This document shows positions 1-64,000 of a stretch of 64,000 nucleotides of DNA, piece by piece. Position numbers and translations under genes: made by a program. Within the stretch, counting starts at the first letter, position 1; each line of letters begins with the position of its first letter. Source of the DNA: Spartobacteria bacterium. Its GTDB lineage: Bacteria; Verrucomicrobiota; Verrucomicrobiia; Chthoniobacterales; UBA6821. A model generated the notes under the pieces. It ran no database searches. It was not told the origin of the DNA and was given only the letters and a program-made list of their open reading frames with translations. The DNA is taken from contig CANKWU010000004.1 in assembly GCA_947487385.1 (NCBI GenBank), positions 26,061 to 90,060 of the forward strand. The letters are read 5' to 3'.

Positions 1-133
1 CACAGAGGTAATTGGTCCTCACGGGAGAGGAAATCTCAGCGTACGCGCCGATGGCTCAGTCAGTCCGATTCAGGATCAGTAATGAGGAATTGTGTGTGGA
101 GTCATTCATGCCTTGCCATACCCTGAAGGATAA

Positions 134-298
134 ATATGGAACTCAGAATACCGAGCCGCAGGAGAGGCTGGGATAGACTTCTAAAGGTTGCCCAAAGGGA
201 AAGACGAGCGGGAACGAGCTAATCAAAAGAAAGTAGATTGTTTCTTGAGTTAGCTTGCCTGGCCGTTACTTTGCATCCGTTGAATCTGAGTTCCACAT
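134..298. repeat. TTCC-octamer inverted-repeat element, copy A (no ORF inside)
   Basis: Arms ATATGGAACTCAGA (134-147) and TCTGAGTTCCACAT (285-298) are complementary at 13/14 positions with a ~137-nt spacer. The ATGGAACTCAG core matches the elements at 4660-5102 and 34595-34741. The right arm ends 12 nt before ATG 311. Confidence 0.75.
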
Positions 299-310
299 TC
301 ATTGTTCAAT

Positions 311-2167
311 ATGCACCAACCTAAGGGATCACTTACCTTCTTGCTGATTGGGGGAATAATTCTTTTATCCGGACTCTGTTTCGCTGGGGAGCAGAAGAGT
401 CTATCGATCAGGCCTTCCTTTGCCCGCAATGCCTCCGCCACAGTCTCAAGTGGTGACGATGTTAATATTAGTCTGAACGCCATTCCGAGCTTTGGAAATC
501 AGATGATTTTCCAGATCCAAAATCCCCCTCTTCACGGAACACTCTCGGGTCTTCGCACGACAAGCGATCACACGGCTGCTGTGACCTATCGTCACGATGG
601 AAGCAAGGCGCCACTAACAGATGAGTTCACCTTCCGGGCTCAGGGAACGGGTCAGTCGATGTCGGAATCTGCTTATTGTACGATCTCGATTATCCCTCGT
701 CCGGCATTGATCAACTATGATCCACCTTCTCTCGACTTTGGGGCTCTCATGATCTCGACGAAAAAACAGCAGAATGTAACGATTGTTAACCGGGGAGGGG
801 TGACTGCCGAGGGGAGACTTATTCTTCCCCAGGGATTCACGGCACCGCTTGGTGATCGCTACCGTCTGGGTGAGGGAGAGAGCAACACCATTGTTATCGA
901 ATTCGATCCCATGGAGGAGAGAGCATATGACGGGCAGGCCACGACACAACCCTCCTGCGAGAAATCGGCCCTTCAACTCCACGGGTTTGGGATTTCTCGC
1001 TTTGAACTTAAAAATGTAACTCCCACGGAATGGGAGGTTAGGAATCTCTGTGAGGTGCCGATACGGATTTCCTGCACGGGTGGAGAGGGATGGAGTTTGC
1101 CGAGTGAGACGTCTTTGCCCCCGCATGAGTCGAGGCGCCTGATCTTCCAGCAGTCTGATGAAAATGGGGGGACAAAAAACAGCATCGCTTCAAATGCCGT
1201 GGTGCACCTATCCGACGGACTGAGTGATCGGGAGATTTCATTGCCACCTTTAATGCGATTTACTCCCATAGTATTACATGCTGTGACGCCTTCCGATCTT
1301 GGCAGAATTCCCATCGGGGGAACTACGCAGGTATCTTTTAGCCTGATCAATCGCTCTGAATACCCCAAGCATGTGACTTGGCAAATTACTTCACAATCTG
1401 GCGGTGGCGCCGATGAGCCCGAAGTAGTTGATCTGAATGGGGGAGAAAGCCGTGAGATCAGGTATGATTGGAAACCTTCACTGCCCGGAGATGCTGTGAT
1501 CAGATTAACGGTTTCGGAGGGGAAGTCGGTAAAATCGGTAAAATCGATAAGGTCAACGGAGCAGGCACTCGTCTGGAAGGCAACGGTGCTTCCAAGCACG
1601 GGAACGTCAACATCTAGGAGTTCTCATGGGAATCAGGGAGTGATGGAGGGCCAAGAACTGCCGGTTGAGCAGTGCCAAGATCCTACTCTCACGGGTGCCA
1701 AAGTGACTCCTATTCCTCCAGTAAGCGGTGGAAGTTCTGTCGTGCTAACTTCCTGGTTGGGAACTCCCACTCTTCTCTTGCAATGGGATGCAACAGAGGT
1801 GGATCCCTCTTGCTTCAAGGTTGAGGAGAATCAGCTGGAGCTAATGGAACCTATTACCATCCACAATCAGGCTCTGGGAGTTCAGCCTCCTAAAACAAAG
1901 GAAGTAATCATCCCGTATGATGTCTCATTGACCAAAAAGCAGGGGAACCGGCAGGTACTTAAACTCCCAGGACTCTCTCCTGGATGGCATCATCTTGTGC
2001 TATCCCAGTTCCACAAGGATGGGGGGCTGGCTGCACGGTCTCAATTTCAGATCCGAGTACCCGAGAAATCCTCATGGTGGAGCCTATTGAGGATGCCTCT
2101 TGGCATCGTGTTGATAAGCTCCTTATTCCTCCTGTTTCGTGATCTACGAAAAGGTAATCAAGGATAG
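311..2167 (+). CDS. Hypothetical exported/cell-surface protein with N-terminal signal or anchor and C-terminal TM helix
   Basis: ORF 302-2167 starts at TTG 302, with the first ATG at 311. Hydrophobic N-terminus LTFLLIGGIILLSGLCFA. C-terminal GIVLISSLFLLF is followed by basic residues. The body is beta-rich and Ig-like in character, with no catalytic motif recognised. Confidence 0.6.
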   Translation: MHQPKGSLTFLLIGGIILLSGLCFAGEQKSLSIRPSFARNASATVSSGDDVNISLNAIPSFGNQMIFQIQNPPLHGTLSGLRTTSDHTAAVTYRHDGSKAPLTDEFTFRAQGTGQSMSESAYCTISIIPRPALINYDPPSLDFGALMISTKKQQNVTIVNRGGVTAEGRLILPQGFTAPLGDRYRLGEGESNTIVIEFDPMEERAYDGQATTQPSCEKSALQLHGFGISRFELKNVTPTEWEVRNLCEVPIRISCTGGEGWSLPSETSLPPHESRRLIFQQSDENGGTKNSIASNAVVHLSDGLSDREISLPPLMRFTPIVLHAVTPSDLGRIPIGGTTQVSFSLINRSEYPKHVTWQITSQSGGGADEPEVVDLNGGESREIRYDWKPSLPGDAVIRLTVSEGKSVKSVKSIRSTEQALVWKATVLPSTGTSTSRSSHGNQGVMEGQELPVEQCQDPTLTGAKVTPIPPVSGGSSVVLTSWLGTPTLLLQWDATEVDPSCFKVEENQLELMEPITIHNQALGVQPPKTKEVIIPYDVSLTKKQGNRQVLKLPGLSPGWHHLVLSQFHKDGGLAARSQFQIRVPEKSSWWSLLRMPLGIVLISSLFLLFRDLRKGNQG

Positions 2168-2179
2168 ATTAGGTGCCTC

Positions 2180-3469
2180 TTATAATGTTTTGAGGACCCT
2201 GGCAACGCTTGCTAATACTTTCTCAAAGTCCTTGTTAGAATGAGCTGTGGAGAGGAAGCCTGCCTCGAACTGTGAGGGGGCAAAGTAGATTCCTTCCGCC
2301 AGTGCCGTATGGAAGTAGCGGGCGAAGGCGTCAGTATCGCTCCGTTTGGCATCTGCGAGGTTCCGAACTGGCCCTTCGCAGAAGTAGAGGCAGAACATGG
2401 AGCCGATGCGGTGGAAAGTGAGGGGCTTTCCCTTGATGGAGGCCTTCATGGAATCCTCCATCTGTGTACCGAGTGCCTCGAGAAGCTTCCACCCGTTAAT
2501 CCGTTTCATTTCCTTGAGTTGGGCAAGCCCTGCCGCAAGAGCCAGAGGATTGCCGGAGAGGGTGCCAGCCTGATAGACGGGGCCCAGAGGCGCCAGGCAA
2601 TCCATGATGTCTGCGCGACCGCCGAAGGCTCCGACAGGAAGCCCTCCTCCGATGACCTTCCCCATGGTGGTGAGGTCGGGTTTGATCCCGAAGATCTCCT
2701 GAGCTCCTCCTGGAGCAAGCCGGAATCCAGTCATAACCTCGTCAAAGATCAGCAAGGCACCGTATTCGGTACAAAGCTTCCTGAGGGCTTCCAGATAGCC
2801 CGGCTCTGGCAGATAGAGTCCGGCATTAGCAGGAACGGGCTCAAGGATAACGCAGGCGATCTCCTGGCCGGACTCGCGAAAAACGGCTTTCAGGGCTTCA
2901 AGATCGTTGAAGGGAACAGTTGTAGTCAGCGCCGCTAGGGAGGCTGGAATTCCGGCACTGTCTGGCTGGCCGAGGGTGAGGGCACCGCTGCCGGCCTTCA
3001 CCAAGAGCGAATCGACATGGCCGTGGTAGCAGCCCTCGAATTTCACAATGCGCTCGCGGCCTGTGGCTCCCCGTGCCAAGCGGATTGCCGACATGACGGC
3101 TTCTGTCCCGGAGTTCGTCATACGGACCTTCTCCACGGAGGGAACCATCCGGCAGATCGTCTCGGCCATCTCGACCTCCAGGGGATTTGGAATGCCGAAG
3201 CTTGTGCCATGCTTTGCCGTCTCGGTGACGGCATCGATCACGACCTGTGGGGCATGCCCAAGGATCGCCGGTCCCCATGTGCCGACGAAGTCGATGTACT
3301 CCCGCCCATCCACATCAGTGATCGTGCATCCTTTGGCTTTATTGACAAAGAAGGGCTCTCCACCCACGCCCTTAAAGGCACGGACTGGGGAATTCACTCC
3401 ACCGGGAATGCTCGCAGTAGCGCGATTCCAAAGATCATGGGAGATGGGGCCGAGGATAAAAGGAGACAT
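2180..3469 (-). CDS. hemL: Glutamate-1-semialdehyde 2,1-aminomutase
   Basis: 429 aa with [10 protein letters not shown] near the N-terminus and a class-III aminotransferase PLP-lysine region ([14 protein letters not shown]). Full-length family architecture. Confidence 0.95.
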
Positions 3470-3479
3470 TAAAAATAAA

Positions 3480-3503
3480 ATAGGAAACTCAGCAAATCAG
3501 GAA
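3480..3503 (-). promoter_or_regulatory. Start-proximal 24-mer (TTCCTGAT TTGCTGAG TTTCCTAT on the minus strand), 10 nt upstream of the hemL ATG
   Basis: Same three-octamer motif as upstream of nadA (4662-4685, minus strand) and ribF (34718-34741, plus strand). The function (promoter, processing site or translation signal) is not established. Confidence 0.5.
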
Positions 3504-3535
3504 TAGAAGGAATGGAGGCAAAGAAGCATTTCTCC

Positions 3536-3684
3536 CGCAGAGGCGCGGAGGCGCAGAGGAGATGGTGTGAGAGCAGATATTTTGGGATTCAGATTTTAGA
3601 ATTCTTCTTTTTTTTAAAGATGGCTTGTTTGGGGGCTTCCTCTGAATTCCATCTTAAAAATCTCTGCGCCTCTGCGCCTCTGCG
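3536..3684. repeat. GC-rich octamer inverted repeat between nadA and hemL
   Basis: CGCAGAGGCGCGGAGGCGCAGAG (3536-3558) and CTCTGCGCCTCTGCGCCTCTGCG (3662-3684) are reverse complements at 22/23 positions. Each arm is about 3 tandem GCGCAGAG-type octamers. The spacer is ~103 nt and contains a T9 run. Confidence 0.8.
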
Positions 3685-3704
3685 CGAGAACTTTCGACAT
3701 TCTG

Positions 3705-4649
3705 CTATCTGCTTAATTCCAGCATTCGGCGAACCGACTTCTCCGCCTTGGCCCGGAGACCCTCCTCGAGCAGGATCTCGGGTTTAAGGTCGCGGAGGCA
3801 GAGATAGAGTTTTTCCAAGGTATTCCTCTTCATGTAGCGGCACTCTGCACAGGCGCAGGTGTCAGTGGGTCCAGGGATGAACACTTTGTCAGGGATTTCC
3901 CGGCGGAGGCGGTGAAGCATTCCCTCCTCGGTGACGATGACAAAGGCGCTTGCTGGGGAACTCTTGCAATAACTCACCATCTTCTCGGTCGAGCAGACTT
4001 CATCGGCCAGCAAGCGCACGACCTGCGGACACTCGGGATGCGCTACCACAAGGGCCTTGGGATGCTCACGCTTCGCCCTTTCGATGCTGTCTCGAGTATA
4101 CTCCATGTGGACGTAGCAGGAGCCTTGCCAGAGATCCATGGGGCGGCCCGTCTGCTCGATGACCCAGGCACCGAGATTCTGATCCGGGACAAAGAGGATA
4201 TTGCGGTCGGAGGGTGTCGCCTTGACGATCTTCATGGCGTTCCCACTGGTGCAGATGACATCGGCGAGGGCTTTTACCCCAGCGCTACAGTTGATGTAGG
4301 CAATAACGAAGTAGTTTTTCTCGGCATGCTCCTTGAGAAATGACTCCAGTTTATCGGCAGGACACGAATCGGAGAGGGAACAGCCGGCCTCCATGTCGGG
4401 AATCACAACAGTCTTACCCGGGCTGAGGATCTTGGCCGTCTCACCCATGAAGTGAACCCCGCAGAAGACAATCACATCGGCATCAGTCTCGGCAGCCCTC
4501 TGACTGAGGCCGAGTGAATCGCCCACGAAATCGGCGACTTTCTGAATCTCCTCGATCTGGTAGTTATGCGCCAGAATGACGGCGTTCCTCTCCCTCTTCA
4601 GGCGGATGATCTCGGTCGCAAGATCGACGGAGCTTTGAGAATCAGACAT
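3705..4649 (-). CDS. nadA: Quinolinate synthase
   Basis: 314 aa with ILAHNYQ, VHFMGETAKIL and the conserved Cys residues of the NadA family. Typical length. Confidence 0.93.
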   Translation of the reverse strand: MSDSQSSVDLATEIIRLKRERNAVILAHNYQIEEIQKVADFVGDSLGLSQRAAETDADVIVFCGVHFMGETAKILSPGKTVVIPDMEAGCSLSDSCPADKLESFLKEHAEKNYFVIAYINCSAGVKALADVICTSGNAMKIVKATPSDRNILFVPDQNLGAWVIEQTGRPMDLWQGSCYVHMEYTRDSIERAKREHPKALVVAHPECPQVVRLLADEVCSTEKMVSYCKSSPASAFVIVTEEGMLHRLRREIPDKVFIPGPTDTCACAECRYMKRNTLEKLYLCLRDLKPEILLEEGLRAKAEKSVRRMLELSR

Positions 4650-4659
4650 AGAGACAATT

Positions 4660-5102
4660 TAATATGGAACTCATGAAATCAGGAAAAGGAGAGAGGAGAT
4701 AAGCGATAGGAATCTATGCCAACCCGTTTGATGGTAAGTGGCATTGAGGAAAAATTGAGAATGATGCCTGAGGTAGCGTTTGAGGCCTTCACATAGGATC
4801 GGACAATGGTGAAGTGGATGGCTTCAACTTCTTTCACGGCTTTCAGTTCCACAACCAGTTGTTCATCGATCAAGAGATCCAGACGATGTTCTCCGACCTT
4901 ATGATTGCGATAAGTAATTTCGACGGCTTTCTGACGCTCGTAGGCAATCCCTAGAAAGTTCAATTCCAGGCAAAGGGCCTCCTCATAGAATGACTCAAGG
5001 AATCCCGGCCCCAGCGATCGATGAACTTCAATAGCGGCTCCGATCACCTGCTCGCTCAGCTCATTGTCCTTCAGACTTCCTGATTTCCTGAGTTCCACAT
5101 TA
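4660..5102. repeat. TTCC-octamer inverted-repeat element, copy B, enclosing the GxxExxY ORF
   Basis: Arms TAATATGGAACTCATGAAATCAGGAA (4660-4685) and TTCCTGATTTCCTGAGTTCCACATTA (5077-5102) are complementary at 24/26 positions. The ORF start and stop codons both lie inside the arms. Confidence 0.85.
4679..5098 (-). CDS. GxxExxY protein (PD-(D/E)XK nuclease-like fold family)
   Basis: 139 codons from a GTG start. Signature GFLESFYEEAL matches G-x-x-E-x-x-Y, followed by the D/E...ELK core (LDLLIDEQLVVELKAV). The N-terminal ELRKSGS is encoded by the repeat arm. Confidence 0.85.
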   Translation of the reverse strand: MELRKSGSLKDNELSEQVIGAAIEVHRSLGPGFLESFYEEALCLELNFLGIAYERQKAVEITYRNHKVGEHRLDLLIDEQLVVELKAVKEVEAIHFTIVRSYVKASNATSGIILNFSSMPLTIKRVGIDSYRLSPLSFS

Positions 5103-5110
5103 TCAATCCT

Positions 5111-7912
5111 CTAATTAGCCTCGTTGATGAGTTGGCGGAGGATGAAGGGAAGGATGCCGCCATGGCGGTAGTAGTCGACCTCGATTGGGGTATCGATGCG
5201 GACCTTGACCGTGACGTCCTGAGTACTGCCATTCTTGCGGGATATGCGCAGAAGAAGTTCCTGACGGGGCTTTAGATCTTCGCCAAGGCCTACGATGTCG
5301 TAGGTCTCGGTGCCATCGAGTTCGAGGGTCTGGGCTGTTGTTCCCTCGTGGAACTGGAGAGGGAGGATGCCCATGCCGACGAGGTTGGAACGGTGGATAC
5401 GCTCGTAGCTGGCGGCAACGACGGCTTTCACCCCGAGGAGGCGCGTTCCCTTGGCGGCCCAATCACGGCTGCTACCAGTGCCGTATTCCTGACCAGCGAT
5501 GATGACGAGAGGGGTCATCTCCGCCTGATACTTGCTGGAGGCGTCGTAGATGCTCATGCGCTCGCCGTCGGGTTGGTGGAGAGTCTCACCACCCTCCACA
5601 CCGGGAAGCATCAGGTTTTTGATGCGCACGTTGGCAAAAGTGCCACGGGTCATGATGCGGTCATTGCCTCGGCGGCTGCCATAGCTGTTGAAGTCATCCT
5701 TGGTGACTCCGTGTTCGCTGAGGAAGCGGCCTGCTGGGGACTTCTCCTTGATGGCTCCAGCCGGGGAGATGTGGTCGGTCGTGACGGAATCACCGAAGAT
5801 GCCCAGCGCACGGGCTCCGGAGATCGGAGTGATCACGCCGGCTTCCATACCGAAGTTTTCGAAGAAGGGGGGCTCCTGGATGTAGGTGCTCTTGGTATCC
5901 CACTCATAGATCTCTCCGGTCGGGGCACTGATCTCGTTCCACTTGGGATTCTGTCCTGCAAAATCGCCGTACAATGTGGCAAACATCTCCGGTGTGAGGG
6001 CGCTGCGCAGTGTGTCGCGAATCTCGGCGAGGCTGGGCCAGATGTCCTTGAGGAAGATCTCTTTGCCTTCCTTGCCCTTGCCGATCGGCTCCTTGGCGAA
6101 GTCTATGTCAACTCTACCTGCCAACGCGAAGGCGACCACAAGGGGAGGGGACATCAGGAAGTTGGCCTTGATATTTTGGTGGATGCGGGCCTCAAAGTTG
6201 CGGTTGCCTGAGAGGACGGCGGCGGCAACAAGATCGTTATCGGTGATCGCCTTTTCTACCTCGGGATTAAGCGGGCCGGAATTACCGATACAGGTGGTGC
6301 AACCGTATCCGACGGTCTGGAACCCAAGTTTGTCGAAGTAGGGCGTGAGACCCGTCTTGTCGAGGTAGGCGGTGACGACACGTGAGCCGGGGGCCAACGA
6401 GGTCTTCACCGTGGGATCCATCTCGAGGCCGAGTTCCACGGCTTTCTTTGCCAGAAGTCCCGCTGCGAGCATGACACTCGGATTGCTGGTATTCGTGCAA
6501 CTGGTGATGGCGGCGATCAGAACGGATCCATTGCGGATGGTGCTCTTGCTGGCGTGCTCGCCATGGTAGGGAGACTCGGGCATCTGGTCGACAGGATCGG
6601 GCGTGGGGCGGTCACTGATCATTTCTTCCTCATCGGCAGGAATGGTCGGATTGCGACGGGCAACCAAGCCCTCCGCGGAGAGAGCTTTCTCGTTTTTACC
6701 ATAGCCACCCTCGGCGACTGGCTTGGTGAGGAGTTCGTGGAAGAGAGGCTTGAGTTGGGGAAGGTCGATGCGGTCTTGGGGACGCTTCGGTCCGGCGACG
6801 CTCGGTACCACCGTTGAGAGGTCGAGATCGAGGTCGACGCTGTAGTCGATCTGGCCCTTGCGGGGCATGCCGAACATACCCTGGGCTTTGAAGTAGTTCT
6901 CAAAGGCGCTGCACTCCGCCTCGGTGCGACCCGTTGCGCGAAGGAATGAGACGGATTCTGAATCAACGGGGAAGATGCCCATCGTGGCGCCGTATTCGGG
7001 TGCCATGTTGGCAATCGTGGCGCGGTCGGGGAGGGGTAGCAATTCGGCACCCTCGCCGTAGAACTCGACGAACTTGCCGACAACCTTTGCAGCGCGGAGC
7101 ATCTGGGTAACACGCAGCGCGAGATCGGTGGCGGTGACTCCTTCGCTGAGCTTTCCAGTCAGGTGGACGCCGACGACCTCGGGTGTGAGGAAATAGACAG
7201 GCTGTCCGAGCATTCCAGCTTCTGCCTCGATGCCACCTACACCCCAGCCGACGACACCAAGACCATTGATCATGGTGGTGTGGGAGTCAGTGCCGACAAG
7301 GCTGTCGGGATAATAAACACCACCGGAATGGAGGACGCCGCGGGCCAGATACTCGAGATTCACCTGGTGGACGATGCCGATACCGGGAGGAACAACACCG
7401 AAGGTCTCAAAAGCTCCTTGGCCCCACTTCAGGAACTCATAGCGCTCGCGGTTTCGCGTGAACTCCATATCGAGATTCAGCTTCATCGCATCGGCCCAGC
7501 CGTAATAGTCGACCTGCACCGAGTGGTCGACGACGAGGTCGACTGGGACAAGGGGCTCGATGATACCTGGCTTCCCTCCGAGGCGGGCCACAGCACTCCG
7601 CATCGCTGCTAGATCTACGAGCAAAGGCACTCCGGTGAAGTCCTGCAGCACGATGCGGGCGACGACAAAGGGAATCTCCTCAGGAGCCGGTGCCTTGGCA
7701 TTCCAGGCAGCCAGGGCCTTCACATCCTTCTCATGGACCTTCTTGTTATCGCAATTACGCAACACCGACTCCAGGACCACTCGGATCGAGAAGGGAAGGC
7801 GAGAGATCTTGCCAAGGCCCTGTTCCTCAAGTGCCGGGAGTGAGTAGAAGGATGAGTTCGTACCGGCGGTTGACTCGAAGCTGCGGAGTGTCTTGAAGAG
7901 GTCGGTGCTCAT
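5111..7912 (-). CDS. acnA: Aconitate hydratase A
   Basis: 933 aa with [18 protein letters not shown] and [10 protein letters not shown] (Fe-S cluster cysteines). AcnA/IRP-type length. Confidence 0.95.
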
Positions 7913-7959
7913 TGGTAATCGGATCTAGGGAATGGGTGATGGGTAATGGGTTAGAAGGA

Positions 7960-8013
7960 TGAAATCAGAAACGTGAAAACCTGAACGGCTGAACGGCTGA
8001 ACTGCTGAAAATC
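7960..8013. repeat. Phased TGAA heptamer/octamer run (TGAACGGC x2, TGAACTGC, TGAAAATC, preceded by TGAAATC.. and TGAAAAC)
   Basis: TGAA recurs at 7960, 7974, 7982, 7990, 7998 and 8006. The run lies in the spacer between the peroxiredoxin stop and the acnA start. No complementary partner arm was found. Confidence 0.6.
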
Positions 8014-8504
8014 TATTTAAGTTCTGCAAGCTTTGCTTGGATCTTGGCGAAGTCGGGGAGTTGTTTCGGATCCTCGTGTGACTCGGCGTACTGGATGACT
8101 CCCGAGCGGTCGATGAGGAATGCAGAACGCTTGGGAACCGCTCCCATACCGAGACCGATTTGAGGAAGGAAGCTATCATAGGCGATCCCATAGGCCTTGG
8201 TAACGGCATGCTCGTAATCGCTCAGGAGAGGGATGGTGATGCCCTCCTTCTGCGCCCAAGCCTGCTGGGCAAAAGGATTGTCCCCGCTGATGCCATAGAC
8301 CGTGCAGTCGAGCGAATCATAGGCACTGATTCCCTTGCTGATTTCGCAGAGTTCCGTCGTGCAGACGCCAGTGAAGGCCATGGGCACAAAGAGCAGGAGG
8401 ATATTCTTCTTTCCTATCTCCGCTGAGAGAGTGATTTGCTTGGGCCCCTCCTCACTGGCTGTGGAGAGGGTGAAGTCGGGAGCCTTGGTGCCTGTTGTGA
8501 TCAT
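8013..8504 (-). CDS. Peroxiredoxin (AhpC/TSA family, AhpE-like)
   Basis: 163 aa with GTKAPDFTL and the peroxidatic Cys context FVPMAFTGVCTTE. Confidence 0.9.
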   Translation of the reverse strand: MITTGTKAPDFTLSTASEEGPKQITLSAEIGKKNILLLFVPMAFTGVCTTELCEISKGISAYDSLDCTVYGISGDNPFAQQAWAQKEGITIPLLSDYEHAVTKAYGIAYDSFLPQIGLGMGAVPKRSAFLIDRSGVIQYAESHEDPKQLPDFAKIQAKLAELK

Positions 8505-8641
8505 GGGTTAATATGGTAGGAGTGATGAATGATGAGAGTAGTGATGAAAGCTGAGACCTGAGACGTAAAATTCATGAGACAAAGAAACAGGAGACAATTA
8601 AACAAAATAATCCGGGAGTTGACTTGGGAGAAAGGCTGAAA

Positions 8642-10042
8642 TCACTGGGGAGTTACCAAGAGTGATGGTGTTGGCGCTGAGTTCGTAGGCACCTCTGAAA
8701 CAGGAGGGTTCGTGCGGGATGGGGAATTTGTAGGTGAATTGGGTTCCGCCGAGGGGGAGGGAGACGCAGGAATTGATGTGAGAACAGGGGTGGGAACCGG
8801 TGTCGGAGTAGGCCATGGCTTCTCCAGGGAGCTCCATTCATGCCATGAGGCTGTGTCACTGCCGCCAAATTCTTTCCAGAGCGCATGACAACGCTCCGAC
8901 CAGTGGGCGTAATCTGGTGCTGAGAAGGGTTTCTCCGCGGTCCCGGGGAACACAAGGTAGACAACTTCGGGACGGCTTGTCGGGCGTCGATCCGCTCCAG
9001 ATTCAGGCATGATCTCGCGACAGATCCGCAGTGAGGCCTCCCCGATCTTCGAATTCGGACCCATGTCCCCGAGGATCGCGGGATACACAGTTCCATGGGA
9101 AACCACGACTGCATAGTCTCCGATGACCGGTTGATCAGGAGATTTCCCAACCATGAACGAGGGAAGGACAATGAATGGGTCGGATGTTCCCGCAAGGAAA
9201 CTCCATCGTTTCAGTTCGGCGATTGTTGCCTTGGCGGCGTCGCGGCGCGCCTCAAGGGTCTCCTTTTCTTTTGGCGTCATGGTGCCTCGGGCAAGCTCGG
9301 CGGTGGTAAGGGCGAGTCGCGATTCCTCATCCCTCAAGCATGGGTTAGGGCGGTCGCTTTTCTTCCCCCAGCGGTAGTTTGTTTGCGGCTGGAACGTCGA
9401 TGAGAGGCGGTCGATTGGGAGATTTCTATCGCCGTCAGATCCATCGGTATTGACATTCATGATGGCCTGAATGAGAACTCCGCGGCGGGAAGTCGTGGGG
9501 TTGCTTAGTTCGAGGATGGTCTGGCAATCGAACAGCGAGTCACGATAGGGAAGATGCTGGAGTTGAGCCAGATTGGCGCGTAGCGATCTTTCCTTGTGAT
9601 TCAGGAGTGCGGCAAATTCTGGCGAGGGTGAGGCATTAGTGAGGAGTGAGTTCAATCCGGGGATCAACTCGGCAATGTCCGGAGTTACAGCCTGCAGCCC
9701 GGCAATGGTCGTTGCTGCTTTGGGCCATTGGACATGCAGGTTGATGTCCATCTTGTAAGAGTTGCTGTCAGATACAGTCGTTAATGCTGTCTCCTGCGAG
9801 TTAGTACAATCAACTCTGCTGGTTATGATAATGCCGTTGAAAAGCTTCAACGTGTCGTAATTTTTACGAGGAAGGAGGGGGAGAGAGGTTGGATGACCGA
9901 TTTGCTGTTCTGAGTTCTTTTTTAACAGCTCGCTCGACACCTGTTCTGAAGACTGTTTTTTGGAGCATCCAAGTGCAATGAAGGATAGTACTGATACTCC
10001 TACCACACATGCCTGAACAGCCGTAGTTTTCAAGGCCTGCAT
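8642..10042 (-). CDS. Hypothetical lipoprotein with Pro/Thr/Ser-rich C-terminal tail
   Basis: Signal peptide with lipobox (SFIALGC at the start). The C-terminal ~60 aa are PT/PS-rich. The central segment AILGDMGPNSKIGEASL resembles barwin-like/GH75-type folds, but this is only a weak by-eye resemblance. Confidence 0.6.
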   Translation of the reverse strand: MQALKTTAVQACVVGVSVLSFIALGCSKKQSSEQVSSELLKKNSEQQIGHPTSLPLLPRKNYDTLKLFNGIIITSRVDCTNSQETALTTVSDSNSYKMDINLHVQWPKAATTIAGLQAVTPDIAELIPGLNSLLTNASPSPEFAALLNHKERSLRANLAQLQHLPYRDSLFDCQTILELSNPTTSRRGVLIQAIMNVNTDGSDGDRNLPIDRLSSTFQPQTNYRWGKKSDRPNPCLRDEESRLALTTAELARGTMTPKEKETLEARRDAAKATIAELKRWSFLAGTSDPFIVLPSFMVGKSPDQPVIGDYAVVVSHGTVYPAILGDMGPNSKIGEASLRICREIMPESGADRRPTSRPEVVYLVFPGTAEKPFSAPDYAHWSERCHALWKEFGGSDTASWHEWSSLEKPWPTPTPVPTPVLTSIPASPSPSAEPNSPTNSPSRTNPPVSEVPTNSAPTPSLLVTPQ

Positions 10043-10075
10043 GGGATTTGATCAGCGGTTATTGCTTAGATCTCC

Positions 10076-11923
10076 TTAGAGATAGGCTAGGAAAGAGCCC
10101 ATGACATCACCCGGGATGTCGATCATCTTGTAATCCGTCGAGGAGACAAAGAGCAGGCTCTGGCTTCCCTTGCCGAGCATGCTTCCACTGGAGTCGTAGA
10201 TTTCATGCTCCAAGGTGACGAACTTCCGGTTATGTCCGGACACCCTTATCTTCACGCTAACTTTCTCAAATTCCTTGGTCTCTCGGACGAACTTATGCTC
10301 GAACGACCGCGTCAGAATGTAGAAAGGGGTCTCCTTGAGGTTGAATTTCGGCATGACTTTGTTGAAGAAGAGTTCACGGGTCTTGCCCACCCACATGGCG
10401 TACATGCCGAAATAGACATTCCCAACCGAGTTGGTATCGGCATAAGTGGCGATGAAGGAGTGAATAAACCACTTGTCTTCGAAGTGTCCCGAGATGTCAT
10501 GGGTACCGGTTGGTGAAGGGGTGAGTATTGTCCCGACTGTAGTAAGCGGGACGACAGATGCCGTGGCAGGCTGTTCCAGCTCTTCGGCATCACTTATAAA
10601 ATCCTCCCCGGTGAAGGGTTTGATCATAAGCCAGATGACATATCCCAGCGGCAAGAGGGAGGCTAGGATCTGGAATATCGGCTCATGCAGGAAGTATCCA
10701 TAGGCGAAAATAACCACCGCCAGAGAGCCGATGCAGAACATCTTGATCTGAGGGATGACATTCACAGGACCGTTCATGAAGGCCCTCCCGATTGCCAGGA
10801 CCGAGTAGCCGACAAAGAATGTCGCGAAGAAGATCATGAAATATTCCAACTCGATCCCGATCGCCGCTCCGGTGACCGCAATCAGGGCGCAGAGGATGAA
10901 GGTGGGAATGGGGGAGGTAATGAGTTTCTGCGGGATCAGGGCAAAAATGGGGTTTTTGCTCTGGCTGGCATTGGTCTGGAAGAACCAGCGAAGGGCTATA
11001 TAGCCGCTGTCAAGCGTGGTGAGGATGCATCCGCCAAGGAAGACGAGATACGCACCGATTAGCCAGGGATTGACCGGGGGTTGGCTGAAGACTCGTGTCA
11101 GCAGCGACTGGGCATAGGGATAACCGGCAAGTCCCTTTTGGATGAATTCAGTGCCGCTTCCCTCCATCGCCCAAAGGGCCAGGATTCCATGAAAGAGGAG
11201 AATCGCTCCGAAGAGCGTTGCGCCGACGGCGTAGGAGGCTGTGATGGAGGTGTTCTCCCTACGCATCTGGATGGCCCTTTGCCATTGCTGGAGGTCGAGC
11301 CAGGGGCCCACGATGAAGCCGATGCAGATCGGGATCACGTAACCCCAGAAGTTCCAGTCATGAGTCGGCAAGAGGCTTGGGCGATGGAGACCTCTGAAGT
11401 AAGGCGAGCCAAGTTCCGCGGTGATGATGACAACGCAGGCAATAATGAGTGCGAGGAAGGCGGCGTGGCTGTACTTGATGCGCCGAATGGAGAATTCCTC
11501 ACCGAAGAGGATGCCTGCGGCAAGGATGATGAGAGCGGTAAGAGGTAGGTAGAGGGAGTCTGGCTTCAGTCCGAGTGGTTGCCATCCGTAACGGATCAAC
11601 GCGAAGATGGTGAGTGAGATGGCAATGATCTGGTAGAGAAAGAAAACCAGACGGAATGGGCGCGACCAGTTGTTGAAAAATGCAGCAAGGCTTTCCGAAC
11701 CGGAGTGTCTTTTGGCGATGTGATCGGCGACGAGCCCAAAAAGAAAGAGTCCGAGACAGTTCGGTATAAGAAAAGTGAGCAGTCCCGTGAGGCCGAACTC
11801 GACTGTAAACTGCACCGAAAAAAAGAGGCCGAGTCCCCAGACCCAGGAGAGGGCGACGGTATTTCCCCAGAGGAGAACATTCAGGAAAAGGAATCTTGGG
11901 GAGGAGAGGGAAGGAGTAGCCAT
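10076..11923 (-). CDS. Fusion protein: polytopic membrane (transporter-like) domain plus C-terminal 4HBT/hotdog acyl-CoA thioesterase domain
   Basis: 615 aa. The first ~450 aa contain roughly a dozen hydrophobic segments. The last ~135 aa carry the YbgC/FadM-like ATYADTNSVGNVYFGMY motif (catalytic Asp context). Confidence 0.75.
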   Translation of the reverse strand: MATPSLSSPRFLFLNVLLWGNTVALSWVWGLGLFFSVQFTVEFGLTGLLTFLIPNCLGLFLFGLVADHIAKRHSGSESLAAFFNNWSRPFRLVFFLYQIIAISLTIFALIRYGWQPLGLKPDSLYLPLTALIILAAGILFGEEFSIRRIKYSHAAFLALIIACVVIITAELGSPYFRGLHRPSLLPTHDWNFWGYVIPICIGFIVGPWLDLQQWQRAIQMRRENTSITASYAVGATLFGAILLFHGILALWAMEGSGTEFIQKGLAGYPYAQSLLTRVFSQPPVNPWLIGAYLVFLGGCILTTLDSGYIALRWFFQTNASQSKNPIFALIPQKLITSPIPTFILCALIAVTGAAIGIELEYFMIFFATFFVGYSVLAIGRAFMNGPVNVIPQIKMFCIGSLAVVIFAYGYFLHEPIFQILASLLPLGYVIWLMIKPFTGEDFISDAEELEQPATASVVPLTTVGTILTPSPTGTHDISGHFEDKWFIHSFIATYADTNSVGNVYFGMYAMWVGKTRELFFNKVMPKFNLKETPFYILTRSFEHKFVRETKEFEKVSVKIRVSGHNRKFVTLEHEIYDSSGSMLGKGSQSLLFVSSTDYKMIDIPGDVMGSFLAYL

Positions 11924-12018
11924 TAAATTAACACCCTAGTGATTGATCTCAGCGTCTTCAATCCGAATGGGTGGGAATGCTTTGAAATAAGTCAAAGAAT
12001 CAGAGTTCCATCTGTCCA

Positions 12019-13221
12019 ATGTGTTCCGTCTCCCGTTCTTGCAATTGCATCGCAGTGAAGGCATTCTCATGTATTGCCACTGGCGCGTGGCAAAACCTTT
12101 CTTTCACTGAATTCTTGAAACTTCTCGATCGTTATCTTTTGACCGCTCTCGGTGTTGCAACCCTGATGGGTGTTGCCCTGCTAAGCGTGGTGCTAGTCCT
12201 GGGGAATGTCTTCAAGGAGATGCTGGATCTGCTGATCAATCACAGCGTGCCACTTGAAACGGTGTTTGGATTTGTCGCCTTCGTCCTTCCTTTCTCAATG
12301 ACTTTCACTATCCCGTGGGGATTTCTCACGGCCGTGCTGTTGGTCTTCGGGCGTCTCTCGGCGGATAATGAAATCATCGCCCTGCGTTCGAATGGTGTGA
12401 GCTTCCCCAGGGTCTTTATCCCTGTTCTGGCCATGGCTCTGATGCTTGTCGGGATCTGTTTCTGGATCAATTGTAATGTCGCCCCGCGTGCTCAGTATTC
12501 GATGCTGAACTCCCTGTTTCGCATCGCGACGAGCAATCCCGTTTCCTTGTTCCAGCCGGACGAGGTGGTCGATCAGTTTCCGGATCGCAGGATCTTCGTG
12601 GGCGGGCGCGACGGGGATCTCATGAAGAATCTCGTGGTCTTCGAGCTGGATGATCAAGGAGCCATTTCGAAGGTTGTCTTCGCCAAGACCGGCACTCTCT
12701 CCACCGACACGGAGAACCATCGTCTGCTTCTCAGGGTGCAGGATGCCAACTTCGAGCAACGTGATGAGAAGGATCCTCAGAATGTGAACCTGATCCGCCA
12801 AGGCATCACGATGAGGGAAGGAGTCTTCCCGATGTCGCTCCAGAAGCTTATCAACCAGAAGAAAAGGGGCAAGCCGCTCACATCCCATACTCTCAAGGAG
12901 CTGTTCGAGGAGATTTCAAAACCTGACTGTCCGCGGAGACTTGCTTACCAGGTGGAGGTCAGCAAACGCTTCTCTCTTTCGCTTGCGGCCCTCTCCTTTG
13001 CCCTCATTGCTGTCCCTCTTGGGATCACGACCCATCGTAAGGAGACTTCCGTCGGATTCGCCCTGAGTCTGGTGATCGCCTTTGGTTATTTCTTTCTCAT
13101 TATTATCGCCGACACCTTCCACGAAAATCCCCACGCCATGCCGGTTCTGTTGGTCTGGTTACCCAATCTCCTATTCACGAGTTTTGGAATCTGGCTCTTC
13201 TCGCGCCTTGCCCGTCGGTAA
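12019..13221 (+). CDS. LptF/LptG-family (YjgP/YjgQ) permease
   Basis: KLLDRYLLTALGVATLMG is a typical family N-terminus, with a 3+3 TM layout around a periplasmic insert. The start is uncertain: ATG 12019, or in-frame TTG 12115 giving MKLLDRYL. Confidence 0.82.
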   Translation: MCSVSRSCNCIAVKAFSCIATGAWQNLSFTEFLKLLDRYLLTALGVATLMGVALLSVVLVLGNVFKEMLDLLINHSVPLETVFGFVAFVLPFSMTFTIPWGFLTAVLLVFGRLSADNEIIALRSNGVSFPRVFIPVLAMALMLVGICFWINCNVAPRAQYSMLNSLFRIATSNPVSLFQPDEVVDQFPDRRIFVGGRDGDLMKNLVVFELDDQGAISKVVFAKTGTLSTDTENHRLLLRVQDANFEQRDEKDPQNVNLIRQGITMREGVFPMSLQKLINQKKRGKPLTSHTLKELFEEISKPDCPRRLAYQVEVSKRFSLSLAALSFALIAVPLGITTHRKETSVGFALSLVIAFGYFFLIIIADTFHENPHAMPVLLVWLPNLLFTSFGIWLFSRLARR

Positions 13222-13257
13222 CCATTTCCCGAGCGTTATTTCATCCCATCAATCACC

Positions 13258-14337
13258 ATGACGTCCCCCAAGAAAATTTCACTTAACGATCCCGCAGTCC
13301 TGGAAACCATCAACAAGCTTGTCGCCGGGTTGGCGAGTGGACGCCGTGCGGATTTTCTGAGGGATATGATGGAGACGGTTATCAAGTATGGCCTTGATGA
13401 TGTCTCGATCGGGGACCTCAAGCTGGTCAGCCGGTCGTTGCGCGAGATGCGCTTTGCGACTTCGATATTCCAAAAATACAATGCGGTCCGCAAGGTTGCA
13501 GTTTTCGGTTCCGCGCGAACCAAGTCTGATGAGCCTGACTTCCAGCTGGCCCGCGAGTTTGCGCGCCGGATCGTCGAGGAGAAGTTCATGATCATCACCG
13601 GCGGTGGCGACGGTATCATGGGGGCCGCCCAGCAGGGAGCCGGTGCCGAAAAGAGCTTCGGGCTGAACATCAGGCTCCCCTTTGAGCAGAGTGCTAACCA
13701 GGTGATTTTGGGAGACCCAAAGTTGATCAACTTCAACTATTTCTTCGCCCGCAAGCTCAGCTTCGTGAAGGAGACCAGCGCCTTTGTCCTTTTTCCCGGC
13801 GGTTTTGGGACACTCGACGAGGGGTTCGAGGTCCTGACCCTTCTGCAGACGGGGAAGACATCCATTGTTCCGATCATTCTCATGGACAGGCCGAATGGCT
13901 TCTACTGGGAGACTTGGCGACGCTTCTTGGATAACGACATCCTGGAACTTGGTCTCATTTCCCGCTCCGATTTCCATCTTTTCACGATCACGCATGACGT
14001 TGACCGCGCGGTGAACGAGATCAAGCACTTCTACAAAGTATTCCATTCCTATCGCTGGGTCCGTGACGAAATGGTGATCCGGCTTAACAACAAGCTAACG
14101 CCGGCCGCCTTGGAGAACCTGAATCAGCAGTTCGACCATCTCCTGGCTGCCGGCCATATCGTCCAGAGGGACGCTCTCCACGAGGAGTCTGACGACCAGG
14201 CGTCTTTTCATCTTCCGCGCCTTGTCCTGATTCCGCATAAGAGGGAGTTTGGAATGCTTCGACTCCTGATTAATGCCATCAATAATTCCCCGGTGATCGC
14301 GACTCCACCCGATGAGGCAGTCCATGCTGGGGATTGA
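13258..14337 (+). CDS. LOG-family (TIGR00730-type) nucleotide 5'-monophosphate nucleosidase-like protein with extended N- and C-termini
   Basis: VAVFGSAR, TGGGDGIMGAA and FPGGFGTLDEGFE motifs. At 359 aa it is longer than minimal LOG proteins (PpnN-like architecture by inference). Confidence 0.82.
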   Translation: MTSPKKISLNDPAVLETINKLVAGLASGRRADFLRDMMETVIKYGLDDVSIGDLKLVSRSLREMRFATSIFQKYNAVRKVAVFGSARTKSDEPDFQLAREFARRIVEEKFMIITGGGDGIMGAAQQGAGAEKSFGLNIRLPFEQSANQVILGDPKLINFNYFFARKLSFVKETSAFVLFPGGFGTLDEGFEVLTLLQTGKTSIVPIILMDRPNGFYWETWRRFLDNDILELGLISRSDFHLFTITHDVDRAVNEIKHFYKVFHSYRWVRDEMVIRLNNKLTPAALENLNQQFDHLLAAGHIVQRDALHEESDDQASFHLPRLVLIPHKREFGMLRLLINAINNSPVIATPPDEAVHAGD

Positions 14338-14377
14338 AGATTCCTTCTTTCCAGGCTAGGATCCGGTTTCAATAAAA

Positions 14378-15949
14378 ATGACGACTAAGTCCAAGGTTTT
14401 TCTCTACGACACCACTCTGCGTGACGGTACCCAGGGGGAGGGGATCTCCTTCAGTCTGTTGGACAAGATTCGGATTGCCGAGAAGCTTGCTGGGTTCGGC
14501 ATCGATTATATCGAGGGTGGATGGCCTGGTTCGAATCCCAAGGATCTTGCCTTCTTTGCCGAGGCAAAGAAGCACGATTTCGGGATGACAAAGCTCGCAG
14601 CCTTCGGCAGCACCCGTCGTGCTGGGGGCAAGGCCTCGGAGGATACCCAATTAGCCCAGTTATTGGAGGCAGAGACACCCGTAGTCACCATTTTCGGAAA
14701 GAGCTGGAAGCTCCAGGTTGACAAGGTGCTGGGGGTTCCCCATGAGGAGAATCTCGCGATGATTCGTGACAGCGTGGCTTTTCTCAAGTCTCAGGGGCGC
14801 GAAGTCTTCTACGATGCAGAGCATTTCTTCGACGGTTATAAGGATGACATGGCGTTTGCCCTTAGCACGCTGGCCGCAGCAGCGGAATCAGGTGCGGATA
14901 TGCTCGTTCTCTGCGATACCAACGGAGGCACCATGCCAGAAGAGATCTCAGAGATTGCAGCCGTTGTGGAATCGCGTTTCCCCCGCAAGGTGGGCATCCA
15001 TACCCATAACGATTGCGGGATGGGTGCAGCGAATGCGCTTGCGGCCGTCCGTGCGGGTGCGCTTCAGATCCAGGGGACGATGAATGGTTACGGCGAGCGG
15101 ACAGGTAACTGTAACCTCACAACTGTAATTCCTTGTCTCCAACTCAAGATGGGGATCCCAGTCGTAGCGGATCTCACGAGATTGAGAGAGGTTTCACTTT
15201 TTGTGGATGAGTTGGCAAACTGTCAACCCGATGTTCGCGCCCCCTTCGTCGGCAGTACCGCCTTCGCCCACAAGGGTGGAATGCACGTGAATGCCGTTGC
15301 CAAGACTGCTGCAGCCTACGAGCACATCGAGCCCTCCTCCGTAGGCAATCATCAGAACATCTTGGTCTCAGAGCTGTCTGGTCGAAGCAATATCCTGCTC
15401 AAGGCTGAAGAGTTCGGCCTTCAACTGGAGAAGAACGACCCCGCCGTGCTCCGGGTGCTCGCGAGGATCAAGGCCTTGGAGTCGCAGGGATTCGAGTTCG
15501 AGGCGGCCGATGCCTCGCTTGATTTGCTCATCCGAAAGGAGCTCGGATTGCATGCACCTCTCTTTGAGTTGAATGGTTACCACTGTAGTTTCCGTCGTGA
15601 TGCGGTTGGATCATCCACCACCTGCGAGGCCACCGTCACGGTCCTCCATGACGGTCAGTCCTTTATAACGACCGCAGAAGGAGACGGCCCCGTGAACGCT
15701 CTGGACGCCGCGCTCCGGATGTCCTTACTTAAGCTTCACCCTTGGATCGCTGAAATCTCTCTCTCTGATTACAAGGTCCGCATCGTGGATGGGGGCAGGG
15801 GAACGGCTGCGCGGACCCGCGTTCATATTCTCTCTAGTTCGGGTGCTGATTCCTGGGGAACGGTGGGTGTCTCAGATAATATCATCGAGGCGAGTTGGAT
15901 GGCGCTTGTCGACTCCCTCGAATACCGGGCCTCGAAACGCTCGGCTTAG
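14378..15949 (+). CDS. cimA: Citramalate synthase (LeuA-related)
   Basis: 523 aa with LYDTTLRDGTQGEG, YIEGGWPGSNPKD and HTHNDCGMGAANALAAV. The length and N-terminus fit the CimA clade better than LeuA. Confidence 0.85.
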   Translation: MTTKSKVFLYDTTLRDGTQGEGISFSLLDKIRIAEKLAGFGIDYIEGGWPGSNPKDLAFFAEAKKHDFGMTKLAAFGSTRRAGGKASEDTQLAQLLEAETPVVTIFGKSWKLQVDKVLGVPHEENLAMIRDSVAFLKSQGREVFYDAEHFFDGYKDDMAFALSTLAAAAESGADMLVLCDTNGGTMPEEISEIAAVVESRFPRKVGIHTHNDCGMGAANALAAVRAGALQIQGTMNGYGERTGNCNLTTVIPCLQLKMGIPVVADLTRLREVSLFVDELANCQPDVRAPFVGSTAFAHKGGMHVNAVAKTAAAYEHIEPSSVGNHQNILVSELSGRSNILLKAEEFGLQLEKNDPAVLRVLARIKALESQGFEFEAADASLDLLIRKELGLHAPLFELNGYHCSFRRDAVGSSTTCEATVTVLHDGQSFITTAEGDGPVNALDAALRMSLLKLHPWIAEISLSDYKVRIVDGGRGTAARTRVHILSSSGADSWGTVGVSDNIIEASWMALVDSLEYRASKRSA

Positions 15950-16057
15950 GTACTGCATAGGGCGCCTGGTGGCGTTGCCATTCGGTCAGCGTAGAACTAC
16001 CAACGCTTTCCCTCGCATTCCTGGCACTCCATACAAACTCTTCAACGCTCGGAAATT

Positions 16058-16939
16058 CTACTGACTGCCGTGGGTGTCGGAGGAACTTGAGTTGGATTTG
16101 TGGTAATGATGCTTTTTCTTTGAGTGATGGGTTGTCCCAGAAGAGGCGTCCGAGTGATGAGAATGCGAGGTTTTGGAAGATCTCTTTTTCTTCTGGGAAT
16201 GGGAGAAAAAGCGATGGAAGGACCAGGGGTTTTCCGGTGTAGGCAGTAGGAAGTGAGCTGCCGGAGTCGGGACATTGCGTCCACCTCCGTGGAGTTTCCG
16301 GTGTTCCATGATGAAGTCCGTGGGTGCCCAATAACTGATGAGGTCGCGGGAGGCAGCTGCATGATTCACGCCGATTGAGAGATCTTTGTGCATCTCAAAG
16401 TGAAGGTGCGGGGGGTACATTCCGTGGTTGTTGCCGATCGTGCCCACCTGCTGACCTCGCCTAACCTGCTGACCCTCGCGCACCATGATCCTGTCCAAAT
16501 GGGCATAGAGGGAGTCTGCAAAATGCAACCGTCTCTCCTGGATCCAGGCATGACGGATGACGACGACATTTCCCCAGTCTGCATGGATGTCTCGAGCCAG
16601 AACGACAAGACCATTCCCAACGGAATGCACGGAATGTCCGAATGCTTGCCCTTTTCCTCCTGCGATGACCCAATCCTCTCCAAGATGCCCATGAGCACGG
16701 AATCCCCGGGACCTGCAAAATCCGGTTCCCTCAGGTGGTCCTACCGGTAAGTCGAATCCATCGGCTGTGACGGCTGATGTCTCGGGTAGAATATCTATCG
16801 AGGGAAAGGAATGAAATAATAAGCGCGCAAAAAATCCCTGAGGGGCAATCACGGAATCATCAGCCTTCCCTTGTGCTGACAAGATAGCAACAAGTAGTGC
16901 CGCTAGAAGGCGGACAACAAATGGAGGTCGGGTCAACAC
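16058..16939 (-). CDS. M23-family metallopeptidase with His/Ser/Lys-rich C-terminal tail
   Basis: GTG start with an N-terminal signal-like segment. HLGEDW (HxxxD) and PPHLHFEMH (HxH) are LytM-type motifs. The tail reads ...SHSHHSDASSGTTHHSKKKHHYHKSN.... Confidence 0.87.
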   Translation of the reverse strand: MLTRPPFVVRLLAALLVAILSAQGKADDSVIAPQGFFARLLFHSFPSIDILPETSAVTADGFDLPVGPPEGTGFCRSRGFRAHGHLGEDWVIAGGKGQAFGHSVHSVGNGLVVLARDIHADWGNVVVIRHAWIQERRLHFADSLYAHLDRIMVREGQQVRRGQQVGTIGNNHGMYPPHLHFEMHKDLSIGVNHAAASRDLISYWAPTDFIMEHRKLHGGGRNVPTPAAHFLLPTPENPWSFHRFFSHSQKKKRSSKTSHSHHSDASSGTTHHSKKKHHYHKSNSSSSDTHGSQ

Positions 16940-17061
16940 GCAAAATTATTTTAAAAAGGAAGCGTTGATGGTGCAACTCCTAGCTGCAATCTAAGGCGGT
17001 AATCTGATTGCATGTGGGTGACGTGCATGGTGAAATAATAAGCCTTTTTTCTTTCAAACTT

Positions 17062-18201
17062 ATGCCTGCATCATCCTTTCAGTCAGACGCCTTTCTAGCC
17101 CTTGAGGATGGTCGTATCTTTCATGGATTCTCAATCGGGGCTTTAGGAAATACAGTTGGTGAGATTTGTTTTAATACCTCGATGAGCGGCTATCAGGAGG
17201 TCCTTACTGATCCCTCCTACAGGGGGCAGATCGTTACGATGACTTACCCCCTGATCGGGAATTACGGAACGGGACTGGAGGATGTGGAGAGTGATCATCC
17301 TCAGGTTAACGGTTTTGTCATTGAAGAGCTTTCCCGGGTGGATAGCAGTTGGCGCTCTTCGGAGGATCTCCAAGCCTATCTGGGGAGTCACGGGATTCCG
17401 GCGATTTGTGGTATCGATACGCGTTCCTTGACCCGTCATCTCAGAACCCAAGGCGCGATGAGGGCATGCCTCTGCACGGATGGATCCGATGAGGTCTCTG
17501 CCGTAGCGCGTGCCAAAGGAGCGCCGAGACTCGAAGAACTCGATCTGGTGAGCGAGGTTTCGACCAAGAAAACCTATGAATGGGATCCAGAATGCAAGGA
17601 AAGCATCCAATATGGGATGACTGGACGCTCTCGTGGGGGGAGGGAGCCAGTGGTTGTCCTCTATGACTTTGGTGTGAAGCGTAACATCCTCAGGATTCTC
17701 CGTTCTCATGGAGTACGCGTGATCGTGGTGCCTTTCAAGACGTCCGCTGAAGAGGCTCTGGCATTGAATCCCGATGGTATCTTTCTCTCCAACGGCCCCG
17801 GTGATCCAGCTGTGCTGACTCAAGTTCACGAGACAGCCCGTCGCCTTGTCGAGGTGAAGCCTGTCTTTGGCATCTGTCTGGGTCACCAGATCCTATCTCT
17901 CGCGTTTGGTGCTTCGACGTTCAAGCTGAAGTTCGGCCATCGTGGGGCGAATCAGCCGGTTCAGGATCTGAGGACTGGGCGCGTGCTCATCACCTCGCAG
18001 AATCACGGTTATGCCGTCCAAGAGGAGGGGCTTCCTTCTGATCTTGAAATCACGCACCGGCATCTGAACGATGGCACAGTTGCTGGCATAAGGCATCGCG
18101 ACAAGAATGTGACTGCTGTGCAGTTCCATCCCGAAGCATCTCCCGGTCCTCACGATTCCGCGCCCTTCTTCGAGGAGTTTGTGACGGCAATACGAGGCTA
18201 G
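17062..18201 (+). CDS. carA: Carbamoyl-phosphate synthase small (glutaminase) subunit
   Basis: GATase triad context GICLGHQ and VQFHPE, plus the N-terminal CPSase small-chain domain. ATG 17062 is preferred over the upstream alternative start at 17008. Confidence 0.93.
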   Translation: MPASSFQSDAFLALEDGRIFHGFSIGALGNTVGEICFNTSMSGYQEVLTDPSYRGQIVTMTYPLIGNYGTGLEDVESDHPQVNGFVIEELSRVDSSWRSSEDLQAYLGSHGIPAICGIDTRSLTRHLRTQGAMRACLCTDGSDEVSAVARAKGAPRLEELDLVSEVSTKKTYEWDPECKESIQYGMTGRSRGGREPVVVLYDFGVKRNILRILRSHGVRVIVVPFKTSAEEALALNPDGIFLSNGPGDPAVLTQVHETARRLVEVKPVFGICLGHQILSLAFGASTFKLKFGHRGANQPVQDLRTGRVLITSQNHGYAVQEEGLPSDLEITHRHLNDGTVAGIRHRDKNVTAVQFHPEASPGPHDSAPFFEEFVTAIRG

Positions 18202-18351
18202 AGCGCCATCCTTTTAAGCCCCCCGCTGGTTGCTGATTTGTTCAGGTTTGTCCCTTTATTGGCTTCATCTCTTCTTAAGATGCCTTAAAGGATTTTAGGC
18301 TCTTCCCGTCAAATAAAGACTAAAGCCTAAAAACCAAGAGTTTCTTCGTCT

Positions 18352-18963
18352 CTACTCACCCAGCTCGACGTTCCAGTAGGCAAGGTCGATAAAGTGACTC
18401 CAACTGTCATCGACACCGCCTGAGAAAGTAATGTTCACGAAGGGGCGCCACTTAGGCCTCTTTGGTTTTTTCAGAAGCTGCATCCGCGCCTCATGAGGCA
18501 GTCTGTTTCCTTTACGGGTATTACAAGTAATGCAGGAGCAGACGACATTCTCCCATGTCGTCTGTCCTCCTCGATCGCGAGGCAGTACGTGATCAATGTT
18601 CAGATTGCTGCGGTCGAAGAGATTCCCGCAGTACTGGCAGGTATTCTTGTCACGCTCGAAGACGTTGAGTCGTGTGAACTTCACTTCTTTCTTAGGTAGT
18701 CGGTCGAAGAGGCAGAGAACGATGATGCGGGGCACACGGATCTTGAGCGAGATCGTCTGCAGCATCCGGGGCTCAGGATTGGAGATTGAAAAATCTCTCC
18801 AGCTCAGAAAGTCATGAGCATAAAAATTCTTTTCCCCATCGGTGGCCACAACCTGGGCATGCCCTTGATAAAGAAGGGTTAGGGCGCGGCGTGCGGAGCA
18901 GGTATTGATGGCCTGCCACAATCTGTTGAGTACAAGCACTGGTTGATCGAGCAGGGTATCCAT
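18352..18963 (-). CDS. HNH endonuclease
   Basis: CQYCG...NIDHVLPRDRGGQTTWENVVCSCITCNTRKGN is an HNH/zinc-finger core, preceded by an N-terminal ~100 aa domain of unknown role. Confidence 0.85.
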   Translation of the reverse strand: MDTLLDQPVLVLNRLWQAINTCSARRALTLLYQGHAQVVATDGEKNFYAHDFLSWRDFSISNPEPRMLQTISLKIRVPRIIVLCLFDRLPKKEVKFTRLNVFERDKNTCQYCGNLFDRSNLNIDHVLPRDRGGQTTWENVVCSCITCNTRKGNRLPHEARMQLLKKPKRPKWRPFVNITFSGGVDDSWSHFIDLAYWNVELGE

Positions 18964-19143
18964 GATCTTGTGATTGGTTTTTCCAGAGCATGTAAGTCGC
19001 TTCTCCTTTCTGTCAATGCCTCAACTGCGACAATTTCGTGATCTAATGAAAAAAAGGGCTCCGAGTGCTCATGTTCGGGAGAAAAGGGAAGTTTGCTCTT
19101 CCCGAGTTAAACAGGTAAATTACTAACTCCGTTGTCTACCGCT

Positions 19144-22100
19144 ATGAATCGACTCTTTTTCTGTCTCCTTCTCCTCATCGGTGGAGTGGGGGCATTATTG
19201 GCAGCGGATCCCTCCGAACAGTTTCTAAATGCCTATCAGGCTTATCAGCAGGGAGAAAAACTAGAACGTGATGGTAATGCTTCCGAGGCGTTAAAAAAGT
19301 ATAGATTTGCTAATAGTCTCCTGCTCGAAGTCGAGAAGAATTATCCTTCCTGGCAGAAGGCTGTTGTGGAATACCGTTTCAAGAAGACACAACAAGCCCT
19401 TGAGCGCCTTCAGGGAGAGGGCAGCCCGACTGATGCTTCGATTAATCTGATTAACCAGTCCCCGGGGAATCCAGAGGAGATCCCACCGGAAGCCAAAGGA
19501 GCGGAAGCCAAAGCAGCGGAAGCCACGGGGGTAGCACCTAGCATTTCGATTGTTCCACCCAGAGGTAATTCATCAAATAGAGAGGCACGCTCGGCTTCAG
19601 GGGATTCATCAGCTGAAGTCCGTCGTCTCAAGCGCCTGCTCGAGACACTTCGTGGGGAACTCAACGAGGCCAAGGTGGCCATGTCTTCGGAAAAAAACCG
19701 GGTCAAGGACCTTGATAATATCAAGTGGGTCGAGGAGCGTTCCAAGCTGGAGAAGGAACTGCTGGTAACGAAGGATCAGGTTGGCTCTCTCAATGAGAAG
19801 CTGCAAATGCGTGATTCCTGGGAAAATGACCTGAAGTCGCTTCAAAAGAAATTGGACGACACTGTCGCCGACAAGGCGGCCTTTGAAGAGGAGTGCCAGA
19901 ACAGGGAAAAAAAGAAGGATGAGGCAAACTTACTGCTGGCGAAACAGCTCGATGAGGCACGCTTGAAAACCTCCCTCAGGTCCGAGGCCGAGCAAAAGTT
20001 ACAACAACTCAGCTCCGAACTGAACAAAGCGAAGCAGGAAGTTGCTGGAATGAAAGAACAGTTTAACCACGCCGCCCAAGTCACTAGGGACTACGAGACT
20101 AAGAACGAGGATCTCAAGAAGCAGGTGGAAGCCACCAACGTGAAGTTAAATGCAGCAGTCAAGCAGGCGGAAGAACTTGCTCCATTGCGTGATAATCTTC
20201 AAAAGCTCCAAGTTTACTCCGCCAAAATCGAAACTGATGCCAGAGATTCCAAGCAAAAAGTATCAGCTCTCGAGAATGAATCCCTGAAAGTTAAGTCAGA
20301 TTCCACGATGAGGGAAGCTGCTTTGAGGGCTGATTTGCAGGCCCTCGAGGAAGAAAGAAATTCAATCTCCGCTCAAGTTACCAAATTAAAGGAGGCTGCC
20401 CTAGATGCAGCTAGGGTTAAGGGCCTGGAGCCTGAAGTTGAATCGTTGAAAAAAACGGTGCTGGAACTCCGGGAGAAAACGGATCTTGCCGGTCAGAAAA
20501 TCGAGAAGCTTCGTGCGGATGCCGATGCTTCAGCAAAAGCAGCAAAGGCTTCAGAAGAGAAGCTCTCGGCGATCACCGCTTCCAATGAAGCTGACAAAGT
20601 TGTTCTGGAAGAAGAGCGGCAGCGTCTCAACACTAAGCTCGCGGATGCCATGAAGAAGAGTGAGGATCTGGGAAAAGTGGCCGATACAACAGGACCCCTT
20701 TCCAAGGAAATCGAGGCTCTCAAGGAGCGCCTTGATCAGAATAGCAAGGCCTCGGATGCGGCCAAAGCAAAGTACGACCAAGCTGTGCAGGCTGCCAACA
20801 ATCACCAATCAGAGCTTCAGAAAAAACTTGATGATTCGCTCTCCCTCAAGCAGTTGGTTGAAAAACAGAATTCCTCGCTTCAGGATCAACTCAAGGCTGC
20901 CATGGAGAAGATGTCTGCGATTGTCGACCATAGTAATGATCAGAACGTGCTGCGGGACCAACTCAAGAAACTGCAGCAGCAGATCGACTCCGGAACCGCA
21001 GAATACGCCAAATCGCAACAACAAATCGATGAGCTGAAGAAGATTCATCCCGAACAGGAAAAGATGGTCCAGAAGAAAGAACAGGAGTTGGGCGATGCAA
21101 AGAAAGATGCCGAAAAACTCCGCGCTGAACTCGCTCAAGCCAACCAGAAAAACATCGAGCTCCAGCACCATGCAAACGAGGGGGATGATCGGCTGAAAAA
21201 ACTACAGGATCAGCTTGCCTCTCTTTCAAAGACAATCCCAGAGAAGGATAAGGAGCTATCAGATGCCAAGGCCGAGGTGGGAAAACTTCAATCTGATTTT
21301 GCCGACGTAAAAACAAAGCTTTTCTCCCTTCAGAAAAAAAGCGGTTCCGGCAACGAGCAGCTCAACGCTCTTAAGGAGCGCCTCGAAGAGAAGGAAGCGC
21401 AACTTGCCCGCTACAAGAAAAAGCGTAGCAAGTCGGGAGGTGACGGCAATCTCATGGAGGAAAACGACCTTCTGCGTGGGATTATTGTCAGAGAGGTCAA
21501 GGAGGAGGCCAGACGAGCCCAGGCGCGACGACTGCTGGAGGATGAAATGAAGCGTTTGAATGTGCATTCCCAGTTACTGAGCGACCAGGTCGTCGTGCTT
21601 TCCTCTCCATCTGCGGAATTAACCCCGCAGGAGCGCTTACTCTTCAAGGAAGGACAACTTACGGTGGCTGACTCAGGCAATGGCAAAATTCAGGAATCCA
21701 TCTCCGCCAAGAAGACTAACGAATCAGGCGCGGCTGTCGTGATGACCAACCAGCCTTCTAGCCCATCCTCGAACCAGTCTGTCGATGGTATGGTTGGCAA
21801 AGGTGAAGTCCCGTCGCCGGATGTCAGTTCATCTCAGGCGACAAATGATATATCTACCAACACGCCTACAAATACAGTCATGCAGGAGATTCCCTGGGAA
21901 GGAAAACTAAAAGAGTGTCTTGCCAAGGCTAAGGATGAGTTTGACAGGCAGGATTACCTCCAGTCTGAAAACACCTTCCAGGAAGCATTGAAAATTTCTC
22001 CTGATGATTATTTTGCCCTTTCAAATATCGGAGTTGTGGAGTTCCAACTCGGCAAGATGACCGAGGCCGAGGATTTTTTGAAGCGAGCCGCTGCCAAGGC

Positions 22101-22452
22101 AGGTAACAGCTCATTCGCGCTAACCACCCTGGGTATCGTTCATTACCGTCAGCAGCGCCTTGATGATGCTGAAAAGGTCCTTAAGCAGGCGACCACGATC
22201 AATCCCCAGGACTTCACCGCGCACAATTACCTCGGAATCGTCCTTGCTGCCTCAGGTAAAGGGAAGGCTGGAGAAAAGGAGATCATGACGGCGATTGAGA
22301 TCAATCCGCAGTACGCCGATGCTCATTTCAACCTTGCTGTCATATATGCAACCGGCAAACCTCCCGCCAAAATGATGGCCAAGAAGCATTATGCTAAGGC
22401 GATCGAGCTCGGTGCCCCCCCCGACCCCTCTCTGGAACGGCTTGTCCAGTAG
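19144..22452 (+). CDS. Exported giant coiled-coil protein with C-terminal TPR repeats
   Basis: Signal peptide MNRLFFCLLLLIGGVGALLAA. About 600 residues are heptad-like and K/E/Q/L-rich. An S/T/P-rich linker follows, then TPR repeats (..AHNYLGIVLAASGKGKAGEKEIMTAIEINPQYADAHFNLAVIY..). An alternative TTG start lies at 19132. Confidence 0.8.
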   Translation: MNRLFFCLLLLIGGVGALLAADPSEQFLNAYQAYQQGEKLERDGNASEALKKYRFANSLLLEVEKNYPSWQKAVVEYRFKKTQQALERLQGEGSPTDASINLINQSPGNPEEIPPEAKGAEAKAAEATGVAPSISIVPPRGNSSNREARSASGDSSAEVRRLKRLLETLRGELNEAKVAMSSEKNRVKDLDNIKWVEERSKLEKELLVTKDQVGSLNEKLQMRDSWENDLKSLQKKLDDTVADKAAFEEECQNREKKKDEANLLLAKQLDEARLKTSLRSEAEQKLQQLSSELNKAKQEVAGMKEQFNHAAQVTRDYETKNEDLKKQVEATNVKLNAAVKQAEELAPLRDNLQKLQVYSAKIETDARDSKQKVSALENESLKVKSDSTMREAALRADLQALEEERNSISAQVTKLKEAALDAARVKGLEPEVESLKKTVLELREKTDLAGQKIEKLRADADASAKAAKASEEKLSAITASNEADKVVLEEERQRLNTKLADAMKKSEDLGKVADTTGPLSKEIEALKERLDQNSKASDAAKAKYDQAVQAANNHQSELQKKLDDSLSLKQLVEKQNSSLQDQLKAAMEKMSAIVDHSNDQNVLRDQLKKLQQQIDSGTAEYAKSQQQIDELKKIHPEQEKMVQKKEQELGDAKKDAEKLRAELAQANQKNIELQHHANEGDDRLKKLQDQLASLSKTIPEKDKELSDAKAEVGKLQSDFADVKTKLFSLQKKSGSGNEQLNALKERLEEKEAQLARYKKKRSKSGGDGNLMEENDLLRGIIVREVKEEARRAQARRLLEDEMKRLNVHSQLLSDQVVVLSSPSAELTPQERLLFKEGQLTVADSGNGKIQESISAKKTNESGAAVVMTNQPSSPSSNQSVDGMVGKGEVPSPDVSSSQATNDISTNTPTNTVMQEIPWEGKLKECLAKAKDEFDRQDYLQSENTFQEALKISPDDYFALSNIGVVEFQLGKMTEAEDFLKRAAAKAGNSSFALTTLGIVHYRQQRLDDAEKVLKQATTINPQDFTAHNYLGIVLAASGKGKAGEKEIMTAIEINPQYADAHFNLAVIYATGKPPAKMMAKKHYAKAIELGAPPDPSLERLVQ

Positions 22453-22700
22453 GTCTTGATCAACGAGCTTTGGATTATTCTAAAGCCTTCAATCAAGGAG
22501 AGAAATTGTCGCGCTGAGAAGCATGGATGCAGATGGTAAACACAAAAGGATTGGGATCAGAGTGCCGTGCCACCATTGATGATCCCGATCCAGAGGATTA
22601 TTCTTATCATGAAATCATTCTGTCCCATGACTCCTGCGTGCCTGTAATCTCCTAAAGATCCGTTTCTCAAGTCTAAAAACCTCAGCGTCTCAGCGGTTCC

Positions 22701-23978
22701 CTAGAGTGCTTCGCTGATAATCCGATGGATGGCGGTGAGATCGATGAAGCCGTGCAGTTTTTCGGAACCCGGTCCGACTCCTAAGGAGAGAACATCTCCC
22801 GCCGTTCCCACCGAGGATGGGAGTCTGAAGGCGGGTGGTTGAGTCATAATTCCTACAGATGATCCGTTTGTTTTGCCAGCGCGGTATTCCGTGGTGACTT
22901 TCTCTGAAGCAAAGCCTGGCCCTGTGGACCAGCAGATGGAGGGATATCCATCGTTATTCAGTACCAGGATCGAAATGCCCTTGTCCCGAAGAAACGGATA
23001 GCCGTTCAGTGTCATTCCACCGATATTTTCGCGACCGGTGACAATCACAAGAGCCTTGTCACCAGCATAGCGTCGCGCCGTGGCGACAGCGCGGTCGAAT
23101 GAAAGCATGCGCCCGAACATCGACTCCGCGTCGTTGGATGAGGACGCGGCTCCGATCATCGGGTCGTCGACGATCAGGAGGTATCCCTTGCCATTAGACT
23201 GAAGATTTCGGATCGCGATACGGACAAGGTCGGAGAGGGAAGGGGACTCGGGATTTCCATCTCCTAATCCACTGTGAGAGAGTGTCGTAAGCGGAAGGAC
23301 CCCCAGCGTAGGGGTTTTTTTCCAGAAGGGTTGGTTTTCCAGTTCCGCAACCGATCGGATGATGCTTAAAGTTCCGGATCCGTAGGGCTTGGCGTTGGTT
23401 TCATTAGTTCCCTTCCGGGAACCATGCGTCCCCATGGCGGCAATTAACTCATCACTCCCCCCTCCCACGACAAAGTCGAAGGGCCGATGTGCTGTAAATT
23501 GTGTCAGGAGCATCGTTGTGTCTTTGGCATTGAGCGTTTTGGAATAATAAGCGGCGACGCTCGGTCCCGTGAGTGTTCCGGTGCTAAGCAATCCGGTGGC
23601 ACGGCCCCGGGTGGCTGCTTCTTCCAGCAGGCTGGGAAGTGATGCTCCTGTTGCATCCATGCAAAGAACACCCCTATTGACCCTCGTACCAGATGCGATC
23701 GCGGTGGAGGCGGATGCTGAATCAGGAACGGAATAGTCGTTTGCTGCATTGCGGGCTATCGCCGTGTTGGGAAAAGTCTCCAGATGAAGTCTGGCGTCAC
23801 CCCCACCGGAGAATAGTCTGACGGCTGCAAGATTCGATGGGGAGATGTTGTCGGCAATAAAGAGGATGACGGCAAAAGGTTTGCGATTCGTCGTCGTCTG
23901 GAAAAGGGCGGCTCCGATGGAGAGGAAAAAAATCAGGCAAACCAGTGCGATCAGCCTGTTACGAAGTTTTATGCTCAT
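22701..23978 (-). CDS. Membrane-anchored alkaline-phosphatase-family protein, probably non-catalytic
   Basis: N-terminal TM helix. The PDSASASTA motif aligns with PhoA TDSAASATA. By-eye alignment shows most Zn/Mg ligand positions substituted (see finding). Confidence 0.65.
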   Translation of the reverse strand: MSIKLRNRLIALVCLIFFLSIGAALFQTTTNRKPFAVILFIADNISPSNLAAVRLFSGGGDARLHLETFPNTAIARNAANDYSVPDSASASTAIASGTRVNRGVLCMDATGASLPSLLEEAATRGRATGLLSTGTLTGPSVAAYYSKTLNAKDTTMLLTQFTAHRPFDFVVGGGSDELIAAMGTHGSRKGTNETNAKPYGSGTLSIIRSVAELENQPFWKKTPTLGVLPLTTLSHSGLGDGNPESPSLSDLVRIAIRNLQSNGKGYLLIVDDPMIGAASSSNDAESMFGRMLSFDRAVATARRYAGDKALVIVTGRENIGGMTLNGYPFLRDKGISILVLNNDGYPSICWSTGPGFASEKVTTEYRAGKTNGSSVGIMTQPPAFRLPSSVGTAGDVLSLGVGPGSEKLHGFIDLTAIHRIISEAL

Positions 23979-24114
23979 GATGTCTTCCTACGAATGAACT
24001 AGAGAGGAAGCCTGATGAGAAGGCTATTTGGCATTCTCCTATCATCTCAGTGATACCTAACGCGGGATTCTCGTTGCCGAGCGAACTCTTCGGAGATTAA
24101 ATGAACCTGTCTAT

Positions 24115-24185
24115 TGCCCTGTGGTGTAACGGTAACACAGTGCCCTTTGGAGGCATTATTCATGGTTCGAATCCATGCGGGGCAG
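24115..24185 (+). tRNA. tRNA-Gln (anticodon UUG)
   Basis: Cloverleaf folded by hand. Acceptor TGCCCTG/CGGGGCA, D stem GTGT/ACAC, anticodon stem GTGCC/GGCAT with loop CTTTGGA, and T arm CATGG-TTCGAAT-CCATG. 71 nt, no encoded CCA. Confidence 0.9.
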
Positions 24186-24253
24186 TACCTCGTGAGAAGG
24201 AACTTGAGAACTTTGTGTCAAAAGTCTCGTTCGGTACAAAATCCAACCGGTAA

Positions 24254-24291
24254 TAAAAAAAGCCGGACCGAAAAATCGGCCCGGCTTTTTA
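24254..24291. terminator. Bidirectional intrinsic terminator
   Basis: An A-run, the stem AGCCGGACCG/CGGCCCGGCT (9/10 paired, 6-nt loop) and then a T-run. It sits between the convergent tRNA-Gln and small lipoprotein genes. Confidence 0.8.
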
Positions 24292-24339
24292 AATGAGATT
24301 GGATCATCCGGAAACCGGACAACCTCCCCCCTGCTACAA

Positions 24340-24453
24340 TTACTTGCTCTTGCCGACAGTGGCGGGAGCAGGTGCCTGCTTCTGCGCACAGGCGCCGAGT
24401 GTGAGAGTAGCTGCCGCGAGAGCGACGACTGCTGCGATCTTGGTGATGGTCAT
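24340..24453 (-). CDS. Small (37-aa) putative lipoprotein
   Basis: MTITKIAAVVALAAATLTLGAC.. is a signal peptide with a lipobox. AAGGAGG lies 11 nt upstream of ATG 24453, and the terminator follows directly. The longer 60-aa ORF version is not preferred. Confidence 0.6.
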   Translation of the reverse strand: MTITKIAAVVALAAATLTLGACAQKQAPAPATVGKSK

Positions 24454-24567
24454 GATAAATTTCGCCTCCTTTCTAAGCTGGTTGCTAAACCATGATTTTA
24501 CGGACTTGTCCCGATCCGACAAAGCAAATTTCCTATGAATTCTTTCCTTGCATTACCCCAGTCGTAA

Positions 24568-25050
24568 TTAGGGCTTGATCTGGACGTCTGTTCCGATGGC
24601 GACCCGGTCGAATAAGTCGATCATTTCATGGTTCTTCATCCGGATACAACCATGGCTTGCAGGTGTCCCGATCAGGTCTTCCTGGTTGGTGCCGTGGATG
24701 TAGATATAGCGTTCCTTGGTGTTCCTGTTCTCATTGTCCACTCCCTCCAGCCAGAGGATACGGGTTAGCACATGATCATCATCTCCGCCGGGCGGCACAA
24801 TGACGCCTGTTGGGACACGCCCTTTGAAAGCCATCCAGACAGGAACGTTGTCGCCGATCTTTTCGCAGATTCGGAAACCTCCGGTGGGTGTGCGGAAGCT
24901 CCCCTCATCGCTTCCCAGGCCAAAGCGCGAACTGGAAATGGAATAGGATGCTGTCAGATGCTCACCGTTGAGGAGCTTGAGAGTCTGATGATTGATCTCA
25001 ATAACGATTGATTGAAGCGGATCGCTCTCCTTGAGTGAGGTTGGTATCAT
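24568..25050 (-). CDS. L,D-transpeptidase (YkuD domain)
   Basis: IHGTNQEDLIGTPASHGCIRM is the catalytic His/Cys motif. Confidence 0.9.
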   Translation of the reverse strand: MIPTSLKESDPLQSIVIEINHQTLKLLNGEHLTASYSISSSRFGLGSDEGSFRTPTGGFRICEKIGDNVPVWMAFKGRVPTGVIVPPGGDDDHVLTRILWLEGVDNENRNTKERYIYIHGTNQEDLIGTPASHGCIRMKNHEMIDLFDRVAIGTDVQIKP

Positions 25051-25111
25051 GGATTCCCTTTTCTGGATGCTTGCAGAGAGAGCCTGCTAAAGGCAATTTT
25101 TACCACACATC

Positions 25112-26137
25112 ATGAGCACGAAAGACCAAGGTAATAATTCCCCTTCTCCCAAACACATCGCCATCGTCGGGGCCACCGGTGCCGTTGGCATTGAGATGAT
25201 GAGGGTTTTGGAGAGGCGTAATTATCCCGTCGCCTCCCTGCGTCTCCTTGCATCCCCCCGTTCTGCCGGAAAGATTCTGGAGTTCCGGGATCAAAAAATC
25301 GTGGTGGAACCGCTCACCGAAAAGAGTTTCGAGGAAATCGATATCGCGCTCTTCAGTGCAGGTGGCGGGATCTCCAAGGAGTTCGCGCCTCATGCCGTGA
25401 AGGCCGGTGCCATCATCATTGATAATTCCTCTGCTTTCCGGATGGATTCCGAGGTCCCCTTGGTCGTTCCGGAAATTAATGCCGCCGATGCCGCATCTCA
25501 CTCCGGGATTTTGGCTAATCCTAACTGCACCACGGCGATCACGCTGATGGCGGTATATCCCCTGCATCAGGCCTTCGGACTGAAAAGGATTATTGCCTCG
25601 AGCTATCAGGCCGTATCCGGTACTGGAGCCCGTGCCATCGAAGAACTGCGCGATCAGGTCGAGGCGATCGCTGCAGGGAAGACCATTCCCAAGGAGGTCT
25701 ATCCCCACCAGATTGCCTTCAATGTTCTCCCTCATGTCGATTCCTTCCTTGAAGACGGATACACGCGCGAAGAGATGAAGATGCAGAACGAGGGCCGCAG
25801 GATCATGCATCTCCCTGACTTCACTGCTTCGGTGACCTGTGTCCGGGTTCCTGTCTATCGCGCCCATTCCGTGGCGGTGACCGCGGAATTCGAGAAAGCT
25901 GTCTCTCTTGAGAAGGCGAGGGAAGTTCTCATGGCTGCGCCGGGTCTCATTTTGCATGACGATCCCTCCAAGGCGATCTACCCAATGCCGATCGAATGCA
26001 GCGGGGAAGATGACTGCCGCGTGGGAAGGCTTCGTCTTGATTGCGCCCTGCCGAATGCGCTGACATTCTGGGTGAGTGGCGATCAGCTCTTGAAGGGGGC
26101 GGCCCTTAATGCCGTCCAGATCGCCGAGTTGCTCTAG
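25112..26137 (+). CDS. asd: Aspartate-semialdehyde dehydrogenase
   Basis: IAIVGATGAVG (NAD(P) binding) and the ANPNCTT active-site Cys. 341 aa. Confidence 0.95.
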   Translation: MSTKDQGNNSPSPKHIAIVGATGAVGIEMMRVLERRNYPVASLRLLASPRSAGKILEFRDQKIVVEPLTEKSFEEIDIALFSAGGGISKEFAPHAVKAGAIIIDNSSAFRMDSEVPLVVPEINAADAASHSGILANPNCTTAITLMAVYPLHQAFGLKRIIASSYQAVSGTGARAIEELRDQVEAIAAGKTIPKEVYPHQIAFNVLPHVDSFLEDGYTREEMKMQNEGRRIMHLPDFTASVTCVRVPVYRAHSVAVTAEFEKAVSLEKAREVLMAAPGLILHDDPSKAIYPMPIECSGEDDCRVGRLRLDCALPNALTFWVSGDQLLKGAALNAVQIAELL

Positions 26138-26179
26138 GGAACCGAGTTGCCAGAACCATTACCTAAATAGTATCAAGCC

Positions 26180-26584
26180 ATGCCGACCTACGAATACGAA
26201 TGCTGCAAGTGTAAAAAGAGCTTTGAGGCCTTCCAGTCAATGAAGGATGATGCCTATAAATCTTGTCCCAAGGACAAGTGCCGCATGAAGACGTGGGGCA
26301 AGGGGAAGGTAAAGCGACTGATCGGCGCGGGGGCGGGGTTGATTTTCAAGGGATCAGGATTCTACATCACGGATTATCGAAGCGAGGGATATAAGAGCGC
26401 AGCGAAAAGTGATTCAAAAAGTGAATCAACGACTGCAAAGCCATCGGAAAGCTCTTCAGGATCATCCCAGAGCGATAAGAAACATAAAGCGGACATGTCA
26501 ACGCCCACGCCCAAGACTGAACCAAAAAAAACCTCCTCACCTGACTCCCGCAAGGAGAGAACGTCCTCCCCCAAGAAATCATGA
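26180..26584 (+). CDS. FmdB-family zinc-ribbon protein with Ser/Lys-rich disordered tail
   Basis: MPTYEYECCKC...SCPKDKC (CxxC...CxxxC) followed by the family GSGFYITDY motif. Confidence 0.85.
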   Translation: MPTYEYECCKCKKSFEAFQSMKDDAYKSCPKDKCRMKTWGKGKVKRLIGAGAGLIFKGSGFYITDYRSEGYKSAAKSDSKSESTTAKPSESSSGSSQSDKKHKADMSTPTPKTEPKKTSSPDSRKERTSSPKKS

Positions 26585-27339
26585 GCCTCATCCGCTGCTC
26601 CTCCTGCGATCAGGATAACTCCTCCTCGTTGGTTTATTGCAGTCATTGCGGAGCGATCCTGTCAAGACATCCTCAGGGTGAGGGGAATCCGCCCCTTCCC
26701 GCATCGGTGGCTCTTGCGGCCAGCCGGGTGCAACGATCTTATGCAGCCCCCATAGACCCGAAGGGGGAACGTTCCTTGTTTTCCCATTTCTGGGGAATCT
26801 TTCGTTACCTCCTGTCGGTTGCCATTGGTGTCGCGGTTGTGCTTGCCCTGATGAATCCAAAAGCTCCGATTCCCGACTCCCGGCCTATTCCCAATGCCTC
26901 TACCATTCTTCAGCAAAATATCCTGGGGACGAGGGGAGTCCCGGTGACGCTCTCACAACCGCTCATCAATCAGGCCCTCGCTCAGGCGAGTAAAATCAGT
27001 TGGACTCCTCTCTTTGGTGTCCTACCGATGCCGGAGTGGGTGAATAGTTCGGTGATTCTTTCCAATGATGGCTTTACTTATTTGGTGATCATCAACTCAT
27101 TCTCTTATCCCCTCTACCTTTCAGAATCATTCAGACTCTCCGGTTCCTCCGGCCAGTGGAATTTGATCCCCGAGTCGGCAAGGATCGGATTGCTTCCCTT
27201 GAACGGTGCTCTTTTGTCACTGATCACCCCATTGATAAGATCCTGTTCCACCCCTTTTTCCAAGGAGTTGCAGGTGTTAAAAATGGCTGAGACATTGCGG
27301 ATTCGTTCCGGCTATCTCGACTTGATTGCACGTCCGTAA
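26581..27339 (+). CDS. Zinc-ribbon membrane protein, function unknown
   Basis: N-terminal CSSCD...CSHCG zinc ribbon, then one TM segment (FRYLLSVAIGVAVVLAL). The start overlaps the upstream stop (ATGA). Confidence 0.6.
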   Translation: MSLIRCSSCDQDNSSSLVYCSHCGAILSRHPQGEGNPPLPASVALAASRVQRSYAAPIDPKGERSLFSHFWGIFRYLLSVAIGVAVVLALMNPKAPIPDSRPIPNASTILQQNILGTRGVPVTLSQPLINQALAQASKISWTPLFGVLPMPEWVNSSVILSNDGFTYLVIINSFSYPLYLSESFRLSGSSGQWNLIPESARIGLLPLNGALLSLITPLIRSCSTPFSKELQVLKMAETLRIRSGYLDLIARP

Positions 27340-27352
27340 CCCATCAAATCAA

Positions 27353-28624
27353 ATGAGCGGAGGCGGTGCCTGTGTCCGGATCCTGCTCCTTCTCGTGGCA
27401 TGGAATGCCATTCTGTCTGGTGTTCAGAATGCCGTTGCCAAAGCGTCTGGAATCACCACACCCCAAGGGATCTTCACTCTTCATATAAATGATCAAATGC
27501 ATTCACGAAGCATCGAGTGCTTGATGAGTGGAGTAGAAAAGCGTTTTTACGAACTCACCGGCTTTGAGGCGCAGGATTACCCTCCGGTCGTGGTCGTGCT
27601 GCATGGCCATGAGTCCTCGGAACGTGGGTTGCCAGTTCTCAGGGTAGATGCTTTGGAAGGAGGGCGCCCAAAGATTCAAGTTGATCTTTTGACGCAAGAC
27701 GTTGCGAGTGCAGGAACCCAATCCGGGATCCTACTTGTCTCCTCAATGATTCTTCGAGAGTACTATGGTGGGAGAGCCCTCCAAGTTGGTTCCTCCATTC
27801 CAAAGATTCCCTCATGGTTTTCTCATGGTTTGGCCTACCTTTGCCTGGATGGCATCTCTCGAAAAACCATCCCGGCTCCCTACTTGGAAGGAGGGCCGCC
27901 ACCTGGAATCGAGGCCTTTTTGCTGGAGAAGCCTCCTGATGATGACAATCACCTTCTGCAAGATAATTATAATGCGAGGGCGGCATACCTTCTACAGTCA
28001 GGACTGAATGGGGAGGGTGCCTCCATATTCAGAAAATGGATTCGACCTGACTCTTCCAACGACCAGCATTGCTCATTGTCCTCATTACCGATCTGGCCGT
28101 CTGATTGGCCGATGCAGAAGATTGAGAGGAGGTGGCTTTTACTGATGGCTGCTTCTTCCCATGAAGTGAAAAGTACTATTGAACAGCTAACCCCCTCAGG
28201 GAGCCTTCGTAAGTATGATAACGTTGTAAAAGAGATTCCTATGGATGCCTCCTCGTTCCAAAAACTTTGCATGGAGAGAGGATGGGATTTTACCTCCCAG
28301 GGAATCTGCTCAAAACTGAGCGCTCTGCGTCAGCAGTCAAATCCCCTAGTTGCTCCCCTCATCGAGGGGACAATGGATCTCCTGAAATCAGGCAGAAGTC
28401 TCCCGGACAAGAAACTCAGCGAACGACTATCTGCCCTAAAACTGCTTCGAGCGGATATTCTTAGACAATCTCAAGCCATCGATGCCTATCTCGACTGGTA
28501 TGAAGCAGCGAAATTACCCGTCAGCAGCGGTCTTTTCGATCAGTATCTTAAATCATCCGAATCTACGATTCGGAAAGGTCCGGTAGGCCGTTATCTCGAT
28601 GCGATCGAAAGCAGGGGATGGTAA
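27353..28624 (+). CDS. Hypothetical exported protein
   Basis: ATG 27353 gives the signal-like MSGGGACVRILLLLVAWNAILSGVQNAVA. It lies 13 nt after the upstream stop. No domain recognised. Confidence 0.55.
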   Translation: MSGGGACVRILLLLVAWNAILSGVQNAVAKASGITTPQGIFTLHINDQMHSRSIECLMSGVEKRFYELTGFEAQDYPPVVVVLHGHESSERGLPVLRVDALEGGRPKIQVDLLTQDVASAGTQSGILLVSSMILREYYGGRALQVGSSIPKIPSWFSHGLAYLCLDGISRKTIPAPYLEGGPPPGIEAFLLEKPPDDDNHLLQDNYNARAAYLLQSGLNGEGASIFRKWIRPDSSNDQHCSLSSLPIWPSDWPMQKIERRWLLLMAASSHEVKSTIEQLTPSGSLRKYDNVVKEIPMDASSFQKLCMERGWDFTSQGICSKLSALRQQSNPLVAPLIEGTMDLLKSGRSLPDKKLSERLSALKLLRADILRQSQAIDAYLDWYEAAKLPVSSGLFDQYLKSSESTIRKGPVGRYLDAIESRGW

Positions 28625-28872
28625 TTCCTTTTCTCTAATAGATTGTGACCCACACACAGGCTTTCAAACAAGCTCATTAGCGATTTCTTATTCCTCTTAT
28701 CTCCTCTCAGGTTTTGTTGGTTCCATGCTTAAAAGTTTAAAAATCTTCAATCTAAAAAACCTTTTCCCTGTTCTTTCAGTTGACCCGAAGGGGGCGATCC
28801 TCCATAGTTACCAATCCCCGACCCACTGTCTTGGAATCCTTCCTGACCCGTGAGTCGGGAAATCTTACTGCC

Positions 28873-30138
28873 ATGAACTCTGAATTTATTGCCATGCTCG
28901 ACTATCTCGAGCGTGAAAAAGGTATCAAGCGCGAGATCCTCATCGAGGCAATCTCCTCGGCCCTTGTGGCTGCTTCAAAGAAGAGCTTTTCGTGCTCCCG
29001 CGACGTGCGGGTCGATATTAATCCTAAGAGTGGAGCAATCAGAGCCTTTGCGAAACCGCTCGTAGTCGATGAGGTTACAAACGCTCAGGAAGAGATAACT
29101 CTAGCCAAGGCGAGGTTGGCCAACAAAGAGGCCCAGATTGGCGACTCCGTCGAGATCGAGGTGACCCCCCGTGACTTCGGTCGTATTGCCGCTCAGACGG
29201 CTCGTCAGGCGATTGCCCAGCGCATCCGCCAGATTGAGAAGGAGATGATTTACGAGGAGTTCAAGGACCGGGCTGGAGAAATTGTCAGCGGTACTGTTCG
29301 TCGATTCGACCGCAGCGATGTTGTTCTGGATCTAGGGAAGTTTGAGGGTATCATGCCCTCGCGTGAGCGAGTGAGTACAGAGGAGTACAACATCGGCGAC
29401 CGCATTCGCGCCTATGTCGTTGCTGTGGAGAATGGTGTCCGCGGTCCGGAGATTATTCTTTCCCGGAGCCATCCTAATTTTATTCGCCGTCTCTTTGAGA
29501 TCGAGGTCAGCGAGATCGCTGATCATACAGTAGAACTCAGGGCTATTGCCCGCGAAGCCGGTTTCCGCACCAAGATTGCGGTTCACAGTTCCAATGACAA
29601 GGTCGATCCGGTTGGTGCTTGTGTCGGCATGCGCGGTGCCCGTGTGAAGAATATCGTCCGCGAACTCAATAATGAGAAGGTGGATATCATTCGCTGGTTT
29701 GAAGATCCGAAGGAGTTCGCTCGCGAGGCTCTCAAACCAGCCCGTATTCGTAGCATTGAAGTGGACGAGCCCTCGCGTACACTCCGGATAGCCATCGAGA
29801 AGGAGGATCTTGCCTTGGCAATTGGCAAGCGTGGCCAGAATGCCCGTCTCACTTCCCGATTAACCGGCTGGGAAATTGATATTCAGGAGGATCGTTCCGC
29901 TGCCGAAGCTTTTGAACAGCAGATGGGCGGAGCGGCGCACCAGTTGGCCACGATGCTTGGAATCTCTGAGGATGAGGCCAAGACTCTTGCAGCCGGTGGC
30001 ATGAATTCCGTCGAGGTGGTCGTGACTGCAGAGTCATCCGATATCGATGGGATCCTCAATTGCGGTTCCGAGAAGGCTGATGCCATCCTTAATGCCGCTA
30101 AGAACCAAATCTCCTCCAGAGGGCAGGTTTCGGCTTAA
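28873..30138 (+). CDS. nusA: Transcription termination/antitermination factor NusA
   Basis: MNSEFIAMLDYLEREKGI N-terminus, an S1 domain, and KH motifs GACVGMRGARVKNI and IGKRGQNARL. The ORF-track start at 28780 is an upstream extension. Confidence 0.95.
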   Translation: MNSEFIAMLDYLEREKGIKREILIEAISSALVAASKKSFSCSRDVRVDINPKSGAIRAFAKPLVVDEVTNAQEEITLAKARLANKEAQIGDSVEIEVTPRDFGRIAAQTARQAIAQRIRQIEKEMIYEEFKDRAGEIVSGTVRRFDRSDVVLDLGKFEGIMPSRERVSTEEYNIGDRIRAYVVAVENGVRGPEIILSRSHPNFIRRLFEIEVSEIADHTVELRAIAREAGFRTKIAVHSSNDKVDPVGACVGMRGARVKNIVRELNNEKVDIIRWFEDPKEFAREALKPARIRSIEVDEPSRTLRIAIEKEDLALAIGKRGQNARLTSRLTGWEIDIQEDRSAAEAFEQQMGGAAHQLATMLGISEDEAKTLAAGGMNSVEVVVTAESSDIDGILNCGSEKADAILNAAKNQISSRGQVSA

Positions 30139-30200
30139 GTGCTGCAAACAATGCCTTTCCTCTCGATTTCCTCGAGGGAACCGGTGTCAGAAATTTTATA

Positions 30201-32381
30201 ATGGTCTCCAAAGTCACTACTTCCAAATCTACCGCTTCCATGGGAGCTCAAGCTAAAACCTCCAAATCGGCAGGTTCAAAGTCACCTTCTCGTGCCTCGC
30301 GAGCAGGTACGGTCTCAGGGGCTCGCGGATCTTCTTTCGCTTCCAAGGGGAAGCCTGCTGCGACATCGCCTGTCACCGAGAAGAGCGAGCCTACCAAGGT
30401 TTTCATCAAGACTTCGGATCTCCCAACCCTTTCTCTGATTGATGAGCCAGCTCCCAAGAAAAGGGTGACTTCTACTGGAAAAGCCCTTCCTCGCATCGGT
30501 GCGGAAGAGCATGCCGCCTCAACACCCTCACCGATTCCCGTGAGTGATATTCCTCCTGAGGAGGAGGTTGAGGCGGAAGCCATCGTCATTGCGGATGACA
30601 ATCGCCGAGTGATTCACATCAAGCCTCCGATCCTGATCAAGGAACTTGCGACTCAGATGGAGGTGCCTCCTTTTAAGATTATCAAGGATCTGATGGGAAT
30701 GCAGATCTTTGCCAACATCAATCAGTCTGTTGAACCGGAAATTGCTTCGAAGCTCTGTGATATGTATGGGCTGCTCTTCGAGCGTGAAAAGCGAGTCTCC
30801 GGCGGCGGAGTCCACAAAGAAGAGAAGATCGTTGTCGAGCCCCCCAAGCCAGTTGAGGAGAAGCCTGAATCGAACAAACTTCGAGGACCCATCATTACCT
30901 TCATGGGGCATGTCGATCACGGCAAGACCTCCCTGCTCGACGCGATCCGGCGTGCAAAGGTGGCCTCCGGCGAAGCCGGTGGCATCACCCAGCGCATTGG
31001 TGCCTACTCCATCGAATGGAAGGGCCATCCTATCACTTTCATCGACACTCCGGGTCATGCCGCCTTCTCGGCAATGCGTGCACGAGGTGCCAATGTCACG
31101 GATATTGTGGTTCTTGTAGTGGCCGCCGATGATGGCCTCATGCCCCAGACTCTCGAGGCTCTCAGTCATGCTCAGGCGGCAAAGGTCACAATCATGGTGG
31201 CGATCAACAAGTGTGATCTCAAGACCGCCAATATCGACCGTGTGAAGCAGCAACTCCAAGACAAGGGGCTCGTACCTGAGGATTGGGGGGGAGATACGGT
31301 AGTTTGTGAGGTTTCGGCTACCACAGGTAAAGGGATTGATAACCTGCTTGAAATGATGTCCCTTCAGGCCGAAGTTTTGGAGCTCAAAGCCAATCCCGAT
31401 CAGCCGGCTCGTGCCAGTGTGATTGAGGCTCAGGTTGAGGCTGGCCGTGGCCCCACTGCCGTCATTATTGTCAATACTGGCACACTGCGTGTTGGTGATG
31501 CCTTCATTTGTGGAAACTATTGGGGCAAGGTAAAGCAGCTTATCAACGAGGATGGAGAAGCTTTTAAGAGCGCCGGTCCGGCCATTCCCGCCAAGGTTCT
31601 TGGACTGAGTGGACTGCCCAGTGCCGGTGACGAGCTTGTGGTCATGGAGAACGAACGCTCTGCCCGCCAGCTGAGCGAGGAGCGTCTCGGCGCCCATCGC
31701 CAGGAGAAGCTTGCCGCACCAAGGCGCGCCACTCTTGAGAATCTTTTCGCGAACTTGGAGGCGGAACAAAAGAAGGTTCTTCAGATCGTTCTCAAAGCCG
31801 ACATGCAGGGGTCGCTCGAGGCGATCATCGGCATGCTTGCTGACATTCCCCAGGAGAAGATCGACCTCAAGATCATCCATTCTGCCGTCGGACCGATTAC
31901 CGAGAGCGACGTCCTGTTGGCCGGTGCCTCGGATGCCATCATTATCGGCTTCGGGGTCAAGGTGGAGAACAGCGCCAACAACGCCGCCCGTAAAGAGGGC
32001 GTTCAGATCAAACTCTTCAGCATCATCTACGAGCTTGCAGACCAGTTACGTGAGGCAATGACGGGACTCCTCGATCCGGAAGTTCGCGAAGCCATCATCG
32101 GTCATGCCGAGGTGAAGCAGATCTTCGACCTTTCCCGAGGCATGGTTGCTGGCAGTATTGTTCTAGATGGTCGCATCTCTCGTACGGCTCGTGCTCGTGT
32201 CCTGCGTCGCCGTCAGGCTGTCTATGACGGAGGCCTCTCAACGCTTCGTCGCTTCACCGAGGATGTCAAGGAAGTCAGGGCCGGTGTCGAGTGCGGCATT
32301 CGTCTGGGAGATTTCTCGGAATATGAAGTCGGTGACATCATCGAGTGCTACACGCTCGAGAAGGTGGCTCAGGCTCTCTGA
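30201..32381 (+). CDS. infB: Translation initiation factor IF-2
   Basis: [20 protein letters not shown] and NKCD GTPase motifs, with a low-complexity N-terminal region. Confidence 0.95.
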
Positions 32382-32448
32382 TTCTCACCCACAGCGGGCT
32401 CTCCTCGAAAGCCTAGAACGCCAGAGTGCTAAGACACCCCATATCACC

Positions 32449-32838
32449 ATGAGTCTTCGAATGTTACGGGTCTGCGAACTGATCAAGCGCGAGCTTGGGA
32501 CCATCATTGGTCGTGAGATGAAGTTCGAGGCCCCTCTGGTTTCCGTGCGCGCTGTCGATGTCACGCCCGATCTTAAGCAGGCCCATGTCGCCATCAGTGC
32601 CATTGGGACAAAATGGCAGAAAGAACAGGCTATCCTTAAACTCACGGAGAAACGCCAGCATCTCCAGCATGAGCTATCACGCCGGGTGATCCTGAAGTAC
32701 ACTCCGCATCTTCACTTCGATCTAGATGAGTCGATCGAGCGCGGGACACGGGTGCTAAGCTTACTGGAAGAGATCGAGGCGACATTACCCCCTGACGAGC
32801 CAAGCGAAAGCGTAAACCCTGAAAATATCAAAGGATGA
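32449..32838 (+). CDS. rbfA: Ribosome-binding factor A
   Basis: MSLRMLRVCELIKRELGTIIG.. is a typical RbfA N-terminus, in the conserved position after infB. The ORF-track start at 32167 overlaps infB and is rejected. Confidence 0.9.
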   Translation: MSLRMLRVCELIKRELGTIIGREMKFEAPLVSVRAVDVTPDLKQAHVAISAIGTKWQKEQAILKLTEKRQHLQHELSRRVILKYTPHLHFDLDESIERGTRVLSLLEEIEATLPPDEPSESVNPENIKG

Positions 32839-33824
32839 AAAACGTAGCCTTTCCCGAAATCCGGGAGGCTCTTCGGAGCCGGAAACGCATCCTGGTGGCC
32901 AGCCATCTCCGTCCTGATCCAGATGCCTATGGATCAACGATTGCGGCAGCCCTCTGGCTTCTATCGGAGGGACACGAGGTCACCGTCTGGAACGAGGATG
33001 GCATGTTGGAGAAGTATGCATTTTTGCCCTCCTCGGAACTTGTGACGGCTCCGCCTTCATCACCCGTATCATTCGACGTGGTGCTGGCCCTCGACACCTC
33101 TGTCAAAAACCGTCTCGGCACCGTGCTTGATGCTATTGCTGGATCTCCTCTCTGGATCTGCATCGACCATCACAAGAGTAATGAGGGCTATGCTGATCTG
33201 AATCTTATCGATCCCTCACGACCAGCGACGGCACAGATCCTTGCGGAGGCTTTCCTGAATGAGGGAATCACCATCACACCTGAGATGGCGACCAATTTCT
33301 TTGCGGCCATTTCCACGGATACGGGCTCTTTTCAGTACGAAGGAACTACTGATCGTACTTATGAGGTCGGGGCCGAGTTAATCAGGCGCGGGGTCAATGT
33401 GGCTGAACTCTCCAGATCTCTTTACGAGAACCAGCCTCGCCGCCGACTGGAACTCCTCAAACATGCTTTGGTGAACGCGCGTTTCACCAGCCACGACAGG
33501 GTGGCCAGCTTCGCTCTTTCTCTTGCCGATGTGGAAAAGTTGGGAATCATTCCCGAGGATAACGAGGGGATTATCGACACCCTCCGTTCTGTCGAGGGGG
33601 TCAAGGCTGCGGCTTTCTTCGAGGAAATGCCTGACGGAATGGTAAGGCTTAGTCTTCGTTCAAAGGACCCTAACTTTGACGCCTGCAATCTTTGTCGTCA
33701 GTTCGGTGGCGGCGGCCATTCCATGGCCTCGGGGGCGCGTATCATGGGATCGTTCGTCGAAGTTCAGGAGAATGTTCTCTCGGCTATTGATTCCGCCCTT
33801 GGTTCCTTGGCAAGACCGCTTTGA
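32835..33824 (+). CDS. nrnA: DHH/DHHA1 phosphoesterase (NrnA-type oligoribonuclease/pAp phosphatase)
   Basis: HLRPDPDAYGS, CIDHHKSN (DHH) and GGGGHSMASGA (DHHA1). There is a 4-nt overlap with rbfA. Confidence 0.85.
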   Translation: MKNVAFPEIREALRSRKRILVASHLRPDPDAYGSTIAAALWLLSEGHEVTVWNEDGMLEKYAFLPSSELVTAPPSSPVSFDVVLALDTSVKNRLGTVLDAIAGSPLWICIDHHKSNEGYADLNLIDPSRPATAQILAEAFLNEGITITPEMATNFFAAISTDTGSFQYEGTTDRTYEVGAELIRRGVNVAELSRSLYENQPRRRLELLKHALVNARFTSHDRVASFALSLADVEKLGIIPEDNEGIIDTLRSVEGVKAAAFFEEMPDGMVRLSLRSKDPNFDACNLCRQFGGGGHSMASGARIMGSFVEVQENVLSAIDSALGSLARPL

Positions 33825-33848
33825 CTCACCTTCCATAATCATTTTTCC

Positions 33849-34571
33849 ATGTTTGCTGATTCCCTCATCGATGGTGTCCTTCCGATTGACAAAGCCCCGG
33901 GCATGACCTCTCACGATGTCGTGGCGATCGCCCGCAAGGTGCTCGGAACGAAAAAGATCGGCCATTGCGGCACCCTGGATCCGATGGCTACCGGTCTTCT
34001 GCTCCTGACCCTCGGCAAGGGCACCAAGATCCAGGACCTGATCATGAGCGAGGACAAGGAGTATGAGGGGACGATGAAGTTCGGCGTCATGACAGATTCT
34101 CAGGATGCGGACGGGGAGATCACGGAGACTCGTGAGGTTCCGGAGTTCACTCAAGAACAGATTGAAGCCGCCTTTGCCAAATATGACGGTGATTTCTACC
34201 AGACCCCTCCCATGGTTTCGGCTATCAAGAAAGATGGAGTAGCCCTCTACAAGCTCGCACGTCAGGGCAAAATAGTAGTGAGGGAGCCTCGATTCGTTCA
34301 TATCTACGCCCATCATCTCCTCGGATTGAGGCTGCCGGAGGTTGATTTCCGGGTGGTCTGTAGCAAGGGATTCTATGTCAGGACCTATGCCTTCGATATT
34401 GGCAACGATCTTGGGTGTGGAGCTCATCTCAGCGCCTTGCGCCGCACCAAGTCGGGGAGGTTTGACGTGAGCATGGCTTTCCCAGCCGCTGATCTCAAGA
34501 CCGCTCCGCGGGAAGCGATTCTGGAAAAACTCCTGACCCTTCCTCAGGTCTCGCGACTCCGGGGAGCGTAA
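33849..34571 (+). CDS. truB: tRNA pseudouridine(55) synthase
   Basis: KAPGMTSHDVV and GHCGTLDPMATGLL (catalytic Asp motif). Confidence 0.93.
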   Translation: MFADSLIDGVLPIDKAPGMTSHDVVAIARKVLGTKKIGHCGTLDPMATGLLLLTLGKGTKIQDLIMSEDKEYEGTMKFGVMTDSQDADGEITETREVPEFTQEQIEAAFAKYDGDFYQTPPMVSAIKKDGVALYKLARQGKIVVREPRFVHIYAHHLLGLRLPEVDFRVVCSKGFYVRTYAFDIGNDLGCGAHLSALRRTKSGRFDVSMAFPAADLKTAPREAILEKLLTLPQVSRLRGA

Positions 34572-34594
34572 AAACTTTCCTGCAGAGTTTTTTA

Positions 34595-34741
34595 ATATGG
34601 AACTCAGGAACTCAGGAAAAAACTGAGAACTGAAGTGAAATTGTTAGAGACTGAATCTGAAATGCCTCGCTTAGCTTTTCATAGGGATTCTTGATTCTGT
34701 TTCCTGCTGGCAATCACTTCCTGATTTCCTGATTTCCATAT
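34595..34741. repeat. TTCC-octamer inverted-repeat element, copy C (no ORF inside)
   Basis: ATATGGAACTCAGGAACTCAGGAA (34595-34618) and TTCCTGATTTCCTGATTTCCATAT (34718-34741) are complementary at 22/24 positions with a ~99-nt spacer. The right arm ends 9 nt before the ribF ATG. Confidence 0.85.
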
Positions 34742-34750
34742 TTTTTCTCC

Positions 34751-35680
34751 ATGAAGATCCTACACTCCGTCGGCGAACTTTCATCATTGAAGGGGCCCAT
34801 TGTCCTCGCAGCGGGGACATTCGATGGATTGCATTTCGGCCATCAGGCCCTGATTCGTTGTGCCATGGAAGAGGCTGCTACCTGCAGTGGAACGGCAGTC
34901 GTCCTGACCTTTGACCGCCATCCTGCTTCTTTACTTCGTCCTGAGAAGGCTCCGAAACTTTTGACCCGCAATAAGCAGAAAATCTCGCTTCTGGAAGGAC
35001 TGGAGGTTCCCACACTATTGATGCTGGAGTTCACCCGTGAGCTGGCATCGGTGCCTGCCCGTGACTTCATCTCATCGCTGGCTGATTCCTGCTCCCCTCT
35101 TCACGCAATCTGCGTGGGATCTCAATGGTCCTTTGGCCGTGGGGGTGAGGGGAATGTGGATCTCTTGAGGGAACTGGGTTCAGTGCACGGATTCGGTGTC
35201 ATCCAGATTGATCCGTTCGAAGTGGAGGGGGCACCAATTAGCAGCACCAGGATCCGAGCTGCCATTACCTCCGGGGATCTGGCCCAAGCTAACGCATGCT
35301 TGGGCCGAGCCTTCCTGCTCACGGGAACTGTTGTCTCAGGGGCTGGACTCGGAATGACGATCGGCTTTCCGACTGCAAATCTTGATGTCGAAGGGATGCA
35401 GTTGCCTCCCGACGGGGTCTATGTGGTCAAGGTTTTGCATGAAGACGTCGTTCATTCCGGAGTCTGCAATATCGGTCTCCGTCCCACCGTCGACGCCTCG
35501 GCCAAGCGTCGTGTGGTCGAGGTGCATCTCTTCGATCTTTCTCAGAACCTTGTGGGAGAGGAACTCTTGCTGGAGTTCGTTTACTACCTCAGAGGAGAGC
35601 AGAAGTTTACGGGGTTGGAAGAACTCAAGGCCCAAATCGCCCGCGACTGTGAAAAATCGAGGGAACTCCTCAGTTCCTAG
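34751..35680 (+). CDS. ribF: Bifunctional riboflavin kinase / FMN adenylyltransferase
   Basis: GTFDGLHFGHQALI (nucleotidyltransferase) and GFPTANL (riboflavin kinase). Confidence 0.93.
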   Translation: MKILHSVGELSSLKGPIVLAAGTFDGLHFGHQALIRCAMEEAATCSGTAVVLTFDRHPASLLRPEKAPKLLTRNKQKISLLEGLEVPTLLMLEFTRELASVPARDFISSLADSCSPLHAICVGSQWSFGRGGEGNVDLLRELGSVHGFGVIQIDPFEVEGAPISSTRIRAAITSGDLAQANACLGRAFLLTGTVVSGAGLGMTIGFPTANLDVEGMQLPPDGVYVVKVLHEDVVHSGVCNIGLRPTVDASAKRRVVEVHLFDLSQNLVGEELLLEFVYYLRGEQKFTGLEELKAQIARDCEKSRELLSS

Positions 35681-36584
35681 AAGACTTCAGCGCGGTGCGC
35701 ATGACCTCAAGCGGTGCAGGTTCATTGAACCAGATCTCGAACGCTTTGGCCCCCTGATGGAGGAGCATGGTGAGGCCGTTGGCATCCTTAGAATTGGCAT
35801 CCTTGGCCTGTTTGATCAAAGCGGTGGTGCCTCCGTTGTAGACCGTGTCATAGACCAAGTGATCGCTTTTCAGGAGGTTATCCGGAAGAGGAGAGGGATC
35901 ACCCTCTTTCATTCCCAGAGGGGTTGTATTAACAATCAAGTCAGTGGATTCCAAAGCCTTTGAGATAGCTCCTTGATCAAGAGGGATCGAGGTGATGGGT
36001 GTCCCAAGACGATTGGCGATCTCCTCAGCAAGTCTCTTTCCTTTTTCATGGGAGCGATTGGCGATCGTGATGGAGGGACACTTTTCCAGGGCGCATTGGA
36101 CGGTAATGGCCCGGCCTGCTCCTCCTGCGCCGCCCAGGATGAGGACTCTCAATGAGGAGAGGGCAATCCCGAACTCCTCCTGAATTGCTGCTGCAAATCC
36201 AGGGCCGTCGGTATTGAATCCCAGAAGTCTCCCATCACGTACCGCGACCGTATTGATGGCTCCCATGAGTTGGGCTTCCTTGCTGACCTCGTTAACTAGA
36301 GTGAAGGCCGCCTGCTTGTGAGGCATGGTGAGGTTGCAACCCAAAAAACCCGCTTTTGGCAGCGCCGAAAAGGCGTCAAAAAGATTCTCTGGCGCGACTT
36401 GAATCCGGACATACTGGAATTCATATCCTCGTTCCCTTAAAGCTGCATTCTGAAGAAAAGGAGATGCGGATTTGGCTACTGGATCCCCAAAGATTGCTAG
36501 CCGGGCCGGCGGAGTCAAACTGTGGAAGACCTCACCATTCTCGGCAAGATCCGCTACAGAGAAGACCTCCGAGGAATCACTCAT
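35670..36584 (-). CDS. aroE: Shikimate dehydrogenase
   Basis: N-terminal shikimate-binding region (GDPVAKSASPFLQNAA) and the NADP-binding ILGGAGGAGRAI. The gene converges on ribF and overlaps it by 11 bp. Confidence 0.9.
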   Translation of the reverse strand: MSDSSEVFSVADLAENGEVFHSLTPPARLAIFGDPVAKSASPFLQNAALRERGYEFQYVRIQVAPENLFDAFSALPKAGFLGCNLTMPHKQAAFTLVNEVSKEAQLMGAINTVAVRDGRLLGFNTDGPGFAAAIQEEFGIALSSLRVLILGGAGGAGRAITVQCALEKCPSITIANRSHEKGKRLAEEIANRLGTPITSIPLDQGAISKALESTDLIVNTTPLGMKEGDPSPLPDNLLKSDHLVYDTVYNGGTTALIKQAKDANSKDANGLTMLLHQGAKAFEIWFNEPAPLEVMRTALKSSRN

Positions 36585-37933
36585 ACTCCGGCGGCTTTGG
36601 CGATTCCCAGTGCGAAGCGAGCAAGGGTGCGCTCCTTACCGAGAATCTCGATCATCTCGTAGAGACCAGGGCCAATGCCCCTGCCGCTTACTGCCACGCG
36701 GGCGGGATGAACCATCTCACCGGTCTTGATGCCGAGTTTTGCCGTGGTCTCCTTGAGGGAGGCTTCCAGTGAGGCTGCATCCCAGTCGGGAAGAGCTGCG
36801 TAGGCTTCGGAGAGAGCCTGGAGGCGCTCAGCAGCTATAGCTCCTACCAACGACTTAGCGACCGCCGCCTCGTCGTAGGGAAACTCTTCCGTGAAGAAGC
36901 ACGCGACCCACTCGGGGAGATCCTTTAGGAGTTTTACCTTGGGTTTTACAATCGCGAGGACGCGCTCGAGAGATTCCCAGGTGGGCCAGGTAATGGCTGC
37001 CTTCTGGAGAAAGGGGATCGCCAGTTCGGCATAGCGGGCGAGATCCATGGAGAGGAGATACTGGCCATTGATCCAGAAACATTTGTCCAGGTCGAAGGCG
37101 GCATTGCGGCGGTTGACCTGATTGAGATCGAAGAGAGCGATGACCTCTTCTGTACTGATGATCTCGCGGTTCTCCTTCGGGGACCAGCCGAGCAGGCTGA
37201 GGTAGTTGCGGACGGCCTCCGGGGCATATCCTGCATCGGGGTAGGTGCTAAGGGCCGCGCCCTCATCCCGCTTGCTCATCTTGCTACCATCGCGGTTGAG
37301 AATAAGAGGCATGTGGGCGAATCGGGGAGGCTCCGCACCGAGAGCCTTGTAGAGTTCGACATGCTTGGGTGTGTTGGAGAGGTGATCCTCACCACGGATG
37401 ACATGGGAGATCTTCATCTCGATATCATCGACGACACTCACGAAGTGGAAGATCCAGGAGCCATCCGGACGTCGAAGCGTCAAATCGGGATGGGTTCCCG
37501 GATTGGTAAGATCAAATTCGATTTTTCCACAGATCTCGTCATCGACAATGACCTTCTCACGGGGTGAGCGGAAGCGGGTTGCTCCGTTGTCCTCATAGAG
37601 GTAGCCGGCTTTTTCGAGGCGCGAGAGGTACTCCTCGTAGATCGACCCGCGCTCGCTCTGATAATAGGGACCATAGTTGCCACCCTTCTGCGGACCCTCG
37701 TCCCAATCGAGTCCGAGCCAATGAAGTCCATCAAGGATTACCTGCTTGGCTTCCTCGGTATTGCGCGTGTGGTCGGTATCCTCGATACGAAGGACAAAGG
37801 TGCCGGCGTGTTTGCGCGCATAGATCCAGTTGAAGAGTGCAGTGCGTGCACCTCCGACATGAAGGAGGCCGGTGGGAGAGGGTGCGAATCGTGTACGGAC
37901 AGGTCGTTGAGACATGCCTCCATGAGAATTCAT
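36581..37933 (-). CDS. gltX: Glutamate--tRNA ligase
   Basis: RFAPSPTGLLHVGGARTALFNW (HIGH-type) and SKMSKR (KMSKS). The start may be Met-7 at 37915. Confidence 0.95.
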   Translation of the reverse strand: MNSHGGMSQRPVRTRFAPSPTGLLHVGGARTALFNWIYARKHAGTFVLRIEDTDHTRNTEEAKQVILDGLHWLGLDWDEGPQKGGNYGPYYQSERGSIYEEYLSRLEKAGYLYEDNGATRFRSPREKVIVDDEICGKIEFDLTNPGTHPDLTLRRPDGSWIFHFVSVVDDIEMKISHVIRGEDHLSNTPKHVELYKALGAEPPRFAHMPLILNRDGSKMSKRDEGAALSTYPDAGYAPEAVRNYLSLLGWSPKENREIISTEEVIALFDLNQVNRRNAAFDLDKCFWINGQYLLSMDLARYAELAIPFLQKAAITWPTWESLERVLAIVKPKVKLLKDLPEWVACFFTEEFPYDEAAVAKSLVGAIAAERLQALSEAYAALPDWDAASLEASLKETTAKLGIKTGEMVHPARVAVSGRGIGPGLYEMIEILGKERTLARFALGIAKAAGV

Positions 37934-38018
37934 TTACTGGGGCAACTCAAGCGCGTAGCTTCAGAGGTTCATCCAAGATGCTAATCACGACGCCAATCAA
38001 GCCAACCACGCCTATCCC

Positions 38019-38492
38019 ATGACACTCGCAGAACAAATCGATCACGACCTCAAGGAAGCCATGAAAGCCCGTGATGCCGCACGCCTCGCGACTCTCCGCA
38101 TGGTCAAGAGCGCTCTCAAGTACGCCGCCATCGAGAAATCCGGAGCTGATGCCGTGATCGACGACGAGACTGCTGTCTCTGTCCTGCGCAAGCAGATCAA
38201 GCAGCGGGAGGATGCCGCGGAGGGATTCGAGAAGGGGGGGCGACCCGACTCCGCCGCCAGTGAGAGGGCAGAGATCACCGTGCTCTCCGCCTATTTGCCT
38301 GCTGCCCTCTCCTCTGAGGAGCTGGAGAAGATTGTCACAGAAGCGATCGCCGAAGTCGGAGCCTCTCTGGGAACTCCGGATGGTGTTGGCAAAGCCCAGA
38401 TGGGTGCGGTCATGAAGGCTGCCCAGGCCAAGGCGGAAGGACGCGCCGATGGCAAGAGCCTGAGCGCTTTGGTCCAGAAACTTCTCTCTTAG
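38019..38492 (+). CDS. GatB/YqeY domain protein
   Basis: LKEAMKARDAARLATLRMVKSALKYAAIEK is a typical YqeY N-terminus. 157 aa. Confidence 0.85.
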   Translation: MTLAEQIDHDLKEAMKARDAARLATLRMVKSALKYAAIEKSGADAVIDDETAVSVLRKQIKQREDAAEGFEKGGRPDSAASERAEITVLSAYLPAALSSEELEKIVTEAIAEVGASLGTPDGVGKAQMGAVMKAAQAKAEGRADGKSLSALVQKLLS

Positions 38493-38523
38493 CCTCTACA
38501 TTCAACGATTTTTTTCTGCGTTC

Positions 38524-39231
38524 ATGGGTAGCACGTCTTTTTCTGAATGCGCTGCCATCGTTGTTGGAGGTGGCTCGGGAAGCCGCTTTGGCGGTGACAA
38601 GCTCGCGGTTCCCATTGCAGGGATTCCAGTGCTCGCCTGGACTCTCTTGGCCTTTGAGCAGACGCCGTCGATCAGCAGTATCGTGCTGGTTGCTCCCGTG
38701 GGACGTGAGGAGGAGTTCCGTGCGATTGCACATGATGCTGGAATCTCCAAGCTGACCTTTGTGGTGACGGGAGGCTCTTACCGCAAGGAGTCCGTCGAGA
38801 GAGGTCTGCAAGCCCTCTCCCCGAGTGTCGATCTGGTGGCTATCCATGATGCGGCCCGACCTCTGGTCACACCTTCCCTGATCACGCGTTGTCTAGAGGT
38901 AGCCCAAGCTTCTGAAGCGGGAGCCTCCGCGGCGGCTATTCCTGTCTCCGATACCCTGCATCAAGGCGATCAGGAAGGATGCGCGGTGAAGACCGTCGAT
39001 CGTACAGGGCTCTGGGCCATGCAGACTCCGCAGGTCTTTCGCGCCGCGCCGCTACGGAAGCTCTTGGCAGAGAAGACCCACGGCAAGCCAACCGACGAGG
39101 TCTCCGTCGCGCTGGCCGCCGGATGGAGGATTCCGTTCGTGGAGAATCGGGAACCGAATCTGAAAATCACCTGGCCGGCCGATCTTATGGTTGCCGAGGC
39201 ATTGCTCCATTCCAGAAAGCAAACACAGTGA
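38524..39231 (+). CDS. ispD: 2-C-methyl-D-erythritol 4-phosphate cytidylyltransferase
   Basis: AAIVVGGGSGSRFG and AIHDAARP motifs. 235 aa. Confidence 0.92.
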   Translation: MGSTSFSECAAIVVGGGSGSRFGGDKLAVPIAGIPVLAWTLLAFEQTPSISSIVLVAPVGREEEFRAIAHDAGISKLTFVVTGGSYRKESVERGLQALSPSVDLVAIHDAARPLVTPSLITRCLEVAQASEAGASAAAIPVSDTLHQGDQEGCAVKTVDRTGLWAMQTPQVFRAAPLRKLLAEKTHGKPTDEVSVALAAGWRIPFVENREPNLKITWPADLMVAEALLHSRKQTQ

Positions 39232-40520
39232 CACCTAAAATCACCCCGATCATCTCCATACTCCCCAACGGTCTCCGGGTGGCGACCCAGACTATGCCCT
39301 CTTCCCAGACCGTGGCGGTCGGGATTTGGTGCGGTGTTGGCGCGCGCCACGAGCCTGCCCGGATCGGAGGGATCTCCCATTTCCTGGAGCATCTGCTTTT
39401 CAAGGGAACAAAGACACGGAGCGCCCGTCGGATCAGCGAGGAAGTGGAGGGAGTTGGCGGCGATCTGAACGCCTATACCTCTGAAGAGCGCACTTGCTTC
39501 TATGCAGCGGCCTCCTCGGATCATTTGCAGAGGATCACGGGTGTTCTCTCCGACATGTATTGCAATTCGCTCATCAATCCCCGGGAAGTCGAGCGGGAGA
39601 GGGGAGTGATTGTCGAAGAGATCGAGATGATTCGTGACGAGTCTGCCCAGCATGTTCAGGAGCTTCTGACCGCGGAGACCTGGAAGGGCAGTTCTCTGAG
39701 CCGTCCCATCACAGGCACGAAGAAGAGCCTCTCGGCCATTTCGCGCAAGGATCTCGTGAATCACCTCCATGGCAACTACCATGCAGGCCGCACCATTGTT
39801 ACCGCGGCGGGAGCGGTTGATCACGAGGAGTTCGTGAAGTTGGTCTCCTCCGGTTTCCTGATGAAACTCCCAGGCAATCCAACAGGCCCCTCTCACTCCT
39901 CCGTATCCGCACCTCCCCGTCAAGGAGCTCCCCGTCTGGTGATCGAGTCGCGCGAGAATCAGCAGACCCAGATCGCCCTCTCCTTCCGGGGAGTTGGTTC
40001 GCACGATCCGAAGCGCTATGCGGTTAGTCTGCTCCATGTGATCCTTGGCGGCAACATGAGTTCGCGTTTGTTCCAAGAGTTGCGTGAGCGTCGCGGGCTC
40101 TGCTATTCGATCGGCACCTCCCTCTCGACTCATTCCGACTGCGGGGCCTTCGAGATCGCTCTAGGACTCGATGGCAAAAATGTCGTGAAGGCTCTTAAGC
40201 TCATCCTGTCCGAGTGTGCTCGGATTGCCGCGAAAGCCCCCTCCATTGCCGAGCTCCGCCGGGCCTGCGACTACTCTATCGGCACCAGTCGGATGGCCCT
40301 CGAGCGCGCCGCCACTCAAAACTACCGCCTGGGCACCTCACTCCTGAACTACGGCAAGGTGGTTTCTCCTGAGTCGGTCTATGACCGGCTGGCAAAGGTT
40401 ACACCTGCCGACATTCAGGGCGTGGCGCAGAAGATTCTTCAGAATCGCACACTTTGCCTCGCCATGGTCGGCCAAGGTCCCGGAGAGAAAGAGTTGATGG
40501 ATTTGATTCGATCGGCATAG
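39228..40520 (+). CDS. M16-family (pitrilysin-like) zinc peptidase
   Basis: HFLEHLLFKGT (HxxEH). GTG 39228 overlaps the ispD stop (GTGA). The longer ORF from 38979 lies inside ispD and is rejected. Confidence 0.85.
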   Translation: MTPKITPIISILPNGLRVATQTMPSSQTVAVGIWCGVGARHEPARIGGISHFLEHLLFKGTKTRSARRISEEVEGVGGDLNAYTSEERTCFYAAASSDHLQRITGVLSDMYCNSLINPREVERERGVIVEEIEMIRDESAQHVQELLTAETWKGSSLSRPITGTKKSLSAISRKDLVNHLHGNYHAGRTIVTAAGAVDHEEFVKLVSSGFLMKLPGNPTGPSHSSVSAPPRQGAPRLVIESRENQQTQIALSFRGVGSHDPKRYAVSLLHVILGGNMSSRLFQELRERRGLCYSIGTSLSTHSDCGAFEIALGLDGKNVVKALKLILSECARIAAKAPSIAELRRACDYSIGTSRMALERAATQNYRLGTSLLNYGKVVSPESVYDRLAKVTPADIQGVAQKILQNRTLCLAMVGQGPGEKELMDLIRSA

Positions 40521-40692
40521 GAAGCAATTCTAAGCGAAGGTTTTTAGGCTGCGGGTTACGGGCTGAATCTGGCAGGTAGTCAGGCAAGTTGCTGAGGCTT
40601 TTAGAATCCGATGATCGTCAGTCTTTGGAAGAACATCTGTCAGAACTTGAAAAAAAGTGACTCACCTTAGAAAAAGCTGATAATCACAACCC

Positions 40693-42099
40693 ATGAAATG
40701 CCCCCTCCTACTCCTTTTCGCTGTGCTGCTAGCACCGCTGGCCTCCCTTGCCGCCGACGCGATGAAGTCAGAGTCAGTGGCCAAGCCCAATATCATCTTC
40801 ATCCTAACCGACGACCAGAAGAGGGACGCCCTTGGCTGCATGGGCAACACCAATATTCTGACGCCGAATATCGACCGGTTGGCCAAGAACGGGGTGCTTT
40901 TTGAGAACAACTTTGTCACCACGTCAATCTGCGTTTGCAGCAGGGCCTCGATTTTAACAGGTCAGTACATGCGGCGACACGGGATTGAAGATTTTGAAAA
41001 ACCATTCAAGGAGGCTCAATGGAAGGAGACTTATCCCGCGCTTTTAAGACAAAACGGTTATTATACCGGATTCATCGGTAAATTCGGAGTCGGCAATGAT
41101 AAAGCCGTCAATGCCATGGCTGACAAGTTTGACTACTGGAAAGGGGTTCCCGGACAAGGCGGAAAATACTTCATCGATCCAAAGGACCACAACCGGGTGC
41201 ACGAAACAGCCAAATTTGGACAGGATTCCCTGGAGTTCCTCCGAGGCACGCCGACCAACCGTCCTTTCTGTCTTTCGATCAGCTTCACTGCACCTCACGC
41301 CCGTGATGACATGCCTCATTTAGAGCAGTTTCAACCCGACGATCGCGATCTTACGCTTTACAAGGAGACGCCACTTCCGGTCTCTGCGACGAGTAATCCC
41401 GAGTATTTTGCAAAGCTCCCTGTATCGGTTCAGAATTCCGTGGGTCATGAACGCTGGCTCTGGAGGTTTGACACAGCGGACCATTACCAGAGCAGTGCCA
41501 AGAACTACTATCGACTGATCACCGGCATCGACCGCGAAGTCGGACGCATCACGGAAGAGTTGAAGAAGAGAGGCTTGGAGAAAAACACGGTGATCATCTT
41601 CACCTCGGACAACGGCTATTTCCTTGGTGACCGGCAACTTTCTGACAAATTCTTCATGTATGAGGAGTCGCTGCGTGTTCCTTTGATTGTATGTGACCCG
41701 AGAGAATCCCGGAAAGACAACGGCAGGAGAGAGAAGGCCATGACGCTGAATATTGACTTGGCCCCGACCATGCTAGCACTCGCGGGAATAAAAGAGCCTC
41801 AGTCGATGCAAGGGCAAAGCCTTGTTCCGCTGCTAGAAAACAAACATCCCAAGGATTGGCGCACGGAGTTTTTCTACGAACACCACACCCACCCGAAGAT
41901 CATTCCACCTAGCGAGGGAGTTCGTACCGGTCGCTGGGTGTACATTCGGTGGATCAACGAAAACCCGGTCTTGGAGGAACTTTTCGACCTCAAGAGCGAT
42001 TTACTCGAAGCTCATAATGTCGCGGGGGATGTCGCGAATAGAAAAATCCTATCTCAGCTTCAGGCGAAGTGGTCCAAATACCAGGCCGATTTGAAATAA
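40693..42099 (+). CDS. Sulfatase (S1 family) with variant active-site motif C-V-C-S-R
   Basis: Signal peptide, PNIIFILTDDQ, and the active-site segment TTSICVCSRASILTG at 40921-40962. Confidence 0.9.
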   Translation: MKCPLLLLFAVLLAPLASLAADAMKSESVAKPNIIFILTDDQKRDALGCMGNTNILTPNIDRLAKNGVLFENNFVTTSICVCSRASILTGQYMRRHGIEDFEKPFKEAQWKETYPALLRQNGYYTGFIGKFGVGNDKAVNAMADKFDYWKGVPGQGGKYFIDPKDHNRVHETAKFGQDSLEFLRGTPTNRPFCLSISFTAPHARDDMPHLEQFQPDDRDLTLYKETPLPVSATSNPEYFAKLPVSVQNSVGHERWLWRFDTADHYQSSAKNYYRLITGIDREVGRITEELKKRGLEKNTVIIFTSDNGYFLGDRQLSDKFFMYEESLRVPLIVCDPRESRKDNGRREKAMTLNIDLAPTMLALAGIKEPQSMQGQSLVPLLENKHPKDWRTEFFYEHHTHPKIIPPSEGVRTGRWVYIRWINENPVLEELFDLKSDLLEAHNVAGDVANRKILSQLQAKWSKYQADLK

Positions 42100-42186
42100 G
42101 ACCAGCCTTGACGGTACTCGGAAAGCTGGACCACAGGAGAGTTATTCTTCGAAACGTGACATCGCTGATTCTTTTTCGACGAAAAA

Positions 42187-43437
42187 TTATTTGCTGACGT
42201 TCTTTCTCCAGTCGGCATCACTTATGACGGCGCGGAAGCCGGTATTGAGTAAGCCGCTATCGGGGGAGGTCTTCATCCGAGCGGCGGGACGGTAACTCGC
42301 GCAATATCCTGCATTGCAGAGAAAGGACCCTCCACGAGTGACGCGCTTCGGGTTAAATGGCTCATCCGGATCATGGCTGTCCGGAGGCCCTAGCGGGTTG
42401 AGTGTGGGCTTCCGACCGCTTTTCCGGAGATCGGTGGCATAGGTGTCGTCACGGTACCAGTCAGCGCACCATTCCCAGACATTGCCGATCATATTGTAGA
42501 GTCCGTAGCCGTTGGCTTGGAAAGAACGGGACGGAGCACTCAGAATGTAGCCGTCGAGTGGCTTCTTCTCGTAGGGAAAGCCACCCTGCCAGAGATTTGC
42601 AGGAAGAAAGTTGTCAGAGGGAGGCTTCTCACCCCAGATGAATCGTCTGGCCAGGCCGCCCCCGAGGCTGGCGTATTCCCACTCGGCTTCACTGGGGAGA
42701 CGCTTCCCTGCCCATTTGCAGTAAGCAACGGCATCATACCAGGAGACATGGACAACGGGATAATCGTTATCCTTGGTGGTGAGGAAACTCCCGGGGCCTA
42801 GGGGGTGCTGCCAGTTGGCACCGGGCATCCAGTGCCACCACTGGGAAGGGTCATCCAGCGACACAGGGCCATCGGTCGGTACAAAGACAAGCGAACCCGG
42901 AACAAGGACCTCGTCGGGCGGCTTTGGGGTGCCGGGAGGCAGGGTCTTCTTTAACTCCTCCCAGTCGGGTTTGCGTTCAGCGGTGGTGAGGTATCCAGAC
43001 GCCTTCACAAAGTTGCGGAACTGCTGATTGGTAACGACGGTCTCGTCCATCCAGAAGCCTTTAACCCTGACAGGGTGGACGGGAAATTCATCGGGACGTG
43101 CCTCGGGGCCAACTCCTCCCATCTGGAACTCGCCGGCAGGGATCCAGACCATGCCCGCCGGCCATGGCTTATGAGGCCATTTCGAGGTGTCGGGACCTTT
43201 GGACACAACTTGTTCGCTCTCTTTTTTGGGGAGGGGAGTCAGTTGTGCCGATGCGGTGGTTCTGCTGCCAGCAAGCATCTCAGCCATTCGAGAGGAGGGT
43301 GTGTGACAGCAACTACCCCCGGTATTCGTATCTGAAATGGCTGGAGCATCGACACCGGAAAACAGGTTTGGCGATATAGAGAGAACAACAAGCAGTGTGA
43401 CAATGATGCTTCTCAAACGCCTTCTCATGGATTCCAC
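42187..43437 (-). CDS. Formylglycine-generating enzyme family protein (SUMF1-like), exported
   Basis: Signal peptide, VTNQQFRNFV, and RGGSFLCNAGYCASYRPAARM with the paired cysteines of genuine FGEs. Confidence 0.9.
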   Translation of the reverse strand: MESMRRRLRSIIVTLLVVLSISPNLFSGVDAPAISDTNTGGSCCHTPSSRMAEMLAGSRTTASAQLTPLPKKESEQVVSKGPDTSKWPHKPWPAGMVWIPAGEFQMGGVGPEARPDEFPVHPVRVKGFWMDETVVTNQQFRNFVKASGYLTTAERKPDWEELKKTLPPGTPKPPDEVLVPGSLVFVPTDGPVSLDDPSQWWHWMPGANWQHPLGPGSFLTTKDNDYPVVHVSWYDAVAYCKWAGKRLPSEAEWEYASLGGGLARRFIWGEKPPSDNFLPANLWQGGFPYEKKPLDGYILSAPSRSFQANGYGLYNMIGNVWEWCADWYRDDTYATDLRKSGRKPTLNPLGPPDSHDPDEPFNPKRVTRGGSFLCNAGYCASYRPAARMKTSPDSGLLNTGFRAVISDADWRKNVSK

Positions 43438-43615
43438 TCCTCAGCCATAAGGCCTTCGCCTCGCTTGCACAAGAATCACTCTCCATAATGTTTTTCTTCT
43501 TTCTCTTTCAGGGACAGGGAACCGCGATGGATAAAAAATTAAAATCCCACCCTTTATTTTCCTATGGTGTATGTCCTAAGCTAAGACCCTCGTCATCGTT
43601 GTCCCTCCAAAACCC

Positions 43616-45604
43616 ATGAAATCCCTTCTCGTGGCCGCACGACTTACCGTCTTAGGCTTCTTCCTCCTTCCCCTAGCGATTCTTTTTTCCTTTCCTCTGC
43701 AGGCCAAGGGAGCCACGGAGACCAACGCCATCACCCTGTCCTTAGCCAACGGATCCTCACTCACCTTTGAGTCCATCGAGAGGGATGGGGCGAAACTGAA
43801 ATGCAAAAGCTCCACCGGTGTCATGGAGTATGATGCGGAGACGCTGTCTCCTGAGGAGAGGTCAAAGTATTTCCCGGAAATCCAGCCTGCCCCCGCCCCT
43901 ACGCCTGCCTCATCCCCTGTAGCAGAATCCACGAACGCAGCTGCTGCGGCTTCCCCCTCTGCAAATCCGGAGGCATCACCTGTGGCCACGGCAGCAGTCG
44001 TCTCGAAGCCAACTTCACTCACCATCTATGCGATCTGGGAGTCCATCATGAATCCACGCACTAGTGAGAAGGAGATCCGCGAGATGATGGATAATCTGGT
44101 CAACCAATTCGGCCAGGGGAATGCGTGGTACCACCCAGGGATTGCCTTCATCTATGCAAATCCGAAGCGCCTAGAACTCGCAGCCAGTATTGCCAAGGAG
44201 AAGGGGGTCTCACTCGGGCCGATCATCGCCACTCAACCGCATTCTCAAGGAGGGTGGGGCTGGCATAACCTCAGGAAGGATCTTCGCAACTTTCAATGGC
44301 GGATGAATACATCCCACTGGGAGGGATACTACATTCCCTCATTCTTCTCTGATACGAATAAACCAGCCCCTGCATTCTCAGATCAGACGATCGGCCGTGA
44401 CTTCCGGGTGCCGAGCCCCTCGCGCTACGCGCCTCTGAGTAGGGAATTCTTCACCTCGGAAACCCGTAGAAAGGCGCAGGAAATCCGCAAGGTCATGGAA
44501 AAGTACCCCGGGGTCATCACCTGCATCAATGGCCTGATCGAGGTGGAGCTTGCGGTGGCAGCCTCCTCGACCAAGAAATATCCCGAGACCGCTGATTACC
44601 TGGCGGATTATTCGCCGTTTGCCGTCAAGGAGTTCCAAGATTGGCTGAGGCATCGCGGAGATTATAATGATCAGGTCGGTCTCTACGCGGGTCAGGGTGC
44701 CCCGGAGTCGATCACGGGGCCCTTGGTAGAATGGAAGGGCAAGAAGTATAGCCCCTTTTACTTCGATAAAAGTCCCGATTCCCATCATGGAGAGGGGGAG
44801 AGCTTCAACAAACGCTTCGGAACGGCCTTCACCACGTGGAATCTGAAATACTGGGATACGGAGCTCTTTCCGAAGCCGATCACCGACGTGAAATTCAACC
44901 CGATGCCGAAGAGCGGGGAGCCGGGATATACGGAGGGGGGATTCGATGCTCCGCGTCATCCGGATCGATCCCCCTGGTGGCGTGCCTGGAGCTGGGACTA
45001 TTTTGATGAAGGAAAACAATATCCTCCTGGAAATCCCTCCAATCCGGCCTTCGGATTCCGCCAGCAGGAGGTGGCCCACTATGTGCGGGATATGTTCGAC
45101 GTGATGGCGGAGACAGGCCTGCCGAGGGAGATGCTCTACGCACACCAGATTCCAGATGAAAAGGTGGATGGGCCACGCAGCCTCAGCGGTGCGACACCTA
45201 CCTGGACCGGCTACCTGCCGAAGAGCGGAACGGTGGGGGTTACCTCGTTCGGATGGATGGATCCCAAGCTGGTGCTGCAATATGCCAACCTCACCCCGGA
45301 TAATCACGGCTGGGGAATCTTCGAATGGCATCCTCTCCCGCACGCCGCACCTGATTCCATGAAACTCTATGACACGGCGCTTAAGGAGCTCCTGATCTAT
45401 TCACGCAACAACTGCCATCATCTCTTTGCTGGCTGGTGGGAAAATAAGGACTCGAAAAGCGCCAACCGCACGATCTTTCCCCTGAACGACAGCAAGTTCG
45501 CGGAGGCGATCAAGACCTTCATGCAGTCGACTCCGGATAACCCTCCCCCGATGCCCACGGGGGTCCTCCAGGATAAAGAGCGCAATGATCATCTGATCAA
45601 TTGA
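43616..45604 (+). CDS. Hypothetical exported protein (662 aa)
   Basis: Signal peptide, a Pro/Ala-rich linker, then a large Trp/Tyr-rich domain with no motif I can name. The hairpin GGCGGGT-TTC-ACCCGCC (45612-45628) lies just after the stop. Confidence 0.6.
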   Translation: MKSLLVAARLTVLGFFLLPLAILFSFPLQAKGATETNAITLSLANGSSLTFESIERDGAKLKCKSSTGVMEYDAETLSPEERSKYFPEIQPAPAPTPASSPVAESTNAAAAASPSANPEASPVATAAVVSKPTSLTIYAIWESIMNPRTSEKEIREMMDNLVNQFGQGNAWYHPGIAFIYANPKRLELAASIAKEKGVSLGPIIATQPHSQGGWGWHNLRKDLRNFQWRMNTSHWEGYYIPSFFSDTNKPAPAFSDQTIGRDFRVPSPSRYAPLSREFFTSETRRKAQEIRKVMEKYPGVITCINGLIEVELAVAASSTKKYPETADYLADYSPFAVKEFQDWLRHRGDYNDQVGLYAGQGAPESITGPLVEWKGKKYSPFYFDKSPDSHHGEGESFNKRFGTAFTTWNLKYWDTELFPKPITDVKFNPMPKSGEPGYTEGGFDAPRHPDRSPWWRAWSWDYFDEGKQYPPGNPSNPAFGFRQQEVAHYVRDMFDVMAETGLPREMLYAHQIPDEKVDGPRSLSGATPTWTGYLPKSGTVGVTSFGWMDPKLVLQYANLTPDNHGWGIFEWHPLPHAAPDSMKLYDTALKELLIYSRNNCHHLFAGWWENKDSKSANRTIFPLNDSKFAEAIKTFMQSTPDNPPPMPTGVLQDKERNDHLIN

Positions 45605-45748
45605 GGGGGGAGGCGGGTTTCACCCGCCGCGAATGCTTGCTAAGAGTGTTGGTGTTTTGGTTCTTGGTCAATAGCAGGAAGATTGGGGTAGCAGGCAACG
45701 GAGAGGAATGGGAGGGAGCCCCTGAAGCGGAGTTGCCTGCTTGGCGAT

Positions 45749-46671
45749 TTATGCCGCCTCCTTCATGGTTTCAGGGGTACTGGGCAAGATGGGGATAAGG
45801 CTGTCTGTTTCGGGGGTGAGATGTCCCATCAAGAGCCTTGCGAAGTAGACTTCTAGGGTTCCATTCCGCAGGGGTTTAAGACCCACATCCCCTCCGTGAA
45901 GAGCTGTGGAGAGAAAGACTAACTGGTTCTCAAAGCAGATTTCGCCGGTCCTTTTGACCCTTTGGGTCACGAGCCCCTCGTAGTCGAGTTGATCAGGCGT
46001 TCCCTCCCACTTTTTCGTTGATGGTTCATAGACCTCGGAGGGCATCTTCATGCCCAAGGACTCGTGATGACGTTCCTCGTTAAACTCTCGCTTCCAGACC
46101 ATCTAGAGCAGCCTGACGATCTCAGTAGCAGGTACCCTCCAGCTCCTGGCTGATGTCCTTATGCATCCTCTCATGTCCCCTATTATCCTGTGGGTGGGCG
46201 GGACGACCACGTAGTAAAACGATCCCAAGAGCTACCCACCAGGCAGAGAGCCTGGAGAGTCCCATTAATGCTGCGGGAACTCGAGAAGGGTGCGCCGTTG
46301 TCACTGCGGATGGCCTGGGGGAGTCCATAATGCTCAAAGAGCCTCTTAAGGCTGCTCTCACTTGGCGCTTCCCCATGCTTCCTTTGATAGATCTCCTGCA
46401 ACTTGCGCGCTCCCCAGCGCTTGTGACGCACCCGTAATAATACGATCCGGCATACCTCCTCTTCGCTAAGTGCATTGGGAGTACTCTTGCGGCGGCGACT
46501 GTGTTCCTCCATTCGCCTCATTCCTTCTTCTAGAAGGCGACTCTTCCACTTATAGCCCACCCGTGGGCTGATCCCATACTCTTTGCACAAGGCTCGAAAG
46601 TTGTCTGTTTGCAGCGCTCGAAGCGCAAACTCTCTTCTCTGGCTCATGAGGTCTAGGTGTTGCCACTGCAT
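45749..46671 (-). pseudogene. Degraded IS481-family (rve/DDE) transposase
   Basis: Homologous pieces lie in three reading frames. 46183-46671 carries the HTH N-terminus joined directly to GLPQAIRSDNGAPF. 46122-46475 carries LSRLSAWWVALGI...HPQDNRGHERMH. 45749-46102 carries WKREFNEERHHESLG. This implies an internal deletion of the first catalytic region plus frameshifts. Confidence 0.8.
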
Positions 46672-46700
46672 AGCCCCTTACCCTGCCAGTAAGAGCCCCA

Positions 46701-46749
46701 AGGTGTTACCTATATCCTGAACCTAAAGTGTTACCCATGTCTTGAACCT
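46701..46749. repeat. Tandem 24/25-bp direct repeat next to the transposase 5' end
   Basis: AGGTGTTACCTATATCCTGAACCT (46701-46724) and AAGTGTTACCCATGTCTTGAACCT (46726-46749) match at 20/24 positions. Plausibly subterminal transposase-binding repeats. Confidence 0.7.
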
Positions 46750-46880
46750 GCACCACCGCTCAGGAAGTCGACATCCAGTGCGAAGATTGTGATTACTTCT
46801 TGCCATGAAGTATCCGTCGGGGCATTCTTCTCAACCACTTTAGAAAAATTTTAGACTAATTTCCGGCCACACTTCCTGTC

Positions 46881-47237
46881 ATGAGCATCATCGCCACTAT
46901 CGAAAAAGAGCAGTTCAAAACCGACCTCGTCCCTTTCGAGGTGGGTGATTCCGTTTGCGTTCACACACGCGTCATCGAAGGAGACAAAGAGCGTGTCCAG
47001 AAGTACTCCGGCATCGTGATCGGCCGCAAGGGTGCCGGTATTAACGCCAACTTCACTGTCCGTCGCGTCAGCTTCGGCGAGGGTGTCGAGCGCGTATTCC
47101 CTCTTCATTCTCCTCGCATCGCGAAGCTCGAAATAGAGAAGCGCGGATCGGTCCGCCGTTCCAAGCTGAACTACCTCCGTGATCGTAAGGGCAAGGCCGC
47201 CGTCACCGTGAAGGAGAAGGCGCAGGAAGTTGCCTAA
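46881..47237 (+). CDS. rplS: 50S ribosomal protein L19
   Basis: 118 aa with FEVGDSVCVHTRVIEGDKERVQKYSGIVI and FTVRRVSFGEGVERVFPLHSP. Confidence 0.95.
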   Translation: MSIIATIEKEQFKTDLVPFEVGDSVCVHTRVIEGDKERVQKYSGIVIGRKGAGINANFTVRRVSFGEGVERVFPLHSPRIAKLEIEKRGSVRRSKLNYLRDRKGKAAVTVKEKAQEVA

Positions 47238-47258
47238 TTTTTAACTTTTTCAGATCCG

Positions 47259-47948
47259 ATGACGACCACTCGTCGCGGATCTCATTCTAGGGGCCCCAAG
47301 TCTAAGACTCGGGGCCCTTCTCTTTACCCCACACTCTTCCATGAAAGAGAGCTCCATGCCCGAGGTATCCACCCGGTGGCCGGAGTCGATGAAGCGGGAC
47401 GCGGTCCTCTAGCTGGTCCCGTGGTTGCTGCCGCAGTGATCCTCCCCGAGGGATTCTCCCTGGATGGGCTGGATGATTCGAAGAAACTGAACCACCAGCA
47501 ACGGGAGGCTCTTTATGTCCGGTTGACTGAAGATGCTACGGTTCGCTTCTTTGTGGCTGAGGCTAGCTCAGAAGAAATTGGACACCTGAATATCCTGCGC
47601 GCAACTCATCTGGCCATGGCTCGTGCCTTAACTGGACTTAAAGAAAACGGACATCAGTGCGCTCACGCTCTCGTGGATGGATTGCCGGTCAAAGGGCTCC
47701 CCATGGAGCATACGGCATTGGTTGGGGGAGATGGGATCAGCCTTAGTATCGCCGCTGCCAGTATCTTGGCCAAGGTCACCCGGGACAGGATCATGGATAC
47801 GCTGGACCAAAAGTATCCCCAATACGGCTTCTCCAAGCATCGAGGCTATGCGACTGTTGAACATCTGACTACATTGAAAGAATATGGACCTTGCCCGCAT
47901 CATCGACGTGGTTTTGCGCCGGTCGACCAGCCCACCTTCGGGTTCTGA
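47259..47948 (+). CDS. rnhB: Ribonuclease HII
   Basis: VAGVDEAGRGPLAGPVVAAAV (DEAGRG motif) and DSKKL. Confidence 0.93.
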   Translation: MTTTRRGSHSRGPKSKTRGPSLYPTLFHERELHARGIHPVAGVDEAGRGPLAGPVVAAAVILPEGFSLDGLDDSKKLNHQQREALYVRLTEDATVRFFVAEASSEEIGHLNILRATHLAMARALTGLKENGHQCAHALVDGLPVKGLPMEHTALVGGDGISLSIAAASILAKVTRDRIMDTLDQKYPQYGFSKHRGYATVEHLTTLKEYGPCPHHRRGFAPVDQPTFGF

Positions 47949-48327
47949 TTCGAACACTCACCTTGCTCTAGGCAGATGGGGAGAAGATCAGGCGGCAAGG
48001 CACTTGAAGCGTCTGGGTTGGAAAATTCTGCGCCGGAACTTCCGCGCTCCCGGGGGTGGGGAGATCGATTTGGTCTGCAGGGATGGCGATACTCTAGTCT
48101 TTGCCGAGGTGAAGACCCGACGCACCGAAGAGATGGGAAGGCCTCTGGATGCCGTCGACCGGAAGAAACAGCAACTTATCCGAAGGGGTGGCCTTTATTG
48201 GCTCCGTCTGCTCAACATGCCCGATATTACCTTCCGCTTTGACGTGATCGAGGTTCTGGCGACCGATCCCATCGAAATCCGAGTCATAGAATCGGCATTC
48301 ACTCTCCCCGATCCCCTTCGGTATTAA
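47884..48327 (+). CDS. yraN: YraN-family (UPF0102) endonuclease-like protein
   Basis: GEDQAARHLKRLGWKILRRNFR..GEIDLVCRDGDTLVFAEVKTRR. The start is uncertain (ATG 47884, GTG 47908 or TTG 47914), and all candidates overlap the rnhB 3' end. Confidence 0.8.
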   Translation: MDLARIIDVVLRRSTSPPSGSDSNTHLALGRWGEDQAARHLKRLGWKILRRNFRAPGGGEIDLVCRDGDTLVFAEVKTRRTEEMGRPLDAVDRKKQQLIRRGGLYWLRLLNMPDITFRFDVIEVLATDPIEIRVIESAFTLPDPLRY

Positions 48328-48432
48328 TGGAAATCTAAGGTGAAGGTAATTTGAGGAGAGAGTCAGGCGGCCAAGCAAAGCTGTGGTAGAGCTACTGCAA
48401 GCAAAGACCAACACCAATCTGCCACAAAAGGC

Positions 48433-51400
48433 CTAGGCTTTGGCCAGCCAGGGAGCTAATTCCGCGCGCACTGCCATCTCATCGCCGACCGTGAACTCTT
48501 CGCCGAGCTGAAGAGGAACAATAGCTCCTGAAAGGGTTCCTATCTCAAGGATCAGAGTGCGTTTTCCCGGATGCTTCTTGATGGCGGAGTGAATGGCGTG
48601 CAGATCGTCGACAATAAGGCGACTGCGATCCATCCGGAGGCGGAGGGGTTTCTTGGAGGCCTTTGGGGTGAGGGCTTTGAAGTCGCTGCCCATCACCTTA
48701 ACGCTTCCATCCCGGGGGGTGATCCGCGCATTGCAGGAGAGGACTGTACCGGGCTTGAGGAGTTCCTCGTTTTTACTGAAAGATTCATCCCAGGCCATGA
48801 GTTCCAGAGTTCCGGAGTCATCCTCGATGGTCAGGATGCCGAAGGGGCGACCATCCTTCTTTGAGAAGCGTTTTTCCACGGTTGAAAGAAGTCCTGCTAG
48901 CTTAACACTTCCTGGTTCGGTCATGGCGAATGCCGCTGCCACTGATCCGTAGGATCCTGATTCCAGATTGCCCCGGTAGTCATCGAGAGGATGGCCAGTG
49001 ACATAGAATCCCAGCAACTCCTTCTCGTGTCCGAGCATCTCGGAGCGTGTCCAGCGCTCGATCGTTGTTTCAGTTCCCGCAGCTGCTTTGGAGGATGCTG
49101 GGGCAAGGTCGGTAAAGGAGTCGAAGAGGGAGACCTGACCGCTGGCACGATCTTTCTGAACCGAAGCGGCGGCGCCCATGGCCCCTTCGATCGTGGCATC
49201 AAGAGCAGCACGATGACGACCATCCCAATCGAAGGCACCGCACTTCACGAGGCTTTCGAGGATCTTCTTGTTCACCGTCCGGGAGTCGAGGCGCGAGCAG
49301 AAATCCTCCATCGATTTGAAAGGACCATTCGCCTCGCGGTCGGCGATCGCGGTTTTCATCGCTGCTTCGCCGACATTCTTGATGGCGGCGAGTCCAAAGC
49401 GGATGGCCTTTCCTCCCGGGATCTCCTCAGGAAGAAAGGTTAGGGCGCTCCGGTTGACATCCGGTGGTAGGATCAAGATCCCCATGCGAGAGCACTCGCT
49501 GACGAACGTGGCGATCTTGTCGGTGTTGTTGATTTCGTTGCCGAGCAGGCCGGCCATGAACTCGACCGGGTGGTTGGCTTTCAGGTAGGCGGTCTGGTAG
49601 GAGAGAAGGCCGTAGGCGGCACTGTGGCTCTTGTTGAAGCCGTACTGAGCGAACTTCTCCAAGAAGTCGAATATGGCGTTGGCCTGCTTGCCAGGGATCT
49701 GGTTGACCCTGGCGCAGCCCTCGACGAAGACCTCGCGCTCCTTGGCCATCTTCTCGGTGTCCTTCTTGCCCATGGCACGGCGCAGGAGATCGGCCTGACC
49801 GAGTGTGTAGCCGGCCAGAGCGCTCGCCGCCTGCTGCACCTGCTCCTGGTAGACGATGATGCCGTAGGTCTCCGAGCAGATTTTCTCGAGAAGCGGATGC
49901 GCGTACTCGATCTTCTTCCTCCCTTTCTTACGATCAATGTAGTCGTCGATGAACTGCATCGGACCGGGACGATAGAGAGCGATCAGGGCGATGATGTCGG
50001 TGAAGTGCTCAATCTGGAAGCGCTTGGCTGTCGCGACCATGCCGCCGGACTCCAACTGGAAGACGCCGATCGACTCGCCTCGGTTGAGTAAATCGAAGGT
50101 CGCCTGGTCATCCATCGGGAGATTGGAGATGTCGAAGTCGGGTGTGTGCCGATGAATCAGTTTCACGGCATCGTCGATGACGGTGAGGGTCTTCAGGCCC
50201 AAGAAATCCATCTTGAGCAGGCCCAGGTCTGTGAGTGGGGCCATGGAATACTGGCTGACAATGTTGCCGTCATTGGCCCGGGTAAGAGGGATGTAATCGG
50301 AGAGATCGCGATCGGCGATGACGATGCCCGCTGCATGGACGCCGCTATTGCGGGAGAGTCCCTCGAGGATGCTGGCGTAGCCCCAGAGCTGGGCGGTGGA
50401 GGACTCCTCCTCGACGGCTTTTTTCAGCTCCGGATTCTTGTCGATCGCCCCCGGTTTTTTTTCCCCTTTCTTCTCAGTATTATTGAGGGTGATATCGAGC
50501 TCGTTCGGGATCATCCGTGAGATGCGGTCGGCATCGCCGTAGCTCCATCCGAGGACGCGGCCGACATCACGGATGACGCTCTTAGCCCCTAGGGTGCCAA
50601 AGGTAATGATCTGGGAGACGGCCATGGTGCCGTACTTCTGGCGGACATACTCGATCACCTCGCCACGTCTGTTCTGACAGAAGTCGACGTCGATATCGGG
50701 GGGGCTGATGCGGTCGGGATTCAGGAAGCGCTCGAAGAGCAGTCCGTAGCGCAACGGATCAAGGTCCGTGATTCCGAGGACGTAGGCGATCAGTGATCCG
50801 GCTGCCGAGCCGCGGCCGGGTCCGACGGGGATTCCCTGGCTCTTCGCGTAGTTGATAAAATCCCAGACGATAAGGAAGTAGCTGGTGAAGCCAGTCTTGT
50901 AGAGGACCGAGAGCTCGAACTCGAAGCGCTCGCTGATGACTGGATCCTGCATGGCACGCTCGCCATAGCGCTTACGGAGTCCCTCTTCGCTGAGTTCCCG
51001 TAGATAGCCTTCGCGCGTCTTTCCCTCCGGGGGGAGGTAGTCGGGGTACTTGGACTTACCGAACTCGAGCTTGGCATTGCAGCGTTCCGCGATAGCCAGC
51101 GTATTGGTGATGGAGGTAGGCTGATCGGCGAAGAGGGCGGCCATTTCCTCGCCGCTCTTGAAGTAGAGTTCGGGGACATAACGCATCCGCTTCTCGTCAT
51201 GGATCATCGCTCCGGTTCCGATGCAGATCATGACATCGTGAGCCTCATGGTGGGAGCGCTCCAGGAAATGGACGTCATTGGTCGCGACCAAGCCGAGACC
51301 GAGTTCGCGGGAGATGTCGATCAGGCCGCCGCGGTTGCGTCGCTGCTGCTCGATGCCATGGTCGGCCAGCTCGATATAGAAATTCTCCTTTCCGAAGAGA

Positions 51401-51903
51401 TCCCGGTATGCGGCAGCAGTTTCCAGTGCCTTGGCGGTCTGTCCCTCACTCAGGGCCATATTGACTTCTCCCTTCAGGCAGCCGCTGAGGGCAATGAGCC
51501 CCTGACTGTGCTTGGCCAGGAGTTCGCGATCGACGCGAGGCTTATAGTAGAAACCCTCGAGGTGAGCTGCCGTGCTGAGCTTCACCAAGTTCCGGTAGCC
51601 GGCGTCGTCGGAGGCGAGGAGCGTCATGTGAAAGGCTGCATCCTTGCCTCCGTTGCTAGTCTTCTTTTCGTGCATCGACCCGGGGGCGACATAGATCTCG
51701 CAGCCGATGATGGGCTTTACCTTGGCCTTCTCGGCAGCCTGATAGAAATCGACCGTCCCGAAGAGATTACCGTGGTCCGTCAGGGCGATAGCCGGCATCT
51801 CCAGCTCGGCAGCTTTCTTGACGAGTTCCTCCATCCGGATCGCTCCATCCAGCAGCGAGTATTCGCTGTGAACATGGAGATGGACGAAAGGGGTCTGGGC
51901 CAT
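48433..51903 (-). CDS. dnaE: DNA polymerase III alpha subunit
   Basis: 1156 aa with a PHP domain ([15 protein letters not shown]), the polymerase core and a C-terminal OB region. Confidence 0.96.
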
Positions 51904-51962
51904 CCGAAAAGGTTAAGGGTGCCAGTCAAGGCGGGCAAGTGCCCTCCTAAAAAAAGCACCAA

Positions 51963-52721
51963 TCAAATGTTTTTTTCCGCAATCACGAGCAGTCCACGAA
52001 GTGTCAGAAGGGGATCAACCAGATCAATGGGATTAATCACATTGCTCCCTCCATTCTGTCCTGAGAGTCGGGCCACCAACTCTGCATCCCCTCCCGTGGC
52101 AATAACAAACGGCTTCTTCCCCTTGAAGATCTCTCGACTAATCCGAGCCACTGCCTCCCGGACGAGTCCGACCGCTCCCAGTAGGAGACCGATCTGGATT
52201 GCCTCAGTCGTGCTTTTACCAACACTCGAAGTGATTTTTCGGATTCTGGTATGTGGCAGGAGGGCAGTCCCTTCATGGAGGGCCTTGGCGGCGATTGGGA
52301 GTCCTGGGGCGATAATCCCTCCAAGGTAGCTTCCCTTAGCATCGATGACATCGAAGGTTACGGCCGTTCCGAAATCGACAACAATGGCAGGAAGCTTCCG
52401 GAGTTGTGCGGCGGCCGCGGCATTGGCCAGACGGTCCGCACCGATCGTGCGAGGATTCGGATAGGAGACGTGGACACCTCCCGGTACACGGTGATCCACC
52501 CAGAGAGGCCGACAGGTTAATGATTCGGCAAGGATCCGGCTTGCCCCGGGCACAACGGAGGAGATGACGGCCAGGTCCAGTTTGGGCTTAGTGACCCTGA
52601 AAAGTTCCTGTTTGAGTTCGGAAGTCGCGATCTTTGTGACGCGTCCGATCTTTCCATCACTCGCTACAGCAATCTTGGTGAAGGAGTTGCTGACATCGAT
52701 CAGCAGGATTTTCCTTTTCAT
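51963..52721 (-). CDS. coaX: Type III pantothenate kinase
   Basis: ILLIDVSNSFTK, VVDFGTAVTFD and the GGIIAPG family pattern. Confidence 0.9.
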   Translation of the reverse strand: MKRKILLIDVSNSFTKIAVASDGKIGRVTKIATSELKQELFRVTKPKLDLAVISSVVPGASRILAESLTCRPLWVDHRVPGGVHVSYPNPRTIGADRLANAAAAAQLRKLPAIVVDFGTAVTFDVIDAKGSYLGGIIAPGLPIAAKALHEGTALLPHTRIRKITSSVGKSTTEAIQIGLLLGAVGLVREAVARISREIFKGKKPFVIATGGDAELVARLSGQNGGSNVINPIDLVDPLLTLRGLLVIAEKNI

Positions 52722-52739
52722 GAAGGATCGGCTATCCGC

Positions 52740-53837
52740 CTACACGCCGGAGGCATTGGCCAGATCCGCTTCTTCAGGGGGGAGGGCACCCTGGAATCGC
52801 TTCTTGTCGATCGCCTTCATGTAGGCCTCATGGGGACTGATCGTGCCATCCAACATCTTGTCCCAGATGGCGTCATCCATAAACTGCATCCCCTCGGATT
52901 TTCCGGCTACGATGACATCCTGAAGCTTCTGGGTCGCTCCCTCGCGGATGATGGCGGAGACGGCGTTGTTCACTTTGAGGATCTCGTTGATTGCGACGCG
53001 CCCCTTGCCATCGGCTTTCTTGAAAAGAAGCTGAGCCACGACCCCTCGCAGTGAGGAAGCCAGCATGGTGCGGACTTGCGCCTGCTGGTCGGCAGGGAAG
53101 GCGTCGATCATGCGGTCGACTGTCTTGCGGGCGTTGTTGGTGTGAAGGGTTCCGAAGACGAGGAGTCCGGTTTCCGCAGCCGTCAATGCTAAGGAGATGG
53201 TCTCCAGATCACGCATCTCACCGACCAGGACGATGTCAGCATCCTCGCGGAGTGCGGCCTTCAGTCCGGCTGCAAAGGAGGGGGCATGCTCAGGAACTTC
53301 ACGCTGGGTAATGATGCTCTGTTTGTTGCGGTGGACGAACTCGATCGGCTCCTCGATGGTGACGATGTGGCGGCCGTAGTTCGTGTTGATATAGTCGATC
53401 AGGGCCGCGAGCGTGGTGCTCTTGCCCGATCCGGTCGGTCCGGTCACTAGGACGATGCCGCCGCGCATGTCTCCGAATTCCTTGATCACCTCGGGGACGT
53501 TGAGCTGCTCAAGCGTGAGGATCTTGGTTGGGATGATACGGAAGACTGCTCCATAGCCGTGGGCCTGCTTAAGATAGTTGCAGCGGAAACGGCTGTTTTC
53601 ATCCATCTGGTAGGCGAAATCGAGATCGCCGCACTCCTCATACTTCTGCCACTTCTCTGGCGTGCAGATCTCACTGAGCATGTAGGCCATCTGCTCGCGG
53701 GTGAGGGGAGCGGACTCGGCCCAGATTGGGACGATTTCTCCGTGTTTGCGGATTTTCGGGGGTTGTCCCTCGGAGAGATGGAGATCGGAGGCACCGTTTT
53801 CGATGAGTGCCTGGAAGAGTTCGTCGATGTATGCCAT
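52740..53837 (-). CDS. pilT: Type IV pilus retraction ATPase PilT
   Basis: ASDLHL N-terminal motif, Walker A GPTGSGKSTT, Asp/His boxes, and AIREGATQKL near the C-terminus. Confidence 0.92.
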   Translation of the reverse strand: MAYIDELFQALIENGASDLHLSEGQPPKIRKHGEIVPIWAESAPLTREQMAYMLSEICTPEKWQKYEECGDLDFAYQMDENSRFRCNYLKQAHGYGAVFRIIPTKILTLEQLNVPEVIKEFGDMRGGIVLVTGPTGSGKSTTLAALIDYINTNYGRHIVTIEEPIEFVHRNKQSIITQREVPEHAPSFAAGLKAALREDADIVLVGEMRDLETISLALTAAETGLLVFGTLHTNNARKTVDRMIDAFPADQQAQVRTMLASSLRGVVAQLLFKKADGKGRVAINEILKVNNAVSAIIREGATQKLQDVIVAGKSEGMQFMDDAIWDKMLDGTISPHEAYMKAIDKKRFQGALPPEEADLANASGV

Positions 53838-53852
53838 GGCTGCTAAATAGGT

Positions 53853-54941
53853 TCAGGCTCCGATGACGATACGCATCTCGGTCTTGTTCTCAGCTCGGTA
53901 GAGGGCCTCCTCTGCGGTGATGATCCCCTGGCGGTAAAGCTCAGCAACCGACTCGTCCATCAGGATCATACCGGCCTTCTTTCCTGTCTGAATAATGCCG
54001 GGAAGCATGAACGTCTTTGCCTCGCGGATAACGTTTCCGATGGCTGGGGAGTTGAGCATGATCTCCATCGCAACGGCGCGTCCCATGCCGTCGGCCCTAG
54101 GAACGAGTTGCTGGCTGACAATACCGCGGAGCGATTCGCTCACCATCATACGAATCTGGTCGCGCTGGTCGGCTGGAAAAACGTCGAGCAGGCGGTCCAG
54201 GGTCCTGGGGGCATTGCTCGTGTGAAGAGTGCCGAGAACCAAGTGACCGGTCTCTGAGGCCGAGATAGCCAACTGGATGGTCTCAAGATCGCGCATCTCG
54301 CCAACCATGATGACATCCGGATCCTCACGGAGTGCGCCGCGGAGTGCGGCGGCGAAGGATTTGGTATGGGTGTGGACTTCGCGCTGGGTCACCTGGCAGC
54401 GGGCTGAGGGAATGATGTATTCGATCGGCTCCTCGAGGGTGATGATATGATCGCCTCGGTGGAGGTTGATCTCTTGGACGAGCGCGGCGAGCGTTGTCGT
54501 CTTCCCACTGCCCATGGGTCCGGTGACTAGGACGAGTCCGTTGTGGAATTGGGTGAGCAGCTTGAGCTGATTCGGCATGCCGAGTTCATCGAGCGTCCTG
54601 AGCTTGCTCGTAATAATGCGGAAGGCCAGATCGTAGCCGAGTCGTTGACGCACCACGCTGGTGCGGAAGCGGCCGCTCGCATTGTTGTAGGCGAAGTCGA
54701 CGTCGCCCTGATCGAGCAGGCGTTGCCACTGCTGCTCGTCGAGGAACCCCTTCACCAGTGCCTCTGTGTCATTGGCGGTGAATTTGGGGGCGTTCTCCCA
54801 CATGGGGAGCAGAGAACCGTAGCGACGGCAGGTCGGAGGACTGGAAACGCTAAGGTGAATGTCGGAGGCATCAGCCTCTTTGCCAAGATTCAAGTAGTCA
54901 TCGACATGACCCAATAATGTGGGATCGGAGAGCAAACTCAT
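53853..54941 (-). CDS. PilT/PilU-family ATPase (second paralog)
   Basis: ASDIHL, Walker A GPMGSGKTTT and GEMRDLETI. It lies 15 nt upstream of pilT on the same strand. Confidence 0.88.
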   Translation of the reverse strand: MSLLSDPTLLGHVDDYLNLGKEADASDIHLSVSSPPTCRRYGSLLPMWENAPKFTANDTEALVKGFLDEQQWQRLLDQGDVDFAYNNASGRFRTSVVRQRLGYDLAFRIITSKLRTLDELGMPNQLKLLTQFHNGLVLVTGPMGSGKTTTLAALVQEINLHRGDHIITLEEPIEYIIPSARCQVTQREVHTHTKSFAAALRGALREDPDVIMVGEMRDLETIQLAISASETGHLVLGTLHTSNAPRTLDRLLDVFPADQRDQIRMMVSESLRGIVSQQLVPRADGMGRAVAMEIMLNSPAIGNVIREAKTFMLPGIIQTGKKAGMILMDESVAELYRQGIITAEEALYRAENKTEMRIVIGA

Positions 54942-54972
54942 GAGGGAGAAAAAAACTAATCGGACTTTCTAA

Positions 54973-55398
54973 CTAGGGTCGTCCCCGTCTAGCAAGTCCC
55001 GCCTTGGCTGCATTCGTGGCAAATTCCACAACAAGAGGCTTCAGGATGGGATACAAAATCTTCCCCACCTCTAACGCTCCGGAGATCCATCCGACCTTGG
55101 TCAGGGTGGTAATGGCACTGACCGCTTGCAAGGAGGCTGTGGCGACTGGTTCGGAGGTTTTTTTTGCCTGTTTAGGGGATGTTTCTTGACGGACTCCACG
55201 GCCTCCGAAAAACGTGGCGATCAATCCTGCCGTCGCGGCTCCGCCGACCCAACGCAGGGGATGATGCCGGACGGATTCGGTAAAGCGCTTCTGGATGTCC
55301 AGATCCGAGATGAGTCCGGCGTACTGGCGGGAAATGGTAATCCGGCTTTCCCTGACGTTCTGCTGGAGTTTGGTAAGTTCAGCCTCTGAAGAGTTCAT
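54973..55398 (-). CDS. Hypothetical membrane protein (YqjK-like by position and N-terminal coiled segment)
   Basis: 141 aa with an N-terminal charged helix (LTKLQQNVRESRITISRQ) followed by hydrophobic segments. There is a 4-nt overlap with the upstream gene. Confidence 0.45.
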   Translation of the reverse strand: MNSSEAELTKLQQNVRESRITISRQYAGLISDLDIQKRFTESVRHHPLRWVGGAATAGLIATFFGGRGVRQETSPKQAKKTSEPVATASLQAVSAITTLTKVGWISGALEVGKILYPILKPLVVEFATNAAKAGLARRGRP

Positions 55399-55829
55399 CG
55401 TGTAATGGGCGTGGTAGGAGTGGAGGATGGGTCGTAGCTAGCTGCTCCCAAGGCTTCGATATCGCGACGCAATTCCGCAGTGGTCGCTTCAAAAGGACGG
55501 GGATTGATCACCCGGGCCCGCATTAGCTGATAGAGAACTCCCAAGATTCCAAGGTGGAGCAGTCCGGCCGCAGCGAGTGAGACCGGCCATCCCCACCTGA
55601 GGCAGGTAGCCAGTAGGGCAATCAAGGCTCCGATCAGGGCGACGTAGGCTATCATGGCCACCACGACAATCGCTATCAGCAGGATGAGTCCCGCGATACT
55701 CTGGCGGACAAAGAGACGACCTTCCAGGACAGCAAGTGAGCCCAGTGAGAGAAGGTGGCGGAGCAACCCAGCGGTCAGTCCTGTGATTCTGGAGGGAATA
55801 CCGCCCGGCAGATCCTGGGAATTCATCAT
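55395..55829 (-). CDS. Phage-holin-family/YqjE-like (DUF1469-type) membrane protein
   Basis: Two long TM helices after an LAVLEGRLFVRQS-type amphipathic segment, then a C-terminal charged tail. The resemblance to YqjE is at the architecture level. Confidence 0.55.
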   Translation of the reverse strand: MMNSQDLPGGIPSRITGLTAGLLRHLLSLGSLAVLEGRLFVRQSIAGLILLIAIVVVAMIAYVALIGALIALLATCLRWGWPVSLAAAGLLHLGILGVLYQLMRARVINPRPFEATTAELRRDIEALGAASYDPSSTPTTPITR

Positions 55830-55871
55830 AACTGGTGAATCTTGATCGTGCTGGAAAAGAAAAGTGCCCCT

Positions 55872-56351
55872 TTAGCGTCGACGTAGGAGAAGTCCTAAAA
55901 CTACCCCGGCTGCAAAGGTAATGCCGACGGCGCGGAAAGGATTGTCCCTAACATAATCCTCGGACCGATTGGCGAGATCCTCGAGCTGGACGCGGTACTC
56001 CGACGCTGCTTCTCCGGCACGGTGAGCGACATTGCCATAACGGTCGATCGCTTCCTGAGAGAGATCCCCGTACTTGGCCTTGGCTGTCTGGGAAAGATCG
56101 GCGTAGGTGGAGCGTGCAGCTTCCTTGAGATCCTGAGCGGCGGCTCCCAACTCCACGCGTCCGGTTGCGTAGGCCGAACGGGCGCTGGACTTGGCAGCTT
56201 CAGCCACTTCGCGGGCGGCCGCAGCAGTGGTCTCAAGTGCTTTTTTGGCATGGGCTTGGCTGCTTTCGAGCTTTTCGGAGGCTGTGGAGTTGTGTGTGGA
56301 ATCGTTCATAGTTGAGGGGGTTAAATAGTTGTTTAAGTAGGGAATTCCCAA
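55872..56351 (-). CDS. ElaB/YqjD/DUF883-family membrane-anchored protein
   Basis: Ala/Glu-rich helical body ending in DNPFRAVGITFAAGVVLGLLLRRR, the characteristic C-terminal anchor. The start may be Met at 56309. Confidence 0.72.
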   Translation of the reverse strand: MGIPYLNNYLTPSTMNDSTHNSTASEKLESSQAHAKKALETTAAAAREVAEAAKSSARSAYATGRVELGAAAQDLKEAARSTYADLSQTAKAKYGDLSQEAIDRYGNVAHRAGEAASEYRVQLEDLANRSEDYVRDNPFRAVGITFAAGVVLGLLLRRR

Positions 56352-56390
56352 TTCAAGAATCGCAGAAATACGCTGGTTGGCAAGGCGTGA

Positions 56391-57296
56391 TCAGGGTTTT
56401 GCGCTCCATCGGTGGGAGAGGCCGCAGGGAAGTGTCTGCTGATCAATCGTTCCCAACAACGAGAGTTCCACTGCCTCCAACGTTCCGCCGAGTCGGGAAA
56501 GGCGTTTCGCGATCATGGACTGGGCAAGGTCGTCAAGTGAGTCGCTGTAGGTGTTTAGAAGAAGGAAAAGTGGTTGATCGGAGAGTGCCTCCTGAGCCGT
56601 ATCAAGCAGGAAGGGAAGATGCTCTGAGAGCCTCCAGAGTTCACCTCCTTTTCCTCGACCGAAAGATGGAGGATCCATGATGATCGCGTCGTAGCGGTTA
56701 CCTCGGCGGATTTCTCGCTGCAGGAAAGTGAGAGAATCTTCGACGATGTAGCGGATGGGTGCCTTGGAGAGACCTGAAATCCTTGCATTCTCGGAACACC
56801 AGCCGACCATTGCCTTGGCAGCATCAACATGGGTTACGGATGCTCCGGCCTTGGCGGCTGCTAGGCTTGCCCCGCCGGTGTAGCCGAAGAGATTAAGCAC
56901 CCGCATCTCCGGTTTTTTGCCTGGGTCTAGGTCTGGGTCTTGGACTTTGTCTTGGTGCCCTCGGGTGTTGATGATCTCTCGGATCCAATCCCAGTTCACA
57001 GACTGTTCAGGAAAGAGGCCGAGGTGTTTGGAGTTGGTCGGGCGGATCTGGAAGGAGAGGTCACCGTAGCTGACCGAGCAGGGATCGGGGAGGGGCTGAA
57101 TCCATTTCCAGGTTCCTCCCGTGGCTCGGTCACCGGAGTAGCAGCCCTCCCAAGAGGGAAGTGACGACCGCTCTTTCCATGGCCACAATGCCGCGGACTC
57201 AGGACGGAGAATCACCCTGCCGTTCCATTGCTCCAGTCGCTGTCCGTCGCCGGAGGCGAGTAACTCGTAGCCGTTCCATTCCGGATGAGTACTCAT
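56391..57296 (-). CDS. Class I SAM-dependent methyltransferase (RlmI/RlmK-like core, no PUA domain)
   Basis: LNLFGYTGGASLAAAKAGA (SAM motif I) and IIMDPPSFGRGKGGELW (DPPxF). Confidence 0.8.
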   Translation of the reverse strand: MSTHPEWNGYELLASGDGQRLEQWNGRVILRPESAALWPWKERSSLPSWEGCYSGDRATGGTWKWIQPLPDPCSVSYGDLSFQIRPTNSKHLGLFPEQSVNWDWIREIINTRGHQDKVQDPDLDPGKKPEMRVLNLFGYTGGASLAAAKAGASVTHVDAAKAMVGWCSENARISGLSKAPIRYIVEDSLTFLQREIRRGNRYDAIIMDPPSFGRGKGGELWRLSEHLPFLLDTAQEALSDQPLFLLLNTYSDSLDDLAQSMIAKRLSRLGGTLEAVELSLLGTIDQQTLPCGLSHRWSAKP

Positions 57297-57305
57297 GCAG
57301 ACTGT

Positions 57306-58616
57306 TTAAAATCCCGTTCGGAACTGGACGATTAGAAGCCAGAGGTTGAGCCCCGCTATCACGGCGGCCATCACCCATCCGGTGACACGCACCCATGAGG
57401 CATTGACGAACTCACCCATGATTGAGGCGTTTCCGGTGAACTGTACCAGAGGAACCACGGCAAAGCTGAGTTGCATACTGAGAATGACCTGGCTGACGAT
57501 GAGAAGGTGCGTGGTGGCTCCTTCTCCGGCGATGGCGATCACGGTGAATGCGGGAATAATCGCCAGCAACCGGGTAAGCAGACGGCGCATCCAAGGGGCG
57601 ATCCGGATGTGAACGAATCCCTCCATGATGATCTGTCCGGCAAGGGTGCCTGTCAGAGTGCTGTTCTGACCCGAAGCTAAGAGAGCCACGGCAAAGAGGG
57701 TGCCCGCTCCAGCCACGCCGAGCATCGGAGCCAGCAACTTGAAGGCCTCCTGGATTTGGGCCACATCGGTCCGGCCTGCCTTGTAGAAGGTGGCGGCTGC
57801 CAAAATCAGGATGGCCGCGTTAATCGCAAGGGCCAGCGTCAATGCAATGTTGGAATCAATGGTCGCAAAGCGGATGGCTTCCTTCTTTCCGACCGAGTCA
57901 AGCGGGTAGCGCCGGGTCTGAACGATGGAGGAGTGTAGGTAGAGATTATGTGGCATTACGGTGGCACCGATAATTCCCATGGCGATGAAGAGTTTTTCTG
58001 GGTCGGAAACAATCGTCGCGGTGGGTAAGAAGCCATGCAGGATCGGCAAGATCTCAGGTTTGGAGAAAAAGAGCTCCAGGGCAAAGCATCCTGCGATCGT
58101 TGCGATCAGTGTGATCACGATTGCCTCGATGTAGCGGAATCCTTTCTGCTGCAGCAGGAGCAGAAGGAGGACATCCAGAATAGTGATAATCACGCCGACC
58201 AGCAGCGGAAGATGAAAGAGGAGATTCAGCGCGATGGCCGAACCGAGTACCTCAGCCAGATCACAGGCCGCGATGGCAATTTCAGCAAAGATCCAAAGAC
58301 AGACGGAGGCTTTCTTTCCGTAGTATTTGCGGCAGAGCTGAGCGAGATCGGCGCCGGTGGCGATACCAAGCTTCAGGGCGAGATATTGCAGGAACATTGC
58401 CATCAGGCTCGAGAAGAGGATGACGGAGAGTAGGGAATAGTTATATTTTGATCCTCCGGCCAGATCTGTCGCCCAGTTTCCTGGGTCCATATACCCTACT
58501 GCTACAAGATATCCCGGGCCCGCAAATGCCAGAAGTTTTCTCCAAAAGCCCTTCTGAGATGGAATATCCATTGTGCGATGCACTTCAGGAAGAGTGGGTA
58601 AGATGGGCAGGGTCAT
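57306..58616 (-). CDS. mntH: Nramp-family divalent metal (Mn2+/Fe2+) transporter
   Basis: GPGYLVAVGYMDPGNWATDL signature and about 11 TM segments. The start may be Met-16 (58571), which would leave room for a leader. Confidence 0.92.
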   Translation of the reverse strand: MTLPILPTLPEVHRTMDIPSQKGFWRKLLAFAGPGYLVAVGYMDPGNWATDLAGGSKYNYSLLSVILFSSLMAMFLQYLALKLGIATGADLAQLCRKYYGKKASVCLWIFAEIAIAACDLAEVLGSAIALNLLFHLPLLVGVIITILDVLLLLLLQQKGFRYIEAIVITLIATIAGCFALELFFSKPEILPILHGFLPTATIVSDPEKLFIAMGIIGATVMPHNLYLHSSIVQTRRYPLDSVGKKEAIRFATIDSNIALTLALAINAAILILAAATFYKAGRTDVAQIQEAFKLLAPMLGVAGAGTLFAVALLASGQNSTLTGTLAGQIIMEGFVHIRIAPWMRRLLTRLLAIIPAFTVIAIAGEGATTHLLIVSQVILSMQLSFAVVPLVQFTGNASIMGEFVNASWVRVTGWVMAAVIAGLNLWLLIVQFRTGF

Positions 58617-58618
58617 TA

Positions 58619-58638
58619 AAATTAGTCTTGGCTAATTT
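58619..58638. promoter_or_regulatory. Palindrome AAATTAG-N6-CTAATTT in the mntH/mntR divergent region (candidate MntR operator)
   Basis: Perfect 7-bp inverted repeat read directly. It extends to about 8/10 per half-site (AAAATTAGTC..GGCTAATTTA). It sits between a metal transporter and its DtxR/MntR-family regulator. Confidence 0.5.
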
Positions 58639-58704
58639 ATTTATACGATGCTATTTGTTTTCTGCAAAGAGAAAAAGCCGACGGCTGGCTCTCTTAATTA
58701 TCCC

Positions 58705-59142
58705 ATGATCAAAGCTTCAAATAGGTCATCATCGGCTGCCGAGGACTATCTGGAGCGTATCCAGGAACTCATCGAGGCAAAGGGCTATGCCAGAGTAGTT
58801 GATATTGCGGCGAGCCTTGGGATCTCCCAAGCCAGTGTCACCAACATGGTCAAGCGACTCGATGCCGAGGGGTTTGTCCTCTATGAGAAATATAGGGGAT
58901 TGGTGCTGACACCCGAGGGTGAGCGCATTGCCAAGGAGATTGCCCGTCGGCATCGCATTCTGACTGATTTTTTGACCCAGTTGGGAATTTCAAGCGAGGT
59001 GGTTGATCGCGACGTTGAGGGGATGGAGCATCACCTGAGCCCGACATCGATGGAAGCCATTGAAGTGCTCTGTCAGGAATTGGTCTTTCACCCCGATCTG
59101 CTTGCAAAAATCAAACAAGGATCGAACAGAGGAATTTCCTAA
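58705..59142 (+). CDS. mntR: DtxR/MntR-family metal-dependent transcriptional regulator
   Basis: EDYLERIQELIEAKGYARVVDIAASLGISQASVTNMVKRL (wHTH) and RRHRILTDFL. ATG 58705 is preferred over 58648. Confidence 0.88.
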   Translation: MIKASNRSSSAAEDYLERIQELIEAKGYARVVDIAASLGISQASVTNMVKRLDAEGFVLYEKYRGLVLTPEGERIAKEIARRHRILTDFLTQLGISSEVVDRDVEGMEHHLSPTSMEAIEVLCQELVFHPDLLAKIKQGSNRGIS

Positions 59143-59224
59143 ACCGGACAGATGATGTCCGCTTACTAAAGCTTCTTATGCTTGAATCCTTGAGGCTGAC
59201 AGCTTACGGTTTCTAAGATTTTTT

Positions 59225-59593
59225 ATGTCCACTTTTAAGCAACTTGCCTCCCTTCTGGGGATTTCGGATCGTCAGCTTCGGCGCTATGCCGAAGAGGGAA
59301 AAGTCGTGGGTGTTTACACAACAAAAGGAGGCCATTGGCGCCTGCGGGGAAAACTAACCGAGGCCCGAGTTCAGCGGGCCAGAAAAGTGCTCCGATTGAC
59401 TCCCTCCATTGCCACAAATCGACGTAAGAATCATTTCAAGCGAGCCAATGTCGTGATCAAGGATGTCCAGAAACAATGGAAGCAAACCTTCGAGCCTCCC
59501 AAAAAGAAAGTGCCAACCCCCAAGAAGCCCAAGCCATTCACGGCACCTCTTCCGGGTCAGGCTGTCCAGGTTGATCTGTTCGGGGATTGGTAG
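59225..59593 (+). CDS. Small helix-turn-helix (excisionase/MerR-like) protein with Lys/Pro-rich tail
   Basis: MSTFKQLASLLGISDRQLRRYAEEGKV is an HTH. The basic PKKK-rich C-terminal half ends in QVDLFGDW. Confidence 0.6.
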   Translation: MSTFKQLASLLGISDRQLRRYAEEGKVVGVYTTKGGHWRLRGKLTEARVQRARKVLRLTPSIATNRRKNHFKRANVVIKDVQKQWKQTFEPPKKKVPTPKKPKPFTAPLPGQAVQVDLFGDW

Positions 59594-59684
59594 TGTTTGT
59601 TGGAATAGGTTAATAAAGTTTTTCCGAATTTGTAACGCTCTCGGGCTTGGATTTTTATCGGAACAACTTCACTCTCACTCGGGC

Positions 59685-60302
59685 ATGAAACCAATCCAGA
59701 TCTCTTTTATAGGTGCTTTTCTACTGCTAGTGCTTTTCTTGGCTCGTCCTTCAGGGCTCAATGCTGCAAGCCATCCCGTCTCATCGCCATTCTCCGCGAT
59801 GGCCACGCTATCCTGCCGTGGGGCGAAGCCGGGGGCCCGCGTGGAACTGCTCGTGACCGTTCGGAATGCTCTTCATCCCACGATCGATTCGGTGGAGAGA
59901 CCTCCCTCTTTTCGTATGAGGACACTCCGCAAGCCCCGTTTAGTCAAGACAGGTGATGGCGATGTCTGGCTTTTCCGCTATAAGATCATTCCCACGGAAA
60001 ACGGGGATTTTGAAATTCCATCGATCACAGTGACTGACTCATCGCTTCAGACGAGGACAACCCCACTGAGGCTCCTTGTTTCGCTCAAGGGAGATGCCCC
60101 CGCGTTGACCCCGGGTGAGCTTTCCCGAACGGTCAATCTTCCCACCTCGCTGAGCGAGGAGGTGATGAAGAATGTTCCCCAGAAAGCACCGAAGTTAGAA
60201 GCATCTTCGGTGCCTGGAGATACACGTCCATTGCTCGCGAGGATTGGGTCGACTCTCTTAAAGGAAATTCAAGCCTTCTGGAATTACCCCGGCGGAAAAT
60301 AG
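59685..60302 (+). CDS. Hypothetical exported protein (weak BatD-like N-terminal beta domain)
   Basis: ATG 59685 gives the signal peptide MKPIQISFIGAFLLLVLFLARPSGLNA. WLFRYKIIPTENGDFEIPSITV resembles BatD-type domains only loosely. Confidence 0.5.
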   Translation: MKPIQISFIGAFLLLVLFLARPSGLNAASHPVSSPFSAMATLSCRGAKPGARVELLVTVRNALHPTIDSVERPPSFRMRTLRKPRLVKTGDGDVWLFRYKIIPTENGDFEIPSITVTDSSLQTRTTPLRLLVSLKGDAPALTPGELSRTVNLPTSLSEEVMKNVPQKAPKLEASSVPGDTRPLLARIGSTLLKEIQAFWNYPGGK

Positions 60303-60369
60303 TCAGATCCTGTCCGTCCGGACTTGTCTTTCTCAATTCGGTTGGCTATTTTTATATTTTTTAACCCTC

Positions 60370-60750
60370 ATGTTTTCTCTGCTGCTGCTCCCTAAACTTC
60401 TTATCGCCGGTGGCTCTTCCTTTCTGGGGACTCTTGAATTGCCTCCATCTCTTGTCATGGTCAATCACACCTTGGCAGGAGAGAAGATCCTTGCCCGTGA
60501 GGTTGTCTGCCGTGATCGCTGGGGAACGCCAATGCTTCCCGATGGAAAGGGAGGCTACAGCATCATTTCCCCAATTGATAAGGGATTGATCGCACAGAGC
60601 CTCTGGATTCCCCCTGTTTCAGGATCACGTCCGAAACCAACTCCCGCTCCGCCAGTTTCCCTGCCGGTAATAGGCGCCCCGCCTCAAAACACTCCTGCCG
60701 GCGGTAATGGTTCTTCCCTTGCTACCCCTGGAACAGGAATCCCCCGATAG
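60370..60750 (+). CDS. Hypothetical small exported protein, Pro-rich C-terminus
   Basis: Hydrophobic N-terminus MFSLLLLPKLLIAGG. No recognisable domain. Confidence 0.4.
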   Translation: MFSLLLLPKLLIAGGSSFLGTLELPPSLVMVNHTLAGEKILAREVVCRDRWGTPMLPDGKGGYSIISPIDKGLIAQSLWIPPVSGSRPKPTPAPPVSLPVIGAPPQNTPAGGNGSSLATPGTGIPR

Positions 60751-60907
60751 TCTTGATCGTAGCGAGGGGGGTGTTTTGAGCTCTCAACACTTCGGATCTA
60801 TAGCCTTAAACTTAGGATCCTAGGCCAAGGCCATAGACTTAGTCACCAAGACTTAAGCGCCAATTGATAGGCCTTTGGATTTCCAGTTGATTGGAGGGGG
60901 AATTGAA

Positions 60908-62599
60908 TCAAGTGTACTTGAGTACTTCTTCGATCGTGGTGATACCATCAAAGATGCATCGGAGTCCGTCTGCTCTAAGTGTCGACATGCCGAGTTCCAT
61001 GGCCTTGTGCCTGATGACGACGCCAGGAGCCTTTTCGTTAATCATTGCACGGATTGGATCGGTGACCTTGAGCAATTCGTAGAGACCTTTCCGGCCTTTA
61101 TAGCCTGTCTGGTTACATTCGGAGCATCCTTTGCCGAAATAGAAGGTCTTGTCTCCGATGTCGTAGGGAGAGAGGCCGAGTTGAGAGAGGAGTGCCTCAT
61201 CGGGCTCATAGGATGTCTTGCAGCGTGCGCAGATGCGGCGCACCAGACGTTGGGCAAGCACTGCCTCGAGCGCTGCTGATAGCATGAAAGGTTCGACTCC
61301 CATGTCGATAAGACGAGAGACAACACCGGTCGAATCATTGGCATGCAGGGTTGTGAAGACTAGGTGTCCGGTGAGTGATGCCTGGATTGCAATCTGGGCC
61401 GTTTCCAGATCACGGGTTTCCCCGATCATGATGCGGTCAGGATCTTGTCGAAGGAATGCCCTTAGCACCCTGGCGAAGTTAAGTCCCGCAGCTTCGTTGA
61501 TAGGCACCTGAAGGATTCCTTCGATCTCGTACTCCACCGGGTCTTCGGCAGTGAGGAGCTTTGAATCAACCGTATTGATCTTATTCAGACAGGCGTAGAG
61601 GGTGGTTGTTTTTCCCGATCCGGTAGGGCCACAGACGATGAAGATGCCGTTCGGTTTCTCAATGACCTCAATGATGTATTCGTAGATGTCCTGTGGCATC
61701 TGAAGGGTCTCCAGATCCAGCTTCACAGCACTTCTGTCGAGAATACGCAGCACGATGCTTTCGCCGAATTGTGTCGGGAGACAGGAAACACGGAGATCGA
61801 CTGTTTTATCGCCGATCTGCCGCTGGATACGTCCATCCTGCGGGACGCGTCGTTCCGCAATATTGAGGTTGGCCATGACCTTAAGGCGTGAGGTGACGGG
61901 AATCGCCAGATGGCGTGGAGGTGGCTCCATCTCGTAGAGGGCTCCGTCAACGCGGTAGCGAATCTTGAACTCCTTTTCAAACGGCTCGAAGTGAATGTCA
62001 CTTGCTTGCGCATGAACTGCTCGATCAAGAATCAAGTCGACATAGCGGATGATTGGTGTGGCGTTAGCCTCGGCTGCCGCAGCGGCGGCATTGAATTCCT
62101 CCTCTCCTGTGTCGAGTTCCGTTACTTCCCTGACACTGAGTTGCTCGAGGACATCCTCCATGGATGTCTCTTCAGACCCATAATGCGTGGCGATAAGGTG
62201 CTTGACCTGATGGCAGGGAGCGACGACTTGGGCGATCTCTCGGTTCAGTGTGAAGCGGAGATCCTCTAGGGCCTGGGTGTCCAGTGGATTGCCAAGAGCC
62301 ACGGTCAGCACATTGCCGGAGGCCATCACGGGAATCACCTCGTGAAGACGTGCCATACCGGCAGGAACCAGATGAATGAGGGCTGGAAGAGGTTCGAAAC
62401 CGGTGAGGTCGACGGCATCAACTCCCAGTTCCACGGCGATGGTCTGGGCGAAGGACTCTTCGGTGACGAAGTTCTGATCGACCAAGATATCCCTGATGTC
62501 ACGACCAGAATTTATTGTCTCCACCATGAGCTCCTCTCCAGTGATGCTACTGAGAACTCCCGCGCGCTTGAAAATATCGATGACCTGATGCGGATTCAT
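60908..62599 (-). CDS. PilB/GspE-family secretion/pilus-assembly ATPase
   Basis: N-terminal T2SSE_N-like domain, Walker [20 protein letters not shown], and the tetracysteine CARCK...CSECNQTGYKGR. Confidence 0.92.
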   Translation of the reverse strand: MNPHQVIDIFKRAGVLSSITGEELMVETINSGRDIRDILVDQNFVTEESFAQTIAVELGVDAVDLTGFEPLPALIHLVPAGMARLHEVIPVMASGNVLTVALGNPLDTQALEDLRFTLNREIAQVVAPCHQVKHLIATHYGSEETSMEDVLEQLSVREVTELDTGEEEFNAAAAAAEANATPIIRYVDLILDRAVHAQASDIHFEPFEKEFKIRYRVDGALYEMEPPPRHLAIPVTSRLKVMANLNIAERRVPQDGRIQRQIGDKTVDLRVSCLPTQFGESIVLRILDRSAVKLDLETLQMPQDIYEYIIEVIEKPNGIFIVCGPTGSGKTTTLYACLNKINTVDSKLLTAEDPVEYEIEGILQVPINEAAGLNFARVLRAFLRQDPDRIMIGETRDLETAQIAIQASLTGHLVFTTLHANDSTGVVSRLIDMGVEPFMLSAALEAVLAQRLVRRICARCKTSYEPDEALLSQLGLSPYDIGDKTFYFGKGCSECNQTGYKGRKGLYELLKVTDPIRAMINEKAPGVVIRHKAMELGMSTLRADGLRCIFDGITTIEEVLKYT

Positions 62600-62605
62600 A
62601 GGATG

Positions 62606-64000
62606 CTAATGGCTCTCCCCCATCGTGCTGGAAATAACCTCTTCCGGAGTGGTGAGTCCGGCGAGAACCTTGCGAATGCCATCTTCGCGCAAGGTTCGCA
62701 TTCCCATTTCTCTGGTCCTCTGTCGGAGTTGGAGAGTGGTTGCATTACGGTTGATCATCTGGCGAATATCGTCATCAGCCACGAAGATTTCGAAGATTCC
62801 CATACGTCCGCGGAAGCCCTTGCCTCGGCACTTTTCGCATCCCGCGGGACGCATGACGGATGCCTTAGAGAGTTGTGAGGCATCGAGGTTCAGTACCCTT
62901 AACTCGTACTCACTCATTTCCCCGGGCACCTTACAGTTCGCACAGAGCTTTCTTACAAGGCGCTGGGCTATGATGCCGCGCACGGCGCTGGAGACAAGGA
63001 AGGGCTGCACTCCAATATCCACGAGACGGGCAACCGCTGCTGGGGCATCGTTGGTGTGTAGGGTTGAAAGCACAAGGTGTCCGGTCAATGAGGCGTTGAT
63101 AGCGATCTCGGCCGTTTCTTTGTCACGAATTTCACCCAGCATGACGATGTTCGGTGCCTGGCGCAGCATGGAGCGGAGTGCTGCTGCGAAGGTCATGCCG
63201 ACCTCCGTGTTCACCTGAACTTGGTTGATACCCGTCATCTGGTACTCGACCGGTTCCTCGACCGTGATGATCTTGCGGTCAGGTCGGTTCATGTAGTTAA
63301 GGCAACCGTAAAGGGTGGTTGTTTTTCCCGACCCCGTCGGTCCCGTTACCAGGATGATGCCGTCGGGCATCTGTACCAACCGTTCAAAGGTGGCCTGGTC
63401 ATCACTCATGAAACCGAGTTCAGGTAGACCGAGCATCAGCGACGACTTATCGAGGATACGCATGACAATGCTTTCCCCGTGCACCGTGGGCACGCTGCTG
63501 ACACGGAGATCGATCGTCTTCTCTCCCACCTTCACCTGGATGCGCCCATCCTGTGGAACACGCTTTTCGGCAATATTCATCGAGGAGGTCATAATCTTCA
63601 GACGACTGATGATAGCTCCCTGGAGCTTTTTCGGCGGGCTCTGCATCTCTTGAAGATTCCCGTCAATGCGGTAGCGAATCCTCAGGCGCTTCTCCATTGG
63701 CTCGATGTGAATGTCGCTTGCCCTGTTGTTCTGGGCTTCGATGAGCATATTTGAAACCAGCCGGATGATCGGGGCATCATCTTCGGCTGTATTCTCTTCC
63801 TCCTCCGTAATGGCAACATTACCGAGTTCCTCAAGACCTAGGGGATAGAGGCGGTCGAGCTTGTCCTTGATCTGTGAGGGGACGGCGCAGACAAATTCCA
63901 CGGGTCTCTCAAGAAGGAATCCAATGCTGTCGAAAGCCTCAAAATCCATCGGATCCGCGATCGCAAGCACGAGCGAACCATCATGTTCCGAGACGGGCAC
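62606..64000 (-). CDS. PilB/GspE-family ATPase, second tandem paralog (N-terminus beyond the window)
   Basis: Walker [20 protein letters not shown] and CANCK...[12 protein letters not shown]. The ORF is open at position 64000. It ends 6 nt upstream of the next ATPase gene. Confidence 0.9.

Follow-up and report, generated by a model that had tools for sequence, protein, structure and literature searches.

The intervening sequences (IVSs) carried by 23S rRNA genes of Salmonella, Leptospira, Coxiella and other bacteria are among the closest known counterparts of the elements reported here. In the Coxiella IVS terminal inverted repeats make up a 28-bp stem, an AG-rich box (AGAAGA) and three tandem heptamers, (GACAGAT) x 3, precede the start of the S23p gene, the number of heptamers varies between strains, and cleavage by RNase III falls where the first repeat begins (PMC4990558). 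Where the rRNA IVSs and their two ORF families come from, whether they move and what they are for have been debated for more than 30 years (PMC4990558).

Here we describe a 24-nt arm, TTCCTGAK-TTCCTGAK-TTCCAYAT, with which palindromic elements of an IVS-like family end on both sides as inverted repeats. We think it fairly probable that this family, intergenic and found in Verrucomicrobiota, consists of cassettes set between the stop codon of one gene and the start codon of the next, and that they are substrates of RNase III. Set beside the published Coxiella IVS, the elements match its design. Like 23S rRNA IVSs they have terminal inverted repeats able to form a long stem (∼25–28 bp in IVSs, 24–30 bp here), and an AG-rich box followed by tandem repeats that run into the ORF start, these being heptamers in Coxiella and octamers here. 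The same two ORF families are found in both, PF05635 (S23p, a four-helix bundle; here in the related locus L202) and GxxExxY (here in element E3); ORF-less forms exist in both, and in both strains differ in how many repeat units they carry, here by one octamer. They differ in that IVSs are inserted in helix 25 or 45 of 23S rRNA whereas the present elements lie between protein-coding genes, in many copies per genome, most of them without an ORF. IVSs are moreover known to be excised by RNase III (PMC4990558); for our elements such excision would be by analogy.

The Correia elements (nemis) of Neisseria are likewise short (∼100–150 bp) and intergenic, with terminal inverted repeats of ∼26 bp, often beside gene starts. 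They are transcribed with the neighbouring genes, and the creation of promoters at their ends and their binding and cutting by RNase III have been reported (PMC2649163). Their core is conserved, and they possess an IHF site as well as a TA duplication; our elements differ from them in having unrelated interiors, no duplication that we could find, and arms made of tandem octamers. The original prediction for this DNA had suggested that the arm may be a promoter element or an RNA processing site, and in view of the end-promoters and RNase III processing of Correia elements both ideas have precedent.

REP/REPIN-RAYT systems share with our elements short palindromic intergenic repeats and one gene that has these repeats, mutually inverted, on its two sides and is inherited vertically at a fixed locus. 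The flanked gene here is however of the PD-(D/E)XK family (PF13366), not an IS200/IS605-type tyrosine (Y1) transposase, and the arms lack the GTAG/CGTC tag, begin with T-N-A-ATRTGGAA and overlap the start and stop codons of the ORF.

Long stems between co-transcribed genes are also found in phage T7, where RNase III hairpins between the cistrons of the early mRNA reportedly leave the downstream message with a defined short leader (see Dunn and Studier 1973, listed in the references of PMC4990558). The T7 sites are unique sequences, whereas ours form a dispersed repeat family for which cleavage would be by analogy; our arm family does, like the T7 sites, occur in phages, beside terminase genes in phage contigs.

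DNA studied and related loci

The DNA studied, the window, is a stretch of 64,000 nt from a Spartobacteria bacterium (assembly GCA_947487385.1, contig CANKWU010000004.1, positions 26,061–90,060 of the forward strand). The identities of its hemL, nadA, aconitase (acn), AhpC/TSA peroxiredoxin, LptF/G, truB and ribF genes were confirmed with Pfam. Searched with Rfam 15 at gathering score, the whole window yielded one tRNA and nothing else; with permissive settings Rfam added no more than a few resemblances, below threshold, to hairpin models of plant miRNAs. No rRNA gene was found in the window by Rfam, nor in the related loci by rRNA probe sequences. Related loci were picked by exact match to the arm, and their genes were called with our own simple ORF and codon model.

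At least 116 genome stretches contain an exact copy of the arm's 20-mer, nearly all from Verrucomicrobiota (Opitutales, Chthoniobacterales 'Spartobacteria' and some others). Oleiharenicola lentus and Nibricoccus are among the organisms with matches to the arm. The arm is identical at 20/20 positions across orders, conservation at one side of each related locus being by construction because the loci were chosen by exact arm match. Among the matches listed, those nearest to the window are Chthoniobacterales metagenome-assembled genomes (MAGs), with ∼80% DNA identity over hemL-nadA-acn.

Four elements in the window

In the window the arm forms the terminal inverted repeats of four palindromic elements, E1–E4, each occupying a gap between co-directional protein-coding genes. 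Their arms are 24–29 nt long and 83–93% complementary.

The stop-side (5′) arm of E1 lies at 124..147 on the plus strand, with the core ATATGGAACTCAGA at 134–147, and the palindrome extends outward from it through an AG-rich box (GAAGGATAA). Its start-side (3′) arm is at 285..308 (plus), with the core TCTGAGTTCCACAT at 285–298, 12 nt ahead of the ATG at 311; the extended palindrome ends 2 nt 5′ of that ATG. Folded as RNA, the region 100–325 has z = −2.7.

E2 occupies the nadA-hemL gap. Its start-side arm, the stretch that had first drawn attention, runs from 3503 to 3480 on the minus strand (TTCCTGAT TTGCTGAG TTTCCTAT) and is followed by a 10-nt spacer, TTTATTTTTA (3470–3479), and the hemL ATG at 3469. 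The stop-side arm (3637..3652, minus, ATGGAATTCAGAGGAA) is decayed; L070 and L052 have the corresponding arm intact. Interleaved with these arms, which we call A-type, is a hairpin of a second family, the B-type, whose inverted arms were picked up by the tandem-repeat finder with a period of 8: the 3′ arm of CTCTGCGC octamers at 3530..3558 (minus) and the 5′ arm of (GCGCAGAG) x 3 at 3662..3690 (minus), the latter beginning 14 nt past the nadA stop codon at 3705. The B-type hairpin dominates the predicted RNA fold of the gap (z = −3.9).

E3, between aconitase and nadA, is the one full-length copy. Its stop-side arm (5077..5102, minus) begins 8 nt past the aconitase stop (5111); AGAGGA, 6 nt and then the tandem-octamer arm carrying a GTG follow one another there, and the AG-rich box directly past the acn stop codon reads AGAGGA, GGAGA or AGAAGA. 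The inverted start-side arm (4660..4685, minus) holds the TGA stop of the enclosed ORF (TTCC-TGA), and its 24-mer (4685..4662) is followed by a 12-nt spacer and the nadA ATG at 4649.

E4, between truB and ribF, has its stop-side arm at 34594..34618 (plus, AATATGGAACTCAGGAACTCAGGAA), 22 nt past the truB stop, and its inverted start-side arm at 34718..34742 (plus). The 24-mer ends at 34741, and the 9-nt spacer TTTTTCTCC (34742–34750) leads to the ribF ATG at 34751. The region 34572–34760 is predicted to fold as a single long hairpin (z = −3.55). E1 and E2, like E4, are without an ORF.

All sequences, coordinates and spacings quoted in the original prediction proved exact when re-read in the window. 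At every strong case the arm is one half of an inverted repeat whose partner faces the stop codon of the upstream gene, at a distance of 8–50 nt.

The arm and start codons

It had also been claimed that the arm precedes several start codons. For the strong cases this stands, in excess of chance: the two-octamer core (16-mer) has seven matches in the window against 0.77 expected, and TTCCAYAT with at most one mismatch ends 3–15 nt 5′ of the start in 6 of the 54 genes against 0.5–0.95 expected, a number reached in 0 of 2000 shuffles. It does not extend to the three genes with a single octamer, truB (TTCCATAA at 33831–33838, 10 nt before the ATG), peroxiredoxin (TACCATAT at 8511–8518, minus, 6 nt) and LptF/G (TTCCATCT at 12006–12013, 5 nt), each of which is near chance; together they are three seen against ∼0.95 expected (P ∼ 0.07).

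The arm-preceded genes do lack a Shine-Dalgarno sequence, as had been noted, but this does not set them apart. By our own gene model GGAG or GAGG stands at −20..−4 no more often than by background, in 7–10% of all genes predicted for these genomes; a missing Shine-Dalgarno sequence is the genome-wide rule. The proposal that the arm is a signal for Shine-Dalgarno-independent initiation loses its footing with that.

Position and spacing in related loci

In the related loci listed, with genes called by our own model, outward-facing arms look at starts 125 times and at stops 82 times, and the paired elements fall in 47 co-directional, 19 divergent and six convergent gaps. The median arm distance in the 47 co-directional gaps is ∼28 nt to starts and ∼18 nt to stops. 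Overall, arms lie just as near to stops as to starts, with 0–25 nt to the stop in more than half of the cases. Arm-start distance is bimodal in Chthoniobacterales, at 8–15 and 22–31 nt (together 25 of 37 cases), and broad in Opitutales. The fixed spacing of 9–12 nt claimed for the window thus dissolves outside it: among the matches listed (at least 116 loci) it ranges from 1 to >100 nt. Nearness to start codons is a matter of the geometry of the whole unit between stop and start. The arm and a short spacer are parts of one inserted unit that fills the stop-start gap, hence the nearness of arm to start and the apparent constancy of the spacing.

Outward of both arms T-N-A is followed by a run rich in pyrimidines, be it a start or a stop that is faced, and generic upstream regions lack this; the unit therefore reaches ∼10–15 nt beyond the octamers. 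Superimposed on this symmetry is a directional signal, seen in Chthoniobacterales only. There the terminal CATAT is kept in 31 of 37 start-facing arms against 18 of 34 stop-facing ones, and the spacer holds 5.2 T per 10 nt on the start-facing side against 3.8 on the stop-facing side (p = 0.001), the generic upstream value being 2.6. Opitutales arms end in CACAT and are without the T-tract. CATAT retention and the T-rich spacer in Chthoniobacterales make a cis effect possible, so that the start-facing arm may influence the downstream gene.

A hairpin with a T-rich run on its sense-strand side, as in CCATATTTTATTTTTT of Chthoniobacterales, between co-directional genes, as is every copy in the window, could also be an intrinsic terminator or attenuator that stops or modulates transcription between the genes. 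We regard this as very improbable. At the arms of E2–E4 nothing was called by a terminator scan, and its sole arm-touching match (157..140, minus) uses part of the stop-side arm of E1 in a short stem. The stems are long and AU-closed, with loops often of 100–400 nt, a poor geometry for termination, for which a short GC-rich stem, a loop of 3–8 nt and a U tract would be looked for, and the T-tract is missing in Opitutales. A terminator 10 nt before a start codon would furthermore deprive the downstream gene of its transcript unless a promoter overlapped it.

Orthologous gaps and sister arm families

Comparison of orthologous gaps separates what is constant at these gene starts from what is not. 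At hemL, the arm followed by 9–10 nt and the ATG is kept in the window, L204, L201, L070 and L052. In L072 and L202, hemL is preceded instead by a different arm, (CCAACAGY)n, which ends 4–5 nt 5′ of the ATG (5 nt in L202) and has no AT-rich end; in the nadA-hemL gap of L202 and L203 the CCAACAGY hairpin encloses a gene for a 117-aa protein of PF05635 (23S_rRNA_IVP). Among nadA orthologues the A-type arm is followed by 8, 12, 12, 16 or 20 nt, and in L070 an unrelated hairpin overlaps the nadA start. Tandem 7–8-mers precede the acn and ahpC starts in relatives. One and the same gene start can thus have arms of different families in different genomes, the alternative arms (for example CCAACAGY or CATCCTT) being unrelated and without a TATT end. 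What is constant is therefore a tandem-repeat hairpin arm right before the start codon, and neither the TTCCAYAT sequence nor its AT-rich end.

These comparisons bear directly on the proposal that the AT-rich arm end (CATAT followed by T..., giving TATTNN) is a −10 element from which transcription would start at or just before the ATG, leaving a leaderless mRNA or a very short leader. TATTNN does lie at about −13..−7 from the ATG in the class with 8–13 nt spacing, and in generic Chthoniobacterales genes TAnnnT has minor maxima at −15 and −12. The preferential keeping of CATAT in start-facing arms and the T-rich DNA that follows it accord with a promoter, as does the ability of Correia elements to make promoters at their own ends (PMC2649163). 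In the tight divergent gaps of L013, L112, L076 and L067 a promoter must in any case overlap the element. Nevertheless no sigma-70-like −35/−10 pair (16–18 nt spacing) was found at E1–E4, and TAnnnT is found in only about one-third of start-facing arms (flanks read by eye). The spacing varies from 8 to 20 nt at the one orthologous gene nadA, arms in Opitutales end in CACAT, hemL in L072 and L202 does with CCAACAGY arms that have no AT-rich end, and the same arm end faces stop codons 82 times. We consider it distinctly unlikely that the arm is a −10-like promoter; a promoter role, or an initiation signal specific to the TTCCAYAT sequence, is unsupported.

The gene enclosed by E3

The ORF enclosed by E3 (4679..5098, minus) encodes a 139-aa protein of the GxxExxY type, in the PD-(D/E)XK nuclease superfamily (PF13366, E = 4e-35; TIGR04256, E = 2e-36). 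It starts with a GTG within the 5′ arm and stops with a TGA within the 3′ arm, so that both ends of the protein are encoded by arms. Such arm-encoded termini, M/VELRKSG or MEIRNSG at one end and LSFS or LSFLSS at the other, were found in more than 90 clusters of GxxExxY homologues (60–99% identity). Of homologues looked up in relatives, five of five have the gene at the acn-nadA gap.

The protein is under purifying selection (pN/pS 0.18–0.33 at pS ∼0.6), and over the divergence at which synonymous sites differ by ∼60% the 5′ arm is identical at 19–22 of 22 positions. A search for the gene across the related loci found its orthologues and one Opitutae remnant, no others. In that Opitutae MAG the remnant and an arm stand before a gene whose product starts MFGLFKKLKEGL, which we take to be FtsY-like, and the unit is triplicated. 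L198 has a second, truncated cassette in which the spacer, the ATG and the first codons are duplicated together. A PDB sequence search with the protein returned no solved relative, and PDDEXK_3 is catalogued without an assigned function (PMC3424549).

Copies, pairing and inheritance

Among the matches listed there are 91 paired elements, most of 61–250 nt; the minimal paired element has a 24–30 bp stem and a variable loop of ∼15–25 nt. About one-quarter of good arms have no recognisable partner in the related loci listed. Two strains of one population differ in repeat number by exactly one octamer unit. Alignment of element interiors showed no homology between copies, and for that reason a classical MITE was rejected. 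No target-site duplication was found, T-N-A standing on both sides with a middle base that does not correspond between them, whether the two are read as direct or as inverted repeats. Nor was any transposase present with the elements, the only enclosed ORF being PDDEXK_3.

In the sense orientation, stem mismatches are G.U in 24 cases and A.C in 35, spread over many positions, once nested duplicates are removed (28 and 47 before). G.U does not outnumber A.C and so gives no signal at the level of RNA; the stem could be of importance as DNA, or be of none. Arms match their own partners better than re-dealt arms do in Opitutales (0 of 2000 shuffles); in Chthoniobacterales, where the arms are nearly uniform, they do not. 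This covariation fits concerted evolution, and would be expected of pairing in DNA as of pairing in RNA. A NadA-based scan of metagenomes for orthologous gaps returned matches that were too distant and not syntenic.

These features invite the view that the elements are selfish or neutral palindromic repeats of the REP, MITE or REPIN kind, tolerated in spacers and without a role in expression, their nearness to starts reflecting short spacers and selection against insertions into genes. They are present in many copies per genome and also in phage contigs, both arms lie close to whatever adjoins them, and arms are found nested, chimeric, solo and tandemly duplicated. L067 has two copies 800 nt apart with a loop in common and different flanks, and the arms surround one nuclease-family gene much as REPs surround the RAYT gene. 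Yet the arms are conserved far above synonymous sites, to 20/20 across orders, while the loops are free to vary, which requires a function or else unceasing homogenisation. Orthologues keep elements in the same gaps, and in Chthoniobacterales the T-rich spacer is directional and start-side arms are the better kept. On balance we find an explanation without any function unlikely.

Copies in phages

Viral contigs carry the 20-mer too, in 31 stretches, most of them with verrucomicrobial GC content. In five viral contigs a 538-aa ORF lies near the arm, and the one copy scanned, that of L216, matches the terminase large subunit family; another ORF, on a different viral contig, has its match in a family of tail proteins. 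Three contigs share M-x-K-S-W-T as the start of the 538-aa ORF, and the junction lying upstream of their terminase gene is different in each. In L231 the stop and start codons overlap (ATGA) and there is no element. L216 has at this junction a 5′ A-type arm, ∼90 nt, a 3′ arm of the CCTAACAG type, CCTATCTCCCCC and the ATG, and L219 has heptamer repeats, CCCCCC and the ATG. The comparison of filled with empty junctions shows cassettes of this type occupying the places where stop meets start.

We infer that the elements are, or formerly were, mobile as cassettes, and that the arms are what the enclosed proteins act upon. For host chromosomes present-day mobility is not supported, as the copies there look old and vertically inherited.

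Proposed role of the elements

The unit runs as follows. The upstream stop codon is followed by an AG-rich box of ∼10–16 nt, then by the 5′ arm ATRTGGAAMTCAGGAAMTCAGGAA, tandem octamers with an ATG or GTG inside. Next comes a variable loop, which in the full-length form is a small ORF (GxxExxY/PDDEXK_3 here, 23S_rRNA_IVP in the sister family), and the 3′ arm TTCCTGAK TTCCTGAK TTCCAYAT with a TGA inside. A CT- or T-rich stretch of ∼8–20 nt and the downstream ATG complete it; most copies would be ORF-less derivatives.

On transcription of the operon the arms would pair into a stem of 24–30 bp. If IVSs and Correia elements are a guide, the stem would be cleaved by RNase III; the cistrons would come apart, and the downstream mRNA would begin with a leader that is short, without structure and rich in pyrimidines, of a kind that would suit a lineage not using Shine-Dalgarno sequences. 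The stems are thus probably RNase III substrates that punctuate operon transcripts, and of the mechanisms first suggested for the arm RNA processing is our best guess. The elements themselves would spread, or be replaced, as cassettes at stop/start junctions.

One may speculate beyond this, although we give it little credence at present, that IVS-type cassettes are a general class of hairpin element of which rRNA is merely the best-known landing site and which in Verrucomicrobiota has settled at the stop/start junctions of both ordinary operons and phage genomes, that GxxExxY proteins maintain or spread ORF-less hairpins in trans, and that the hairpins were co-opted for punctuation by RNase III, which would provide genes lacking a Shine-Dalgarno sequence with short leaders free of structure. 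The pairing of GxxExxY with hairpins would then resemble the REPIN-RAYT partnership, a nuclease replacing the transposase.

The elements appear to belong with IVSs and the small palindromic intergenic repeats, and their intercistronic variety is not described in the literature we searched; searches on GxxExxY, PDDEXK_3, PF05635/TIGR02436 and verrucomicrobial palindromic repeats found no description of them. Verrucomicrobiota offer many IVS-like copies outside rRNA, with and without ORFs. These copies, together with the replacement of families at orthologous gaps and the filled and empty phage sites, make the questions of IVS insertion, processing and ORF role testable. For annotation, the arms account for the odd protein termini MELRKSG...LSFS and, in Verrucomicrobiota, for spurious small ORFs and the absence of Shine-Dalgarno sequences; no promoter should be called at these sites from the sequence by itself.

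Other octamer repeats

The tandem-repeat finder reported one further array in the window, in the peroxiredoxin-aconitase gap (7931..8009, minus), made of tandem octamers (CAGCCGTT) and heptamers (ACCCATT). It is of the same class as the E elements and different in sequence; relatives have CCAACAGY arms in this gap. A soil metagenome contig carries yet another octamer hairpin family (GGACTTTG).

Tandem-octamer arms and their cargo

In the window gap before hemL, a second hairpin family (B), built of CTCTGCGC/GCGCAGAG octamers at window 3530-3558 and 3662-3690, accompanies the TTCCTGAK arms of the A family. The two sets of arms are not nested but interleaved, with the succession B5'-A5'-loop-B3'-A3', and the orthologous gap of a related locus (L072) is arranged in the same way.

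Between nadA and hemL in two related stretches lies a 117-aa 23S_rRNA_IVP (PF05635) gene (L202:11418-11885, and the same region in L203), bracketed by inverted tandem octamers of the form ACTGTTGG... and ...CCAACAGY. Two contigs of one sampling series, near-identical in this region, differ by exactly one octamer unit in the 3' arm of this PF05635 cassette. The peroxiredoxin-aconitase gap of the window carries tandem repeats that immediately precede the aconitase start, consisting of 3.6 copies of the octamer CAGCCGTT and three of the heptamer ACCCATT (window 7931-8009, minus strand); relatives have CCAACAGY octamer arms at this site instead. The repeat period of the tandem arms is 7-8 nt. Since a soil verrucomicrobial contig carries a further octamer hairpin family upstream of nadA, (CAAAGTCC)/(GGACTTTG)n at L132:~3050-3140, tandem-octamer arms are a recurrent design and not a single sequence family.

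Repeated and apparently stacked or replaced cassettes

Two loci hold more than one copy of cassette sequence carrying the GxxExxY gene, a PD-(D/E)XK-superfamily cargo ORF, or part of it. Located 3' of an intact GxxExxY gene is a second, truncated GxxExxY C-terminus of a different lineage with its own arm (L198:10380-10640), and the spacer plus ATGTCTTCC is duplicated in the same interval; one cassette seems to have replaced another at this site, or to have been stacked on it. The other locus has three tandem copies of a ∼107-nt unit (L059:1-400), each running from the 3' end of a GxxExxY gene through the arm, 3 nt and an ATG into the first codons of the next gene, whose product starts MFGLFKKLKEGL and is putatively FtsY-like.

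Viral contigs

The A arm is also present in 31 viral-contig stretches (L205-L235), five of which have near it an ORF of equal length, 538 aa; the ORF of L216, the one scanned among the five, has a match to the terminase large subunit family. In L216 (3390-3545), L219 (8470-8530 on the minus strand) and L231 (4715-4730, also minus), whose 538-aa ORFs share their first residues, the junction upstream of this ORF is empty in one contig, with an overlapping ATGA, and filled differently in each of the other two.

Start signals

Shine-Dalgarno-like GGAG/GAGG occurs upstream of starts at background frequency, 7-10%, across all window genes and the Verrucomicrobiota loci L001-L116. TAnnnT beginning at -15 or -12 precedes ∼14% of generic Chthoniobacterales genes, a hint that some of these genes are leaderless.

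Other features of the window

Some 70 nt after a tRNA gene (24115-24185) comes a perfectly palindromic, terminator-like sequence, AAAAAGCCGGACCGA...TCGGCCCGGCTTTTT (24257-24290). A decayed IS481-like transposase (45700-46700, minus strand) retains HTH_32 and LZ_Tnp_IS481 domains, then broken rve fragments in differing frames.

Follow-up and report, generated by a model that had tools for sequence, protein, structure and literature searches.

A small nuclease gene lies between acnA and nadA in the 64-kb stretch of Spartobacteria DNA analyzed here (the window), and its start and stop codons both fall within a long inverted repeat. This locus raises the question of what kind of unit gene and repeat form, and how such a unit can reside inside an operon. 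A sequence-only reading had pointed to the ORF-bearing intervening sequences (IVSs) of 23S rRNA as precedent and, alternatively, to the terminal inverted repeats of a small non-autonomous cassette. Our analysis partly supports this interpretation. The explanation that we propose, and to which we give about an even chance, is an IVS-like selfish or domesticated hairpin cassette on operon transcripts, the stem of which, by analogy with the rRNA elements, is likely a substrate of RNase III.

Complementary octamer arms enclose the nuclease gene

The segments 4660-4685 and 5077-5102 are reverse complementary at 24 of 26 positions (92%) with 391 nt between them, and one of the two mismatches is a G·U on the sense strand. 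Each arm consists of three octamers (TTCCTGAT/TTCCTGAG/TTCCACAT), with a period of 8 detected by Tandem Repeats Finder at 5077-5096. The earlier description of the arms was confirmed by the sequence, by shuffling and by Tandem Repeats Finder, and start and stop codon are indeed located inside them (Table 1). The whole unit comprises 443 nt and, as noted before, fills the 461 nt that separate the acnA stop (5111) from the nadA start (4649), in the orientation of its neighbors; acnA, the cassette gene and nadA are all encoded on the minus strand. GTG 5098 had been called the only in-frame start. Others exist, e.g. a GTG at codon 18, but none of these precedes the conserved domain.

Inverted repeats of 24 nt or more, with no more than two mismatches, within 1.6 kb occurred in 0 of 60 locally shuffled windows, compared with three in the real window, all of the octamer type. 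The arm 20-mer has five matches in the window at up to three mismatches, with 0 expected. A small promoter-less ORF next to a palindrome resembles, just superficially, a chance repeat, an assembly artefact or an integron-type cassette with an attC site; the result of the shuffling and the recurrence of the structure in independent assemblies and in RefSeq genomes effectively refute this explanation. An attC site is a self-contained hairpin 3' of the ORF, whereas here complementary halves flank the ORF, and no cassette array was seen.

Table 1. Features of the acnA-nadA cassette, gene-less hairpins of the window and cassettes in RefSeq genomes.
Feature	Position	Strand	Description
GxxExxY gene	4679..5098	-	139 aa; GTG start; predicted minimal RecB/Cas4-like PD-(D/E)XK nuclease domain
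5' arm	5077..5102	-	TTCCTGATTTCCTGAGTTCCACATTA; sense-strand letters TAATGTGGAACTCAGGAAATCAGGAA; three tandem octamers; includes GTG start (5096-5098)
3' arm	4660..4685	-	TAATATGGAACTCATGAAATCAGGAA; sense-strand letters TTCCTGATTTCATGAGTTCCATATTA; includes TGA stop (4679-4681); other 19 nt non-coding
Upstream junction	5103..5113	-	acnA stop UAG (5111-5113) overlaps GAGGA Shine-Dalgarno-like motif (5107-5111), 8 nt before GTG
Downstream junction	4649..4659	-	8 nt between 3' arm and nadA AUG (4649-4651)
Gene-less hairpin, cassette-type arms	34594..34745	.	TAATATGGAACTCAGGAACTCAGGAA / TTCCTGATTTCCTGATTTCCATATT; arms 34594-34619 / 34718-34745; ~98-nt loop; clean
Gene-less hairpin, shorter arms of the same family	124..308	.	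…ATATGGAACTCAGA / TCTGAGTTCCACAT…; arms 124-147 / 285-308; 137-nt loop
nadA-hemL gap	3478..3690	.	two interleaved gene-less hairpins
RefSeq cassettes			radA|FAD-dependent gene in Bacteroides (B. finegoldii, NZ_OY725952.1); ade|manC in Bernardetia; fabD|fabG in Sphingomonas (S. parapaucimobilis YK209, NZ_CP155749.1)

The ORF encodes a predicted PD-(D/E)XK nuclease of the GxxExxY family

The protein matches TIGR04256 (GxxExxY) with an E-value of 1.6e-36 and 125.2 bits (cut-off 35) over model positions 1-115 of 116, and PF13366 (PDDEXK_3) with 3.8e-35 and 121.2 bits (cut-off 22). Both matches span residues 13-126, and the search of Pfam and NCBIfam with the cassette ORF returned nothing beyond these two families. 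Residues G32, E35, Y38, D74, E84 and K86 are invariant across 24 relatives. An AF2 model of the 139-aa protein reached a pLDDT of 86, and its best matches among PDB folds were Cas4 SSO0001, λ-exonuclease-like enzymes, MGME1 and Hjc. The ORF belongs to the GxxExxY family; judged from the conserved positions its PD-(D/E)XK catalytic residues (D … E-x-K) and its GxxExxY motif are intact, and the model predicts a restriction-endonuclease-like α/β core. Residues 1-7 and 130-138 are encoded by the arms, in agreement with the earlier claim that the first ~7 residues and the C-terminal tail derive from the repeat, and they are predicted to be disordered.

A search by sequence found no solved structure for this protein, and we found no biochemical work in the literature on GxxExxY, PDDEXK_3 or PF13366. 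The family comprises 16,492 clusters at 50% identity (E <= 1e-3), and its members are annotated just generically as 'GxxExxY protein'. It is absent from phage genomes and nearly absent from plasmids. The protein had no match in PHROGs, and PADLOC gave partial, marginal matches only (E = 6e-4 over 50 aa). On the basis of these searches a role in anti-phage defence and an association with phages or plasmids were rejected.

Predicted fold of the transcript and comparison with rRNA intervening sequences

The MFE fold of the transcript contains the 26-bp stem (~38 nt with the extension and an internal loop; z = -2.8), and the predicted ~390-nt loop geometry holds. Beyond the 26 nt the fold continues with a 5-nt internal loop and six further pairs, in which 5108-5113 form the 5' side and 4651-4656 the 3' side. 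In this outer helix UAG, the stop codon of acnA, is paired with a CUA whose A opens the nadA AUG; the acnA stop and the nadA start are thus paired neighbors in the predicted fold. The duplex energy of the stem was calculated as -35.5 kcal/mol, or -42.7 with the outer extension. The 5' arm is kept in the orthologues of lineages L002, L125, L126, L218, L220 and L223, and the GAGGA motif of the upstream junction is retained in L002 and L220.

No consensus promoter-like or terminator-like site was found on the coding strand from acnA to hemL. An intrinsic terminator was rejected; there is no short GC-rich hairpin with a T-run, and the arm is followed by ATTAAATTG. No Rfam family matches the arms or the hairpins, and the window contains no rRNA. 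The flanks of the cassette on the sense strand are …GGATTGA|TAATG… and …ATATTA|AATTGTC…; a target-site duplication was not found at this copy, as the flanks contain no direct repeat and extend as an imperfect complement. Concerning the alternative of a small non-autonomous cassette, the terminal inverted repeats stand and a target-site duplication does not, while 'non-autonomous' is questionable for a cassette whose nuclease gene is intact and under purifying selection. MITEs and TIR transposons likewise end in inverted repeats, and their short gene-less copies outnumber the gene-bearing ones. The acnA-nadA copy differs from them in the missing target-site duplication and in having no transposase, its sole ORF being a 139-aa nuclease domain; furthermore, the loops of the gene-less hairpins are mostly unrelated, and the arms are internally repetitive and evolve yet stay complementary.

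The geometry is almost identical to that of the 23S rRNA IVSs of Leptospira and Coxiella burnetii, which carry S23p (PF05635). The Coxiella IVS measures 428-444 nt and is closed by a terminal stem of 28 bp (one mismatch and a bulge) whose loop contains an ORF; in vitro, RNase III cleaves this stem in its middle (PMC4990558). Here, 443 nt are closed by a 26-bp stem with two mismatches. In both systems terminal inverted repeats form a long stem around the element, versions with and without an ORF coexist, and the elements are sporadic and regarded as selfish. In contrast to the rRNA elements, which reside in an rRNA helix, the cassette occupies the acnA-nadA junction of an mRNA operon, its ORF encodes a PF13366 PD-(D/E)XK nuclease instead of a PF05635 four-helix bundle, and this ORF experiences strong purifying selection, unlike the decaying S23p ORF of Coxiella. 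Excision by RNase III has been demonstrated for the rRNA elements and can be applied to the acnA-nadA cassette by analogy only. The IVS precedent is apt, given the Coxiella geometry and the octamer arms found around PF05635 genes outside rRNA (see below).

In the explanation that we propose, a small selfish or domesticated gene would sit between two complementary arms of about three octamers each at a junction of co-oriented genes. The cassette would lack a promoter of its own and be transcribed by read-through from acnA. Translation of the nuclease may be coupled to the acnA stop, as GAGGA overlaps this codon and the GTG follows 12 nt downstream; a ribosome terminating at acnA would open the stem at its base. 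Pairing of the arms in the transcript would create a duplex of 26-38 bp, loop out the ORF and bring the acnA stop beside the nadA start. This duplex resembles the RNase III substrate of ORF-bearing rRNA IVSs and could make the insertion tolerable inside an operon. Since arm sequences are shared by many loci, copying at the DNA level would also be required, most plausibly by action of the encoded nuclease on arms or unoccupied sites; this is the least supported step.

The same packaging is found around other GxxExxY and PF05635 genes

Among diverse metagenome loci with a GxxExxY gene, 54 of 75 are flanked by complementary arms of tandem ~8-nt units, a locus being counted as bracketed when its inverted-repeat score was 14 or higher (control maxima were at most 14). 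Three of four RefSeq examples are bracketed as well (Table 1), as is every orthologue examined. No significant repeat was detected at the other 21 of the 75 loci and at the RefSeq example from Treponema. Octamer-arm packaging was also found at five of six PF05635 loci and additionally in L125, all outside rRNA; the proteins of this family form a four-helix bundle and have no nuclease motif. Many GxxExxY genes and PF05635 genes of several phyla thus share one packaging.

The octamer units vary from cassette to cassette, and each pair is complementary in itself: an arm matches its own partner with 0.93 compared with 0.57 for the arms of others, and the own partner was the best match in 18 of 22 cassettes. 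The nearest neighbor in protein sequence has the same arm type in 19 of 30 cases (4.4 expected). The upstream gene is co-oriented in 45 of 49 cassettes (92%) versus 51 of 71 in the background (p = 0.0097), and all six PF05635 loci follow a co-oriented gene. The median distance from the upstream stop to the 5' arm is 8.5 nt, and from the 3' arm to the next start 17 nt. In the literature on GxxExxY, PF13366 and IVS proteins we found no description of a hairpin-cassette architecture, and the data point to selfish gene cassettes of a class that has largely escaped description.

Gene-less hairpins and a possible mechanism at the DNA level

Empty copies of the flanks had been noticed elsewhere in the window, and this was borne out by the hairpins at 34594-34745 and 124-308 and by a degenerate TTCC-type pair at 3478-3503 / 3637-3660. 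The first of them (-49 kcal/mol) occupies the gap between two co-oriented genes, the next ATG being located 5 nt past the arm, and the second lies immediately upstream of an ORF start. The degenerate pair is interleaved in the nadA-hemL gap with a CGCAGAGG-type pair at 3530-3558 / 3662-3690, which is complementary at 27 of 29 positions. Altogether, the repeat of the cassette arms forms at least three further pairs in the window and occurs in at least 119 stretches in Verrucomicrobiota genomes. Genome loci selected by the arms yielded 104 octamer-periodic pairs, of which 78 are gene-less, and these loci contain just two GxxExxY genes. Gene-less hairpins with cassette arms greatly outnumber the gene-bearing copies. 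The loops of gene-less pairs with shared arms measure 0-330 nt and are mostly unrelated singletons, and clusters arise mostly from nested arms. Some hairpins are nested inside other hairpins, and small groups within a MAG have related loops. Two origins were rejected: internally deleted GxxExxY cassettes, because the loops score no better against the profile than shuffled loops, and copies of one MITE, because the loops are mostly unrelated. The gene-less hairpins are found preferentially at gene starts and are underrepresented between convergent genes (4 of 44); 13 of 44 lie between divergent genes, where read-through from upstream cannot apply.

The last result speaks against the RNA model, as does the consideration that a bare RNase III stem needs neither tandem octamers nor the same arms at many loci. 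We also compared the sense-strand numbers of G·U and A·C mismatches, orienting the empty hairpins by their flanking genes because an inverted repeat otherwise reads the same on both strands. The counts were 15 versus 10 in cassettes and 16 versus 13 in oriented empty hairpins (combined 31 versus 23, p = 0.34), which is no excess, in a sample that excludes a strong bias only. The signature of RNA-only selection that is typical of structured RNAs is thus absent, which makes a DNA mechanism of the REPIN/RAYT type a serious rival. According to this rival, the arms are sites of DNA recognition or fold-back (ssDNA hairpin or cruciform), the nuclease, encoded in a single copy and passed on vertically, disperses or maintains the gene-less hairpins, and pairing in RNA is incidental.

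REPIN/RAYT systems, in which a single-copy REP-associated tyrosine transposase disperses REP doublets, share several features with the cassettes. In both, a single gene has flanking inverted short repeats and the repeat is dispersed between genes as many gene-less doublets; both are transmitted vertically, persist for long, reside on chromosomes and are seldom found on plasmids and phages (PMC3116915, PMC3337134). The cassette gene, vertically inherited under purifying selection between inverted repeat copies, conforms to this pattern (PMC3116915, PMC3337134, bioRxiv 10.1101/2021.07.10.451892). The rival would also account for the same, mostly gene-less arms at many loci in many genomes, for the strand-symmetric mismatches, for the agreement of arm type and protein clade, for inverted tandem units, which are typical of protein-binding ends, and for nested hairpins and related loops in small within-MAG groups. 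Against it stands the enzyme, a PD-(D/E)XK nuclease and not an IS200/IS605-like Y1 (HUH) transposase; we know of no strand-transfer activity for a PD-(D/E)XK fold alone. PF05635 proteins are packaged alike without a nuclease motif, so that the passenger need not be the mobilizing enzyme, and the mostly unrelated gene-less loops are unlike copies of one element. A DNA-only model does not predict the co-oriented upstream bias or the flush placement at stop and start codons. The cassette arms are tandem octamer arrays, in contrast to the single REP palindrome of a REPIN, and a genome holds many paralogous cassette types. REPs lie mostly at the 3' ends of genes, unlike the cassette-type hairpins with their preference for gene starts. 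Weighing both sides, we consider the REPIN/RAYT-type explanation possible but somewhat unlikely; it is compatible with the hairpin-cassette model and could supply its mechanism of spreading.

Inheritance and turnover at the acnA-nadA junction

The dN/dS ratio of the cassette ORF is 0.10-0.12, and the arms diverge by 4-16% between lineages in which synonymous sites are saturated (pS 0.6-0.8). In L126 and L223 three arm changes are compensated and the arms are perfect; the protein start is located downstream of the arm there. Pairs changed on both sides numbered 6 compared with 3.5 ± 1.2 in shuffles, while controls with a slid register all gave 0. Covariation over the six orthologous lineages was marginal (about 25/500), and we weighted the comparison across cassettes above this test. 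At the level of sequence comparison, these data show that the ORF as well as the arms are under purifying constraint. Gene and arms are transmitted together as a single unit, vertically at acnA-nadA, where the cassette has long been fixed with occasional loss, replacement and partial duplication.

The cassette is absent from this junction in L205 and L206. The similarity of the L205 gap to an arm remnant was not significant (p = 0.06-0.13), and loss rather than a site never occupied is suggested by parsimony from nadA identities only. Partial duplications were found in L002, L218 and L221; in L002 the cassette is followed by ~25 nt of the nadA 5' end and then by the 3' portion of another GxxExxY cassette. 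In L125 and L205, nadA-hemL is occupied by a complete PF05635 four-helix-bundle cassette, where the window has the gene-less hairpins, and a paralogous cassette is located at nuoF|nuoG. Other GxxExxY genes are bracketed and the orthologous junctions are polymorphic, with L205/L206 lacking the cassette and L002 and L218 carrying extra partial copies; the earlier claim that gene and flanks are one module withstood both of these computational tests.

These findings also bear on a free-standing homing endonuclease, which would cut an empty junction or rival allele and be copied by recombinational repair, the arms limiting the damage to the operon. Insertion between housekeeping genes is precise (acnA|nadA, nuoF|nuoG, fabD|fabG, radA|FAD-dependent gene), presence is polymorphic, and the L002 arrangement is as expected from repair or replacement that co-converts the flanks. 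PD-(D/E)XK is a recognized family of homing endonucleases, and intronless homing is known from T4-like phages (PMC6083498, PMC2988022), whose free-standing genes are likewise inserted precisely between conserved genes, vary in presence among relatives and show signs of allele replacement with flanking sequence (PMC2988022). Unlike these, the cassettes are bacterial and chromosomal, have complementary arms and gene-less derivatives and are stably inherited. Long vertical inheritance at one junction with saturated synonymous divergence argues against frequent homing, the 139-aa protein has no evident DNA-recognition domain, the family is missing from phages and almost so from plasmids, and gene-less hairpins and four-helix-bundle cassettes are left unexplained. 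We regard homing as improbable.

The start codon within the stem, the purifying selection on the ORF and its stable genomic position would also fit a purely host-serving gene, i.e. a cellular nuclease whose expression is held down by a long-range stem covering the start codon, with no selfish or mobile history. This explanation is highly improbable, as it accounts neither for the hundreds of hairpins that have the same arms but no gene nor for the loss in L205 without replacement; the packaging is common to an unrelated protein family, the junctions vary by taxon, and the family is very large and annotated only generically.

Implications

Tentatively, GxxExxY and PF05635 genes may be the gene-bearing 'master' copies of a class of phylum-spanning mobile 'operon IVSs' not recognized before, which would insert at gene junctions, be neutralized at the RNA level through cleavage of their octamer-repeat stems by RNase III, and be propagated at the DNA level, together with swarms of gene-less hairpins, by the nuclease acting on the arms; the classical 23S rRNA IVSs would then represent those elements that happened to land in rRNA. 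Since their discovery, rRNA intervening sequences have lacked both a known origin and a known means of mobility (PMC4990558), and the operon-IVS reading, if true, would provide both. GxxExxY and PF05635 are very large families that extend over several phyla without an assigned function, and the shared octamer-arm hairpin joins them and the rRNA IVSs into one testable system. For annotation, repeat-encoded termini, two-domain 'fusions' and short ORFs such as 3512-3787 of the window are likely artefacts of reading through arms. In the cell, the hairpins may alter the expression of core metabolic operons.

An arm-bracketed GxxExxY gene between acnA and nadA

The inverted repeat that the sequence-only reading had described around a GxxExxY gene is real: the arms, with 391 nt between them, match as reverse complements in 24 of 26 nt. 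The octamer make-up was likewise confirmed, the right arm consisting of TTCCTGAT, TTCCTGAG and TTCCACAT with a period of 8 (Tandem Repeats Finder). None of 60 locally shuffled windows contained an inverted repeat of >=24 nt with <=2 mismatches within 1.6 kb, whereas the real window has three, all composed of tandem octamers; the repeat is therefore not due to chance.

Profile searches identified the ORF, the only GxxExxY gene in the window, as a full-length member of TIGR04256 GxxExxY (1.6e-36) and PF13366 PDDEXK_3 (3.8e-35). Start and stop codon both lie inside the arms, as claimed. GTG 5098 is not the sole in-frame start, since other start-type codons exist in frame, but it is the only one 5' of the conserved domain. 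The metagenome contig L005 is near-identical to the window (acnA 100%, nadA 99%; Pfam matches Aconitase, PDDEXK_3 and NadA).

A structure search with the AlphaFold model revealed a minimal RecB/Cas4-like PD-(D/E)XK core, with Cas4 SSO0001 as top match (E = 1.4e-4, TM ~0.5) and further matches to λ-exonuclease-like enzymes, MGME1, AdnAB, Hjc and the splicing endonuclease. E35, D74, E84 and K86 are invariant among the relatives compared. By sequence, no PDB relative was found, and the protein matched neither defence-system and phage families nor phage genomes. The family comprises 16,492 clusters (50% identity, E ≤ 1e-3); only 6 of 72,556 plasmid records match it, all large and non-mobilizable.

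Features of the window at the cassette and at gene-less hairpins
Feature	Position	Strand	Remarks
Left arm	4660-4685		pairs with 5077-5102; inverted-repeat search
GxxExxY ORF	4679..5098	minus	139 codons, GTG start
Aconitase gene (acnA)	5111..7912	minus	flanks cassette
NadA gene (nadA)	3705..4649	minus	flanks cassette
Gene-less hairpin, arms as in cassette	34594-34745		loop ~98 nt
Gene-less TTCC-family hairpin, shorter arms	124-308		brackets 137 nt
Degenerate TTCC pair	3478-3503/3637-3660		nadA-hemL gap
Second-type pair, CGCAGAGG/CTCTGCGC octamers	3530-3558/3662-3690		27/29 complementary; nadA-hemL gap

The hairpin at 124-308 lies directly 5' of an ORF start (ATG 311 or TTG 302). At this hairpin, as at 34745/34751 and 4660/4651, only 2-8 nt separate the end of the pyrimidine-rich arm from the following start codon, with no Shine-Dalgarno motif in between. 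The two pairs of the nadA-hemL gap (3478-3690) are interleaved and not nested (order A, B, a, b, with capitals for the 5' arms and lower case for the 3' arms), so as simple helices the two stems exclude each other. The order would not arise if one element had inserted into the other's loop. A spurious-looking ORF, 3512-3787(+), reads through these arms (…RRGAEAQRR… / …LCASAPLRE…). The acnA-ahpC gap contains the adjoining tandem arrays (AATGGGT)x3 and (CTGAACGG)x3.6 at 7931-8009, which have no complementary partner nearby and may be solo arms. An isolated half-site, ATGGAACTCTG (12001-12011), with one mismatch to the arm core and just 5' of ORF 12019..13221(+), may be a worn-down arm. At its gathering threshold, Rfam matches nothing in the window except a tRNA gene (24115-24185).

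Octamer arms bracket GxxExxY genes in other genomes

A protein-pattern scan of metagenome contigs yielded 80 GxxExxY loci of 39-70% identity, 75 of them with enough flank. Bracketing by inverted repeats, which had been expected of other GxxExxY genes, was found in 54 of the 75 (score >=14); reversed-not-complemented controls scored 7-16 (all but one <=13), and shuffles had a mean of ~8.5 and maxima <=14. Nearly all arms consist of about three tandem ~8-nt units, of the types (T/C)CAGGAA(A/C), CACAGAGA, CGCAGAGA/CGCGGAGG, CGCCAAGA, CGCAAAGA or CACGAAAG. In 1.13 Mb of fetched DNA the lag-8 periodicity of arms was bimodal (modes ~0.2 and ~0.8), and so was the loop length of octamer-periodic pairs: 90 are gene-less and enclose 0-330 nt, 46 have loops of 380-700 nt, and in 36 of these 46 a profile search detected a GxxExxY gene. 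Longer 'pairs' are joined arms of neighbouring elements. Arm polarity is fixed, with the purine-rich arm 5' of the gene in 33/36 cassettes and the hairpin order R-arm … Y-arm in 87 cases vs 2.

Arms of different cassettes are 57% identical in the best register, compared with a 93% match to the own partner, which is the best-matching arm in 18/22 cassettes. Arm type goes with protein similarity, being shared with the nearest protein neighbour in 19/30 cases vs 4.4 expected; the observed statistic was matched in 0/2000 permutations. In other phyla the pattern is confirmed by annotated RefSeq records, namely radA|GxxExxY|FAD-dependent gene of Bacteroides finegoldii (repeat score 22.5 vs 12.5), ade|GxxExxY|manC of Bernardetia (18) and fabD|GxxExxY|fabG-acpP of Sphingomonas parapaucimobilis (20.5); in a Treponema example the flanking repeat was not significant. 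Many database proteins of 250-295 aa carry two GxxExxY domains (e.g. P0244, P0248, P0250) and are probably tandem cassettes read through the arms, either real fusions or gene-calling artefacts.

Constraint on the arms and placement at operon junctions

All proteins related to that of the window at ~64% identity or more are encoded between acnA and nadA (P0023 in contigs L001-L004; L125; L126; P0086 in L218; P0049 in L220; P0100 in L223); the P0109 gene lies between nuoF and nuoG of another organism. Between lineages, synonymous divergence is practically at saturation (pS 0.6-0.8) and dN/dS is 0.10-0.12 for the ORF core vs 0.05-0.08 for nadA, while only 4-16% of arm positions differ, the non-coding part of the 3' arm included. 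The arm-encoded residues are conserved across relatives (ELRKSG…, …SLSFS). Because residues 1-7 and 130-138 fall below 50 in the AlphaFold model (whole-model pLDDT 86), this conservation is better explained at the nucleotide level.

In L126/L223 three arm positions are changed on both sides relative to the window (G·U→C:G, G·A→A:U, A:U→C:G); these arms are perfect (28/28) although the arm GTG is CTG and the protein begins after the arm. In a count across six lineages 88.9% of cells were paired, and changes on both sides affected six pairs vs 3.5 ± 1.2 in shuffles (23/500), with all slid-register controls at zero. Given the small number of sequences, this covariation is suggestive but weak.

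In heuristic gene calls the upstream neighbour was co-oriented in 45/49 cassettes vs 51/71 ordinary adjacent pairs (p = 0.0097); the downstream value, 45/57, was not significant. The median distance is 8.5 nt from the upstream stop to the 5' arm and 17 nt from the 3' arm to the downstream gene's first in-frame start, and neither a σ70-like promoter nor an intrinsic terminator was found from acnA to hemL. Cassettes therefore occupy the whole junction between operon genes, and pairing of the arms returns the stop codon to the side of the start codon.

The MFE fold of the sense RNA (-157 kcal/mol, z = -2.8) extends the stem of the window cassette past 26 nt by a 5-nt internal loop and six more pairs, and the duplex energy changes from -35.5 to -42.7 kcal/mol with this extension. 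In the outer helix the pairing partner of the acnA stop UAG is CUA, and the last base of this CUA is also the initial A of the nadA AUG. GAGGA precedes the cassette GTG by 8 nt and overlaps the acnA stop, which, as read from the sequence, is a classical translational-coupling layout. We propose that the cassette depends on the gene before it for both transcription and translation, and that the arms would pair into a long duplex, which would keep the operon junction intact and probably serve as a substrate of RNase III.

Gene-less hairpins and the level at which the arms act

If the arms acted in RNA only, G·U pairs could be expected to exceed A·C mismatches on the sense strand. There was no such excess, either in cassettes (15 vs 10), in gene-less hairpins oriented by flanking genes (16 vs 13) or combined (31 vs 23, p = 0.34). 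Of 44 gene-less hairpins (loci L006-L124), 27 lie between co-directional genes. Only 4/44 lie between convergent genes, so they are associated with gene starts; 13/44 lie between divergent genes, so some cannot be on a read-through transcript. This is the reverse of the usual placement of REP or terminator-like elements. Mismatch counts and hairpin placement thus speak against the RNA-only reading.

Loops of gene-less hairpins are mostly unrelated, often with nested hairpins of other arm types, and contain no detectable GxxExxY remnants. At least 119 arm stretches were found in genome contigs, mostly of Verrucomicrobiota, and these included just two GxxExxY genes. The recurrence of identical arms at many loci, for which a stem serving RNase III alone would have no need, implies a process that copies or homogenises them at the DNA level.

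Turnover of cassettes

The junction is polymorphic, as the sequence-only reading had anticipated. Contigs L205/L206 have the order acnA, 102 nt, nadA, PF05635, hemL, without a GxxExxY gene or TTCC arms and with only a different imperfect palindrome in the acnA-nadA gap. The window carries the GxxExxY cassette at acnA-nadA and lacks the PF05635 cassette at nadA-hemL, L125 carries both, and L205 has only the latter. Since nadA of the window, L125 and L205 is mutually ~0.90 identical and that of L002 more distant, parsimony favours loss or replacement of the cassette in the L205 lineage. The L205 gap contains AATGGGAATGAG…CATCCCCAT, which may be of the AATGGG type.

In L002 (3420-3592) the cassette is followed 3' by a ~25-nt duplicate of the nadA start. 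Next come the last ~22 codons (MPITVKRVGRELISTSSFSLFS*) of another GxxExxY gene, which belongs to a different clade (L126 type) and has a 3' arm of its own. The arrangement resembles the outcome of an allele replacement in which one junction was illegitimate. In L218 the tail is duplicated together with a partial arm. A related cassette lies at the nuoF-nuoG junction of the nuo operon in L221 (1488-2168), its ATG start codon created by the arm variant GGAACTCATGAAA, and has on its 3' side two gene-less hairpins in tandem and a second copy of the ORF 3' end.

Relation to intervening sequences of 23S rRNA

The gene between nadA and hemL of L125, which is syntenic with the window, encodes a PF05635 '23S rRNA-intervening sequence protein' (E = 2.4e-34) and is enclosed by its own octamer-type arms. 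Among six further PF05635 genes, from Verrucomicrobiota, Kiritimatiellae, Spirochaetia, Desulfatiglandales and others, five lie in inverted arrays of TTAGGCTG/CAGCCTAA-type units (15.5-26.5 vs <=12) and the sixth in a perfect 12-bp pair; a co-oriented gene lies 5' in all six. The window unit is alike in geometry to the Coxiella 23S IVS of 428-444 nt, whose 28-bp terminal stem with one mismatch and a bulge is cut mid-stem by RNase III in vitro and whose loop holds a PF05635 ORF (PMC4990558). The JGI contigs of P0097 (GxxExxY) and P0126 (PF05635) have the identical length of 16,561 nt and are probably one and the same, with both kinds of cassette close together as in L125.

Taken together, the window feature is real and part of a widespread cassette architecture, which is apparently undescribed; literature searches found nothing on arm-bracketed cassettes of this kind. 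An IVS-like selfish or domesticated cassette is the most likely account, its RNA and enzymatic steps being proposals. To account for cassette spread and for the many gene-less hairpins, a mechanism at the DNA level is needed. The leading candidate is a REPIN/RAYT-like role of the predicted nuclease (PMC3116915, PMC3337134), and homing-type replacement (PMC2988022, PMC6083498) is the second. The IVS-like cassette and DNA-level spread are complementary layers more than exclusive rivals.
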